A DNA stretch of 64,000 nucleotides from Vicugna vicugna (lineage: Eukaryota). Below the pieces are notes generated by a model. The model saw only the letters and a list, made by a program, of their open reading frames with translations. It was not told the origin of the DNA and made no database searches. Every line of letters starts with the position of its first letter. Position 1 is the stretch's first letter. A program made the position numbers and the translations under genes. Shown in pieces: positions 1 to 64,000 of the stretch. Location: the NCBI GenBank assembly GCA_013265495.1, contig MU057651.1, positions 1,127,674-1,191,673 on the forward strand, in the 5' to 3' direction.

Positions 1-228
1 TAAAAGAAATACTGGCCTCCTGCTGGCACCTTGGCTGCTCTAATCATTGGTGCAATGGGAAAGATGAGTCAAAAGAGCAGTCATAGTTGACCACCCTCCC
101 CACCCCCATCTTCAGAAAAATCCCTGAACGTGCCAGTTTCCCACCAGGCAAAGCCCGGAAAGATCTTACCTTGCCATTTAGGGAGAAGCGGGAGAGTGTG
201 TCCTTTGCGCCCCTAGCTCTTTTGGTCT

Positions 229-480
229 GGCCAATTTACTTATGCCCCATGCCCAGCCAGTTCATTAAAGTAAGACCCAATACCAGCAGCTGTTCTCTGC
301 AATCTCCCTTAGCTATCCCCTGCCACGCCCCCCTCCTGCCCGCCAGCCAGCCAGCCAGCCTGCCCGCCCACCCGCCCCCCTGCTCCTGACTTGCTAGTGC
401 TTGCTCTGTCTCTCTGGTCCCAGATTCCTGCCTCTATATAGGCTCTGACATTTGCCTCTGGCCGCCTTTCACTTGACAGT
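229..480 (+). promoter_or_regulatory. Candidate RNA pol II core promoter (CCAAT, KLF/Sp GC boxes, TATA-like, Inr-like)
   Basis: CCAAT at ~231 and ~277, CCACGCCC ~323, CCCGCCC boxes 363-380, TATATAGG 435-442, Inr-like TCACTT 469-474; repeat-free context. Confidence 0.5.
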
Positions 481-1964
481 CCTCCAGAAGCTCCACTGTA
501 GCACTCGGCCTATGCAACTCCACCCTTCTTCCCCTCACCCCAGTAGCTGCACCAGCCCACTGTGCCCGCTTCTGGCCGTCTCGAAGGAAAGAAGAGATTC
601 ACACAAGCAAAGAGATGAGACGGAAAGGGTCCTGGCTCAGCAAATGAGACACTCCCTCTGCGACTGAGCAGACACTGGCGTCCTGGGAGCCAGGCACTGC
701 AACCGGTGTTCCGTGCAAGAGTAGGCAGGGGTGAGAGGGAAGGGAACCCGGGCTGGAGGCTGAGTGGAGCTGTGGCAGAAGAGTTCAAAAAGGTTCAGGT
801 GCAGGGAAACCAGAGTTGGCCAGGAGGGGTCGTGGGAACTTAAGAGAGCCCAGCAATGATGATAATTAAAAAGCCATTGTGCTCCAGTGTCATGGTCACG
901 GAGGGAAACCTGGCAGCTAGTGACCACACCATGGGGCTAGAAAGTGACAGCAAGACTGCAGGGAGTTCAGACAGCTGGCGAGAAAAGCCTGCCAACCTTG
1001 AGCATACCAGGTGAGGGCTTGCTCACAGAAGCAGGGCTTTGGCCTGCTTTCTAGAACTGGGGCACAAGGTCAGAATAGAACTGGCAGGAAGGTTTATCAG
1101 AGCCCTCTAGCCTTCTGAATCAGGCGCCCTTAAACCCCTAGACTAGGGGTAGAATTGGTCCCTGAGCCCTGGAGAGGGCAAAACCTTTGGGTGAAGTTCA
1201 AGTAGCCCAGGTAAAGGGATGCAGAGCCGGGGTGGGGAGGCATTCAGGTCGTTATAAACCTCGCCATGCTCCAACAGCCAACAATGATGAGCAACCAGCC
1301 ATACCTCGGCACTTGGCCTAAGCACTCCACTTGCCTTATACTGTCAGGCCTCTTGGCAACACCTGCAGGTAGGCACTGATGCCATTTCCATTTTACAAAT
1401 GAGAGAGGGGCTTAGAGAAGTTGTGACCAAGATCACGGAGCTAGTACGTGGCAAAGCCAGATCTGAGCCCAGGGCAGTCTGATTCCAGAATCATTTCCTC
1501 TCTTTGCAAACAAACAAGTGGTTAGAAACACTCCAAGTGCTCTGTTCACTGCAGCCTTCCTCTTCCTCTTCCCACACCTACTAATGGCTGAATCACCCCA
1601 GTGATACTAGTACTAATACTAATACTACTACTAATAATAGTATCAACCGATTTTGAACTCTTCCCATATGCCGAGAACTGCAGTGAGGGCTTCACCAGCA
1701 TTCTCTCCTTTGATCCTAGGAGCTACCCTGTGAGCTAGGGTTTTTTTTTTTAATCCTCAGTTTGCAGATAAGAAAACTGAGCCTCAGCGAGGTGAATTGA
1801 CATGACCAAAAGCACACAGGTCTGTTTGACTCCAGAACTCACCGGAGTATACTCCTCAAAAAGAAAAATTCTAGTCACTCTCCCCTTCCCTTACACCAAA
1901 AAATACGCACAGGAAACCTAACAACAGTGACGATGATGATGGTGATGATTACACCTAATAATAA

Positions 1965-2130
1965 AAGCTAACATTCACTGTGCTGGGCACTGTGCTCAGC
2001 ACTTTCTATACGTGATCTCATTTGTTACTGACAACAGCCCTGTGGGGTAGGAACTATTATCACTCTCATTTCCAGATGAGGCACCAGAGGCACAGAGAGA
2101 TTAGCTAGCTTTCCCAAGGTAGCACAGCTA
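1965..2130 (-). mobile_element. MIR SINE (one of a minus-strand cluster: ~1350-1490, ~1650-1840, ~1965-2130, ~3545-3780)
   Basis: Reverse MIR core (catttccagatgaggcaccagaggcacagagagattagctagctttcccaaggtagcacagctag). Confidence 0.85.
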
Positions 2131-2139
2131 GAGAACATG

Positions 2140-2410
2140 GTTGTTTATGATCATAAAAGCTTGGAAATAACCAAAATGCCAATATTAGAACACCATTCAT
2201 TTAATGATTAAACAAATCACATTGCATCTGCAGTGACCAGTGAAAATGATTATCTGATTTGTATAAAACAAATATGGATATTTTTGCAAAGAAAACAGTA
2301 TAGTTTGGAAGGATGTATACCAAGACATTAACAAGGAGCATACCCAAGGGATGAGATTCAAGATTTTTACTTTTACTTTTCTTAGCTGTGTTTTCTCCTT
2401 TGTCTGTAAT
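2140..2410 (+). mobile_element. Old L1 (L1ME-like) 3' fragment
   Basis: 'aaaagcttggaaataaccaaaatgccaatattaga...' resembles L1 ORF2 end/3'UTR. Confidence 0.55.
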
Positions 2411-3799
2411 GGACCCATATTGCTTATATTAGAAGAAAGAAAATTTTTTCTTCTTTTTAAAAGGTATGTTCCACTAGGCTTCTATCTCTGGCAGTCTCCC
2501 TTCCTCTCTCTAAAGATCCCCAACATCTCCCCACCCAAGCAACTTTTCTCCCCAACAAGCTTAATCCTCACACCACTCAGATCCTTGGTCAGTAATGACC
2601 TCTGAAAACCGTTTCCAATAGCTCACTTTTCTTTTTTAATTATTATTTTCAAAAAAAACTTCTTGTTTTTCTACTATTATTTATGTCTAATAATTACACA
2701 AGTAATCTAGGAATATATTCACAAGATTAAACACTTGAAATCCTACACAGAGATAAGCTAGTCCTGTGCCTACCCCACCCCCTATCCCCTCAAGTCCCAT
2801 TCCTCTGTCTGTTCACAGTTGGGTGTGTCTCCTTCCAAACTTTTTCTAGCTACAATGGCATTCAGAGTTCATATCATGCAATTGCTTGCAAAACCCAGTG
2901 TGTGCAAAGAGCTACAGTCAGAAAACCACTCTGCACTGGTCACTCTCGGAGTCCAACTTCTGGTCCATTGTGACTAGTGGTCATCAGCCGGCTTCTAAGG
3001 AGGCTACTGAGAGAGTCATTTGGGTCACAGAGTTCCGCTTTATTTGTGGCAGTGTATCTGCAATCATAGAGAGGGGAGGCCTTCTAAGGAAGGAAAAGCC
3101 CGGAAACTGCTGCTTAGCATCTCTCGGATTTCTCACGTCTTGCCCAGTCTGCACTGATCAATACGGCTAGGAGGTGTCAGGCTCCTGCAGCCTCACAGAA
3201 GGTAATTGAGTTTGGGGGATTGCATGACCAGCTGCTCGGGGAAATAAGAATAAACAAGAGATGGTTCAATATGTCAACAAACAGCTTTCCAGCTCTTGAA
3301 AATATACCTTTCCCTAGATTCTGCACAATGTCCTTTCCTCCAGCCCTGGCAAACCGGCGCTCAGATAACAGAAAAGAGACAACCTCAGGATTAAGAAACA
3401 CCTGGTCTACTTGAGGGTCCTGTGCCTTCCCTGATCAGAGAGGGAGAAACCCTCCTCACTCCTTTACCCATCCCCCGCCCCCCTCAACAGCCCTGATGCT
3501 TCAAATGCCCACCTGACTATTTATAAATAGAGGGCGAGGGGCATAGCATTTACTGAGTGCTCCTCCTGCCAGGCATTGTGTTAAGCTCTTCACATACATC
3601 ATGTTATTCATTGCACAATAAACCAATGAAGTGGGTTTTTTCACTCTCACTTTATAAATCAGCCAAAGAAATGAAGTAGAGAGAGAATAAAATCAGGTAA
3701 CTTACCTTGGCTCCCACAGCTGAGAAGGAGTGAAGCTGGGCTTGTCACTCGGGTCTGTCTGACTCAGCTGGTGCTCTTAACTCGTGAGAGAGTCACACA

Positions 3800-4270
3800 A
3801 CTGTCTTCCAGGCTCTGAAGGGCTGTCATATGGAAGAGAGGGTAGGTGTGTTCTGGGTAGCTCCAAAGAGAAGGATTTGACTGTTAGTTGGGAATTACAC
3901 TTTCATTGGATGTGCTGCAAATTCCCCAAACAACATGTATATGCATGTCCAATTCTATAGGGAAAAGAACATTCTAAGAGGAGCAAATGGAACTGGCTTG
4001 CATTAGGTGCTGCCCTGAAGGATCTGTGGAATCGGAGAGAACAGGAGGGATACCAAAGGACTGCAAATGGGCAGCGTCCCAATTTCCTTAAATAAGGAAA
4101 CTACAGACCAGTATACTGTAAACTCCAGAGCTGTAAGCTTGATGTCAATCCTCAGAGAGATTCTGCTGCAGATTATGAAGCAGGTAATTTATAAGCACTT
4201 AGGACGCAAGTGATGATAGGAGGTACCTAGAGGTTCTAGCAGAACTGTACAAATTGAACCAGGTTTCCAG
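3800..4270 (+). mobile_element. L3/CR1 LINE fragments (3' end ~3800-3900; degenerate RT region ~4040-4270, resuming ~5015-5100)
   Basis: 'ctgaagggctgtcatatggaagagagggtag' is CR1 3'-like; 4045-4250 is a degenerate CR1 ORF2 segment (P.DW..A....I..KG...YRPVSLTSIPGKILEQIIK-like). Confidence 0.65.
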
Positions 4271-5530
4271 ACTGGCAGCTATCGCAAACCAAAAACCTAG
4301 GGGACTGACAGTTGGTTGCCAGATTTTTTTTCCAAGTAAGGGTGTTAAGAAACAAGACAAAACACCCCCAAATTATCATTTCATAAAGAGGGTTTTCTTT
4401 AAACACCAAAAGAGAAGGAAACAATCTCAAAATAAAGGACAGCCCTTTAAATGAAATAGATTTCACTTTACAAAATACTGGCTATGTAGTCTTCAGGCTT
4501 TCTTACTTGCACCCAGGGACTGCTGCAATTTTCCTGGAGGATAGGCACATATCCAAGGACCTTCTTTAGGGAATTGCTCAGAGTTAAAGCATCAAAACAG
4601 ATAAGATCAGATACCTATAAGACGGGAAGTCTTTCTGGCCAGGAGAGGGAAGAACAGAGTTTGACCTTAGCCTAAGTGAGGACATTAACTTAGATAAAGC
4701 AAGTGTCCACAGGAAGGAGCATGAGAGAAAGAAAACTCGCCAAGTGCAAAGTCAAGCCCTGCTGAGGCGGGACTTGGCCAGCGCATTTGATCTATGCCAT
4801 CCCTTGGACCACACAGCCATCTTGTAGGAATACGTGCCTGACGCCATTAAGCATTTGGACCACAACGCAGTTTCTGACTTGAGACTCTCCAAGCAACCTT
4901 CAGACTATTACTTGTCTCCCCAGGGAGAGTTCCTAAAGAAGGCGTTCACAACTGGATCAATACCATTGCCAGACTGGGGTTCTACAACAATCTAGAAGGC
5001 GGCTGCTAGCCTTCATCCTGCCCTGTTCCACCCTTTTATCAATGTTGTAAATAAGAGCACAGATGGAATTCTTACACGATTATTCTAGGGCTGAGAAGAA
5101 CCTCTAGGTTCAGCCTAGGAAGAAGGTTTACATTTTTAAATCCCATGGTTTACAATCTATCTCTCTGCATTTTGTCATTTTTCTCTCCTGTTTTTGCTGC
5201 CAATGCACTAAGTTCCTGCAATTTGTGTTCCTCATGGAAAGTGCTTAGTGAACATGTGAGCTCTGCACTCTGAAGAGCAACTAGGTCCTCCTATACAAAC
5301 TGTGGGGCATCCATCTCAGCCCTGTCATCTTCACGCAGGTGACTGGTGTCAGTGGATACTTCCTGGATCAGAAAAGGGGACAAACTGATGTCCTCTTATT
5401 TGCAAAAGTGGCCCCATTTCCAAAAGAGTTGCAATTGGACTTGGACTGTGTCTGTGGACATTGACCTTGTTTCTGAAGGTGAAGGCAGTGCAGTTTCCAG
5501 TACCTGCTGTACTCTCTTAAACTGCATTTC

Positions 5531-5546
5531 TTCCTATCAATATATG

Positions 5547-5580
<34 letters not shown>

Positions 5581-5695
5581 TGCATGTATCTATCTATCTA
5601 TCTACTTATTTAAATGGAAGTACTGGAGATTGAACCCAGGACCTTGTGCATGATAGGCACACACTCTACTACTGAACTATACCCTCCCCCACCTC
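5531..5695 (-). mobile_element. vic-1-type camelid tRNA-Ala-derived SINE with (TATG/TATC)n tail and 12-bp TSD
   Basis: Reverse complement reads ggggagggtatagttcagtagtagagtgtgtgcctatcatgcacaaggtcctgggttcaatctccagtacttcc + A-rich tail; direct repeat aaactgcatttc at 5519-5530 and 5696-5707. Confidence 0.9.
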
Positions 5696-6129
5696 AAACT
5701 GCATTTCCCTTAAGTGTAGTTGGGAACCCCTCAGGCATCAGCCGCCCCCCAGGAGGACTGTTAAAATGCAGATGCAGACTTGGGGAGGGGGGACCCCACG
5801 TTCAAAGAGTCAGACCGCATTTAGATCCAAGTGATTCTGAAACCCTCTAGCGTTGAAGAACTGCTGGGATAGTGGTTTATACACCCTGATTTTAACATCC
5901 AACCAGCCTGGGCTCCAGCCCCTGCACTTTGAGTGACTTTGCCTCAGTTTCCCTGTCTGTACAATAGGGATAATAAAAGTGCCTACCCCACAAGCTCTTT
6001 AAATGTTTTAAACAAAAAAACATGTGTGAAGTGTCTGACACCTAGCTGAAGCTCAGTAATCTCCCCTGGTCTTGTTCATTCGTGGGCCCTGCCGCCTGCC
6101 TTCTCAGCGTTCAGCTTCAGCCCCTGTTG

Positions 6130-6472
6130 CTAACTGCTCACTTTTTCTAGGTCTGCTATTCAGACTCCCCAAGCCAGAGATTCTCATTGGTCCAAATTTA
6201 GTCACCACTGTGCTTTTTAGGCAAAGTTCTCATCCCAGGTTCCCTCCCAGGCAACTTGCCAACCTATAGAGTGACTGCTCTGGGATCAGATGCCCTCTCC
6301 TGGCTTAATTGGCTACTGCCAGGGGGAATCAGGATCACGTGGCACCAAACATAGCCACCTATTCATAAGAAACTGCTGCTTCCCTCAGCTAGGAAAGGGT
6401 CTGCAGATGGAAACTCCTTAGAAGGGGCCCGTGGGTGTGGCAGGAATCCTGAGGCTTAGCCTGTCCCGTACA
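6130..6472 (-). mobile_element. MaLR solo LTR fragment (MLT1K/L-like)
   Basis: 'agagattctcattggtcc...gggatcagatgcc...ggatcacgtggcaccaaacat' typical of reverse MLT1 LTRs; ends in ...taca. Confidence 0.6.
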
Positions 6473-6704
6473 CCTAGGCTTCTCATTTATCCAGCCTGCC
6501 AAAAGAATGAAGCGTTCAAGTTCAATGAAGTCTCTATTTAATTCCGACTTTTCATCTCCATCAGGCCAGGAACATCAGTTTTCAAAATACTAGACACAGT
6601 CAAGGGGAAAAAAAAACCTTAACCCTAAAAAGGAGACTGTCTGTGTCTATAACACGTTCTTAAATTTTCAAAGCACTTTTCGCATCTATTTCCTCCTCGC
6701 ACAG

Positions 6705-7010
6705 CTTGCAAACTGGCAGGCACAGACCAGATTCAGACTGCAGACAGATTTTATTTGACCCCTACAATTTTTTTAACCATTTTTTAATTAGTTGCCAACA
6801 CTTGAAAGTTAGATTTCACCTATTAAGCTGGGTTTCTGGCTTCTCTGAGAAAAAACAAAAGGGCGTAGATCCTGGTTCTGAGACGACAACAGGCAGCTGG
6901 AGCTGAATAAGCCGTTCCTTGAAGATGGGTCACTAGCTCACCAGTTTGTTTTCAATACCACTGACTACATTTACTTTTTCACGATGACTTGCTTAGCCCC
7001 TGTGGGTGTA
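6705..7010. mobile_element. hAT-Charlie MER102-like DNA transposon
   Basis: 'caaactggcaggcacagaccagattcagactgcagacagattttatttg...gggtttctggcttctctgaga' resembles MER102; related copy in opposite orientation at ~59110-59350. Confidence 0.6.
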
Positions 7011-7034
7011 TGAAGCTTCATTTTAACCTCACGG

Positions 7035-7290
7035 AGTCGGTAGAGAAGGTGGTTAAGAGCACAGATTCTGAAGACGAACTGTCTGAGTTAGAATCCCAGC
7101 TCTGCCCCTCACTGGCTTTGGGACTCTGAATGAGTGATTTAACCTCTCTGAGCCTCAGTTTCCTCATCCATAAAATGGGGGTGACAATGCCTACTTCAGA
7201 GTGTCATTGGCCCAACTAAATCAATTAATGCACAGAAACTACTTCAAACAATACCTGGTGCATGGCATGCACTAAAGAAGCATTAGCTTT
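7035..7290 (+). mobile_element. MIR SINE, near full length
   Basis: gtggttaagagcacagattctg...aacctctctgagcctcagtttcctcatccataaaatgggg...cctggtgcat. Confidence 0.92.
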
Positions 7291-7299
7291 TTTCATTGT

Positions 7300-7583
7300 C
7301 CACAATTCCTTACCTGCCTTTTTGGCATCCAAAAGATTCTGAAAACTGACATTTTGTGGCAGGCTCAGTTGGTGGCCAAATTGGGCCTGAATTGGCATGA
7401 GGCTATTCGTTTATCCCATTTAGAAATATTAGTGTGTTTGATCACAGGCTATTTGGCCCAGAAGCCATAAAGGATGTTATATAATACATGTTATATGGCA
7501 CCTATTGCTTTTCTAAAATCCAAAACTCCTGAACTCCAAAACATATCTAGCTCCAATGGTTTCAGATAAGGGATTGTAGTCCA
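7300..7583 (-). mobile_element. MER46C-like Tigger MITE
   Basis: Termini 'caattccttacctgc' and 'ttcagataagggattgtagtcc'; second copy at ~44040-44350 in the other orientation. Confidence 0.65.
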
Positions 7584-8599
7584 CACTACTAATAATGTGT
7601 ATACCCACCTGACAGATGGGAAAACTGAGCTCCTGGGCACTGAGCAACCAGCCGAAAGTCCTACAGCTTGGAATCAGAAATAATTTGGACCGTTAGGCAC
7701 AAAGCCCCTTGCGCCTAGCACTGTGGTATGTGTCGGGTTCCCTGCAGGCATGTTAATACAGGACTCTAGTGGCCACCAGTCAGGGTCCCTCGACGAACTA
7801 AAGACTGTTACCATTCACTGAGAGTGGCAAGCCCTTCCCCTAGTGGCATTCATCTTCATTATACATACTGCTGGGGTAGGGATTATTGACTCACCCCAAA
7901 TCACACAGCAAAAGACAGCAGAGATGGAACTAGAAACCAAATTCTGTGCTTTTTCTTCTTAAACCCCAAGGCTGATCCAAGGAAGACATATGCTGAACTT
8001 TCTACATACTGAGCCCCATGCTAGGCAGACGATCCTAAAATTTTTAACATACCTGGTGCAAGTGAATGTCCCAAGATCTCAGCAAATACAAAAATGAGAC
8101 AGCGTGTCTGGGTGGACCTCACCCTTCCCAGTACCATGGGCAGCAATGTACAGACACCATCCAATCAGAAGCCCGGGAGGGGAGATTTCTCAAATCCCAA
8201 GAAAAATCACAGAGACCCTACTGTTTGCTCTTCTCTGTTGATTTTTAAGACATTGACATTTACTTATGCCAAAGGCCAAAAGAAATGAAAAATCTACTGG
8301 AAAGGGGATTGCATCAGTTATGGAGCAATATCTTAAAGAAACCTTTGCACAGTATCCATTCCCTTGTTTGAAATGCAGAAAATAGAGCATTGCTATTTCA
8401 TATTGGTAGTGCATCAGAGACCTGGGAAGGAACACAGCATTCCTAGGACCTCTTGCCAGCCCTCTGTCTCAGCACAGGGGAGCTTTTTGACACCACCACC
8501 AACCTAAGCAAGTTGGAAAAGAGAAGGCAGGCCATGCCCAGGTGACCTCATGTCTCTCATGGCTTGAGTTCCTCCTCCCAACAAATCCGCACTTTGATC

Positions 8600-8911
8600 A
8601 CACACCCACAGCGACCCAGATCTTTGAATTCAGCAATTCTTTCTCAGGTTTCAGCGAAGCATTGGCAGCCTGAGCTATTTTGGGACACTTTCTCTGCTGT
8701 GGATGCCACTTTCGGAATACGCCAGAAACATGCTAAGGACCAGGAGCTCTCCGTCCTGGACCCGTTTTCGGGTTTTCTCGCTCTCTCTCTCTCTCTCTCT
8801 CTGGGCTGATCGTTTGGAGGACAGTCGTTCTTGCCAGCCTAATCCCAGGAGCCTGACTACCTTGCCGGGCCACAGGCTCCAAGAGGCAGTGTGGCTGCCA
8901 GCACCCTCACG
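8600..8911 (+). ncRNA. Candidate first/early exon of a spliced + strand transcript (lncRNA-like, carries ORF start at 8703); 5' boundary unknown
   Basis: Strong donor ACG|GTAAGG after 8911; CpG-containing repeat-free DNA; joins in frame to the acceptor at 22065/22066. Confidence 0.55.
8781..8802. repeat. (CT)11 microsatellite
   Basis: Seen directly. Confidence 0.97.
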
Positions 8912-11900
8912 GTAAGGGGCATGGAGGCACCAGGCAGCCAGGAAGGACAGATGTCCTGGAAGGTGGGGGGAGGTGGTCTGAGTTTGGATGCGGACTGAAA
9001 AAACGCAGGGAGTGGGGTGACCAGATTTTGCAAACATCTCATTCTTAACAATCATCACTTCCTAACCTGATCCAACTGACTCAGCAGGCATTCAGGAGCC
9101 TGCCATCACCATTTTCCTGTCCTAAAATCCTCTGCACCTGTAAGTATCGGGTCTTGGCTCAGGGCTTGGCTCCGGGCTTGTTACCGCTCGTGCTCTTTTG
9201 GGGGGCGGGGGAGGGGGAGAGGAAGGCAGGGCCTGGGGAAGGTCATCTATATCTGACTCAGGTGTGGGCTGGCCCATGGCGTTGGAAGAATTCCTGATAA
9301 CCACCACCCGCCCCCTGCCTCCGAACTGCTTCTTGGTTTGGAAAATGAAAATGCCTCTTTGTTCTTTCCCAAGCCCCCAGCATCCCAGCAACTCCACCTG
9401 ACCTTCGAGGTCTTGTGTTCATCAGTGCTGTGCACACCTGATGTCTCATATTGGACTTAATGGGAGAAGCACACCCTTAGCATTTGAATTTCTTAAATGC
9501 CACCCCAGCTACTATCGTGGGCACTGCCTCTGCTGGCTTCTCCATCTTTTATGCAGCAATTTGCTGAACCGGTGAAAGATACACTTGTAAGCGGAGTGGG
9601 GGGATTCTAAATAAGAATTTAGAAACTCCTCCGTGGTAAAAAGAGCAGTGTGGCTCAGGCTGATTCTCAACGCAGTTAGAGACACTGCCACAAAGGGGAG
9701 GCTCGGTGCTCTGCGTTGATGATGGTCCCTTTCAATGCCTCCCTGTTTGAATGGAAAGAGAGGCCAAAATAGCTACAGGCTTCCCAGGAAAGGAAAATTT
9801 CTGATGTTTTTATTTACCACTTTCCTGAGAGACTGGCATGGTCTCTGGCCAGCCTCAGTCCCTGAAGCAGCTCAAATGACTGCTCCAAAGGGGACATTCA
9901 GCCCTTCATTGGGGGACTGCTGAAGTTCCCTCAAAAGAGCCCGGATGACAGAGCCAGGCCCTATTTATTACCTGTTCTCCTTCCCCACCACCAAGACCAA
10001 ATCATTCTTAGGGTACCAGATTTGTTTGGAGGTGAGGGTGAGGAATGTCTGATAGAAAGCTGTCCTTTGGGGCTTTCATACCAACTTCCCAGGCCATGAA
10101 TAAGAACAGAATGAGGCCAGCAGTTTTTGGCCTTTTATTTCCACACAGCACCATAGCAGGAACATTGTCTTTAGCAAATAAAAAAGCAGAAGATGTTTGT
10201 TAGACTAAGGCTGGCTACCTTAAATTTCTCAGCGTGGCAAAATAAGCAGCTTCTGATTTGTACTCTGCCGGGTTTGGGGAGGATTGGAGGAGAACCGTGT
10301 TAATATCGGTGCTGGTGAAATGAAAAGAGGAAATTCACCTTATCTCTGGTGGAGTCGGGATTCATTCCCAGGCTAGAGAAAGAAACTAGTCTTGGGAGGA
10401 ATTTGGTTTTGCTTTGGCTACTGCCTTGTTTGTGGGGTCTTTGGTAACTCGTGGAGCTTCCCAGCCTTTCTCCTTCTGAAGAGCTCTGAGAAAATGATGC
10501 TTGGATCATAGAAGTTCATTGTCGGGAAGACTTTTCAGTCAAAGCCTTGAGCGGTGGGTGGGAGAAGAGAGATTGCCCTATGTGATGGCTTCTGATTATA
10601 ACCAAAATAATCCAGGTTCTGCCTTGGTGGTAGCCGGAATTTTATGTCTACCCAATGGCATTCCAGAATTATTAAGAACATTCCCTTGCCCTTCCAAATC
10701 TCTCCCTATCCACTCCCAAGGTCTTGAAAATTCTTAAGTACATAATTCCTTTGACCCAGAGCTTTGGCATCAGTGAAAATACCAAACTCTTGGGATAGTC
10801 AACCTGTTAAGCCTCATCTGGATGCATCCCATGTAAATTCTGACAGCAAATTCTGATACAGGGGGAAAGAGAGTGGAGGAATGAGATCACAACAGGGACG
10901 AAGTGTAGCCTCAGAGCAGGAGTCTGGAGGCAGAACCTGGGTCAAGGCCAAAAGTACCAAGAAGGTCTGTTGGCAGAAAGGGAAAGTTCTCTTCTTGCTA
11001 AAATGGAGAACAAGACAGCTTACTGAGGCATAGACTCAGGATTTGGGTAATAGGACAAAGACTCAGTTAATGAAACTGGGGTACCAGGAGGAGGAAGAAT
11101 GGTACCTCCTAGAGGGGGGACAGGAGATAGGAAAGTTCCCTGCAAAGGCTCCCTTGAGCTTGGTTACCTGAGCCACTGAACTAGGGGCTCTCACAAATGT
11201 TCAGACCTCAGTATGAAGAATCAAACAGATCAAAGAATCTGTCATCTCTCAACCCTGGCATTTCTCCAACCCAGGAGGGCAGGTTAAAGGAAAGGATCAC
11301 AGAGGGACTAAGACTTTGAGACTCTGCCCTGCCCTTTCCTTCTCTGGGACCAGCCTTGAACTCCTACCCAAGGGGATTCATGATAGACACAGTGACTCAC
11401 CTTGATCATCAAAAGCCGTAAGGTGCAAAGAGGGGTTGCCCATACAGAACCACCATATCCCTATGTCCTTCCTAGGGCCTAGGAAACAGGGTTTTGGAGT
11501 AAGACTACCTGGGTTGAAATCCTGGCTCTGCCGCTCACTAGCTGCATGGCCTTGTGCAAGTCATATAACCTATCTCAGCCTCATCTGTAAAATGGGCACA
11601 ATAACAGGAGGACCTATCAGAGAGTGCTGTGACTTGTGATGATGCATGTAAAGCCCAGCATAGTGCCTGGGACAAAGTAAGTACTTAACACAAACCAGCC
11701 CTGATTAAGATTCCCAGCTCTCTGCTGTATGTGCCATCCTCTGAGAATGGGTTAGAGCAGCAAACGGTCCCGCTCAGTGGCGATCTACCACCACCAGGGT
11801 TTCTGGGGCTCACCATTTCCTTAACATAGCCCTCTTCTCCTTTGCCTCCCAGTCTCACAAGATGAAAGCGTTCCCAAGCCTTTCCTCTCACTAATTTTAC

Positions 11901-12900
11901 ATCCACTCCATACCCCAGCTAACTAAATAGACGGATTCAGCACTAAGGATTTATGAAATCTTTTGTTCGGCTTTCCCCAACCGCAGACTGAGCTTTGCCA
12001 CCCATCCCCTAGTGGTGAGATGGAATCATTTCTGGGAGGGCGGGGTCCAGAAGGGTGCAACTCCTTAAGCATGCAACAAAAGGAAGGGCGTTCCACCTCA
12101 AATTTTGCATCTCTGCTTCTGGCAGCTGTGGCATCAATACCTAGCCACGTCCACTCCCGCTGTGGCTCCCTGACCCTGTGGCTGCTGGCCCTCCGCTCCT
12201 CTTCCCTTAAACCCCCCCTCACCCTGCTTACCCCAGGACACTCCCTTGTCTGGGCCCCAGGGTGCTGCGGCTTCAAGAGGCTTTCCTTCACTTCCTCTCT
12301 TCCCCTTCCCCACCCTCTCCAGAGGATACAGAATTCACTCTCTTTCAAGGGGTGTGGTGGCAGAAAAAGCTCTGCCTTCTGTGCAGGCATGCCCTCAGCG
12401 TGCTCTCTGCATTCTAGCCCTCCCCAACTCTTTGCTCAGCAAAGGGGAGGGGGAGGAAGCACCGCTACGCATGCTTTGGGGACCTCCAGAATCCGAAGAC
12501 AGGCTTCTATCCTCTCAAAGACTTAAGGAAGAGCAGTTCTAGAACTTTTTCAGCAAGGGAGTTTGCTAAAGTGCAATATTCCAGCTACCATCTCCATAGA
12601 GATACAGAGGCTCTGGGTTTGGGGTCCATCTCTGGAATTTGCAGGTTTAATAAGATGGTGCACTCCATCCTGTGGAATGGGGGCCGGGAGGGTGGGGAGG
12701 AAGATCCCGGGGCTCTGATTCCTATAACCAGCCCCAGCCTACATCCTGACTCTCTGGGAGCACATGTAAATGACTTCTGAGTCCTGACCTCTAGCCCAGG
12801 CAGCAGCTCCTAGGCTGCTTCACGAAGACCTAGAGCAGTTTTAAATATCTGAGCTACATCAGTGATGCTACCAGCCTGAGGTGATAAATGGACAGCGAGT

Positions 12901-12910
12901 CCTTATATGG
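12901..12910. promoter_or_regulatory. Perfect CArG box (SRF motif) CCTTATATGG
   Basis: Exact CC(A/T)6GG match. Confidence 0.4.
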
Positions 12911-14079
12911 AGGTACTGTGAGCTACTGGGGGCTATAGAAGACCTGGGTGGTTCAGAGCATGCTGAAGCCACACTGGCAAGCTTGGACTCACAGCGCAGC
13001 CCTCTTATAAGCTGTGTGACCTTGAGCGACTTAATCTCTCTGTGATCTGTTTCTTCACCTGTAAAAAGGAGAGAGTAGTAACACCTACCTCAGATGTTGT
13101 TCATGTGGAATTATGAGTGATTTCGTCTAATGTGTTTAGAACCACGCCTGGCCTACATGAACCACTCAGCAAATGTGATCTGTTATGATTATTACTATTA
13201 ATATTATATATGTAAACAGGGTCTATAGTATTCACAAGGAATAAATGAGTTTACGTGTGTAAAGTGTTCAGAAGTATTATCGGCGTGGTCCCAGGAATTT
13301 AACACAGAAATCAGTAGCTATCCTCAGGGTTTCAGAGGAGATCCAGGCCATCCTGGATAGTAGTTCTAGGGCAGGAGTTGGTCAGAGACTCAGAAAGAAG
13401 ATGGCCGTTTGGGGCCTCTTTCATTCAGAGTGTAACTAAAACTCATGGCTAACTTGTTGCTATGGATTTATGGGATTATGGGATTTGGTTATGGGACCTG
13501 CTGGGTCTAATTAAAGTTTCAGGACTCCTAGGAGACCCGCAGTGGCTCGCACAGGCTGGATCCTTAAAAATGCTGTCGTGAATGTGCTTCTGGCTTCGTA
13601 GCACTGAAGACTCAGCTGTCGGCACTGGATGCCCCAGCAGTCATCGTATAGCCTAGGTATCTGTCCTTTCTGTCCCAAGTCCCCCGTGGTTAATTTATTG
13701 GACTTCACTAGAAGACACCCCCCAAAGAACTCAAAAGCTGAAGAGACTGTCCTTTCCGTGGCTCGTGGCCCCTGTGGAACATGAGACCTGCCCACAGAGC
13801 ACCTCCCTCCGCTGGCAGGGGCACGGCCGTGGGAAGGGGACACTGGTCCTGAGGGGAAGGGACGAGGTTTCTGGGAGAGGCTCGAAGAAGGGTGCCTTCT
13901 CAGCCCAAGCCGGTGTGCCCCACCACCTCGCCCCTTTTGTGCCGGGACCCACCAGGCTCTGTCTGCAGCCCTTGCCCTGAAGGGGTAAATGGGAGAAGAG
14001 ACACACCATCCAGTCCCATGGGGTCAACTCACGCCACTTGGACCCTGGTGGCTCTCAGCCCACCTCTCACCCCACTCCC

Positions 14080-14965
14080 GGCTGGACATGTCCACTCGCT
14101 CGTCCCACTGGCAGCCCAAACCCAAGGAGTCCAGGCTGTATCTGCCACCTGTCGCCACTCACGCCCCGGCAACTAACAGTCTTGTGCTCCCCGCCTCAGT
14201 TAATAGCATCACCACGGACCCGAGCTGGAAGCCCAGGGTCATCGTCACCTTTTCTCTCTCCTTGACCCTCCATGACACCCAACCCTGTGGTTTCTACCTG
14301 TGGACACATCCCCGGAATGGCCCTCTGCTCTCTGCCCTCACTGCCTCAGTCCTGGTCCAGAGCACTGGCCACTTCTTCCAGGGACCCTTGAGGTGGCCTC
14401 CCAATCGGTCTACTCACTCCAAGCCTCTCTAAGAATTGCCTTCCTGGTCTGTCACTCCTCTGCCTTCATACAACCTTCAGTGGCTCCCTATCGCTCACAG
14501 GACAAAGGGTGAAACTTTCAGCCTGGCCAACAAAGCCTTGAATAAGTTGCTCCCAACCACATTTCCCCCCACTTCTGCTGCCGCCAATCGCGCACCCCAC
14601 CAACGATCGCCCCCTCCCCTCCAGAACAGGCACTTTCATAGATACTCTGTTCCATTTGCCGGAATGTCTTTCTCCTCCCCTCAATGCTCCCCTTCCCCCT
14701 GGCAAAGCCTCCACCCTCAAAAATCCAGCTGAAATGTCCTTCATCTGAGAAATCTGCCAAACTTCCCCAGATACCAGGTCATTCACCATCAGGGCCCCCA
14801 CGACACTCCTTGACTAGAGCACCCATTGGACCATGCATCTCATTTATGTACATCTCAGTCCCTCCTGCTAGATGGAGAGGTCCCCAAAGGCTACCTGGGA
14901 CCGTAGTGGGTTCTCCTTTGCATTCGCAGTATCACCCAGCCTTGGCTACAATAAACTATTGGTTT
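14080..14965 (+). mobile_element. L2 LINE 3' portion
   Basis: Pyrimidine-rich L2 ORF2 end/3'UTR ('aaccttcagtggctccctatcgctcacaggacaaag', 'aaatgtccttcatctgagaaatct') ending with aataaactattgg. Confidence 0.8.
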
Positions 14966-17345
14966 CTTCACTTGTAAGTCGGAGATGAAAAGAATAGTTT
15001 CTACCTCCCAGAGCTGGAAGGATTAAATGAGACAACACATAAAATATTCATGCAGATAATGATAAAGAAGATGTTTATGATAAGAATGAAGGTTAGCATC
15101 CCTTCAGTGCTTTCTATGTGCAAGACACTGTCCTGAACTCTATATGGATGGCAGTCAGCTAAATAAGTTAACTCATGGAAAGTGATTATGTATGTGTGTG
15201 TTTGTGTGTATATAAATATATATTATAAACATCATTTAGATGATATACGTATAACATATATACACCACACTGTGCCTGACACTAAGCAGGAACTCTAGTT
15301 TTTCCTTTCTTCCCCCATTTTCCCATCCTTCATCCTTAGCCCTAGATCCTCATCACCCTCTAGGGCTGGGGCAGGAAAGAGGTGAATGCAGAAGGCGTCT
15401 CTGCATCGAGGTCCCTGGTAAGTGGAAGAGAGGGAGGCCCTTGGGATTGCCTTTGGACTTGATGTCTAACGTAGTCTCCCCATTCTGACTGTCATTTCTT
15501 TGAGGGCAGGGGCTATGGTGGACCCCTGTTGGAGGCCCCTATACGCACCGGCACGATGGTAGGCATACGGCAGGCCCTAAATAAGCTCTTAGTCTGGGCT
15601 CAGCTTCGGAGGTCCTAGTTTTCAGCAATTGCCGAGGCAGGTCTTGGAACCACAGCTCACAGGTTCTCAGGAGCACAGAGATCAGCAGCCAGAGCCACCC
15701 AGCAGCAGCCCTTTAGGTAGCGCCCTGCTGGAGATGGAGCACCCGGTCAGGAGTCGTAGGAACAGCATCCTGGACGCAGCTCTGCCACCAACCGACCAGG
15801 TGACCTTGTGCAATCTCCCTGCTTGCCTGGGTCTCAGGGTTCTCACCTGTAAAATGCTGCCCCTCAGGACTGTCTGAGGAGGCGCAACATGACAGCTGTG
15901 AAAGCTCTTTGCCAAAAGGCTGTGCAGAACTGAGGTGATGCTAATTTCAAGTGCCGGGGCTTCGCTCAGTAGGAAACATTCAGGAAGTGGGGGTGGAGGG
16001 AGGGAGTGGGGGCTTGTGTATCCAGGACATATGGGGGCCTATATTTGTTGTCCTTCTGCTTAGCAGCATTAGTGATTCAAGCTGGTGCTGCCTGTGGAAC
16101 ACTCTGTCCTTTGGGATCCGCAGGGACCAGAGAGGTTGTGGAGCAGGGAGGCCGAAGCCAGTGTACAATACGGTGAAAAATAGAATGATAGCAATGAGGA
16201 GCCACGCGCACAGGTTGATACACATGCATTCACACTCCCCACGGCCCCGGTGCTGCCAGGCAGCAGCAGCTGGAGCTAATTACAGACAGACAGCTCCTTC
16301 TCTTTTTCTCTCAACTATCAACTCCCCCTCAACCACCTACCCACCCAACCCGCCCCTGGGGATTGCGTGAGCGCTCAGAAGGGGTGTTGCTGGCGCCACA
16401 GTTAAGTGCTTAGAAAGAACATGGAGGGGGTACAGGGGTGGAGGAAGCCACCGTGTGGCTCCCCATCTTGTGGGGGTGAGTAGAGAGGAAGGGATGAAGA
16501 GGGGAGATCTGGCTGGGATACAGATGCAGCTTTGTGTTAACAGATGTGCTCTCCTGGCAAAAGAGAGCCCAGGCCCTCAGCCCCTCCCTTCTCCTTCATC
16601 TGAATCCACCCAGGGATCCCCTCTTAACCCTTCTCCCTCTTAAACTCCCAACTTCCTCTTCCAACTCTGTATCTGGCACAAAGCTCAATAAATGTTGAAT
16701 GGATGGGTTGGATAAATGAGTACACGAAAGCTCCTCAAACCTATATGACTCCCAAGCCCTGTTCCCACCTCACAGGCCATAATAACTCTGCAAGCCCTTT
16801 CCTCAACTTTCCTGTCTACATGCTCCCTTTGGGCAGGCTCAGCTCTCACCTATATGCTCCTAACTCCCGTATCTCTTTCCAGCCTAGACCTCGCCAGCTG
16901 CCCGAATGCTCCTCGTGCTCCTCAAATCCACCCGGCCCCATATGAAATTCTTCAGCAATGACGTCCCCAGGGGTTTTCTAGCAGTGAGTCCTGGTCTGTT
17001 CAGGCAGTGGCAGAGGGAAGGACTTGCTGTATGGCCCCTAGCAGGATAGAGGCAATGAAAATATTAGCACAGTCATGGAGCAACTCCTGTTCCCAGGGCA
17101 TCTCTTCACCCTCTTAATCATCACCCCCAACCCATAAGTCAAATTGGGAACCTGGGTGGCTATCTGCCCAATCTGGGCTTCTAAGATTGGGACCAGGCAA
17201 GTTGTTTCAGCAAAGAGAAGTCCTTGGAAAGGAACGAATATGTGCTAAGGAGTTATTTCTTCTCCAGTACTCTCTGTCCCAACCCCATTCTCATTGCCTT
17301 GTAATCCTGGTACCGCCCCCTCCCCAGCCATTCCTCATCCAGTAA

Positions 17346-17370
17346 ACACACACACACACACACACACACA
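17346..17370. repeat. (CA)n microsatellite
   Basis: Seen directly. Confidence 0.95.
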
Positions 17371-18311
17371 GAGCCCTCCCCTCACTCCCCAACTCCATTC
17401 CTCTTCATTCTAGAGCCCTGTCCCCAGTTTCACTGCAAACCCCCCAGATAAATATTGAACCAAGATTGGTGGAGACTGGGAATTTCATTCCATCAGACCA
17501 GTGCTGGAGGGAAGACCCAGAATGTTTACTGAGAGTCCACACTCAAATTCTTTCCTGGCCTTGGCAAGGATAAGAGCAAATAAAGCCGCCCCCTTCCCTC
17601 CAGGCCCTCCTAGATTTGGACAGCAGCCAAAGGAACGGGTTACAAACACAGTGGCCTTTGGTTCCTAACAGCCTTGGGGCCTAGGAAGGCAAAATCCAAG
17701 TTTCTTCCTTCCTATTCCCAGGGCGTCCTGGAAACCATACGCTGGGACAAATGCAAGGTGTGACTATACCCAATCGTCTATGGTCACATCTAGGCATTTT
17801 CAGGTTTTAAAGCAAAGTGAAAGCTTTATCACCAGTTTCAGTCTGACAACCAACATGTGAAGAAATTTATTTAAAGCACTCATTTGTTTAATTTCAAATC
17901 AATTTTAAATTCATTTGTTCATTTAGTGAATATATATTAAACATTTCAAAGAGCTGTAACGCCTGGTTCCTATCTTCAAACTGCTCCTATTCTAGTTAGG
18001 GGGCGGGGGTATGGGGAAACTACATACAAGGATTAACTGACAAGACAAGACCATGCCAAGTCTCCTCCCATGCCTGGTGTAGCCTGTATGCCTCTTACAG
18101 TTCCTCTGGCAGTACTGAAGTTTTCCACTCTATTGCTACTGTCACAACTGTTGCTCTCTCCTCCAATATAGGATGATGGTTAGATGTATCTCTAGGGTAG
18201 GATGTATCTCTGGGTTCATATCTGAGATCTGCCATTCACTAGCTATGTGACCTTGACCAAGTTACTCAGCCTGTCTGAGCCATGTGCCTCCTCTGTGAAA
18301 TGAGGACAATA

Positions 18312-18797
18312 GTATATTTATACAATGGAATACTACTCAGCCATAAAAAAGAATAAAATAATGCCATTTGCAGCAACATGAATGGACTTGGAGATCATCA
18401 TTCTAAGCGAATTAATCCAGAAAAAGAAAGAAAAATACCATATGATATCACTCATATGTGAAATCCAGAAAAAGAAAAAAAGAGGACACTAATGAACTCA
18501 TCTACGAAACAAAAACAGGCTCACGGACATAGTAAATAATCTTATGGTTACTGGGGGAAAGGGTGTGGGAAGGGATAAATATAGGAGTTTGAGATTTACA
18601 AATGTTAGCCACTATCTAGAAAAATAGATTAAAAAACAAATTTCTTCTGTATAGCACAGGGAACTATATATCTTATAATAACTTTTAATGGAAAATAATA
18701 TGAAAATGAATATATGTATGTATATGCATGACTAGGACATTGTGCTGTACACCAGAAATTGACACACTGTAACTGACTATACTTCAATTTAAAAAAA
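18312..18797 (+). mobile_element. Young 5'-truncated L1 3' end inserted into a MIR (MIR ~18205-18311 and ~18798-18910)
   Basis: L1 ORF2 end/3'UTR (atggaatactactcagccataaaaaagaataaaataatgccatttgcagcaacatg ... gactatacttcaatttaaaaaaa); TSD aaatgaggacaata (18298-18311) / aaatgatgacaata (18795-18808). Confidence 0.92.
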
Positions 18798-19934
18798 TGA
18801 TGACAATAATAGTACCTACTTCACAGAGTTACAGTGAAAATCAAATGAGTTAATACACACTAAGGATGATACCTGGCATGTAATAAGTGCTCAATAAATG
18901 TTAGTAATTATTATTTTCCTGATGTACCTACTGTCCTTTGTTACCACCAGAGGTACAGTTCTTATTGGGCTTCCAAAAGAAGCTCAGAGATGCCTTATTC
19001 ATTTATCCATTCAATCAACAAATACACATTGAGCCTCTCTAAGTCCCTGAGCTAAGCCAGATGATACAGACAAATAAGGCACAGCTCCTGCCTTTGGGAA
19101 TAAACAATTCACTCAAAGTCCTGGGTTCACAATGCCCAGAAGCATCTAGAAGAAGCAAACACAAATTCTCCCTGGAGGAACCAACCCTCCATCTAATTTC
19201 AGATTCCCATGGATAGTCTGGCTGAACATGAACTCATAATCCAAAATTATGAAGCACACAACAAAGCCAGAAACAACAAAAAGCGAATCCGATGCTCCAA
19301 GATTCAGATATTACAATTACGTGATAGAAAAGGTATCTTTTTTAATTTCAGGTGTATTTAAAAATAAAAGAAGATTTTGAAAACATTAGCAAAGAACAAA
19401 ATACTAGCAGAAAATGATTTGCAAACATATCATCTTTCAATAGATGGCAAAGCTAGGGCTCAGACAAGGCAGGGACTCCTTCAATGTTCCATAGCTAATC
19501 ACAAGGACTCAAGTCAGGTTCTCAGTGCCTAATTTGTTTGGCAGACTCGGTTACTGGGGCTGGGGCATATTTTCCCTGAGTCAGTCAAGGAGGGAGATGG
19601 GTACAAAGCACTGTGTTCGATCTGTAGAAACTACAAAGATGAACACCACAGAGTTCCTGCCCTCAAGTAGCTTAAAAGTCAGTACAGAGACACAACTACA
19701 CACAGAAAAATAACCATCACTCTTAGGCTGCATGCTGGAAACCACCGTGGTGTGGAATGGTAGAAGTTCCCTGAAGGACAGGGAAGCGGTGGATCTGGGG
19801 GGAGGAGGAGCTTGGGAGTGGTGAGAGGGGCAGAGGGGACTGGGAATAGCCTGACCAACATCATGGAGAAAATAATCCCACTGAGCAGTTCAGGGAACAG
19901 TGAGTTCATTTGGCCAGCACGCTGGAGACATGCA

Positions 19935-20107
19935 GGCCTGTGCCGTATGCTGCATGCCGTAGCACAGGACCCTGCACTCACAAGGGTCCCATGCTTGGTT
20001 GAATGTACTGCTGTCACCATCTTGGAAGTCTTTAAAATTTTTCCACACGGGGCTCCACATTTTCATTTTGCCCCAGGGCTCATCCACAAATGATACAGCC
20101 AGTCCTG
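19935..20107 (+). mobile_element. MER91A-like hAT-Tip100 MITE
   Basis: 'gcacaggaccctgcactcacaagggtcccatgcttggttgaatgtactgctgtcaccatcttg...cattttcattttgccccagggc...agccagtcctg'. Confidence 0.75.
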
Positions 20108-20399
20108 TAGAGGGGAATGGGTGGAGGTGTGGCTGGAAAGACAGGGGCACTTTTGGGAAAGTCCTTGAATGCCACTTTGACATTTGCTCTGCAGACAATG
20201 AGGAATCACTGAAAGTGTGTGAGTCCAAGAGGGATATGGTGACTGTGGTTTTAGGAAGCCGCATGGGGCTGAGGGTACAGATGGATTGGAGAAAGGAGAG
20301 ATAGGGATTAGTCAGGAGACAATTACAATAAAGCAGTGGGGGTCTGGACAGGAAGAGTGGCAGAAGACACGGACATGGAGAAGGAGAGGGGTCTTCACT

Positions 20400-21895
20400 T
20401 TATGCAGTTATCCATTCTCCAGATGTTTACTGAGCACCTGATGTGTGCTAGGAATAGTGCTAAGGGATGGTTTTCAGGGATACATGTGACTCCACCTCTG
20501 ACCTCAAGCTGCTCACGGTGACAGAGGCAGATTAAGTAAACAGACCCTGACCGCCCCCTGTGCTAATGGCCGGGATTGGATTAAGTTTAGGATGTTGCGG
20601 GAGCGCCAAGGCAGGTCTCCTAAACCCAGACAGGGTATTCAGAGATTTTTGAGAAGGTGTGTTATCTGAGCTGTATGTTGAGGGTGGAGTAGAAATTCAC
20701 ACCGTGGACAAGGCACAGAAGGGCACCCCAGGAAGAGGGAACAGAATGTGTGGTATGATGGAACATCTTCCACGTGCCAGGCACTGTCCTTTAGGCTGAT
20801 AATCCCTGTTCTCAGGCTGGTAGGGGAGGCAGACAACTAGGCAGAGAATAACAAGCTGATGTGGAAAGTGCTATGGGAGTACAGGCAACAGGCTTCCAAC
20901 CCAGACTGGGGAGGTCACGGAAGGCTCTTTTTGTAGAAGTGTCTTCTGAGCCCTGTGGTGCAGATAAGGTGTTAGCTAGGTGAAGAGAAGGAGGGAGGGG
21001 CGGGCCGAGGAGGGGAAGAGATGTGTGCAAATGCCCAGAGGTGAGAGACTGTCTGTGGCCTCAGAGAATTGTAAATGATTCCCTACGATTCAATTCTAGA
21101 ATAAGCATAGGAGGAACATGGGGCTATGTGACCAAAGAGATGGGCCTTAAACACCAAGCTAAGGAATTGGGACTGCATGCCGCAGAGCAGTAGTTCTCAG
21201 CCTTGACTGCATACTGAAATCACCTGGGGAGCTTTAAGAAAACACAGATGACTAGATCCCACCCCCAGGGACTCAGATTTAATTAGCCTGTGGGGGAGGC
21301 CCGTTGGAATGTTTAAAAGTTCCCCTGGTTTATTCTAATATGCAAGCAGGATTGAGAACCAGGGCTTAGAGGTGGGAGGTCTCAAATTTAAGCGCTCATC
21401 AGAATCACATGGAGGGCTTGTCAGACACAAATTGCCGGCGAGGAGGGGCACCCCAAGCTTCTGATTCCATAGGTGTCTTACGAAGTACCTACTCTAACAA
21501 GTTTTCAGAAATGCTGTGGCTGCTAGCCCCACGACCACACTTTGAGAGCCTCTGGTCTCAGGTATTGTAAAGCCAGTTAGGCTTAAGTGGAGGAGGCGGT
21601 GTGAAATGGTCTGATAGGCCACTTGGAAAGGTCCCTAGGACCGCTTTGGGGAGAACAATCACAGAGGGGAAAAAAAAAAGGCGAGGAAATAGGAAGCTAT
21701 TGAAAGAATCAAGGCAAGGGAAGACTGCAGGGGAGTCCTGAGCTAAAGCACTGGCAGGAGGAATGGAGAAAATGGGTCAAATTGGAGAAATGCTTAGGAA
21801 GTAGACTTGGCAGGGCTGAGTGACTGGCTGAATGAAGAGGTGAGAAATAAGGATGTGGGAAAGATAACCCTTGGATTTTTGCCTTAGGCAACTGT
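20400..21895 (-). mobile_element. L2 LINE fragments (antisense) interrupted by two tandem MER5-family elements (~21188-21363, ~21371-21555)
   Basis: Reverse L2 3' end 'atgtttactgagcacctgatgtgtgctagg' and purine-rich body; MER5 termini cagtagttctca...gagaacca and ctcaaattt...accacactttgag. Confidence 0.8.
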
Positions 21896-22065
21896 TGATT
21901 CTGATTGTACTCGGCATGTTGGTTACAATGATCAAAAGTTGAAGGTGTTACCAGACTTGGGGTGGGAGGTTGGTGAGGAGGGGTTTTATGCTCTCAAATC
22001 TCCTAGCAATAGTCCCCGGGAATTCAACAGGCATTTCTCACTGTCCACTCAACCCCTGCTTTCAG

Positions 22066-22303
22066 CGCCATGAGTCCTCACCTCAACCCTAATCAACTTG
22101 GGATTCTCATCAAAATACCTGGAAAGGGAAAGGAAGACGGTGATCACCCTAACGGGACTGACCAGCCACCCGAGCCCCAGGAACAGGGCCTGCGCCTCTG
22201 CTTTCACCCCAGGTGTGTTCCATTCATTTGTTATTTTAATATTTATAGGGCTCCTGCCTAGGGGCTTTCTGAAATATTCTGAGAGGCTACGTTTCACATA
22301 CAG
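22066..22303 (+). ncRNA. Candidate exon 2 of the + strand transcript (donor after 22303 CAG|GTAAAG, alternative after 22212 CAG|GTGTGT)
   Basis: Branch-point-like CTCAC (~22037), AG-free pyrimidine tract, ctttcAG|CGCCATG acceptor; in frame with the 8703-8911 ORF. Confidence 0.55.
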
Positions 22304-25300
22304 GTAAAGAATTCATAACTTGCTCTTATATAACCTGGAAAACAAATGTAGCTTAAAGGGCAGCCTGCAAAGGCATTCAGTCTGCATGGATTTGAAATGT
22401 GTGAAAATGAGCAATTTTCCAGTGCATCATCAGTCGTGACTACTTGTAAGTCTCCTCCGTGGGCAAGTAGACTGCCAGCAATCAGCAGGACCAGGAAGAT
22501 GATGAATGGGATAATTGTCCATTAGAGGACAGATCATTTTGTTATGGTGGGAGGGTTCGAGAGGGTACAGACGTGATAGATGGAAGGAGAGTTAGCTCAT
22601 GTGATGGGAGTTGCAGCTCCATTTCTGGTAGTAACCATTCTCTGGCTGAATTGGTGATTAATCAAAGACACATTCTCATTTGAAACTCTTTGCTCACCGG
22701 TGCACAACCTCCACTTTGGGTTAAATTTAATAGCATCATTAAAAACTGCTGTTCAAGAAACTCAAATTACTTTTCCCCAGAAGAAATCGTGCCACATTAG
22801 AGAGTGCTTTTGTGAGCTCGTGGGCAGGGGCCATGTTCGGGGAGTGGGGGGTGCCTGTGTTTAAATGTTTAACATTTGAATCCTCAATGCCTGGCATAGG
22901 GGCGGATACATACGGAGCACTCAATAAATGTTTGTTAAAGGAAAGTGAAATGAATTAATACGTTTGTCCATTCATTCATCTGTTTATCCCTTTAACAGAC
23001 ATTCATTAAATACAGGAATTAAGAGCTCTGGCCCGGGAACCAGATGCTTCAGGCTTCAAATTCCAGCTCCAACAAGCTGTATGAACTTGGGCAGATTACT
23101 TAGCCTCTCTGAGCGTGATGCCTCCATGTCAGATGGGGGAAACAATAGCGCTTGCTCTCACAGGGCTGCGCGAGGGTTAAAGGAGTTAGTGTCTGCAAGT
23201 GTTTAGCACGGGGCCTGGCCCATAATAAGTGCTCACTAAACGGAAACTGTTAGGATTATCATCATTGTCATACACGCGAAGCTAGGCCTTTCTCAAGTAA
23301 CTAGGTCCATATAAGAGGCACAGAATCTCTTAAGAAATGACCAGGCTCTTGACCAAAGCTGGCTTTCATTAAAGTGGTTATTTATGGTTTCCAGTCCAGA
23401 GCCCAACTGCCCTTGGCCTGCCAATCCTGGCCTGGTGCCCTCCTGTGGCGGCTCGGGCTGTCTCTAGCTGGGTTGTGCTCTTTAGAGCAGCCTGAGAAAT
23501 TGCGGAGCAGGATGGTGAAGGAGGAAGGTAAGGGCTAACTGGGATCCAGTTAAGCACCCCATGTGACTGCCGCCCCCAGCGCCCCCAACATCGTTAACTC
23601 CCTTGTGTGTCTTTCTGCGCTTTTATATAACTCTTCCTGGCAACATTCTACCTACTACTTGCTCTTTCAAATGTTTATCCTCTTGGCTTCATGGAACAAG
23701 ACCATCCTTGATTTTAAATTTAAGGCAACATAATAGAGAACACTTGACTTGGAGTTCACTCATGAGTTAAGGGAGACCATGCAGTGGCTTAGAAGATTCT
23801 GGAGATGGAAACAATTGGCCACTGAAGAGCTGTGTGACCTAGGGCACATGACCTGCTGTCTCTGAGCCTCAGTTCCAGAAAAGGCAATGTGAGAATAATG
23901 GTGGTCAAGACTAAATGGAAACCACCCAGTCTGGAGCTTGGTCCACAGTAAAGTACCTAATAAATGGCTCTGACTATTACGGTGGGGTCCCGGATGTGGA
24001 AACAGAAGCCCAGAGAGGTTAAGGGGACATCACCCAGGTAGCTAGTTAGTGGCAGAGCCTTCTTATACTGATATGCTAATTACAAGTCATGCTTGTTCTT
24101 TACGTCAGGTAAATGTACTATATTTAAATGTATGTTTCCCATATCTGTCTATCTGGACGGTTTTATGAGCAACTCGAGGGAGGACAACAACTATAGATCG
24201 CTCATCTAGTATGTGCTCAATAACATTTGCGGTGTATGTTGGAAGTTGAGCTAACAGCCGGTAACCTGCCCCAGTTCTGTGTGTCTTACTTCTACTGAGT
24301 GGCATTCCAGGCAGTATGAAAAAGTAGAATGGGTGCGCTGGACTCATATGGGCCTGGGTAGGAAACCTGTAACTGGCGGCTGGGAAGAAAGCACACACCA
24401 GTGTTAGGAAAATGATAATAGGACTAGTAACCATGGCAGCGGCGGCCGCAGGAGTAATAGCAGTAGTAATTGCAATGATTAGCAAAAAGTGGAGTAGGCA
24501 ATTTTCCCCGAGGATTAATTTTGTTCTTAAGGGCTGTGAGGGGCCCAAAATATGCTATGTGGAGGAGGAATAGTGTCGCTGAAGCAGATAAACCTGGATT
24601 TGAACCTCAGCTCCCCACGGATCGACTGTGTGATCTTGCATTACATTCCCCCAGCCCAGTCTCCCCGTTTGTAAAATTAAGATCATGACTGTACCCACCT
24701 CACAGCTTTGTGGTGAGGATGAAATAAGACGTGGTTTGTAAAGCATGCGATAGCACAGTACCTCACAGAATAACGCCTCAAAAAAAAAAAAAGCTATCTG
24801 ACGAATTAGTGAATACGTATTTTCAAAAAAAAAATGGCCTGAAAGAAACTCAGGATGCCTCTGGATGCCCTTTAGCAACTGCATGAGGTCTGAAGGAGGA
24901 AGATCGAATTCCCAGTAAGAGGCCACCTATCTCTTAGGATGTAATACCTAATGTTGGGAACACTGGGAAATTCACATTATCAGGGGAGAAACAAATGCAC
25001 CAATAACCAACAAGGCCAAAACAGAAGAAAAAAAAAAACGAGTCAAAGCAGTTGACAACTGATCAGGGTAGTGACCTCATTGGACAGACCCTTCACTCTC
25101 AGTCCTGGGAGGGAAGTCTGCTGTCAGTGATGTCACCACATGTCCTCTCTCCTTTTTAGGAGTAGCCGGGAGACTGGACAAGATGGGGTGGGATTGGCTC
25201 CCAGCTTAGGATGCAAAAGCTGCCTTTTCTCCACTTTCTATTGCCCCCCTCCCCGGTCCTGTTTGGACATGCACCGAGCATTGCATTCGGGATTCCTGCA

Positions 25301-28004
25301 TTCTCTGACTCTTTTTTAGTGTTTGGATTGGCTGTTCACCAAGGCAACTGAAGAGCCTTTTCAAAAATCAGGTGAGTTTGGGGAAGATCTCTTATCTTCT
25401 CCAATATTTTAACTCCCTGCAAATTAAAACAGTCAGGGACCCCCTTGGAAAGAGCATAGAAGCACACCCAGGGCTTCCAAATGAAAGTTCCTACAAGACC
25501 CTCAACAAGGTGCTCCTTTTCAAGGGAAACGTATCCAGGTGTGGTAGCTGCTTTTAAGAAATTTGAGAAGTCATACACAGGTTACACTTCTTGTAAGCGA
25601 CTGTTTGATGGGTGGCATTGCAGTCATGGGTGTGAAACATCTGGTTGTAACCAGAATGCGGGTGATTGGCTCACCCTCCAGGAGGGCAGGTAAATATGGC
25701 TTGGACTCCTGGTCTTGTATCTGGCCCAGACATGCAAATTCCTGTCTGGAAACTTATTCTGCCCTGCCAGAATTCAATAGGTTAATGTCAGCAGCTGGCA
25801 GAGGTCCACCTGTGGTTACAGTGAGTGCCACATGGCGACAGGTAAGGACAGCAGAAAGCTGCCAGAGAAGAGAGCTCAGATTGTCTGAGAGGTAGATGAC
25901 CTGGCTTGCCAGCCAGGAGAGGGAACAGGCCCTGGTCCAGGGCCAATAGTGGAGGTTCAGAGACCAGAACCGGAAGAAGCCTGGACTGGGAAAAGGAGAT
26001 GGCAGCTACCGTTGGTTGAGCACTTACTCGCTCTCCACCAGGCACTGTGCCAGGTCTGGGTAAAGTTCTCTGATTTGATCCCAGCAAGAGCCCCATTTTA
26101 CAGAAAGGGAAACTGCAGCCATAAGGAAAAGACAGATCAAAAGCAGGCATCAGGAGCAGCACAAATACCAAAGCAGCCAGAAGGCACAGGACTTGGAATC
26201 GGTTGCCAAGAGAAATTCAGGAACCTGAATTCTTTATAGTCATGGCACTGGGGATTAGGAGATTTGCATCTAAGCCACCGCCTCTCTTGAGCTGACTCCC
26301 TTAACTGGGCCAGCTGTGCCTGTCACACCTCGAGGTGGCTGGTAAGGGCTGGCTTGGCAAGAACTGGGACCAGAAGAGGGATGGACAGGTGTCTGCAATA
26401 GATTCCTTCGAAGAGGACATTAATGGCCACATGCCATGAAACTCTAGCTAGCACGTTAGTGGGAGAAGTGGATCGGTGAGTTGCACTAGAAAAAACTGGC
26501 ACATGAATTTGAGGTCTGTTTCTACTTCTATAATCAGTGCTCATCATTTCCTTGTTGGCAACTGAGATGTTCTGCCATCATTAATACCTGTTGATAAGTG
26601 CAAATAGGCTAACTTCATTAGCAGAGACCCGTGCTGAAGCATCTGACAACTGCAATCAAAGCATGGGTCCTAGTGAAAGTAACACACAATAGAAATCGCC
26701 ACAGAACTCTGATTCATAAATTGTCTAAATAGTCTCCCCCCACAGACAACATTAGCCCTCGTCTGTTCTCGAGCCAAAACTGTCCTTGGCTCTGCTCAGC
26801 AGTTAGTGAACAAATGACACTGTATTACAGCTTCCTGCCACTAGAGTGTACAACTCCCTCACGCCTGAAGAGCAGGCATCTCTCACCTTCTGCCCACTGT
26901 GTCTACAAGCAGAAAAGTCCAAGTGCATGAAAAGAGTTAGATCCTGCCTGGTCTTTGGAAAGGGCTAGAACACCTTTTAAAGGTGACAGACATCAGAGCG
27001 ATCCGTTGACACTGGTTGGGCTGTGACACGAAGTCACATGGTCAGATGAGAACCTCAAACAAGGACAACACAGTTGCATTCCCAGCTGTGTTAAATGACC
27101 AGCATATCATGATTGCCTTTTCACGCAAATGTCAATGACATAATCCTAACAGGCTCGCAGCTCTCTCACTGGTGTAATAAAACAATGACCCAATTATTTT
27201 GGAGGGCTGAAGCAGCAGATGTGATGAGTGGCTATGCTGTGCAGGGCACTGTGTGTGATGGTCGGGGCACAGTAGGGCAGCAAAGTGTGTGCCGAGGATC
27301 TGAAACTTGCTTCCAAAGCCAAAACTCCTACCATTCATCTGGTCGGAAAAAAAAAAAAAATAAAGCCATTCAGTATGAAAGTTCCCACTTGTTCTCATGA
27401 CGGAGGCCAGTTGGGAAAATGTGGCGCAGCGCTGATTGAAGCAAATTCTGTTTAAAAAACCAGCCGGTTTGTGGGTATTTGTTTATTTATAACTGCCCCC
27501 TGCTCCTCCTCCCCCACACCCTGCCTCGTTCTGCAAAGGATTTGAGATGGGATTGGAACACTGAAAGTTTGTGTAAGTCCTAAACAGGTCCAGCTACTTT
27601 TTAGATTGACGACAAAATGAAACTCTTACAATCCAGTGCCTTGCTCTAGAGACGCTGCCTCGGTTTTCCCAGTCAAAGCCAGTCCCCCTTATATCCCGTG
27701 GGGAGAGGGACCTCTTGCATCAGAACACACCTTGGCTCCAGTGCTACATTTTAATATAAACCAGGGAAATAAACATGAGCCCATAAGCCTGAAGCCTGAG
27801 AATAGAAAGGAACATGGATTCACTCACTGCCTTACTCATTCATTTACTCAACAAATATTGATTGGTACCTGTTCTGGAACAAGCTCTATTCTAGGCACAG
27901 GGGAAGCAAAAATAAAGGAGATAAGAGTCCTTTCACTTGAGAAGCTCCCAGTCTAGTGGGAAGGACAGACGACCAGGGCTGCAGAGGGTATAGATGATTC
28001 GATT

Positions 28005-28232
28005 CATGGCCTCAGACTGCCCTGGGTTCAACTTTTGGCTCTGCCTCTTGCTAGCTGTGTGACCTTGGGCACTTTGCTTACCACCTCAGAACCTCGATTC
28101 CCTCATCTGTAAAATGGGGCTAATAATAGAATTGACATCATCGGGTTATTATGAGGCTTCAATGAGATAATCTGGGTAGCACACTTAGAACAGTTCCTGG
28201 CACACAGTAAGCATCTAGTAAAAAGTTAGCTT
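28005..28232 (+). mobile_element. MIR SINE (similar + strand copies at ~11485, ~12950, ~23020, ~24570, ~30385, ~31640, ~31935, ~33620, ~34205, ~40880, ~42100, ~46685, ~49510, ~53310)
   Basis: ctagctgtgtgaccttgggcactttgcttaccacctcagaacctcgattccctcatctgtaaaatggggctaataatag...cctggcacacagtaagc. Confidence 0.92.
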
Positions 28233-28444
28233 TTTATGTTTTCTATTCCTTTTGTTTGACTTTCCTAAGACTGTGTCTGGTGATGAGACTCCAAGGACTG
28301 GTTTCTAAAACAAAACTGCTTTCAACAAACTCCTCCCTTTAGCCTGATTTTTTTTTCTTATTTGGAATGACACAGTTCTGTCATGATTTTCCCCTCAGCA
28401 ACCATATGTCTGGCACAAACCTCAGGGAGAAAATATTTCCCAGA

Positions 28445-28935
28445 TGGTTTTGTTTATGTCAGCCTACTATGTGCCAAGCACCCGTCTAGATGAGGGAAAC
28501 ACAGTTTGGAGCAATAAAAATAAGGTCCCTGTCCTCCTGGAGTTTACATTCCAGTGGGAAAGACAGACAAGAAACAGACACATAGAAACAAACATAATTA
28601 CCTGGAGAGGTAAGTGCAATTAAGGAAGTATTGCTGATTAAAGGAATATTAGGGAGGGGCAGGAGGGAACTAACTGGAGGTGGTCAGAGAAGGCATATCT
28701 CAGGAGGTGACATTTAAGTGGAGTCTGAAAGGTTAAGGGGAAGCCTCTCGTGTCAAAAGCAAGAGCAAAAGCAGTTCAGGTAGAAGAAGAAACAGCATGC
28801 ACAAAGGCCCTGGGGCAGGAAAAAGACCCTGGGAATGAGCCAGAAATCAAAAGCACTATGTGGCTGAGACATGCAGCCCTGGGAGGGAGGTAAAGCAGGC
28901 AGGATGATGATCTGCATCTTGAATGAGGACATGGA
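28445..28935 (-). mobile_element. L2 LINE 3' fragment (antisense)
   Basis: 'gcctactatgtgccaagc...aggtccctgtcctcctggagtttacattccagtggga...aacagcatgcacaaaggccctggggcagg'. Confidence 0.85.
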
Positions 28936-31305
28936 AAGCCCAGAGAGATGAATGGACTTACCCACAATGCCTTGCACACAGTAGGCACTCCATATGTTGT
29001 AGAATTGTCAGTCAGCAGGGCGGGGCTGAGGCCCTCCGCCTTCCAAATTCGGACTGAGATTTCCCACCACAACTAGGAAGCAGCTACCCAGGAAGACTGA
29101 AACATATAGTCTATTTCGTTGGTGAGTCATAGGCAACGCGCATTAGAGTGTAGGGTCGAGTGGCCCCAGCTGCCGCCTGAGTGTAAGGGGCGGGGGTGGG
29201 CTCAGGCCGCGGCTGAAGCTTTTTAGCATGTTTATGATGAGCTGAAAGCACTCACTGCTTAATTTAAAATACCGCTCACACATACACATACAATTCAGCA
29301 GCTGGGGGAGCTGCCAGGAATTGAGGCTAAGTGTAGAAAATTGGAGGATCAGGACTATCGGGTACCCAGCCCTGTTTCCCAGCTCCCACGGGCTGTCTCT
29401 GACCCCGGACAGTCTCATCTTCCCCAGTAAACTCCCGGAGGTCAAGACACGGATTGGGGCAGCAGCCGTTTGGGGAAGGGAGGCCTCTGCAGAGCCCTTC
29501 GTGCCAGCAACACTAGTGGTTCTACCTGGTCTTCAGCTTGCCAGCCTTCCTCTCCATTCATGCCTGTTAAAGTACCCCCTCAAAGCCCAGACCCACTCTC
29601 CTGGAGAAGCCTCCACTTGCACCCCCCACCTCCCCCCACCCTTCTGTTCCTGGAAATCTGACAGTTGGGAAAGCTCATTTGGCCTTGATCACAAGTTGTC
29701 TGGGCTGGCTGTGGCTTTTTTTGGTGTGTGGATCTTGTTTTCTCCCAGCTCTCAGCACAGGAGTATGTACACAGCGGGAGTCCCCTGTGCCTTGGCTCAT
29801 GGGTTACATGATCGTATCATTTGAAAAGCCTTTTGGATGGAGGACTTGCTTAGTTGAAAAACAAGAACTTCAACTTGACACAATGTGAACACCCTCAGGG
29901 GGATCCAGTTTCCTTCCCATTGCTCCCCTACACCCAGGGTCCCGTGCCCACAAACTGGGTGAACCTACTGCCTTCGCGATCAAAATGCCCCACAATCCAT
30001 CTCTCTGTTCGTAATACCCCTTCTGACCAGGTGCTCTCTCCCAACTCTACCTATCAAACCCCAACTCACCCTTCAAGGTCAAATCCAAGGGCCATTTCTG
30101 CCATGAAACCTTCCCAGGCACAATTCATTGCCTTGTCCCTGAACCCTCATGGTACCCTGAGTCTACCTCTTTTGGCTAGCAGACAGTGGGCTGGAATAAC
30201 TCCCTCGCTTCCGTAAGCAACCTCAGTTTTCTCTTCTGGAAAACAGGATATAACAGCTTGCCTCAAGGGGATGTTAGAAGCTGCCAATAAAATAATATCT
30301 GCAGCCCACTCAGCAGGAGACTTGGTCTAGGGAGTTAGTGAGGGTTGTGGTTAATCACCATCCTCCTCATCTCTGGGAAGCAGGGTGCAGTAATGGTTAA
30401 TAGTGCGTTGGCTTGGGAACCAGACACATCTAGGTTCCAGGTCTGCCTCCATCACTTCCAAACTGTGTGATCTTGGGCTGGTCACTTCCTGCCTGAGACC
30501 CAGTTTCCTTACATGTGAAAGGAAGTAGTAAGTTTCCCTGCCCCATCACAGAACCTGTTGCGAAGTTTCAAAGACAACAGACACCAGGTAAACTGCTCAG
30601 CACGGGACCCATCCCATAAAAATCGCACATTCAGGTCTATACTTCGTTACAAGCTATGAAACTCCTTTAAGGGCACAGACAATATTTGACTTATCTCTGC
30701 ATCTCTCCCTGCCTAGCCTCGCCCAGAACCTCTGCAGCTGGCAGGCCCACAATAAATCATTGTTGAATTGAATGGAAAACCCAAACCAGATGTGCCTCGT
30801 CCCCTGTCAAATGAAGCTTTCAAGCTGGTGGGTTGGGCCTGCTGCCCCTTCACTCCCCCTCCCTCGGAGCTGAGCCGCCGCCATTGTCTCGCTGGGCTCT
30901 GGGGACTCAAGCAGGGTGGCAGGAGGGATCAGAAGTGGGGAGGGCGAGGCAGGCCGAGGTGGGTAGGGAAGTGCATGCTGTCTGCTCTGCTCTTGGTGAC
31001 TGAGCAAACTGCCTTGGAAGGGGTGCTCTCCTGAAGTTTCTGCTGAATGATCAGAGGTCGGTTTGATGCCTGAAGGGACATGTCAAAAGCCCCTCACCCA
31101 TCCAGGGCCTAGCTGTTGAGGGAACCCACCTCTTGCTCCAAACACTGAAAAATGGAAGGAAGTGAAAGTGTCAGGAGAAAGCTCCCTTCTCCTTTGGCAA
31201 AGAGGGGGAAACTGAGCTTCAGAGAGGTTCAGCTCCAAAATCATGAGACTGGGCTTCAAAGCAGAGCATTCAGCTGGCGCCACAGAAAAACTCTCACCCC
31301 TTGGC

Positions 31306-32279
31306 TACTGCGGCAGGATTTCCAAAACTACACATCGCGAGTTAACCCAGAAGAGGCAAAAAAAAAAAAAAAATTGGGAAGCAATTTCCAAGATTCAGAT
31401 GATGAGTACACTGCCTCTGTCGGGTGCTTACGCTTTGCTTCAGAGGGACAGAGGTACGTATTTATCCGTTATGCCCTCAAAACTCCTGGGAAGAGAACAC
31501 ACAGCTTGACTGGGGGGAAATGCTCCAAAAATACAAATCTGTTTTAAAACTACAAAAAGAGGCCAGTGTCTTCAGTGTTTCGGAGCCTGAGCTATGTAGA
31601 CAGGACCCAGGGAATAGTATGCTGTCCAGCACAGGGTCAAGAGGATGAGTCAGACACCAAAACAGGGCTGCCTGGACTGTATTCTGGGTCTGTCACATAC
31701 TAGCCCACCTGACCCCAGGCAAGTGACTTAACTTCTCGGCACCTCTGTTTTGTCATCTGTCACAAGGTGCCAATAATAGTACCTCCTCACATAGTGGTCT
31801 ATGAGAATCTAGTGAGTGAATGTTTGTAAGGCACTTACCACATGCAGGGGTGCACGGTAAACACCATCAAGCTATTTGTTAAATAAAAATAAGCCCGTAC
31901 TTCTGTCCCTCTGTAGCAAGACTAGCCTAGAGGCAGGGTAGCCAAGTGGTTAGCACTTGCCTGCAGAACTAGTTGAACACAGCTTCCAAGCCCAGCCTCA
32001 TGATTTCAGAGTGGAATCTCTTTGAACCTCAGTTCCACCATCTCTAACGTGGGGATACTAACCGTCTCGATTCCAAGGCCATTCCGAGTTTTAAATGAGA
32101 TAGCTCTAAAGTCCTGAACACAGCGCTGGACACCGCGGAGTGAGTAAGCCCCCAACAGAGGCAGCATACTCATCATCTGAATCTTGGAAAGCGCTGCTTC
32201 CTAATTTTATTTTATTTTATTTTATTTGCCTCTTCTGGGTTAACACACGATATGTAGTTTTGGAAATCCTGCCACAGTA
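31306..32279. repeat. Inverted repeat: arm 1 31306-31431, arm 2 32144-32279, 712-bp spacer
   Basis: Reverse complement of arm 2 aligns to arm 1: 48/52 and 43/47 identical in the two flanking blocks, separated by A16 vs (AAAAT)n and a short indel. Confidence 0.97.
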
Positions 32280-33009
32280 AAGGAACGATTTCATCGTTTT
32301 GCCAATGAAATTCCTAAACATTTTATTCGAGAGCCAGAAAAGGGAAATCGTTGGGGTCATTTCTAAGCCACGCGAACATGGGCCATCTATTTCCCCACTC
32401 ATTTAAATCTATCCCCCAAAGTTGCAGAAGTCACTTTGCAGGACAAAAAAAAAAAAGAAGAAGGAATGAGTACTTTACTGACAACAAAAGCCATCTTTGT
32501 TTGCTGCCCAGCTTTGGGAGAAAAAATACCTCAACCCAGGAGTTTGGAAAATTCTTGAAAGTTCTCATTTTATTCCAGCAAATCCAACCAAATTGGCGAG
32601 ACTCCTGGCCATGTGAACCTGAATCAGAATGAGTCCTCTCTACCCACCACCCTCCCCACAGCACCAGAACCCAGCAGGGTACACTGGACATCAATACACA
32701 CTGGTTGTCGACTCCTGCACGAGAGCCCCAGATTCTATTTCTACTGTGTCTGCTACATTGCCAAAACACTCGGAAAGCGCTAGAGAACATTTTGAAAACA
32801 GGAAAAAAAAGCATCCATCAACTCACCACTCTAACAAAACTCTTAATTTTGTGTGGAAAGTTCTCTTCCAGTCTTTATCCACGTGCAGACATATTTTTAC
32901 AGCACTGTAGTCATAGGGAAAAACTGCAGCAGCTTCAGCCAAGAACCAGATACCATAAAGCTCATGTCACTAAACTTTCCAAGTGAGGGCTTTTTCTTCC
33001 CTCATTGAC

Positions 33010-35260
33010 TCCATTCATTCAGTCAGTCAGCCATTCGACAAACATGGATTGAACCGGGTTCTGATGCTACGCCTCGGGGAGTGCGGAGACAGAGATGACA
33101 AAATCACAGTCCCCGCCCTCAAGTAGCTCCCAGTTTAGCAAGAGAAACAGACAAGTCAGAAATTAGAGCGCGCCTGTGATCAATGCATAAATGCTGTGAA
33201 CGCACAGAAGAGAAGCACTGGAGATGGGCTGGTGGCGGGGAGCAGGAGATCGGGTAGACCAGGCAGAACATACACGAAGGCATGACGTTAGGAGAAAACA
33301 AGGTGTCATCAGGTAGCCAAAAATAGTCCAGAATGGTTGGATCCTAGGCAGACGGCAGTGGACACAGCAAGAACGGAAGGAGGGGGGCAAATCATGAAAA
33401 TTAAAGGTTTCGGTTTCATTCTGAAGACCGTAGGGGAGCTTCGGAAAGATTTAATTTAAGCAGGGTAGTGGCACAGTCAGATACACATTCGAGGAAAATT
33501 GCCCCAGCAACAGAATGGAGGGCAGATGGGAAGGATATGAGAGAGGTAATAGGGGGACCATTTAGCAGGCTGTCACAGTCATCGATTAAGATAAGGAGGG
33601 TCCAAACGATTGAGATGGCTTCTCCACTTACACGCTGTGTCACCTTAGTGGGTGACTTAACCTCTCTGTGCCTTAGTCTCCTCTGTAAAGCAAGAATAAC
33701 CATAGCATCTCCCTTCTGGAGCTTCTGGAAGAACTAGATGAGATACTGCATACAAAGCACCTGGCACAGTCGCTGGTACCCAGAAGACACTCAACACATG
33801 TTCCGACCCCTTCCCCTCATTCCCTTGCCTTCCACCTCACCCTTCCTTAGAGGCTGGCACGGTATGCAGCAGGGAAGTGGCCGAGGCAGGATTCTAACTC
33901 AGACAGTCTGACTCCAGAGGGCAGTGGAGAAAGTTTGAAAGTGCTGTTGTCAGGACAGTTACTCAAAAGGATTGTTTAGCCGAGTCGAGGGCCCAGCTGA
34001 GGTTGGAAACTATGACTTCTGAGTGGGACTAATCAACAAAGTGATCGGATTTTCTCCAGCAGTGTTCCTCCATCTGGGTGTAAGCAACGAGGAGGAGGCT
34101 GTCAGTTAAATTTATCCAGGCTTGGGGTTTTGCCTAGTGGATGTGTCAGAAAGACAAGGGGCAAGGGAGCTGAGGATATAGGCAAGATCCTGACATCTAC
34201 ACTCCAGGAGTTAAGCAAACAGACCTGGCTTCAAATCTCATCTCTGTCCTGTACTAGCTGTGGGACTTTGGGTAAGTCACTCAACCTCTCTGAGCCCCAG
34301 TCACCTCATTAAAAAAAAAAAAAGACAATACCTGTCTCGTAAAGTTATTGTGAGAATTACATGGAGTTATTGAAATGATGTTGTAAGATGCTTAGTATGT
34401 GCCTGGCACATACATATTCGTTATTATTTTTATCATCATCATCATTTTCAAGGATGGGGGGAAGGAAGGAAGGTGGGAAGGGCTGACTGGGTGGGAGAAT
34501 GAAGGGGGCTCAAGAGCCTGGAGATCCTCTTGAGGCAAAAGGATGAGCTTTGAGGTCAGTGGGCAGGATATGGATAATGGTGGGTTCTGAGATGAAGCAG
34601 TTCCGACCGATGATGAAGGATGGTACGGCTAGAATGGGAGTGTGTCCTGCACATGGATCATGGATGTCAACTCACCCAGGATGATGTCAGGACTTGGGGT
34701 GGAGAAGAAGACATTGAGCCAGATGTCGAACTCTTCGTTGAATGGGTGAGGGGGGTGGTTTGACCAGGAGGGGTGGCTAAAAAGAAGAGTCGATGAGGAG
34801 AGGAGAGGAGAGAAGAGGGTGCTGTAGCCAGATGGCATCAGAAGGAGGAGTTCTTGGCCGAAGGCGGAGGAGTAACGATCTGGACGCAAACAGGGGAAGC
34901 TAGAGCACAGACCCCACCTCCCAGCCCTAGGGTGTCTATGGTGTGGAGTCTGAGAAGTGTCCACCAGAGGGCGCTGCAGGCAAAGCCGTGAGCTCCTCCG
35001 CGGAGACAGGTTTCAGCGCTTCCAGGCGCGGAGGTAGAGAACGGTGTTCTGCGATGCTTATTTAGAGTGTAGGGGGAATTATTTCCCATGGGGTGGGGTT
35101 TCCAGAGGGTCCAGAGAAGAGCGGGAGGGGGCAGTAGTTGGGAGGTGGGTGAGCCAGGGGTGGTGGGGAACGGGAGCACAGAGCAGAATGGGGACGGTAT
35201 GGGAGAGGACAGATGATGGGCAGGGAGGCTCACGTTTGGGCTGTAGCCAAGGACTGGGGG
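33010..35260 (-). mobile_element. L2 LINE fragments (antisense; ~33010-33600 and ~34440-35260) with intervening MIRs
   Basis: 'cattcattcagtcagtcagccattcgacaaacatggattga' L2 tail; 'gatcatggatgtcaactcacccaggatgatg' reverse L2 endonuclease region. Confidence 0.75.
34958..34976 (+). promoter_or_regulatory. CTCF motif (near-consensus) TGTCCACCAGAGGGCGCTG
   Basis: Matches CCACCAGRGGGCGC core; CpG-retaining surroundings. Confidence 0.7.
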
Positions 35261-35304
35261 ATGTGAGGCTCGGTGGGATTAACTGTCCTCAGACTTCCAA
35301 ATGA

Positions 35305-37030
35305 AGCTTTTTTTCCCTTTACATCTTTTGTTTATTATAAAACTAACACGTGCTTGTTTCAAACAATTCTAACCATTACTGAAGTGAAAATCCACCTCCC
35401 CTATCCCTTTCCCCAGAGGTAACCACTGCTGACAATCTGTCTATCCTTCCAGATTTTTTCCTATGAATAATATATAATATCCTTTACGAAAATCAGATCC
35501 TCTTGTACTAAATTTTCTGCAACTTGCTTCTATCACAATACTGTATTGGAGACATCAATCAGAAAAAAAAGTATCAATACATAAAGATCTAGCTACGTGT
35601 ATCAGTATATATAGATCTAGCTTGCCCTTATTTGTGGCTATATTGTCACTGTCATCATTACAGTAGTAGTAGGGATAGTAATGGATGGCGATTATTGAAT
35701 GGTCTGTACTAGGTACTGTTTAAGTATTTCATATGCCATAGGGATTATCTCATTACTCTTCACAACTTTATGAAGGAGGCATTATTTTACAGATGAGAAA
35801 ATGGAGGCACAGAGAGGTTTAGCAACTTGGGCAAGGTCACACAGCTCACAAGGACTAGAGGAGGAAGTCAAACCCAGGTAGTCTGACCACAGAGTCCAAA
35901 TTCTTCATCATTGGCCTCATGAAGCTTAGTCTGCCATTATTCAAACATGCTATAAATTATTTATAAATTATAAATTATGACACCTGTCCTCCACTGACAT
36001 CATTCAGGTTATTTCCATTTTTTTTTTGCTATTTACAAATAATGTTGAAATAAAGATCCTTATACATGGAGGATTTCAAAAGGATAAACTAAAAGAATAC
36101 TTGCTGGGTCAAATAATATTTCAAGTTGCTCTTCAGAAGTTGTGCTAATACAGATGTGCACTGAAACACATGTGCCTGTTTCACCATATCCTCATCTACA
36201 CTGGGTGTTAGCAACCTTTTAAATTTCTGCCAATCTGAGGCATGAAAAATGACATATCAACCATCTCAACACTGTTTTAATTTGCATTATTCTTACTTAA
36301 TTATAACCAAGATTGTGAACGCTTTTATAGGGCATAAACCTTTTGTGTCCTCTCTGTGAGGTGCCTGTTCATTATTCTTTGACCATTTTCCAATGGACGG
36401 TTCATCATGTTCTCACTGATCTATAGAAGCTCCCTCATTCATTCTTTCAATATGTATTTATCGAGCACCTACTGTGTGCCAGATACTGCCCTCAGACTAG
36501 GGATACAGTGGGGAATAAGCAAAGCCTCAGCTTTCATGAAGCGGACATGTAGGTGGAAGAAGCAGATAATAAGCAAATCACTGAATAATGTAATTGCAGA
36601 TCATGGTGAGTGCTGGAAAGAAAATAGTGCACTTCCCATAATGGAGCTCTTGAAATATTATGAATAATAAGCCTCTGTCTGACTTTGACTTTATCCTGGT
36701 TTGTCCTTAATCTTTCAACGTTGCATGAGATGTCTTTTGCCATAGCCAAGGTGTTCAGTTTTTTTCATGGTCCAATCTGTCATTCTTTTTTCTTTATAGC
36801 TCCTAGGATTTTTTCTTGCTTTGCAAAGACTTCCAATCTCAATATTTAAAAAAAATTCTCTGATGCTTTCTTCCAATCTTTCAAAGGTTTCTCTTTTTAA
36901 AAATCTAAATCTTTGACTAAACTGAGATCTATCTGGGAATAAGGAGGGAGGTGGAGATTTGGCTTTATTTTTTCCCAGTGGCAGGCCAGTTGTCACAATA
37001 AATGCTACCCCGAATTAAATGGTGTGTCCT
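35305..37030 (-). mobile_element. Old L1ME-like fragments (antisense) interrupted by MIR (~35690-35910) and L2 (~36435-36620)
   Basis: 'tttctgccaatctgaggcatgaaaaatgacatatc...ttttaatttgcatt', 'gtgcctgttcattattctttgaccattttc' are reverse L1 ORF2 3' signatures. Confidence 0.75.
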
Positions 37031-38572
37031 TTTCCCCAAAGATGGTGAGGTGAGGCCCACAGAAAGGAAGAGCCTTGCTTGGGGTCACATAGCAAATTAG
37101 TGGTGGCAGAACTGAACAGAAATTGAAGGAGGGGCTGACTCCTATGGCAGGCAAGACGTAACTGAGCTCGCCGCAGCTCCACTCATGAGCACACTTGAAC
37201 CACCCTCTCGACCCATGCTGAAATTCATGGTCTGAGGCCACGGCCATGGCCACGGCCCTTTCCCTTTCCAATAAGCCCCCTGACCTCTCGTGCAGAGATA
37301 GGACTGCAGCCCCCGCGGCAGCCCTGCTGCTTATAAATAGGCAAACACCTGCTGACCTGGGCTGGGCTACCTCCCATTGAGGTAGCTTTGGCTGCAGAGG
37401 GCTGGGGGGCAGAAGGCAGACAGATTTGCCATTTCAGAATCAAAATAGGAAGTGTCTATTCTAAATAAAGAAATCTGGCTTGTTTTCATTCAGTGGCTGA
37501 TGGAGCAGCTGCCTTCCCAGGAGTCTTCCAAGGGGCCTGCCTCGAATTAGGCCAAAGCCATCACTCTGGCCATTTGGAGACTTCTGGGGCTTCTTCTGGG
37601 GTCCTATCTAGAACAGGCCTAGAATTCAAAAGCTTATCTTAAAAGGACAAGGGTTTACACTATCTCCAATACAGCTTGACCTCGTAGTCCATTTCACGTG
37701 GTGTCTCCTGTACAAGCCTTCCCCTCTCCGTCCATATTTCCCTGGGCACGTGGACACTGTCACACCCCCAGGAGACAGGTGGGCAGGAAGGTGTCTCCAG
37801 GGAAAAAGAAAAGTGAAGTGGGGGTTGAAGTCATTCAGGCCACTTGAGGTGACCTTTTTTTTTTTTAACTCATGTTTTCCCTCAGTACCAGGAGATTTTC
37901 GGTCAAAGTGTTCGAACAAAATAGGTGGATAATTGCCACTATTATTTCGCTTGGCTTTCCATGGGTGGACATAGCTGAACATATTGGCAGGTTCTTATTG
38001 TCCTACTAATCTTGGTGGGTATTTTGTTGCTTTTCTCCTAAACCCTGCAGTAAATTTACTGCTGGTAATAAGGTAAAACCACTTCATAACATCCCGTCTG
38101 TCCCCTACCTACGGGCAGAGTGGGCAGCCAGCCTCTGCAGTGAGATTTAAGGCTGTTCTTCCCATGCCAAGGATCTCTCCAACCAGGCACAGTGTCAGGT
38201 CCTCCCACCACCAACACCGGGGGAAGAGACCTGAGTTCCAGCTCCAACCCTGCCATGACTTGCTGTGTGACCTGGGGCAAGTCACTTCCGTTCTCTGGGA
38301 CTCAGGTGGCTTCCAGTAAAATGAGCGAGTCAGCCTGAGTGGATTCCCTAGCCAAGCTCCTCATCAAAATCTCCAGTAGTACTTATTAGTATGCAGATTC
38401 CAAGCCCTCATTCAGACTTCCTGAATCAGATTGCCTGAATGTTAGGGGCCACTGAATCCATATTTCAACAAAACACCCAGTGATTCCACTGTGCAGACAG
38501 GTTTGGGATCCAGTGAACCAGATGACCTCAAGGTCGCTTCCACCTCTGACTTTAGGCAGAGGTTTGGGAAGA

Positions 38573-38664
38573 TTTTTCTTTGTTAATGGCGATACTGGGG
38601 ATTGAATCTAGGACCTCACACATGCTTAGCATGCTCTCTCCCATTGAGATATTCCCCACAACCC
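38573..38664 (-). mobile_element. Second, more diverged vic-1-type tRNA-derived SINE
   Basis: 'atactggggattgaatctaggacctcacacatgcttagcatgctctctcccattgagatattcccc' = reverse tRNA-Ala-like body with T-rich tail. Confidence 0.8.
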
Positions 38665-39536
38665 ATTACATTAGGTACTTGGATACCTCCCTCAGCATTT
38701 CTGTATTTTGTCTCTAAGAGGTGTGCTCTCCTTCACCCCCCATCCCCAGGCCAAGTGGGGGCCCACTCTCTCATCAGGAGCCCTGAAGACTTCTGCTATT
38801 CACTTGTCAGACACTGAGTAGTCACCTTTGAGGACAGGACCCAGGAAGAAGAGGTACGCACATTATCATTGGGAAAGGGGGGCCAGAAGAGAGAAAAACA
38901 GTACCAACAACAGAAAAATGGGGGCTAGATCTGCCTGACGGTCAAGGCAGCCTGAGACCCCACTGTAGACATAGAGAGCATTGACATATTGTAGGGACCA
39001 CATCCAAGGCTCATGTTTCATGGATCAACTCTGCCACAGTTCAGGTAACACCATGCAAAGAGGTACAGCCATGCTGGGACCAGCCTTTTTTTAAGCTGGC
39101 GAGATCTTGTGGCTCCTAAGATTGGTACCAGCAAGTGAGGGTCTGAACACATCTCTCTCCACCACTGGGATCATCTAACCTCAGTCCCTGGGCCCGAGCA
39201 TGACTCATGAGACAACAGGCCTGTAAGAAGCACTGGACCGTGACATCTGGACACTCTAGCTTTGGGAGAAGGCTCTGAACTATGACCTCTTCTCAGAGCT
39301 GGCATCCTGCCCTCTTTAGGTGATCAAGAGCCCCCATGTCCGACCAGTTTTCTCCCCCGACTCTGCTGCCCTAGATCCCTAACTCCTTGGCTCTGTGCTT
39401 GAGTCCACATTCATTATTCATTCTTCACCCGCCCACTATTTACTCAGCACCTACTCTGACCTGGCACTGGGTTAATTAGGCCAAATGGAAGCAAAACAGA
39501 CACGGTCCTGGCCCACAGGAAGCCAACAGGCTAGCA

Positions 39537-40257
39537 CAGTCATTTTCAACCCTATCAGAATCAACATCTCTTTTTATAATAAATGTTTTTTGGTGCACCC
39601 CTTTATTATCCTGAAATTAAAGACATAGATATAATAACCCACATACATACATAAGATCAAGAGATGTCCCGTCAGGCAAAGAGGAAATGAAAGTAATCCA
39701 TACTCAACTAAAATGTATTTAAATATGTAAATACTCACACAGGATGGCATTGAAAGACTGAAGGAAGTAGGCAGAGGCCTGTGCTTTCAGCTAGAACCCC
39801 CACAAATGCAACAGCTACAAACACAAACTGCTAAGGGACGTTGCATTGATGAACGACTCTAGTTCCAAAAGCAACATCGCAATTGTTGGCCTGATTTTTT
39901 TTAAACAATGACCGACTCTGGATAAACCTCTGGGAAAAGAAAAAAAGTTCAATCTTCCCTCTCTCTACACAATAGTTTCATTAAAACTGTGTGGAGGTAG
40001 GGAAGCAAAACCTTTTATGCATATAGGTAAAATATTTATAGTCAACGTTCTGATCATTATAAATAGAGTTTTCACCTTCGTGGAAGTCCAACAGAACACT
40101 CAAAAATCATGCAGGATGCTGGACTATTCTCCATTTTGCAAGACTGTCCCAGGCAGAGGGGGACATCTAGTATCTCCATTTCCTGTCCACTAAATGAGCT
40201 CACAGATTTCCCCCAAAGTCCCCTAGGGGGCAGTATTCGCTCAGTTTCGAGTCACGG
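39537..40257 (+). mobile_element. MER20B-like hAT-Charlie element, near full length
   Basis: Starts cagtcattttcaaccctatcaga, internal 'gcaacagctacaaacacaaactg', ends 'cccctagggggcagtattcgctcagtttcgagtcacgg'; flanks ggctagca / ctctagcc fit nnnTAnnn target. Confidence 0.8.
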
Positions 40258-40479
40258 CTCTAGCCTTTCAGTTTCCATAGAACTGGTCTTTGTCTGGTTC
40301 TCCCCAAACTCCCATCCCCTTCACCTCTGCCCCCAAGGAATGGAGTCCCATCCTTGCTCCCAGTGTCTGAAAGGACTCGTAAGCCTCACTCCCTCTTCAT
40401 CGGTTCAGCTAGGCTGAGTCGGACTGCAGCTTCCAACGAAGTGAACTGCTTGACTGCATCGCAACCTGTTGCTGCCCCT

Positions 40480-40710
40480 CCCTTTGGGTGCCCCCACTGA
40501 GCTCAGCTCCCGCAGCGGAGTCTCCTACGCCACGCCAAGGGTGCCGCTACCGGCAGATGGCGGCCCTTCCACTCCGCAGCTCAGCCCTTAGCCCCTTCTC
40601 CATCCCCGCCCGGGCTGTTGATAATCGGCAGATCAGGTCCGACTACAGCCAGGTTAGAATTTGGGTCTCACCGGATCCCGGTAGCCCTTTGCCCACACCT
40701 AGATTCCCAT
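40480..40710. promoter_or_regulatory. Small CpG-rich patch containing CTCF-like motif CCGGCAGATGGCGG (40550-40563)
   Basis: Local CpG density well above flanks; motif read directly. Confidence 0.55.
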
Positions 40711-43700
40711 CGGATATTGAAAGACAAAAGAACCCTCTTCTGCAAATAGGAAGAGAAGGAGAGTTGCCCACCCTCTGAGCTTTCCTCTACCAGTCTTTTA
40801 AAGCGCTTTCTTGTCAGCATCGCACAGACAGCCCCCCGAACATTTGAGAACCCAGCCTAGTTCCCTGCAGAGCACCTTAGCCAAGAGTCTGTGCTCTGAA
40901 ATCAAACGGACCTTGAACCCAAGGTCTACCTCATACTGCTGAGTGACTTGAGAAGTTTCACTTAGACTCTCTGAGCTACAGTTTGTTCATTCAGAAAATG
41001 GTAATAATAATAGTACCTACCTCCATACTGTCCTTCTTAGGATGAAATGAATGCCTATAAGATGCTTAGCAGAGTGCCTAGCACACAGTAATCCACCAGA
41101 AAATGATAGTTATTGTTGCTATTCTGGGAATCACATGGTGTGCACTGAAAACTGGCTTCTGCTAATGTTACTTGTCCCATTCTGCATGTTTCCACTTTAT
41201 CTTCCAGACCAAGTTAAAAGTGTTTTTTTGAGGCTGACCAGGATGGGTCTGCATCTGGGCTGAAGTTGCATCTGCTGAGAGATACTAGGCTGGGAAAATC
41301 TGAAAGGCTCTCTTCTCCCAGGCAAAAAGAATGCTTTTTACAGTTTTTTTTTCTATCCTATCTCATCCCACAAAGACAATCTGAGAAGTAGTCATTGAGC
41401 AGACCAGAATTGGGGAGCCAGATTAATTAGGAACTATACTTAACTACGGCACCCACGTTCTTAGAAAATTCAGGAATTGTCTGAAAAGGTGTCTGGCAAA
41501 GTTGGCTGCATGGTTAATCACCTCAAGCCGTGTCTGCCTGGTGCCAGAGCTTTTGGAGGAAAAGGGAAAAACACAATCAGTCATCCAGGTGCCAAAGAGA
41601 CCATTCAGCTCCTGTGCAGAGATGATATTAAAAAGTCATCTCAGTATAAGCAGCTAGATTAAGGCAACAAACACCTTGAAGGTTCTAACCTGTTTGCTTA
41701 GCATTAACTAAGGGTTTTAATGACCCAGAAACCATTGAAGGGAACATCCAGATATCCATTAATGGGTCAATGTTTATTGAGCACCTACTATGTGTGTGGC
41801 ACTGTGCAGGCTAGAGAAAGCAGAAGAATATAAAAATCAGTCTAGAATCTTCTCTTGAAGGTTGCTATCCAGCTGGAGAGGGGAGGTGGGGTAGGGAAAG
41901 CAAATCCCTAGACAAAGCAATAGAAAGCCCTTCAGCTAGGTCTTTCAGAGGAGGCTAACATCCTTTTAGTTGCTGTAATTACAGCCTCACAAAATCAAGC
42001 AGCCCGATGTTCTATTTGGTGAAAGGAAAAAATACAGTTCGGCTCATCAACGGGGGCTGTTTGACATTCCAAGGACTTACACAGAATGGTTCAGAACCAG
42101 ATCTGGTGGCGGGCAGATCTGGGTTTTTCTGGCTCTGCTGCTTTCCCAGCTGTGTGACCTCACCCAGGTTGCCTAACCTCTCTGAGCCAGTTTCTCCCTG
42201 TAGAAATTGAAGGGCATAATAGTACCTTCTTTGAAGGATTGTGACAATTACAAGACATATCTTATGTAAAGCATTTGGCACAGAGCCTATCTTAATGTTC
42301 CCTAAAAAGGTAACTTAACTATAATCATTAAAAGAGAAAATGGCCATCATGAGCATTGGCCAAAGACATGTAGAAACTCTGGAAGAAAATTCCAGCCTCT
42401 CCCATTAGCAGTGAGGGCAGGTTGTCCTCCCCTCCTTGGCGCACTAGCATTCTCAGGTGCACACCAGCCAGGCCTGGGAAGACGGGGAGGTAAAGAAAGC
42501 ATTCCCACAACAGCTCCTCCCCCACCCCGCGCTTTACCCCCTCCTCACGTTAATCTGGCTTTTATGCTGCCTCCTACTCGCCCAGAAGGGGCTCCCCTCT
42601 GCCATTAAGGGCCCTCTCTGGGAGTTCTTGGTCATCCAATTTCAATATTCCTCTCTTTACAACCTCCCTTTGCAATTTGGCATCCTACATCTCCTTCCCT
42701 GCGGTATAACAACACGAGAAAGGATAGAAACATTGTAATGTGACCTTTTAAAAAAGAATGACCTGTATGTAAAAATCCATCAGCGCCTCTTAAAAAATGC
42801 ATATGCACAAAACCCCACAAAAGTCTCTGACTCATGCCTGGGAGAAGCAACAGGCACACCTGAATAGATTTTTTTTCCCCCAGAAATTTGACTGGCAAAA
42901 ATTTATCTCTGAATCTTCTATCACAGGATGTCTAGTTTCCACCCCAAAAAGGAAACACTTTGGGTTATTATGAGAAATCATAATGGCAGTTCCAACAGTC
43001 TGCGGATGACAGAATCAGCTCCTGAAAATGCTACAGTCTATAGTATTTTGTTTTTCCCGGTTATTAATACAATACATTTTGCCTCTGAGTCAAATGTTTT
43101 TACTTACGCCAAGAAAAAATCGTGAGTTACAGGAAGTCTAACAGGCTTAATGAGCAAGGAGTTTAACTTAAGCCAGTGGTTTTGCAATAACCCAGCCCAA
43201 ATCAGGCTCACTCCCTGCATTTAATGGGAAATAAGTGGTCAGAAATGGCCTTTAGCAACCTTGTTAGTGAAAAGGCACACGAGGTGCGTACCAACAAGGC
43301 TAGTTCTCCTGAGGTAAAAATGGCAGGTTGAGGTCACTGTAATTATCAACAGTGCTTTTTGCATGCTGGTTCCTATTACACATATTACCTGTTGCTTTTC
43401 GGCTTTCTGTAATTACCGTTTCTTATGGTCAGATCATGCTGTTTCCTCTGCCTTTTACCAAGCAGCATGCTTGGGAGAGTCATTTGTGGCCCCTTGAGTC
43501 TGCCCTGTAAGTGTATTTTAAAAGGCAAAGCTTCTTCGCCCAGCGAAATGAAACTGATTGGGAAAGTTCACCATAGAAACGGGGAGACCTATTACGTGTA
43601 ATGGCCAAGCTCTTTGCAACCAGATCTAAGCACTCAGCCACAATTTCAGAATGAAAGAACCTGTAAAGGCTTCAGAAGATAGCCGTGAAGACGATTAAGG

Positions 43701-43789
43701 GATTGGAAAAAAGGATCTAGGGGAAAAGGTGAAAGGTATTAGGATTATAAGGACGATTTAGCCCCAAGAGGGGGGAAAATAAAGAATGA

Positions 43790-43920
43790 AGGCGTCTGAC
43801 CAGCTGTTCTTTCTTCCTCACTATTGATGACACCGAATACATGAACTGCAGCATGAGATACTTTAAGTTAGATCTAAGAAAGAACTTCCCAACAATGCAT
43901 CTCCTCAGACACTAAAGGCC
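43790..43920 (+). mobile_element. L3/CR1 3' fragment
   Basis: 'gaactgcagcatgagatactttaagttagatctaagaaagaacttccc' CR1 signature. Confidence 0.7.
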
Positions 43921-44476
43921 ATTCATTCTTCAGTCCTAAACCATTAGTAGAGCCCCAGACACATGTTGAACTGTGTGATGGGCACTGGAGAAGTTCACAG
44001 GTTCATGAGGGAGAGAGAGCAAATAGATCATTACAAGACAGTGGGATGCATCCTATAATAGAAGGAATTTGGAATGCGTTGGAATTTTAAAAGGCCAGAG
44101 GGTGCATGTAGCGTCATATTCGATACCACCTCCAGCAGGGTCTGAGGCAGCACCCAGTAATGAAGGACACTGATATTTCTGGAGCAAAAACACATGAATA
44201 TTCACACAGGGCATGATAAAGGAAGACTATAAATAGCCTCATGCCAGTTCAAGTTTTGCTGCCAAATGAGTTTACCATAAACTTACAAAAGGCCCTCAGC
44301 TTGCAGAGCTTTAGGGTCTTGGGAAGGATAGATATGGGACTGTGGATCTGGGTACCGGGAGTCTGGTCCAGCAGTAGGACTTGGGAAAGACAGAGGACTT
44401 TTGGCTGCGGGCAGAACATATGTCTGTAACGTTCTCTTCAGCCTTGGTACCATGGACACGTTTTGAGGAAGATGGT

Positions 44477-44526
44477 TGTGTGTGTGCGTGTGCGTGTGTG
44501 TACGCGCGCGCGCATGCGTGCATGTG
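44477..44526. repeat. 50-bp perfect alternating pyrimidine/purine tract (TG/CG; Z-DNA-prone)
   Basis: tgtgtgtgtgcgtgtgcgtgtgtgtacgcgcgcgcgcatgcgtgcatgtg. Confidence 0.9.
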
Positions 44527-47413
44527 AAGCAGGGGGAACCTCCTCATTACTCCTCGGGTCAAGGCCCTTTCAGGCCCTGTATATAAAGTGGCCTCTGGTA
44601 ATGCAGCTCAAAGAATTCACCAAATGGTCAGTAAGTGTTTTTGTTATGGTTATGGTGATTTCAGATACTTGGCCCATGGTCCCTATGGGCATGGCCACAA
44701 AATTTCAGAATCAGCATCCTCATGTGGGGTCTGCAGGGTGTGGTAGAATCACCGGGAGGGGCAGGGGGTGGACATCTCTGACCTCTGTTTAAAGCTGTGT
44801 TCAGTGAAGAGCAGGGGCAGGGAGACACTGGCCGCTTTGCCTCCTCTCCCACAGTGACTGCAGTGGATGGCAGAGCTCGGCAAGAGACAGACTGAAAAGC
44901 CTACAGGGAGGGGCACCTGATCACCTGCTTCTCTGGATTGGGGAACACCCAGTTCCCTTCCACCAGCCAGGCAGCTTCACTTAGGGACTAGCCTCCCTTG
45001 AGGGAGAACACTCAGTGAACCCTACCACACCCTCAGAAGCTGTTTGCTTCCTCAAGGAAAGGAGGCAGTCCTGGAGCTCGGTCTCCTGTTCCAAATCAGA
45101 AAAAGGAGACCTCGCCCTGCTTCAGGGGCCATTTTCTGCTACCACCCACCTACCTGCAACCATCACCGACACCTAAAAAGGAAGGAAACCAAAGCCCTCT
45201 TTCTGTCTTTAGATCCCCACAAAAGCATGGCCTCCTCCCTGGTCCACCTCTCTGCCCTCTGGGAATCCAAGCCCACATCATTTCAGGATGAGCTCAGCCT
45301 ACAGCCACTCCCTCTGAGGCCTAGCTCCCCAACCTTGGTGATTCCAAAGCACACATCTGTTGCCACACCCGGGGCCCACCTAGGCCAAAGTGAGCCGGGG
45401 ACATAACCTTCAGTCTGCCGATTTCTCACACCCCCACACCCCCACACCCCACCCCTGCTGGCCTGGTCTTTGTCTTCCCTGGGGAGTCAGCTCCCTAAAA
45501 GCCTTCCCCCTCAACCCCCTAATGGGAAAGTCTCTGATAAAGGAATCTGCACTCAGGTATAGATAATCACCCTGCCTGGCCCAGGTACCCCTGCCAGACC
45601 ACCCCTGGCAGTTGGACTCAAAGGAATCGTGCGCTGATGGTAGGGTGGGTGGCATAACTCATAGGCACAAAGGAGCTATCTGGGGACAGGGGAAGACCTC
45701 TCAACCCCCATCAGATTACAATGTGGGGCCATCAAGTCAGCCCTCACCATTCTCAAGTAAGATGAACTGTGCCAACCCTCCTCAGACGGTTGGACTCTGT
45801 TTTCTGAATTCAAATCTGATTGTGCCATCAGATGGCAGGAGAGAAGATGTGGAAATGGGATTGACCTGGACAGTCTGATGTGGAGTCATGCCAAAGGTTG
45901 AGGGAGAGGAAGGAGAGGTTTTGCAAACAGAGATGTGTTGGTGAGGTGAGGGATGAAACAGCGGAAGAAGAAAAAGCTGGGTGGCAGTGGGTGGGGGAGG
46001 CAGCAAAAACAGATTTCAGGGAAGAATTAACCTTTCAGAGTGCTTATTTCGTACTAGGCACTGTACTGTGTTATCTCATGTCATCCTGACAACAACCCTA
46101 GGAGATGAGAACTAGTATGAGATCCACTTTTCCAAGGAGGAGACAGAGGTTCACTGAGGTGAAGGAATTTGTGGCAAATCGCAGCATCAATCACATAATG
46201 GTGGAGCTGGATTCAGACAAGTTGGTCTGATTTCAGAGAAATCAGTCATCTGAGGGAGGGGCCAAGCACCCTTTGGCTGTAGGAAGAGCTTCACTGGCGG
46301 ATGTTGAAAGGGGCTCCCAGACAACCTGCCCCACTCACCACAACACAGAAGTCCCCCAACAGCTCCCACAGGGACCACCTGCTCCTGGGTTAAACTGTTT
46401 TCAGGGAGAACACTGTTAAAATGTAAATATGTGGCCTGGAAAAGGTTAGCACAGCCCAAAAGTCAAGGTCTTAGAGGGGTTGGAAAGGATAGAGCTCCTA
46501 ATGGGATGGGCTACCTGTAGGAGCCATAGTGGGGGGCGTAGGGGCTGGGAGATATTGTGGCACTGAGTCCCTGAGATACACTGGGAGTCTAAAGGCACCA
46601 AAAACAAACTTGACTTAACGTCACCGTTTGATCCAGAACTGGCCCCACCCTCCAAACACACAAAGGAAGGGAGAAGGCATTGGAGACCAAAAGCTTAGGT
46701 TCATATCTTAGCTTTGCAACCTCCCAGCAATGCGCTTCTGGGCAAGTCACCACTCTGAATTTCCACTTCCTCATCTGTATAATAAGGATGGACATCAAAA
46801 CATCTCCTTCAGAGGTGAGATCGTGGGTGTAAAATGGTCAGCACAATGCCTGGTACTTAGTAGAAATTCATTAAGTATCAAGTCCATCTGGCCTGTTTTT
46901 ACCACCTCTTGGCAGAAAAGGGAGACCAAATTTTAAAGGCCTGGTAATAGTCTCTGAAGATAACAAAGGGCTAGGACATTCATTCATTCATTCATTCACC
47001 ACCCAAGCCCTGAATCCCTCCTTTGTATCCTGGAGAGTCAGACATGAAAACACCAGTCCTTGTTCTCAAGGAGCTCACACTCAAGTGGCCACAAGCCAAC
47101 ACACTCCTGCAGTGCTACAGAACACATTGTACTAGAGGCAGATCTGGGAGGGCTAGTGGGATACCCGGGGGCGTTGGGAAAGCTCCACAGAGAAGACATC
47201 TAAGATAGAACTTAAAGGACAAGTAGCAATTGTTAGGCAGACAAGGAAAGAAAATATATTCCAAGTGAAGAGAATAGCATATTTAAGTAACAACACATGG
47301 CAGGTGGAGATGGAGCTGAAATAGTGAGAATTGGTGAGAGATTACAATCTCTGGAGGAGGAGTCAGACAAGGTAGAGTATTCTTGAGTGACACCTCAGAG
47401 CAGAGAGATATTC

Positions 47414-48428
47414 AAATACAAATGGCCAATAGGCACATGAAAAAATGCTCAATATCACTAATAATCAGAAAAATGCAAATCAAAACTACAATGAGGTATC
47501 ACCTCACACCAGTCAGAATGGACATCATTGAAAAGTCCACAAATGATAAATGCTGGAGAGGGTGTGGAGAAAAGGGAACCCTTCTACACTGTTGGTGGGA
47601 ATGCAGTTTGGTGCAACCATTGTGGAAAACAGTTTGGAGATTCCTCAAAAGACTAGGAATAGACTTACCATCCAGCAATCCTACTCCTGGGCATATATCC
47701 AGAAGGAACCCTAATTCAAGAAGACACCTGCACCCCAATGCTCATAGCAACACTATTTACAATAGCCAAGATGTGGAAGCAACCTAAAAGTCCATCAATA
47801 GATGATTGAATAAAATAGTTGTGGTATATATATACAATGGAATACTGCTCAGCCATAAAAAGAATAAAATAATGCCTTTTGCAGCAACATGGATGGACCC
47901 AGATATTGTCATATTAAGTGAAGTAAGCCAGAAGGATAAAGAAAAATACCATATGATATCACTTATATGTGGACTCTTTAAAAATGACACAAATGAACTT
48001 ATTTACAAAACAGAAACAGACTCACAGACATAGAAAACAAACTTATGGTTACCAGGGGAGAAAGGGGGTGGGAAGGGATAAATTGGGAGTTTGAGATTTG
48101 CAGATACTATGACACAAATGAACTTATTTACAAAACAGAAACAGACTCACAGACATAGAAAACAAACTTATGATTACCAGGGGGAAAGGGGAGGGTGGAG
48201 GAATAAATTAGGAGTTCAGAATTTGCAGATACAAGCTACTATATATAAAATAGATAAACAACAAGGTTGTACTGTATAGCACAGGGGACTATATTCAATA
48301 TCTTGTAATTGTCTATAATGAAAAAGAATATGACAAGGAAAGAAAAAAATACATATATAGCTGAATCACTAGGCTGTACACCAGAAATTAACACAAAGTT
48401 GTAAACCATCTATACTTCAATTTTAAAA
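47414..48428 (+). mobile_element. 5'-truncated young L1 (ORF2 C-terminus + 3'UTR) with an internal 125-bp tandem duplication
   Basis: Translates to [34 protein letters not shown]...[18 protein letters not shown] (L1 ORF2p C-terminal cysteine-rich domain), frameshifted; same 3'UTR family as 18312-18797. Confidence 0.95.
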
Positions 48429-49874
48429 ATGTATAATAACCAGTGTAGCATAGACATTAAACACTTAGAAAGACCCCGTGGCCATAAACAAAAAGTAAGG
48501 CTATGTCGGGGCCTCTCAGGAAGGGATTCCTCATATTTAGGAGAGTTTTGGCCACTGAACTGCATATACCTAGATAATTAATGCATTTGCTATTCAGGCA
48601 TCCATGCTGTTTGAATGTTTAGCCTGACATTAACAGGAACATCTGGCACATAAGATATGTGTACAGTCGCACATAATATTGTTTAACAGAAGCAATTTTC
48701 TAAATTGCACCCGTATCTGTAGATAAGAGATTCTTTAGTATCCTGCCAAAACTTGGGTATCTATTCAGCAAACTGTCAGGGGGAAGAGTGTTGTATCTTC
48801 ATAGCTCCCCTGAGCACGTAGGCCACAGCCACACGCATAATACATCCCTAATCAATGGTGAATTGCTGAAATGTAGTTGGTTGAATTGAATGTCTTCCCA
48901 TTGAAATTTGGTCCTTGTCAATTTCTTTTAAATGTTATATCTAATAATTCCACTTAAGTCACCCCTTCCCCTTCTCCTTTTCATTGCCATTGCTGACAAT
49001 GTCAGACACTCTTAGCTTAGAGAAGGGACAATTTTTAATTATCTTTGCACTCCATAGAGCTCACTCTTAGTTAATTATCTTCTGATTCTCCCTGACTCAT
49101 CCATGGTCATCCCACAGTATAGTCTTTTGCTAGCATGGATTTTATTGCCAGACCTGTTGTTTTTCTGAGCTTCCCAAGTGAGAGAATCAGTAATGCAGTC
49201 TAGCTGCACAATGAGGTTGTATTAATCATTTATTTGTAAGTGAACCAGGTCATCTTTCACGTCAGCTCTTCTAACAGGTCAATTTTTAACACATCTAACA
49301 TGAAACAGCCCAAACAAATCAGTTCCATCTAGGTAAGGGCCTGCAAGCAAATCTTTTTTGAAAATTATTCAGAACAAAAATGATCATTTTATTTTGCACC
49401 ATAGTTTAGTCCTCACCAAAATCAGTGGGACAAGGGTCACCTCCACCTGCTGTAGGTTGTGAAGACAAATTCAACATGGTGTCTGGAGGAAGTGAGAATC
49501 CAGGATTTAGGTTTTGGAGCCAGACCATCCTCTGTTTAAATTTCAGCTTTACCACTGGCTTGCTGTGGGCCTTAGGCACATTTTAGAACTTCCCCAAGTT
49601 TAGGTAAGTTGGGGATAAAAATACCTACCTTGCGGGGTTGTTGTGAGGATTAAAGGTAAGGTACGGAAGTTGGAACTCACATAGCACGGTGCTTGGCAGC
49701 AAGAAGACGCTCATTAAGTGGTAGTTGCTGTGATTGTTACTGTGAGTCCATAGTAGAGCAGACAGAAGCCGAGACCATGAGTCAGGAGCCTGGATTCTGT
49801 TCTTAGCAGTACCACTAATGAAGCAAAGACCCTATCTCCTCCCTGGACCTCAGATACTTTGTAAAATGAGATTT

Positions 49875-50062
49875 GCTGAGGGGAAACTAATGTGTCACAT
49901 GGATTCCACCACTCTCTTCATCAGCATCCATGAGGGTCACCAGGAATCGATCACAGTGCCCATTCCTGAGGAGCAAACATAGTCATTCTAAATGCTGGGG
50001 CCTAAATAGCCTCTACCGCTCAATTAAAGTTGGCAAATGAAATGAAGCTTATTTGTCTTCCG
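49875..50062 (+). mobile_element. MER117-like hAT MITE within a MIR fragment
   Basis: 'aatcgatcacagtg' and 'aagttggcaaatgaaatgaagcttatttgtcttccgtg' resemble MER117. Confidence 0.55.
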
Positions 50063-51009
50063 TGAATTAAATGGCCTCAGATGTACGTTTTAGTGTAAAC
50101 ATTCTGTGGCTCTGTGGAAGTAAGTGCCTTCTGATAATGTTTGCAAGCCAACTCCAAGGTGAAGTGAAAGGCTCCAGTTCAGAGAGTGACTTCCCACCTA
50201 ATGAGATGGAAACAAATAATTCAACCCAATGGTGTAATGCAGTAAGTGCAACCTGGATTTATGTCTGTTTCTTCTGCAGTGTTCTAGCTCTGTGACCTTG
50301 GACAAATCACTTCACCTCTCTGGGCCCCCATTTCCTCATGGGTAAAAGCAGACCTAAGATGGTTATGTAAGATGTTAACATTAGGGGAAACTGAGTTGTC
50401 TTTGCAACTGTTCCGTAAATCTAAAATTATTCCAATTTTTTTAAAAAAAATTATTTTTAAAAAACAGGCAGAAGGGCAACCACTTTGAGGGGCTGTGAAG
50501 ATTAAGTGAGATAAAGCATGGCAAAGTATGTCGTTCGGTTCTTTTCTTTTTCCCCTCCCAGGCATCTCCCTTCACCTACACATTTGAACTTGTTGAGCAG
50601 CTGAGGCATCAGTAGGTATGTTGTCTGGACTATGATGCCAGCAGGTTCACCAGCCTGACAACATTGCAATTCAGAGCCTTGTTGACAAGCCAAAACCCTG
50701 CAGGGAAGAAGGTTGGGTTTACATAGTCCTGGGATCCAGTGAATGCGTCACACATTGCCAGAAGCAAAGTGGCCTCTCTTTGTCGGACTCTGAGTAGGGG
50801 GTGGGGGCACTGTGGGGGAAGGAGGGAAAAAGAGAACTAGGAAGAATCTAGATAAGACCTGCAGGCAGCTAGTCAAGGAAGCAGGCTTGGGCTCCACCCC
50901 CAGCCTCATATATAAAACTCTTTTTTTCTTGTTGGTTTGGGGTAAAAGCACTTTTTCTAGATAGACCCTGATACATCCAAATAAGTTGAGGGCAGCAGGC
51001 AGGAGGAGG

Positions 51010-51525
51010 AGTATATATTCAGCCATTAGGCCCATGCAGGTCCCAGGCCTATTTGCCCTTAATCCATCTCTTCCTCTTCCGTCCTCTGCTCTATACTGTA
51101 GCAAGAGAGGGACGGGGGCAGGGGAGGAGAGGAATGAGTGGACCCTTGAAGGTTGTTTCCCAGGCTCTGGTGGGTTTGGCCACTGGGAGTTACTGGTAGG
51201 ACATTGGAAAGCAGAAGGAAGAGAGAATCTGGGGTATTTCCCTCCCTCCCTTTCTGCCTCGTGTGATGCCCCCAGCAGTGGCTGTGTCTCTTTCGTGCCT
51301 CCGGCCACGACCAGGTTTACCACAGCTCCAGTTTCCACCGAGTGACCCAGCCCCTAGGTTCTAGTGTAGGAGCTCCTCGCTGTGGCTGAAATGTCTGGTT
51401 TGCCTCACTGGCCTCTGCTTGGCACCGAAGCCCTCTCATCAGCTGATAACCAATTCTCTGCACTGAATTCCTTCTCCCTTAAATACTCCGTGGTTTCTGT
51501 TGTCCCAGTTGGACTGGACTGATCA
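51010..51525 (+). mobile_element. ERVL solo LTR (LTR33-like)
   Basis: 'ggtgggtttggccactgggagttactggtaggacattggaaagcagaaggaag...' and terminal 'gtttctgttgtcccagttggactggactgatca'. Confidence 0.75.
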
Positions 51526-52384
51526 ATCTTCTGCCAGCCAGCAGCAAGGATTCCTTCTCTTCACTGGCCAGTTTTCATTTTGGAACACAAGGCTCTGAGT
51601 GACTTATCTGGAAAATCTGGGTGGGAGATTAGGGGAGCGGAAGAGGTCTGGGGAATGAGAAATGGAGGTGAACCTCAGGAGAGCCCGAGGACCTAAGAAA
51701 AAGAAGGAGGCAAGAACAGAAAAGCTGCCTCATACATTTGCCCTGTCTCAGCTGGTGAGTGCTCTTGCAGTCTCTCCTTCAACAGAGACCAAGCAAGTGG
51801 AAGCCTAGAAAGAGGAGAGAGATGAGCCCCCAACCCACCCTCCCTGCACTGAGTCGGCTCCAGGAACATGTAAAGAAGAGCTCCAGGATGTGGCTGGCCT
51901 GCCTGTAGGTGGCGGCTGCATTCCAATCAGATGGAGGAGAATTACCCTAGGTGGCACCTCTGAGCTCATCAATCAGGCTGTCCCACTGGGCCAGGATCAC
52001 ACTGTCCCAGGGAAGGGATTTTCTTGAGGCTGAGTGGCAAGGATTTCAACAGCAACAGAAACCAGGACTGTCCCCAGGACTGGGAGCCCATCACTTAATT
52101 TCCTTGCCAGCTGTGTTTGAGGCTGTAAAGACCCAGCTGCAATGCTTGAGTCTCATTCATCAGCTACTAATCCACTGTGTGACCTTGGAGAAAACAAGGA
52201 GAGGGCAGTCAGAGCCCCCTGCTTACCTAAGAGGACACCTTGTGAGTACCCAATACACATCACACTGTAATTCCAGCTCGGAGGAGGTACAGGAGCAGAT
52301 GTCTGAGAAATGCTTCCTGCTGGGGGCCGAGGAAGAAAGCAGGATGGAGAAACTACTCTGTAGTGCTCAAGAGCCTGGTTTTAA

Positions 52385-52678
52385 TAGAGGTTATTGTTAG
52401 TTTGGTTAGGGGCAATGATGATATTGTCGCCGTATACGAAAATATCCCTCATTTTTTGAGATGCATCATGAAGTATGTAAAGGTAAACGATGTAATACCT
52501 GGGATTCCCTCTCAAATATTAAGGCAAAGCATAAAAGAAGAGAGAAAACGAAAGGGGGATAAATCAAGCTAACAGGAAAAAATCCTGAGAGATACTGACT
52601 CTGGTAATGAATACAGAGGGGTTCATTATACTATTCTACTTCAGCATGTATGAAATTTTTCATGAGAAATTTTTTAAG
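52385..52678 (+). mobile_element. Old L1 (L1MC/ME-like) 3' end
   Basis: 'tattgttagtttggttaggggcaatgatgatattgt...gggttcattatactattctac...gaaatttttcatga'. Confidence 0.7.
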
Positions 52679-54949
52679 GCATGTGTTTTAGAGTCAGACC
52701 TGGGTTTGACCCCATTCACTCAGGCAACAAATGTATATGGAGTAATACTGGATACTAGGGCCTGTGTTCTACCTAGCGGTGGTAGATGGAGGGGGGCACA
52801 AAACAGACCGGGTCAGGATTCCCCAGTGGAGGAAAGGCTTTTGATATTAGGTGGCCAGAAAAAAAAAGACAAATGCCCACCTCATCTGTCTAGGCTCTTT
52901 CTAATCTGCCTATGCTGTTTCTGAAGCAATTTTCTGCTTAAAAGGCCAGAGCTCCTTCTGATGAATTCTCCCATGACCCCTGGGGACACAAACCACCCTA
53001 CTTAGAAGGACCCTGGAGCTCTCTTTTTTGACCTCTGCTGCTTTGGCCAGCAGCTAGGCAAGTAGGAAGCCTTCCACAGGGAAGGCCACTGCAATCTGAT
53101 GTGGGCTGCATTTCCAGTGCCCTGAGTAACTCATATAGGCCAACCCAATCCTCACTCCCAGGAGATTCCAGAGCTTCCGTGGGACACTCTGGAGTCACAA
53201 GCAAATTGCCCTTTCCCTCCCTTGCCTGTCTCTCTCCCTCAAACCTGCATAGGACTGTGTAATTGAAATCATGTGGGAACTGGGGCCGGCTCAAAAGTTA
53301 GCCCTGCATTCGAATCCTGGCTCCATCAACTTACTACCAGCATGACCTTGAGCAAGTCACCTCCATGCTCTGAGCTTCCACTTCCTCTTCTGTAAAATCG
53401 TGACAAGATGGCAACCCCTCACGGGGTTGTGTGAGGGTTAGTGAGGAAATACGTGCTTTGTACATTTGTTTCAAATAAACACATGCAGAAGGTTTTAAGT
53501 CATTCATGCAGAAACCAGTGAGACAGCATAACTGGTGCAAAGGAAAACTCAAAGTAACACACATTTATAGTCAGTTAAGGAATGCTAAAATGAATTTACA
53601 AATGGATGTAAAACAGGAAAAACTGGCCAATATTCGCAGCAATAAGCAATTGTATTCTGCCAGACACTGGACCTATACACTCCCCAGAGCCCCCAGAATT
53701 ACATTGAGAGGATATCCAGCAATTTCCTTGGTGCATTTCAAAATCTTCTACAGTTTTCCCTACACCTGGAAACTGCAGAGATGTTGGAGTTGGTGGGGGT
53801 GAGGGTGGTGATCTTGACCTGATCATTGCTGTTCATGAGGCAGAGGAAACGTTAGAAGCATGGACAGAGTGACCAGAGTGGAAAGATGGGCCCTGGGAGG
53901 AAGGGAGGAAGGGGCTTGAAGCCTGCTTTCTGCTCTTCCTCGTGGTGGGGCCTCAGGCAGTGGACCTTATCTCACTGAGCTTCAGCCTCCTCACCTTCAA
54001 AGTGAAAATCAAGACTGGTTGTATCAGCCTCATCTGGTTGTTGTGGGGCTCGAGGATGAAGATAAAGCACCTGGTATATAGTATTTGGTCAAGAATGATA
54101 ATAGCCAACATTGAATGGGTGCCTGCTCCATGCCAGGCACTGGGATAAGCAGTTGACAGGCCTTTATTTATTCCTCACAACAGCTATGAGGTAAGTACTG
54201 TTATCCGTCCCTTTTATAGGTGAGGAAAGTGAGGCTCAGAGAAGTTTACTGGCCCAAGATGACCCAGCTAATTAGTGATGGTACCACTGTTTGAACCCAG
54301 GCAATGGACTTCACTGCCCAAACTCTTAGGTTCTCTGCTGCATTCCTGTTTCCATGGGAGATGCGGTCTCTGGTCAGAAACAGGCCCAGAGATTGAGGGG
54401 TCATGTGCAAATGCCCCAAATGTGGTCTTAATCCAGGAAGCAAGGTTCCTGCCAACACATACCTCTGGAAAGAAGTTGCAGAGGGGAGGCCAAAGCCCAG
54501 GCTCCCTAATCCACCCACAACCCCCAAACCCCAGCTCTCACACACATACACACATCACATCAAACCTTTTGATTGATCCTCCTCAGTGCTTTCCAGCCTC
54601 TTTAATTTTCATGGAATACATATAAAAATACTTATTTAAAGCCCAAGGGCCCTTCCTGCCCCAGGCCCCTCCCAGACCCTCTGAGGATGGAAGCAACCAA
54701 TAGCTTAGAACAGCAATGGAATCGTTTTGCTGTAATCCACGGGCACCTTCTATATACTCCAGGCCCAATGATCTGACTGTACATTTCCAAACATACACAG
54801 ACTGAAAAAATATGTGGAAAGCTGAACACTTAAATCTTCTAATACATTTTCGGCTTTGGGCTCCACTTCTTTCCACTCACATTCAGAGTTGGTAGATGAA
54901 TAAGTGCCCGATAGTGAATGCAATGCTGAACATTTTTAGATGTGCTATT

Positions 54950-55235
54950 TTAAATGAATAATCAATATGAATTTATTTGCCATTCTTTCCTACAAGCATG
55001 GATCATCATAAACTCATCTGTGATTCACAAGAACGTAAAAAAAAAAAACTCCCATGGGAATTTTAATTCAGTAGTATTGGTCTTTCTAAGTGAAACATTA
55101 TCTGTTGCTCTTCTGAACAGAGAGTTCATTGATAATTGTTCATCAGAGGAGAAGCATCATCTTTTTCGCAATTTTTTTCAGTCTTTGACAAAATCATGGG
55201 TGAAAACAGGCCATGTCTGCGTGATGCCAAAAGGT
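54950..55235 (-). other. Candidate terminal exon of a minus-strand gene (acceptor, short open frame, AATAAA)
   Basis: Minus strand ctcctccttttttatttatccAG|ACC at 55236/55235; one frame LLASRRHGLFSPMILSKTEKNCEKDDASPLMNNYQ* (stop 55128-55126); AATAAA at 54977-54972. Confidence 0.4.
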
Positions 55236-57559
55236 CTGGATAAATAAAAAAGGAGGAGGTGATATTGTTCAATGACTAGGCTGTTTGGTCTGTGAACTAC
55301 TTGCCAACATCTGGGTGTTTGGCCTAAGAGGGTTCACAGTATTTCCTTTTCATCCACATGTTATGGCTTTGTGTATACAGATGGCTTCTCACTAAACAAC
55401 TCGGATGCCTCTTTTATGAGGGAATATATGGAAGCCACGAGAAGTTGAGAAGGGAGGGGGGAGGACAAAGAGGAAATTGTGGCAGGAGACATTCCTAAAA
55501 TGGTTCTGCCACTGCCATGGTGTTGGAGTCCGAGCAAAGGAATTTGCAAATTTTCTACATTGAAGCAGTACTACTGGGAGGCTGCAATAATGATGTAGAA
55601 AAACGTGATTACTATAAAAAATTTGAAAGGGGAAGAGAAATCATCAGTATTGCACTACTTATCAGAAAACTGTTGAGTCTAAGTCAGTGCTTATTAATCT
55701 ATGTTCACCACAGACTTGGGGGAGGGGGCCTGAGCATGATGGTGGCAGAAACAATGACTTGCCCATGAATTCAGCAGTCCAGGGCCCATGTGGCAGTCAC
55801 ATGGACTCTTAATACACTATTCAATTGTGGCTCTGAATTGAGTTAGTGGACATTCACTGCCTCAGTGTGAATGTGCAGAAAACCAAACAAGGGGATTTCA
55901 TTCTATAAAAGCAAACCCAGAAAAGCTAGGCAGAAACACTGAAAAGGAGCCCAGAAGAGCAGAGCTTTCAGCACACATTTGAAAACTGCAGATCAATAGG
56001 AAGTAACTTAAAGTTGTAGAAGGAAATAGGCGAAGAGAAAGAGCTTCATGGGGATTCTCTCCACTTTCCACTCCAGAGTAAACCAGTCTCCTTTTGAAGT
56101 TGAGCCTACTCTGAACAACTAGGTTCCAGTTGTTCACCACCAAGGCTGGCTCAGGAGTCAATAACTTTCAACCGTCATGGGAAAGAGAGGCATCCTGCAG
56201 GTTTATGAGACACTCGGGAAGCTTCTTTCTTGAAAGCCCTTATAGTCAAAATCTACATGAAAAACCAAGTTCACCTTCTTGCCTTGATTGATAAGGCAGT
56301 TTGGATTCATTAGCTGCTTGGCTAGAGTGACCAGACAATTGAGTCAATATAGCTCAACCCTTCCAGAAGCTAGACAGTGATCAAAGAACTCAACAGAGCC
56401 AGCTCTGTCATGCTGTCTGATAGCACGTGCTCTTCTCTACAGCCTTGTGCTTTGGGGGTCTACAGCAGTAGGGAGGCTCCTGAGACCTCTCAGGCATGTT
56501 CAGTTCACATAGCTTTAAGATATACAGGAGATCTGATTTAAAGAGAAAAGATTTAAAAGCTACTTCTGTGTTGTTACTTCCCAAATATTTTATTTGAAAG
56601 CAGTACTGATGCTTTTGTGGTCATTCTTCTATGCAATCAAATAGGTAATCAGCGTTATTAGAACATACATTTTCCTGGGTTATTACAAATTATTTTCATT
56701 CTGAAATAAAAAATAAAACAGAAAGCTTGTAGACATTTTGTTTTTTTAATCTGAATTGACCGTTATATTTTTTTAAAAAGGTTTTACACAGATCTACAAG
56801 GAATCCTATGTCGCCTATATTTATGTACCTTGTATAAATTCAGCAAGTTGAATCTGAAATCCCATCTGCTTCTTTTCAAATGATTATTTAATGTGGACAT
56901 GTATTTCATCTATCTATCAATGTAGATAGGTTGTGGCCTCCTGCCACATACAACTTGCAATGTTTCTCCTTTGGGTCAGGTTTCTATTTTGTTCAAGTGG
57001 GGAAAAAAACACAACTAATGATTAATTGCGGGGCGGACACACTTCCAATGCTCGATGGTAAACAAATAAGCTGACTCAGTGTCCTAGGTAAAACAAAACT
57101 TTCTCTAAGAGCCAGGAATCAAATAAACACAGGATGTGTCTACGCTTCTCAGCCTGTTCATTCCAGAGGGAATCATGGTCTGCAAAGGCCTGTCCCTTCC
57201 TTCTTTCCTTCCTTCCTATCAAACTGTCTGCATAAGGCTTCTCACCCTTCTGGCTTTGAAGATTGAATACTCCTGAGGGCATGGTGAGTTCCAGATTTTT
57301 AAAAAAAAAAGGGTGTGTGTGTGTGTGCGCACACATGGTCTGTTTTGGCTGGGGCTACTGGCTGCTACCATTTGCAAGGGAATGATAAATTTCAGTCACA
57401 CCCATCTTCATGGGAGCAAGTCAACTCACGGTAGAACGAAGTGGCAGAAACAGGACAAAACTCCCTACATGTTGACTCCCAGGCCAGTGCCATTTTCCAT
57501 TGTTACAAGCAGCCTCACACATTGATAAAATGTTTTGGCATGTGGATGTAAACCAATGA

Positions 57560-57835
57560 ATGTTTCTCAAGCCATATTCTACAGAAAACTAGCCAGGCAT
57601 TAATAAGGGATCTTTAGTCAACTAAGTCTGAGAAATGCTACATATTCTATCTTCCTTTGGAGATCTACAATGCTTATTAGCATTTTAAATGCTCTGAGAC
57701 TTGCAGTAAAGAACCCTGCTCAATTTTATCTAATTCAAAATTTTCCAAGCTTATTTGACTATGGATCTTTTTCATCCCATTGAATGCCTGTGAGCAACTT
57801 GTAGGGTTCCATAGTGTGTAACTTGGGAAACGCTA
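57560..57835. mobile_element. MER103C-like hAT-Charlie element
   Basis: 'gtttctcaag...tctgagaaatgctacatattctatcttcctttggagatctacaatgcttattagcattttaaatgctctgaga...ttgggaaacgc'. Confidence 0.7.
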
Positions 57836-58070
57836 GTAAAATAAATCAGGAACGTGTTGATTAAACTGTACTTACTATGTTTGGACACTGCTTAAGAAAA
57901 TACCACTGGTACTGGAATCCAGCCCTTCTGGTTTCCTGGCCAGTTCACACTCTCCCCACTGCATACGTCACACCCTTTCCCCATGGTCTTTTTTCCTTCT
58001 GGTTGCTAACTGTTGCTCAGATCCATCTAATTAGCTACTCTCTTGAGATAACCACTTTGCTAATCTAAGG

Positions 58071-58248
58071 CAATGGTTCTTAAAGTGTGGTCCCTGGATC
58101 AGTGGCATCACTATCACCTGGAAACTTGTCAGAAATGCAAATTCACTTCAGAACCGCTGAATCAGAAACTCTGGGACAGGCACAGTAATCTGTGTTTTAA
58201 TAAGCCCTCCGGGAGATTCTGATGCACCCTCAGGTTTGAGAACGTCTG
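58071..58248. mobile_element. MER5A hAT-Charlie MITE
   Basis: caatggttcttaaagtgtggtccctggatcagtggcatcactatcacctggaaacttgtcagaaatgcaaatt...tttgagaac. Confidence 0.9.
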
Positions 58249-59989
58249 ATCTTCTAAGGCAAGGCTTTAAACCACTTTCCCTACATCTCCTATTATTTTA
58301 TCTTTCCTCTTGTCACTCAGAAAGCAGCCAAGACACAGTAAGGTACATCCCAGGGACATGTGTCTATTATAATAGTCCCCTCCCTCACTCTGATCAAAAG
58401 ATGGGTCCTTTGACAAACAAATCACTCATTCCCTTCTTTGACATATTCAATTTAGGATGAAAACATTTGCATGAAATATGAAAAGATTATCCTCGAGCCA
58501 GCCTATTCACATCAAACAGCTTGCCCTACCAAGTATCACAAGGCTGAAACATCTTAAAGGTAACAGATATATTTGTCTCTAAACAATAAGCACATTTTAA
58601 CACACCCAAGTTTTGAAAGAAGGTTACACAGTGAGTTCTTCACAATCTTACTGCTCTATAAGCCAACAACTATCTGCTGAGTGCCCATTAAATGTGAAGC
58701 ACTGTGTTCCAGGCTCTGGGCTTTCATAGAACATAATGTGGGCCCCTTGCACTCTGCTGTTACAATGTAATTTGAGAGAGACATCATATCAAAATTTGTT
58801 CAACAAAACAAAGTAATAACCAGAAAATGCCAGAAGAACGTAACTAAGCAATATGCATCTAGCCTGGAACGCCGGATCTTTGAAAGAACATTGAAAACGT
58901 CTACCCGCTAAACAGCCAAAGAGCAGAAAACGTGGGTTGTAGTTCTCCCTCTTCCACTTAATAGCTCTGTGACCTTGGGCAAGTCTCAACCTCTATGGGT
59001 TTTAATTGATATTCTGTAAATTAGGGGTAATGATACCATACCTGCCCAAAGGCAAGGAACGAAAACAGATGCACTCGTAAGATAGCTTTCAGTTTAAGAC
59101 CTCTGACTCTAGGAGATCACAAACTGAAACGTCTGCAGCTGCCCGCAGGGGTGAAATTAGCCACGTTCCTAGGTTGTACGTGCTCCTACCTAGGGTTGCC
59201 AGGCCCTCTGATTTTTCTAGAGAAACAGAAATACCTCTTTTATGTGAGATTTGCCCATTACAATTTTTTTTGCAGCTCATTCTTTTTTAAAAAAAATTGG
59301 ACCAAACAAAATGTGTCTGTGAGCCAGATGCAGCTTGTTATATTGCTAATTGGTAACCTCAAGACTAGACAGAGGCCACAGAAGTCTTCATAGGGAAGGT
59401 GGCATTGTAGAGAATTTTGCTGAGATTGAAATGAAATGGTGGTATCAGTTAAATCATTAAGATGCCTCACTTCAAACAGAGTCAGTATTTTTTTTCCCTC
59501 CAAGTCTTTGTTTAATATTACACAGGCATGGCTGCAGTCAATTATAGACGCTTAGATGCCTCCTCCTTAAAGCTTTCCCTGACCACCGCAGCCCCAAGTG
59601 CTCTCTCTCTCTCTCCTTTGAGTTCCCATAGTAATTATTTTTCCATGCAATTCATTTGGCAATTAATCACACAGTGCCTTGTGGCATCTTTTCTATTGTG
59701 GTCTTGAACTGCTATTTAAACATGTTATAATTATTTAAGTTTCCACATGTTTGCATCTTCCCTTCCCTCTAAGTTAGGAAGCTCTTTGAGGATAGAGGCC
59801 AGATCTTATTCCTTCAAGTACCTGGCACAGAGGAGATTTATCTGTTTTGGACTTAATTTCAAAGGAGCATCGCACAGAAGGGTAGGGTACCTAAGAGTAT
59901 CTCTCAGCTGGTTTTTAGATCTCATCCTCTCCTATACGGGCTGTGCTCTTTATCATAGGTGGACTTGTAAGTGTTTGTTTAATAACTAG

Positions 59990-61063
59990 AGTGTCAAGAA
60001 AGTGAAAAGATAACACACAGCATGAGGGAAAATATTTGCAAACCTATTATCTGACAAGGGACTTGTATATAAAGAATCATTAAAAACTCAATAATAAGAC
60101 AACTTAATCTTAAAATGTGAAAAGGATTTTAATAGACATTTCTCCAAAGAGTGACAGATGAAAACTAAACCTTTGGTGGTAAGCACACTGTAGTGTATAC
60201 AGAAGTCAAAATATAATATGATACATATAAAACATATAATTTTATAAATCAACAAAAAGTATAATTTTAAAAAAATGGCCAATAAGCACATGAAAGGATA
60301 ACTCAACATCGTTAGCCATCAGGGAACTAAAAATCAAAATCACAATGAGATACCATTTCACACCCTCTTGGATGGCTATAATAAAAAAGACAAATAATAA
60401 CAAATGCTGACAAAGATGTGGAGACATTGGAACTCTTATTCACACCACTAACAGGACTAACAGGACTGTAAAATGGTACAGCTGTTGTGGAAAACAATTT
60501 GGCGGTACCTCAAATCATATGACCCAGCAATTCCACTCCTAGGTATATAGCCAAGAGAATTGAAAACATATCTTCACACAAAAACTTGTAAATGAATGTT
60601 CAATAGCAAAAAAGTGGAAAACAACCCAAATGTCAATCAACTGATGAATGGATAAACAAAATGTGGTATAGCCATAAAATGGAATATTACCTGGCTAAAA
60701 AAAAGCCAATGAAGTCCCAATCCATGCTAAAACATAGATGAACCTTGAAAACCTTAGGCTAAGTGAGAGAAGCTAGTCACATAAGACCACCTAATATATG
60801 AGTCTATTTTTATGAAATATCCAGAAAAGACTGATCTACAGAGAGTAGATTAGTGATCACCTGGGGCTGAGGAAAGGAGGCAGGGACAGGAATGACTGCT
60901 AATGGGTACAGGGTTCCTTTTGGGGCTGATGAAAATGTTACAAAGTTAGATTGTGGTAATGGTTGCACAACTCTTGACAATATTAAAAAATCACTGAAAT
61001 GTATACTTTAAATAGATGAGTTTATGGTTTTATAGTATGTGAATTTTATCTCAAAGTTGTTTA
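59990..61063 (+). mobile_element. L1MB-like 3' ~1 kb fragment with a nested younger L1 3' end at ~60151-60274
   Basis: ORF2 C-terminal remnants and 3'UTR 'aatgactgctaatgggtacagggttccttttggggctgatgaaaatgtt...ggttgcacaactct'. Confidence 0.9.
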
Positions 61064-62164
61064 AATAATAATAATAGCTAATATTTATGCAGCACCTACT
61101 GTGTGACACTCTCCTAAGTGTTCTAGATGTATTAACTCATTTAATTCTCACAAAACTCTTAGGAGGAAGGTACTTTTATTGTCCTTGTTTGAAAGATGGA
61201 GAAAACAGAGTTACACAAACATTAAGTGGTTAGCCTGAGACTTCACAGCAAGTGATGGAGGTGGGATTCTAATACAGACCAGCTAAGTCTAGAGCGTTGC
61301 AGTCTTTAATGCAGTGCGATATTGGACACAGACAGTCAGTACTTGTCATTTCTTCATTATTCTACTGGAACTATGATGAAGAGAGTCTGCATTGACATGG
61401 GCTACACTGAAAGTGAGTGGAGGGAAAGTTTATAGAAAATAAAAGTGAAAAGGCTACAGAAGATGCAAGAGGAGTGGATTTATAGACACTCTGGCTCTGC
61501 TGTAATTTTGCAACTCATCCTTCTGCCCATCACAGGAAAAGTATGTACCTTGTACCCAGTATGTAAGAGACTGTCTAATGGGGGCAGAGGGTGTTGGGTT
61601 AATCCTTACAGAAAGGATTTTACAGTGACTCAGCCAGCCATGTCTGTTGCCTTCTGGGGGACGATGCCCCAGTTCAGCGTGACCCATGAAGTAGAGTGAA
61701 CATGACTCATATTTTCCTCTTGATTCCTAGGAGTATATGGAGTAATTCTGTCTGGAAGCTAGCTAGGTTTGTTCACTGAAGTGCAAGTATTTATTAAGCT
61801 AAATGCAAGGGGTTACAAAGTTAATAATAACAACCATTTAGTGAGTGTTTACCATGTGCTGTAACTTTCATGTACTGGCTTTTTTCATCCTTAAAACATC
61901 CCTATGAAGTAGGTACTATTATTAACATGGCCATCTTACAGATGAGGAAACTGAGGCTCAGGGAGATTGAAATCATACAATAACTAAGAATAGAGTCAAG
62001 AGTCAAACACACATCATTCAGATTCTAGTGCTTTTTCCACTATAATATACTGCCTTCAACAAATATGAGCTCATACAAGGCACTATAGGGGAGAAGGTAA
62101 TACAAATCTCCTCTCCTCAAAACACTTATAAACCAGATGGGAGACAAGATATAAACACAGTAAA

Positions 62165-62360
62165 AGTTAAATAATGCTATAATAATAATAGAATAATAAG
62201 AGAAATATATTGTGTATATATAAGTCTATGGTATAAGAATAATAGAAGTATATTGTATATATTGTATCTAGAATAATAATGGAATAATAATAGAAGTATA
62301 TTATATATAATAATAAAAGTTTATTGTATATTATATATATATAGTAACAATACAACATTA
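62165..62360. repeat. AT-rich low-complexity/imperfect minisatellite (unit ~gaataatagaagtatattgtatata)
   Basis: Seen directly; adjoins tail of a minus-strand MIR (~62380-62570). Confidence 0.8.
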
Positions 62361-62589
62361 GAAGAGATGATAACATCTACTATTTATTAACATTTACAAT
62401 TTGACAGGTTCTGTTCTAAAGGCTTTACAAGTATTATCTCATTTATCTTGCTTCTAGGTGAGGAAACTGAGGCAAAAGGAGGTGAAGCAATGGGCCCAAC
62501 GTCATGTAGCATCATCTGTAGCAGCATCAGGACTTAAACCCAGGCAGTATGCCTCCAGAGCCTAACCTTTTAGATATTACATTGTATTT

Positions 62590-63730
62590 CCACGATAAAC
62601 CTGGTACTATAATAAGGGTTTGGAAAAAATGCTATGGGAACCCAGAGGAGAAGGCCATTAATTCTATCTGGGGCAGTCAGGAGAGGTTTCCCACAGGATG
62701 CAATCGCTGTGCAGGGTCTTAAAGGAGGGTAGGAATTTACTGGCGAGATAAGAGGACTAAGGGTGTTCTGGGCAGAGGGAACAGCATGTGCACGAACTTC
62801 TGCAAAGGCCTAGTTTATCTGAGGAATGTTGAAAAGTTCAGGATGACTGGCGCCTAGAATATGTCGGGATTGTGAAAGGATGGGGAGCGGTGATGAAAGT
62901 GGAAGATGAGACTGGAGAAGCAGACCGGGTGATCAGAGGGTAAAGGGCCTTGTGCACAGTAGAATCTATAAAATTGAGCTCAGACATGATGTCTACTGTG
63001 AGATTCTCCTCCTTCTTAATTTATCCCTGATTTTTTTTAAAGGGGCCCTTTCCTTTCTCTAAGCTTGGGAAACAAGTTTTGCTAAGCAAGGGTAAGAGTT
63101 CTTGGAGGATGGAGGGCTTGAAGGGTATACTCTTTGGAAAGGAGATGGGCCACAGTGGGAAAGAAGATTGCAACTGGAAAACCTGGGAGGAACAGCGTCA
63201 TATATTCAATTGAGAGAGAGAGAGACAGATACCCGTCTGCAACTACCGTTAGGTTGAGTGCAAGCATAAGTTACTCACCACCCACTCACCACCCCTCTCA
63301 GTACACATACATATTGGGAAGAAGGATGGTCTGAGATCAGGAAGGAAAAGCTACCAGTTGGCTTGTTTCTCATCCCAGACATAGCTCTTTAGTTGTCCCT
63401 TCATCCATGGGTCTGGGGGAATCCTTTGGTTCCTCTGCTGTTCATTGTGTGAAACTGAGGGGAGTTCTACTGTATCCTATAGACAATGGACCACCCAAGA
63501 AGGTTGATAGGCAGGAAAGTATTAGGAGGTTAGGTCTTGAGGCAGACTGAAGCCTGAACCAGAAGGAAGAAGAGACTAGAAGCAGGAATCCTGGTCCAGT
63601 TGAGAGATGACATGGAATTTGATTAACCCAATGGCCCTGTCAGTGGGAGTAGAAGGGCTTTGATTCAGGACAGCCTTCCGAGGTAGACACATAGCAACTT
63701 GGTAACCAGCTGAATATAGAGGAGAGAGGG
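62590..63730 (-). mobile_element. L2 fragments (antisense; ~62590-62955 and ~63470-63730)
   Basis: 'gctatgggaacccagaggag...gttctgggcagagggaacagcatgtgcacg' reverse L2 signature. Confidence 0.75.
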
Positions 63731-64000
63731 CTCTAATTTGACAAACTAACTACCAGCAGGAGGTTTGTTTACAACACTTGTCTACTTTCAATATGGCCTT
63801 CTAACCCAGTGAGCTTGCCGTGGTTGTCTGACTGGGTTGATCCACCAAAAACCAGCGATGGGTTATACCCTTCCTTCTTATTTCTTTTCTATTTTTCCTC
63901 ATTCAGTCTAGCATTCAACTCCACGGTTCTCCTCTGTCTCCTTTGTAGTTTCTTTTCTGCTCTTTGAAGAAAAGGAATCAGAAACTCTTAAAGTGCCATT

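What the first reader, a model, noticed from the sequence alone, without database searches (positions are those of the whole stretch)
31306..32279. Non-TE inverted duplication able to form a long stem-loop
Seen: two ~125-135 bp arms in inverted orientation around a 712-bp spacer holding two MIRs; 48/52 and 43/47 identity either side of an A16 vs (AAAAT)n tract. The arms are not a recognisable TE or TIR. Arm 2 begins in the 3' tail of the MIR at ~31935-32150, while arm 1 carries that tail fragment without the MIR, so arm 1 looks like the derived copy (template-switch insertion, or micro-inversion with duplicated ends). Most mismatches fit CpG decay (CG>TG/CA). Inference: in + strand RNA several mismatches become A-C pairs (preferred ADAR sites) and in - strand RNA G-U wobbles, so any transcript crossing it could form ~100+ bp of dsRNA. 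The arms could also flip the spacer by recombination.
Basis: partly seen in the sequence, partly recalled or inferred. Interest (0 to 1): 0.7.

Follow-up and report, generated by a model that had tools for sequence, protein, structure and literature searches.

The report
Scrambled two-age inverted duplication, camelid
A short stretch of mammalian DNA was copied backwards about 0.7 kb upstream in shuffled pieces of different apparent ages; this most likely records two old copying accidents, although it could fold into a long double-stranded RNA if the region is ever transcribed.

Summary
The right block reads A-[MIR halves B,C]-D. The left block is a scrambled reverse copy reading A-D-B: about 30 bp of pairing (A) continues inside the MIR, and a reverse copy of the MIR 5' half (B') abuts the outer end of arm 1. 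B and B' share a ~22-nt loss and 26 non-consensus bases (527 other pairs: mean 7, max 17), so they are paralogues, yet only 75/104 identical (Fisher p=6e-4 against D). Best reading (0.5): an older inverted duplication, then a younger locally templated inverted insertion joined by 3-nt microhomology; neutral. Main rival: one old event whose pairing segments were kept alike by RNA selection or conversion; both junctions of the skipped piece fall at the MIR's ends, which the neutral model leaves unexplained. A ~140-bp stem is predicted on either strand. The minus-strand wobble lean (7:1) also shows in the non-pairing B segment (12:5). No host gene, orthologue or read-level RNA evidence was obtained, so function is untested.

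The parts
31187..31311 (-). B': reverse copy of the 5' half of the second spacer MIR; old-looking paralogue of B (outer boundary approximate)
   Evidence: 75/104 identical to 31941-32044, K2P 0.36; shares a ~22-nt loss and 26 non-consensus bases with B; MIR profile hit 31242-31187
31306..31431 (-).
   Evidence: 48/52 + 51/57 = 99/109 outside the tract; junction letters
31358..31373 (+). A16 tract in D', facing (TTTTA)n at about 32204-32227 in D
   Evidence: sequence, alignment
31432..31465 (-). A': reverse copy of the sequence just 5' of the second MIR; continues the stem inward; carries a + strand donor-like site at 31454
   Evidence: core 22/24, whole 29/34; score 115 against at most 70 elsewhere in 426 window tiles; donor score 8.8 on a rough matrix
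31496..31509 (-). tentative further inward match (12/14) to 31867-31880
   Evidence: short and out of register, not tested against shuffles
31466..31888 (.). inner spacer (423 nt) holding the first MIR (+ strand, about 31660-31880)
   Evidence: I4; profile hit 31680-31842, E=1e-20
31889..31926 (+). A: unique sequence 5' of the second MIR, template of A'; carries a + strand acceptor-like site before 31917
   Evidence: acceptor score 8.2 on a rough matrix
31928..32143 (+). second MIR, collinear: B (about 31928-32055) and C (to about 32133-32143); looped out of the predicted stem
   Evidence: profile hit 32015-32129, E=2e-9; 5' half aligned with 31 other MIR halves; B-B' expected pairs 0 in the ensemble
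32144..32279 (+). D (arm 2): apparently unique sequence, template of D'
   Evidence: no other copy in the window
32001..32400 (.). most CpG-retaining 400-nt window of the 64 kb (observed/expected 0.81), covering C, D and flank

Best explanation
A neutral, two-step product of replication or repair template switching. Step 1 (older): a stretch spanning A and the 5' half of the MIR (B) was copied in reverse to the left of the spacer. Step 2 (younger): at the A'/B' boundary of that old arm, synthesis switched to the opposite strand of the right block, copied D (perhaps A as well, skipping the MIR body) and rejoined B' through 3-nt microhomology, losing about 8-11 nt. Both arms have since decayed (CpG loss, tract change, one 3-nt indel). 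SHOWN: segment order, paralogy of B/B', identity gap, microhomology, predicted fold. INFERRED: two events, their order, direction of copying, neutrality, and ages. B is roughly 35-90 My and D roughly 10-25 My by three crude calibrations. Any dsRNA, editing or small RNA would be a by-product.
For: Left block reads A-D-B while the right reads A-B-C-D with the MIR collinear. D is far less diverged than B: 99/109 vs 75/104, p=6e-4; at non-CpG columns 5/99 vs 25/100 mismatches, p=1e-4. D's mismatch spectrum is ordinary for a young copy: 8 transitions, 2 transversions, 5 of 10 at CpG-type sites. 3-nt microhomology at the D/B junction. Inverted, nearby-templated insertions with microhomology, including multi-template ones, occur as germline variants (PMC8421209, passages); type 1-4-3-2 switches create inverted repeats (PMC5453318, passages). 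No Pfam hit at a curated cut-off in 182 of 182 ORFs of 75 aa or more; no Rfam family at the locus.
Against: The piece missing between A' and D' starts within about 10 nt of the MIR's 5' end and stops at or near its 3' end; random switch points would rarely do that (my rough estimate is around 1%, post hoc, not a tool result). No DNA hairpin explains a skip of the MIR body (z 0.43 and 0.25). A looks more like D than like B in identity (likelihood ratio 3 for 29/34, 17 for the hand-picked 22/24 core), which a D-only insertion does not predict. The two best-kept segments are exactly the two that pair together in the ensemble. Over D+B the transitions lean 19:6 to minus-strand G-U (p=0.015), while 41 MIR copies of the window show no such asymmetry overall. 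Published short-range events have templates within tens to hundreds of nt (100 bp in PMC8421209); here the template is about 0.85 kb away. B runs somewhat fast (0.59-0.61 from the MIR consensus vs 0.44 +/- 0.13), which shrinks but does not remove the gap.
Confidence: 0.5

Rival explanations
1. One old multi-switch event made A'-D'-B' at once. D'/D and A'/A were then kept complementary by selection on a long RNA stem (probably in a minus-strand transcript) that loops out the MIR, while B', which cannot pair at the same time, drifted. It would work like an intronic editing or splicing duplex.
For: Only the co-pairing segments are well kept; expected pairs D 114-120, A 24, B 0. D mismatches lean 7:1 to G-U on the minus strand, which gives helices of 40 and 34 bp and a duplex of -194.9 vs -175.4 kcal/mol. 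Transversions 2/109 in D vs 12/104 in B, p=0.005. Window T>A skew on the minus strand of 3.5-4.5%.
Against: 7:1 is not significant (p=0.07), and p=0.27 given B's own 12:5 lean. A leans the other way (1:2). No A>G/T>C asymmetry in 41 MIR copies and no G>C skew, so sustained minus-strand germline transcription is not indicated. Transcription-linked mutation can itself produce such a lean (PMC2927911, passages). No host gene found.
Confidence: 0.17
2. One old event, with D and A later homogenised neutrally by conversion or repeated template switching between the arms; no function.
For: Explains A resembling D without a second insertion. Template switching converts near-perfect inverted repeats to perfect ones (PMC5453318, passages). 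The CpG-rich patch over C/D could mark biased conversion (inference).
Against: Arms are 126-136 nt with a longest identical run of 24 nt, below the ~200-bp efficient segment, although conversion of shorter tracts is not excluded (PMC3924818, passages). It does not say why B (about 110-125 nt) escaped.
Confidence: 0.15
3. The A-D inverted repeat is older than the MIR. The MIR later inserted between A and D of the right arm, and arm 1 preserves the empty site; B' is a later partial copy. The stem would then have been held at about 90% for more than 100 My.
For: A'/D' joins the two flanks of the MIR almost exactly, as an empty site would. The window-built profile does not extend the MIR into D.
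Against: The first bases of D resemble the tail of the one full-length MIR that could be compared (1 copy only). D's CpG decay looks recent and partial (5 of 10 sites). It needs extreme conservation, and B' landing exactly at the arm's outer end.
Confidence: 0.06
4. B' is an independent MIR insertion (or B simply evolves fast), so only one young duplication of A+D exists.
For: By raw local score the B-B' pair (289) ranks only third of 528 MIR pairs; two pairs of well-kept MIRs score 305.5 and 298.5. Gap placement in the 5' half is alignment-dependent. B is more diverged from the consensus than average.
Against: B and B' score at most 190 and 162 with any of 31 other halves. They share 26 non-consensus bases (others mean 7, sd 2.9, max 17 of 527 pairs) and a ~22-column gap that no other row shows in the same place.
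Confidence: 0.07
5. The arms are the terminal inverted repeats of an unrecognised MITE or DNA transposon, or fragments of a multicopy repeat.
For: Two inverted arms around a ~0.7-kb spacer is MITE-like in outline; no mammalian repeat library was available to exclude it.
Against: No other copy in the window. The interior is made of MIRs and the arms are scrambled with MIR pieces. No look-alike among noted windows (weak).
Confidence: 0.04
6. Assembly artefact.
For: Reads were not examined across the junctions.
Against: The arms differ at 10 of 109 columns plus indels; 11 of 24 listed runs hold all sampled words, 2 of them not flagged as a possible source.
Confidence: 0.01

Closest known systems
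Microhomology-mediated templated insertions (MMB-TI / MMBIR; PMC8421209, passages)
   Same: Inverted copy of a nearby template, microhomology at a junction, several templates in one insertion, found as germline variants.
Four-point template switch, type 1-4-3-2 (PMC5453318, passages; PMC7954356, abstract and first part of the introduction)
   Same: A reverse-copied fragment creates an inverted repeat around an uninverted spacer.
   Different: Their events are local (tens to hundreds of nt) and proved against an outgroup; here the 126-nt fragment sits inside an older inverted copy and no outgroup was available.
Pairs of conserved complementary regions (PCCR; PMC8052449, passages) and ADAR editing-complementary sequences (the latter recalled)
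   Same: Long-range complementarity under 10 kb, very stable predicted helix; such stable pairs are enriched for A-to-I sites.
   Different: PCCRs are defined by cross-vertebrate conservation within introns; neither conservation nor a host transcript is shown here, and the stem is much longer than typical PCCR helices.
Template-switch-born hairpins and miRNAs (PMC10710096, abstract)
   Same: A replication error makes a lineage-specific RNA stem in one step.
   Different: Those are ~35-bp stems with short loops; this is a ~140-bp stem with a 423-nt inner loop and a 217-nt side loop.

Membership tests
MMB-TI / template-switch insertion | Insertion is an inverted copy of nearby sequence | tested here: met
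   D', A' and B' are reverse copies of sequence 0.4-1.0 kb away
MMB-TI / template-switch insertion | Microhomology at the junctions | tested here: inconclusive
   3 nt at D/B; none clear at A/D; 3 nt can arise by chance; outer junctions too decayed to read
MMB-TI / template-switch insertion | Pre-event allele without the insertion in an outgroup | not testable with these tools
   No genome held; two metagenome scans gave no orthologue
PCCR / conserved intronic RNA duplex | Stable long-range complementarity within 10 kb | tested here: met
   z=-16.3 against 20 shuffles; duplex -175 / -195 kcal/mol; expected for any inverted copy
PCCR / conserved intronic RNA duplex | Both arms conserved across species, with compensatory changes | not testable with these tools
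   No orthologues obtained
PCCR / conserved intronic RNA duplex | Lies in a transcribed intron | tested here: inconclusive
   No coding exon found; T>A skew on the minus strand but no MIR substitution asymmetry; reads not examined
ADAR substrate / endo-siRNA hairpin | A-to-G mismatches or 21-23-nt RNAs on the arms | not tested
   No read-level data obtained
MITE / TIR transposon | Many genomic copies matching a consensus | not testable with these tools
   Only two copies in the window; no genome or repeat library
MITE / TIR transposon | Target-site duplication flanking the terminal repeats | tested here: inconclusive
   By eye only: the left outer flank is MIR-derived B' and the right is unique; no duplication longer than 2-3 nt is evident
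Invertible segment (NAHR between inverted repeats) | Long identical tract (about 200 bp) between the arms | tested here: not met
   Longest identical run 24 nt; threshold from PMC3924818 passages (yeast value, rodents described as similar)
MIR SINE (for B, C, B') | Match to a MIR profile | tested here: met
   Profile from 41 window copies; E=2e-9 and 1e-5. The family name MIR is recalled, not taken from a library.

The most novel reading that the evidence does not exclude
A lineage-born ~140-bp RNA stem that pairs across and loops out a whole MIR has been kept by selection for tens of millions of years (or even predates the MIR). The co-duplicated but non-pairing B' segment serves as a built-in neutral clock showing a 3- to 5-fold slowdown in the pairing arms. 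On the + strand, the inner helix would also pair a donor-like with an acceptor-like site.
Probability: 0.2. Interest if true: 0.62.

Novelty: new member of a known kind. Interest (0 to 1): 0.3.

Why it matters
On the best reading it is a tidy fossil of serial template switching at a pre-existing inverted repeat: ordinary in kind, useful as an example. It matters more if the rival holds. Single-genome claims of a selected RNA stem normally lack a control, and here B/B' supplies one next to the stem, so a handful of orthologous sequences would decide between 'young copy' and 'maintained duplex'.

Tried and rejected
Host gene: none identified. Pfam on 182 of 182 ORFs of 75 aa or more gave only 9 ORFs with sub-threshold hits; shorter exons are not excluded. 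Arm 1 as a coding exon (open frame 31149-31547, donor-like site at 31454): no Atlas hit, 0 of 19 candidates scored in the protein search, and splice scores on a rough matrix with recalled frequencies are common in the window (acceptor 4 per kb, donor 0.6 per kb); not supported. Orthologues: no genome held; a 21-mer scan of metagenome contigs gave 0 hits; a 17-mer scan gave 87 loci, of which none extended beyond about 34 nt and none held a MIR, so all were set aside as chance. RNA: 2 runs on record as RNA hold 0.26 and 0.24 of the words, and 2 guessed-RNA runs hold 0.20 and 0.18; none was laid on the locus, so they are not used as evidence. Rfam: nothing at gathering score at the locus; 2 chance-level hits at E 0.23 and 0.46. 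Hairpin bypass of the MIR body: no unusual DNA fold. Retrocopy of a spliced RNA: the skipped piece lacks GT-AG ends on either strand (read from the sequence). Staggered-break inversion: would make B and D the same age and break the MIR's collinearity (inference). Extension of the repeat into C or the outer flanks: only gappy, low-identity alignments, judged by eye to be chance with no shuffle control. Bacterial promoter scan: not relevant. Look-ups of earlier findings near the locus, by sequence and in relatives: empty.

Full report
OBSERVATION. The inverted repeat is real and as described. Arms 31306-31431 and 32144-32279 lie 712 nt apart, match 48/52 distally and 51/57 proximally (99/109 outside the A16/(TTTTA)n tract), and give a self-BLAST E of 1.8e-35 with no third copy in the window. 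Two MIRs lie between them, found with a profile built from 41 other MIR copies of the window with the locus left out (the family name is recalled). Half of the mismatches (5 of 10), not most, are CpG-type. The stretch 30800-32800 is held at 0.97-1.00 of 205 sampled words by 16 of 24 listed runs under two organism labels; 13 are flagged as a possible source, 3 (2 studies) are not. An assembly artefact is therefore unlikely. The camelid label rests on earlier AI notes for this genome and on a tRNA-derived SINE at 5615-5686 (its identity is recalled).

The right block reads, on the + strand, A (31889-31926), the MIR halves B (about 31928-32055) and C (to about 32143), then D (32144-32279). The left block, read on the - strand, is A' (31465-31432), D' (31431-31306), B' (about 31311-31187). 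So it is a reverse copy with the pieces in the order A-D-B and C missing. A' matches A at 22/24 in its core (29/34 overall); it scores 115 against at most 70 elsewhere in 426 tiles of the window.

B' IS A PARALOGUE OF B. In an alignment with 31 other MIR 5' halves, the two share a gap of about 22 columns that no other row shows in the same place, and 26 non-consensus bases (527 other pairs: mean 7, sd 2.9, max 17). Each scores at most 162 or 190 with any other half but 289 with its partner. Against this, 289 is only third of 528 pairs by raw score, and gap placement differs between aligners. The D/B junction has 3 nt of microhomology; the A/D junction has none that is clear. Whether D starts in the MIR tail is unresolved: the profile stops near 32133, and only 1 full-length tail could be compared.

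TWO APPARENT AGES. D is 99/109 identical (K2P about 0.10) and B 75/104 (0.36), Fisher p=6e-4; transversions 2/109 vs 12/104, p=0.005. At non-CpG columns the mismatches are 5/99 vs 25/100, p=1e-4. B is somewhat fast (0.59-0.61 from the consensus vs 0.44 +/- 0.13 for the 31 others), which is not enough to close the gap. A is closer to D than to B (likelihood ratio 3 to 17, the higher value on hand-picked ends). Crude dates: B 36-89 My and D 10-25 My at 5e-9 per year (rate quoted in PMC8605555, passages) or 2e-9 (recalled); 39-53 and 11-15 My as shares of a 130-My MIR age (same paper). [quoted passage not shown]

RNA POTENTIAL. Either strand folds D'/D and A'/A into about 140 pairs with the MIR looped out: expected pairs D 114 (+) and 120 (-), A about 24, B 0, because B'/B crosses D'/D. 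z=-16.3 against 20 shuffles, which any inverted copy would give. Longest uninterrupted helices are 24 and 21 bp on + and 40 and 34 bp on -. D's transitions lean 7:1 to G-U on the minus strand (A-C on plus), p=0.07. B leans 12:5 the same way and A 1:2 the other; given B's rate, D's lean has p=0.27, while D+B together (19:6) has p=0.015. Across 41 MIR copies there is no A>G/T>C asymmetry (0.124 vs 0.122) and no overall C>T/G>A asymmetry (0.163 vs 0.183); one of three sub-regions (<20 kb) gave p=0.02 uncorrected. The window has a 3.5-4.5% T>A skew on the minus strand without a G>C skew. Transcription itself can bias substitutions in this direction (PMC2927911, passages), so the lean is not evidence of selection. 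No host gene was found, no Rfam family, and no reads were laid on the locus, so transcription, editing, splicing and inversion polymorphism remain open.

MECHANISM. Best reading (0.5): an older inverted duplication of A-B, then a younger locally templated inverted insertion of D (possibly A+D with the MIR body skipped) at the A'/B' boundary, closed by microhomology; neutral since. Such inverted, multi-template insertions are known germline variants (PMC8421209, passages) and fit the four-point model (PMC5453318, passages; PMC7954356, abstract and first part of the introduction). What it leaves unexplained: the skipped piece coincides with the MIR's ends, no DNA hairpin accounts for the skip, and the best-kept segments are exactly those that pair together. 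Rivals: one old event with the pairing arms kept by RNA selection (0.17) or by neutral conversion (0.15; arms are short and the longest identical run is 24 nt, against about 200 bp in PMC3924818, passages); B' an independent MIR (0.07); a stem older than the MIR (0.06); a TE (0.04); an artefact (0.01). Frequent spacer inversion is unlikely for the same length reason, although short repeats do flank microinversions of 17-33 nt (PMC8755829, abstract).

COMPARISON AND NOVELTY. It is built like a templated inverted insertion, and would work like a PCCR or editing duplex if transcribed (PMC8052449, passages) or like a template-switch-born hairpin (PMC10710096, abstract). It cannot be filed under PCCR, ADAR substrate or MITE: the defining features could not be tested. 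Earlier notes list other single-copy inverted repeats in this genome (unchecked), so the class is not rare. I make no claim that this locus is absent from print: the searches were by mechanism or rate, because the gene is unknown. No supplements were read; the PCCR catalogue in the supplement of PMC8052449 could bear on the orthologous human locus.

VERDICT. Real, more intricate than reported, most likely a neutral fossil of repeated template switching; new member of a known kind; interest 0.3. The built-in B/B' clock makes the selected-stem reading (probability about 0.2) cheap to test with a few orthologous sequences.

Noticed in passing
window 34961-34974 (+): Motif resembling a canonical CTCF site (label recalled); single match in the window at up to 1 mismatch, but the pattern was taken from this site.
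   Followed up: partly
window 5615-5686 (-), with (TATG)n at 5543-5601: Called tRNA by Rfam and ARAGORN, but the tandem tail suggests a tRNA-derived camelid SINE (recalled); a similar element seems to lie near 38590-38655.
   Followed up: partly
window 8648-8911 (+): Exon-like segment with good splice signals, raised CpG and a (CT)n run; no Pfam hit; possible non-coding or 5' UTR exon.
   Followed up: partly
window 34676-34879 (-): Open frame whose translation resembles a LINE-2 endonuclease fragment (recalled), not a host exon.
   Followed up: partly
window 31454 and 31916-31917 (+): A donor-like site in A' and an acceptor-like site in A would bound a 463-nt segment whose two ends pair in the inner helix; post hoc, and the two signals are not independent.
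   Followed up: no
window 31920-31972: Small local hairpin at the start of the second MIR, seen in both RNA and DNA folds and absent from B'.
   Followed up: no
window 47984-48232: 125-nt tandem duplication (91% match) inside an L1-like 3' end (L1 label recalled).
   Followed up: no
window 32001-32400, 33001-33500, 40400-40900: Patches of retained CpG (observed/expected 0.81, 0.60-0.64, 0.59); possible regulatory elements or biased-conversion tracts.
   Followed up: partly
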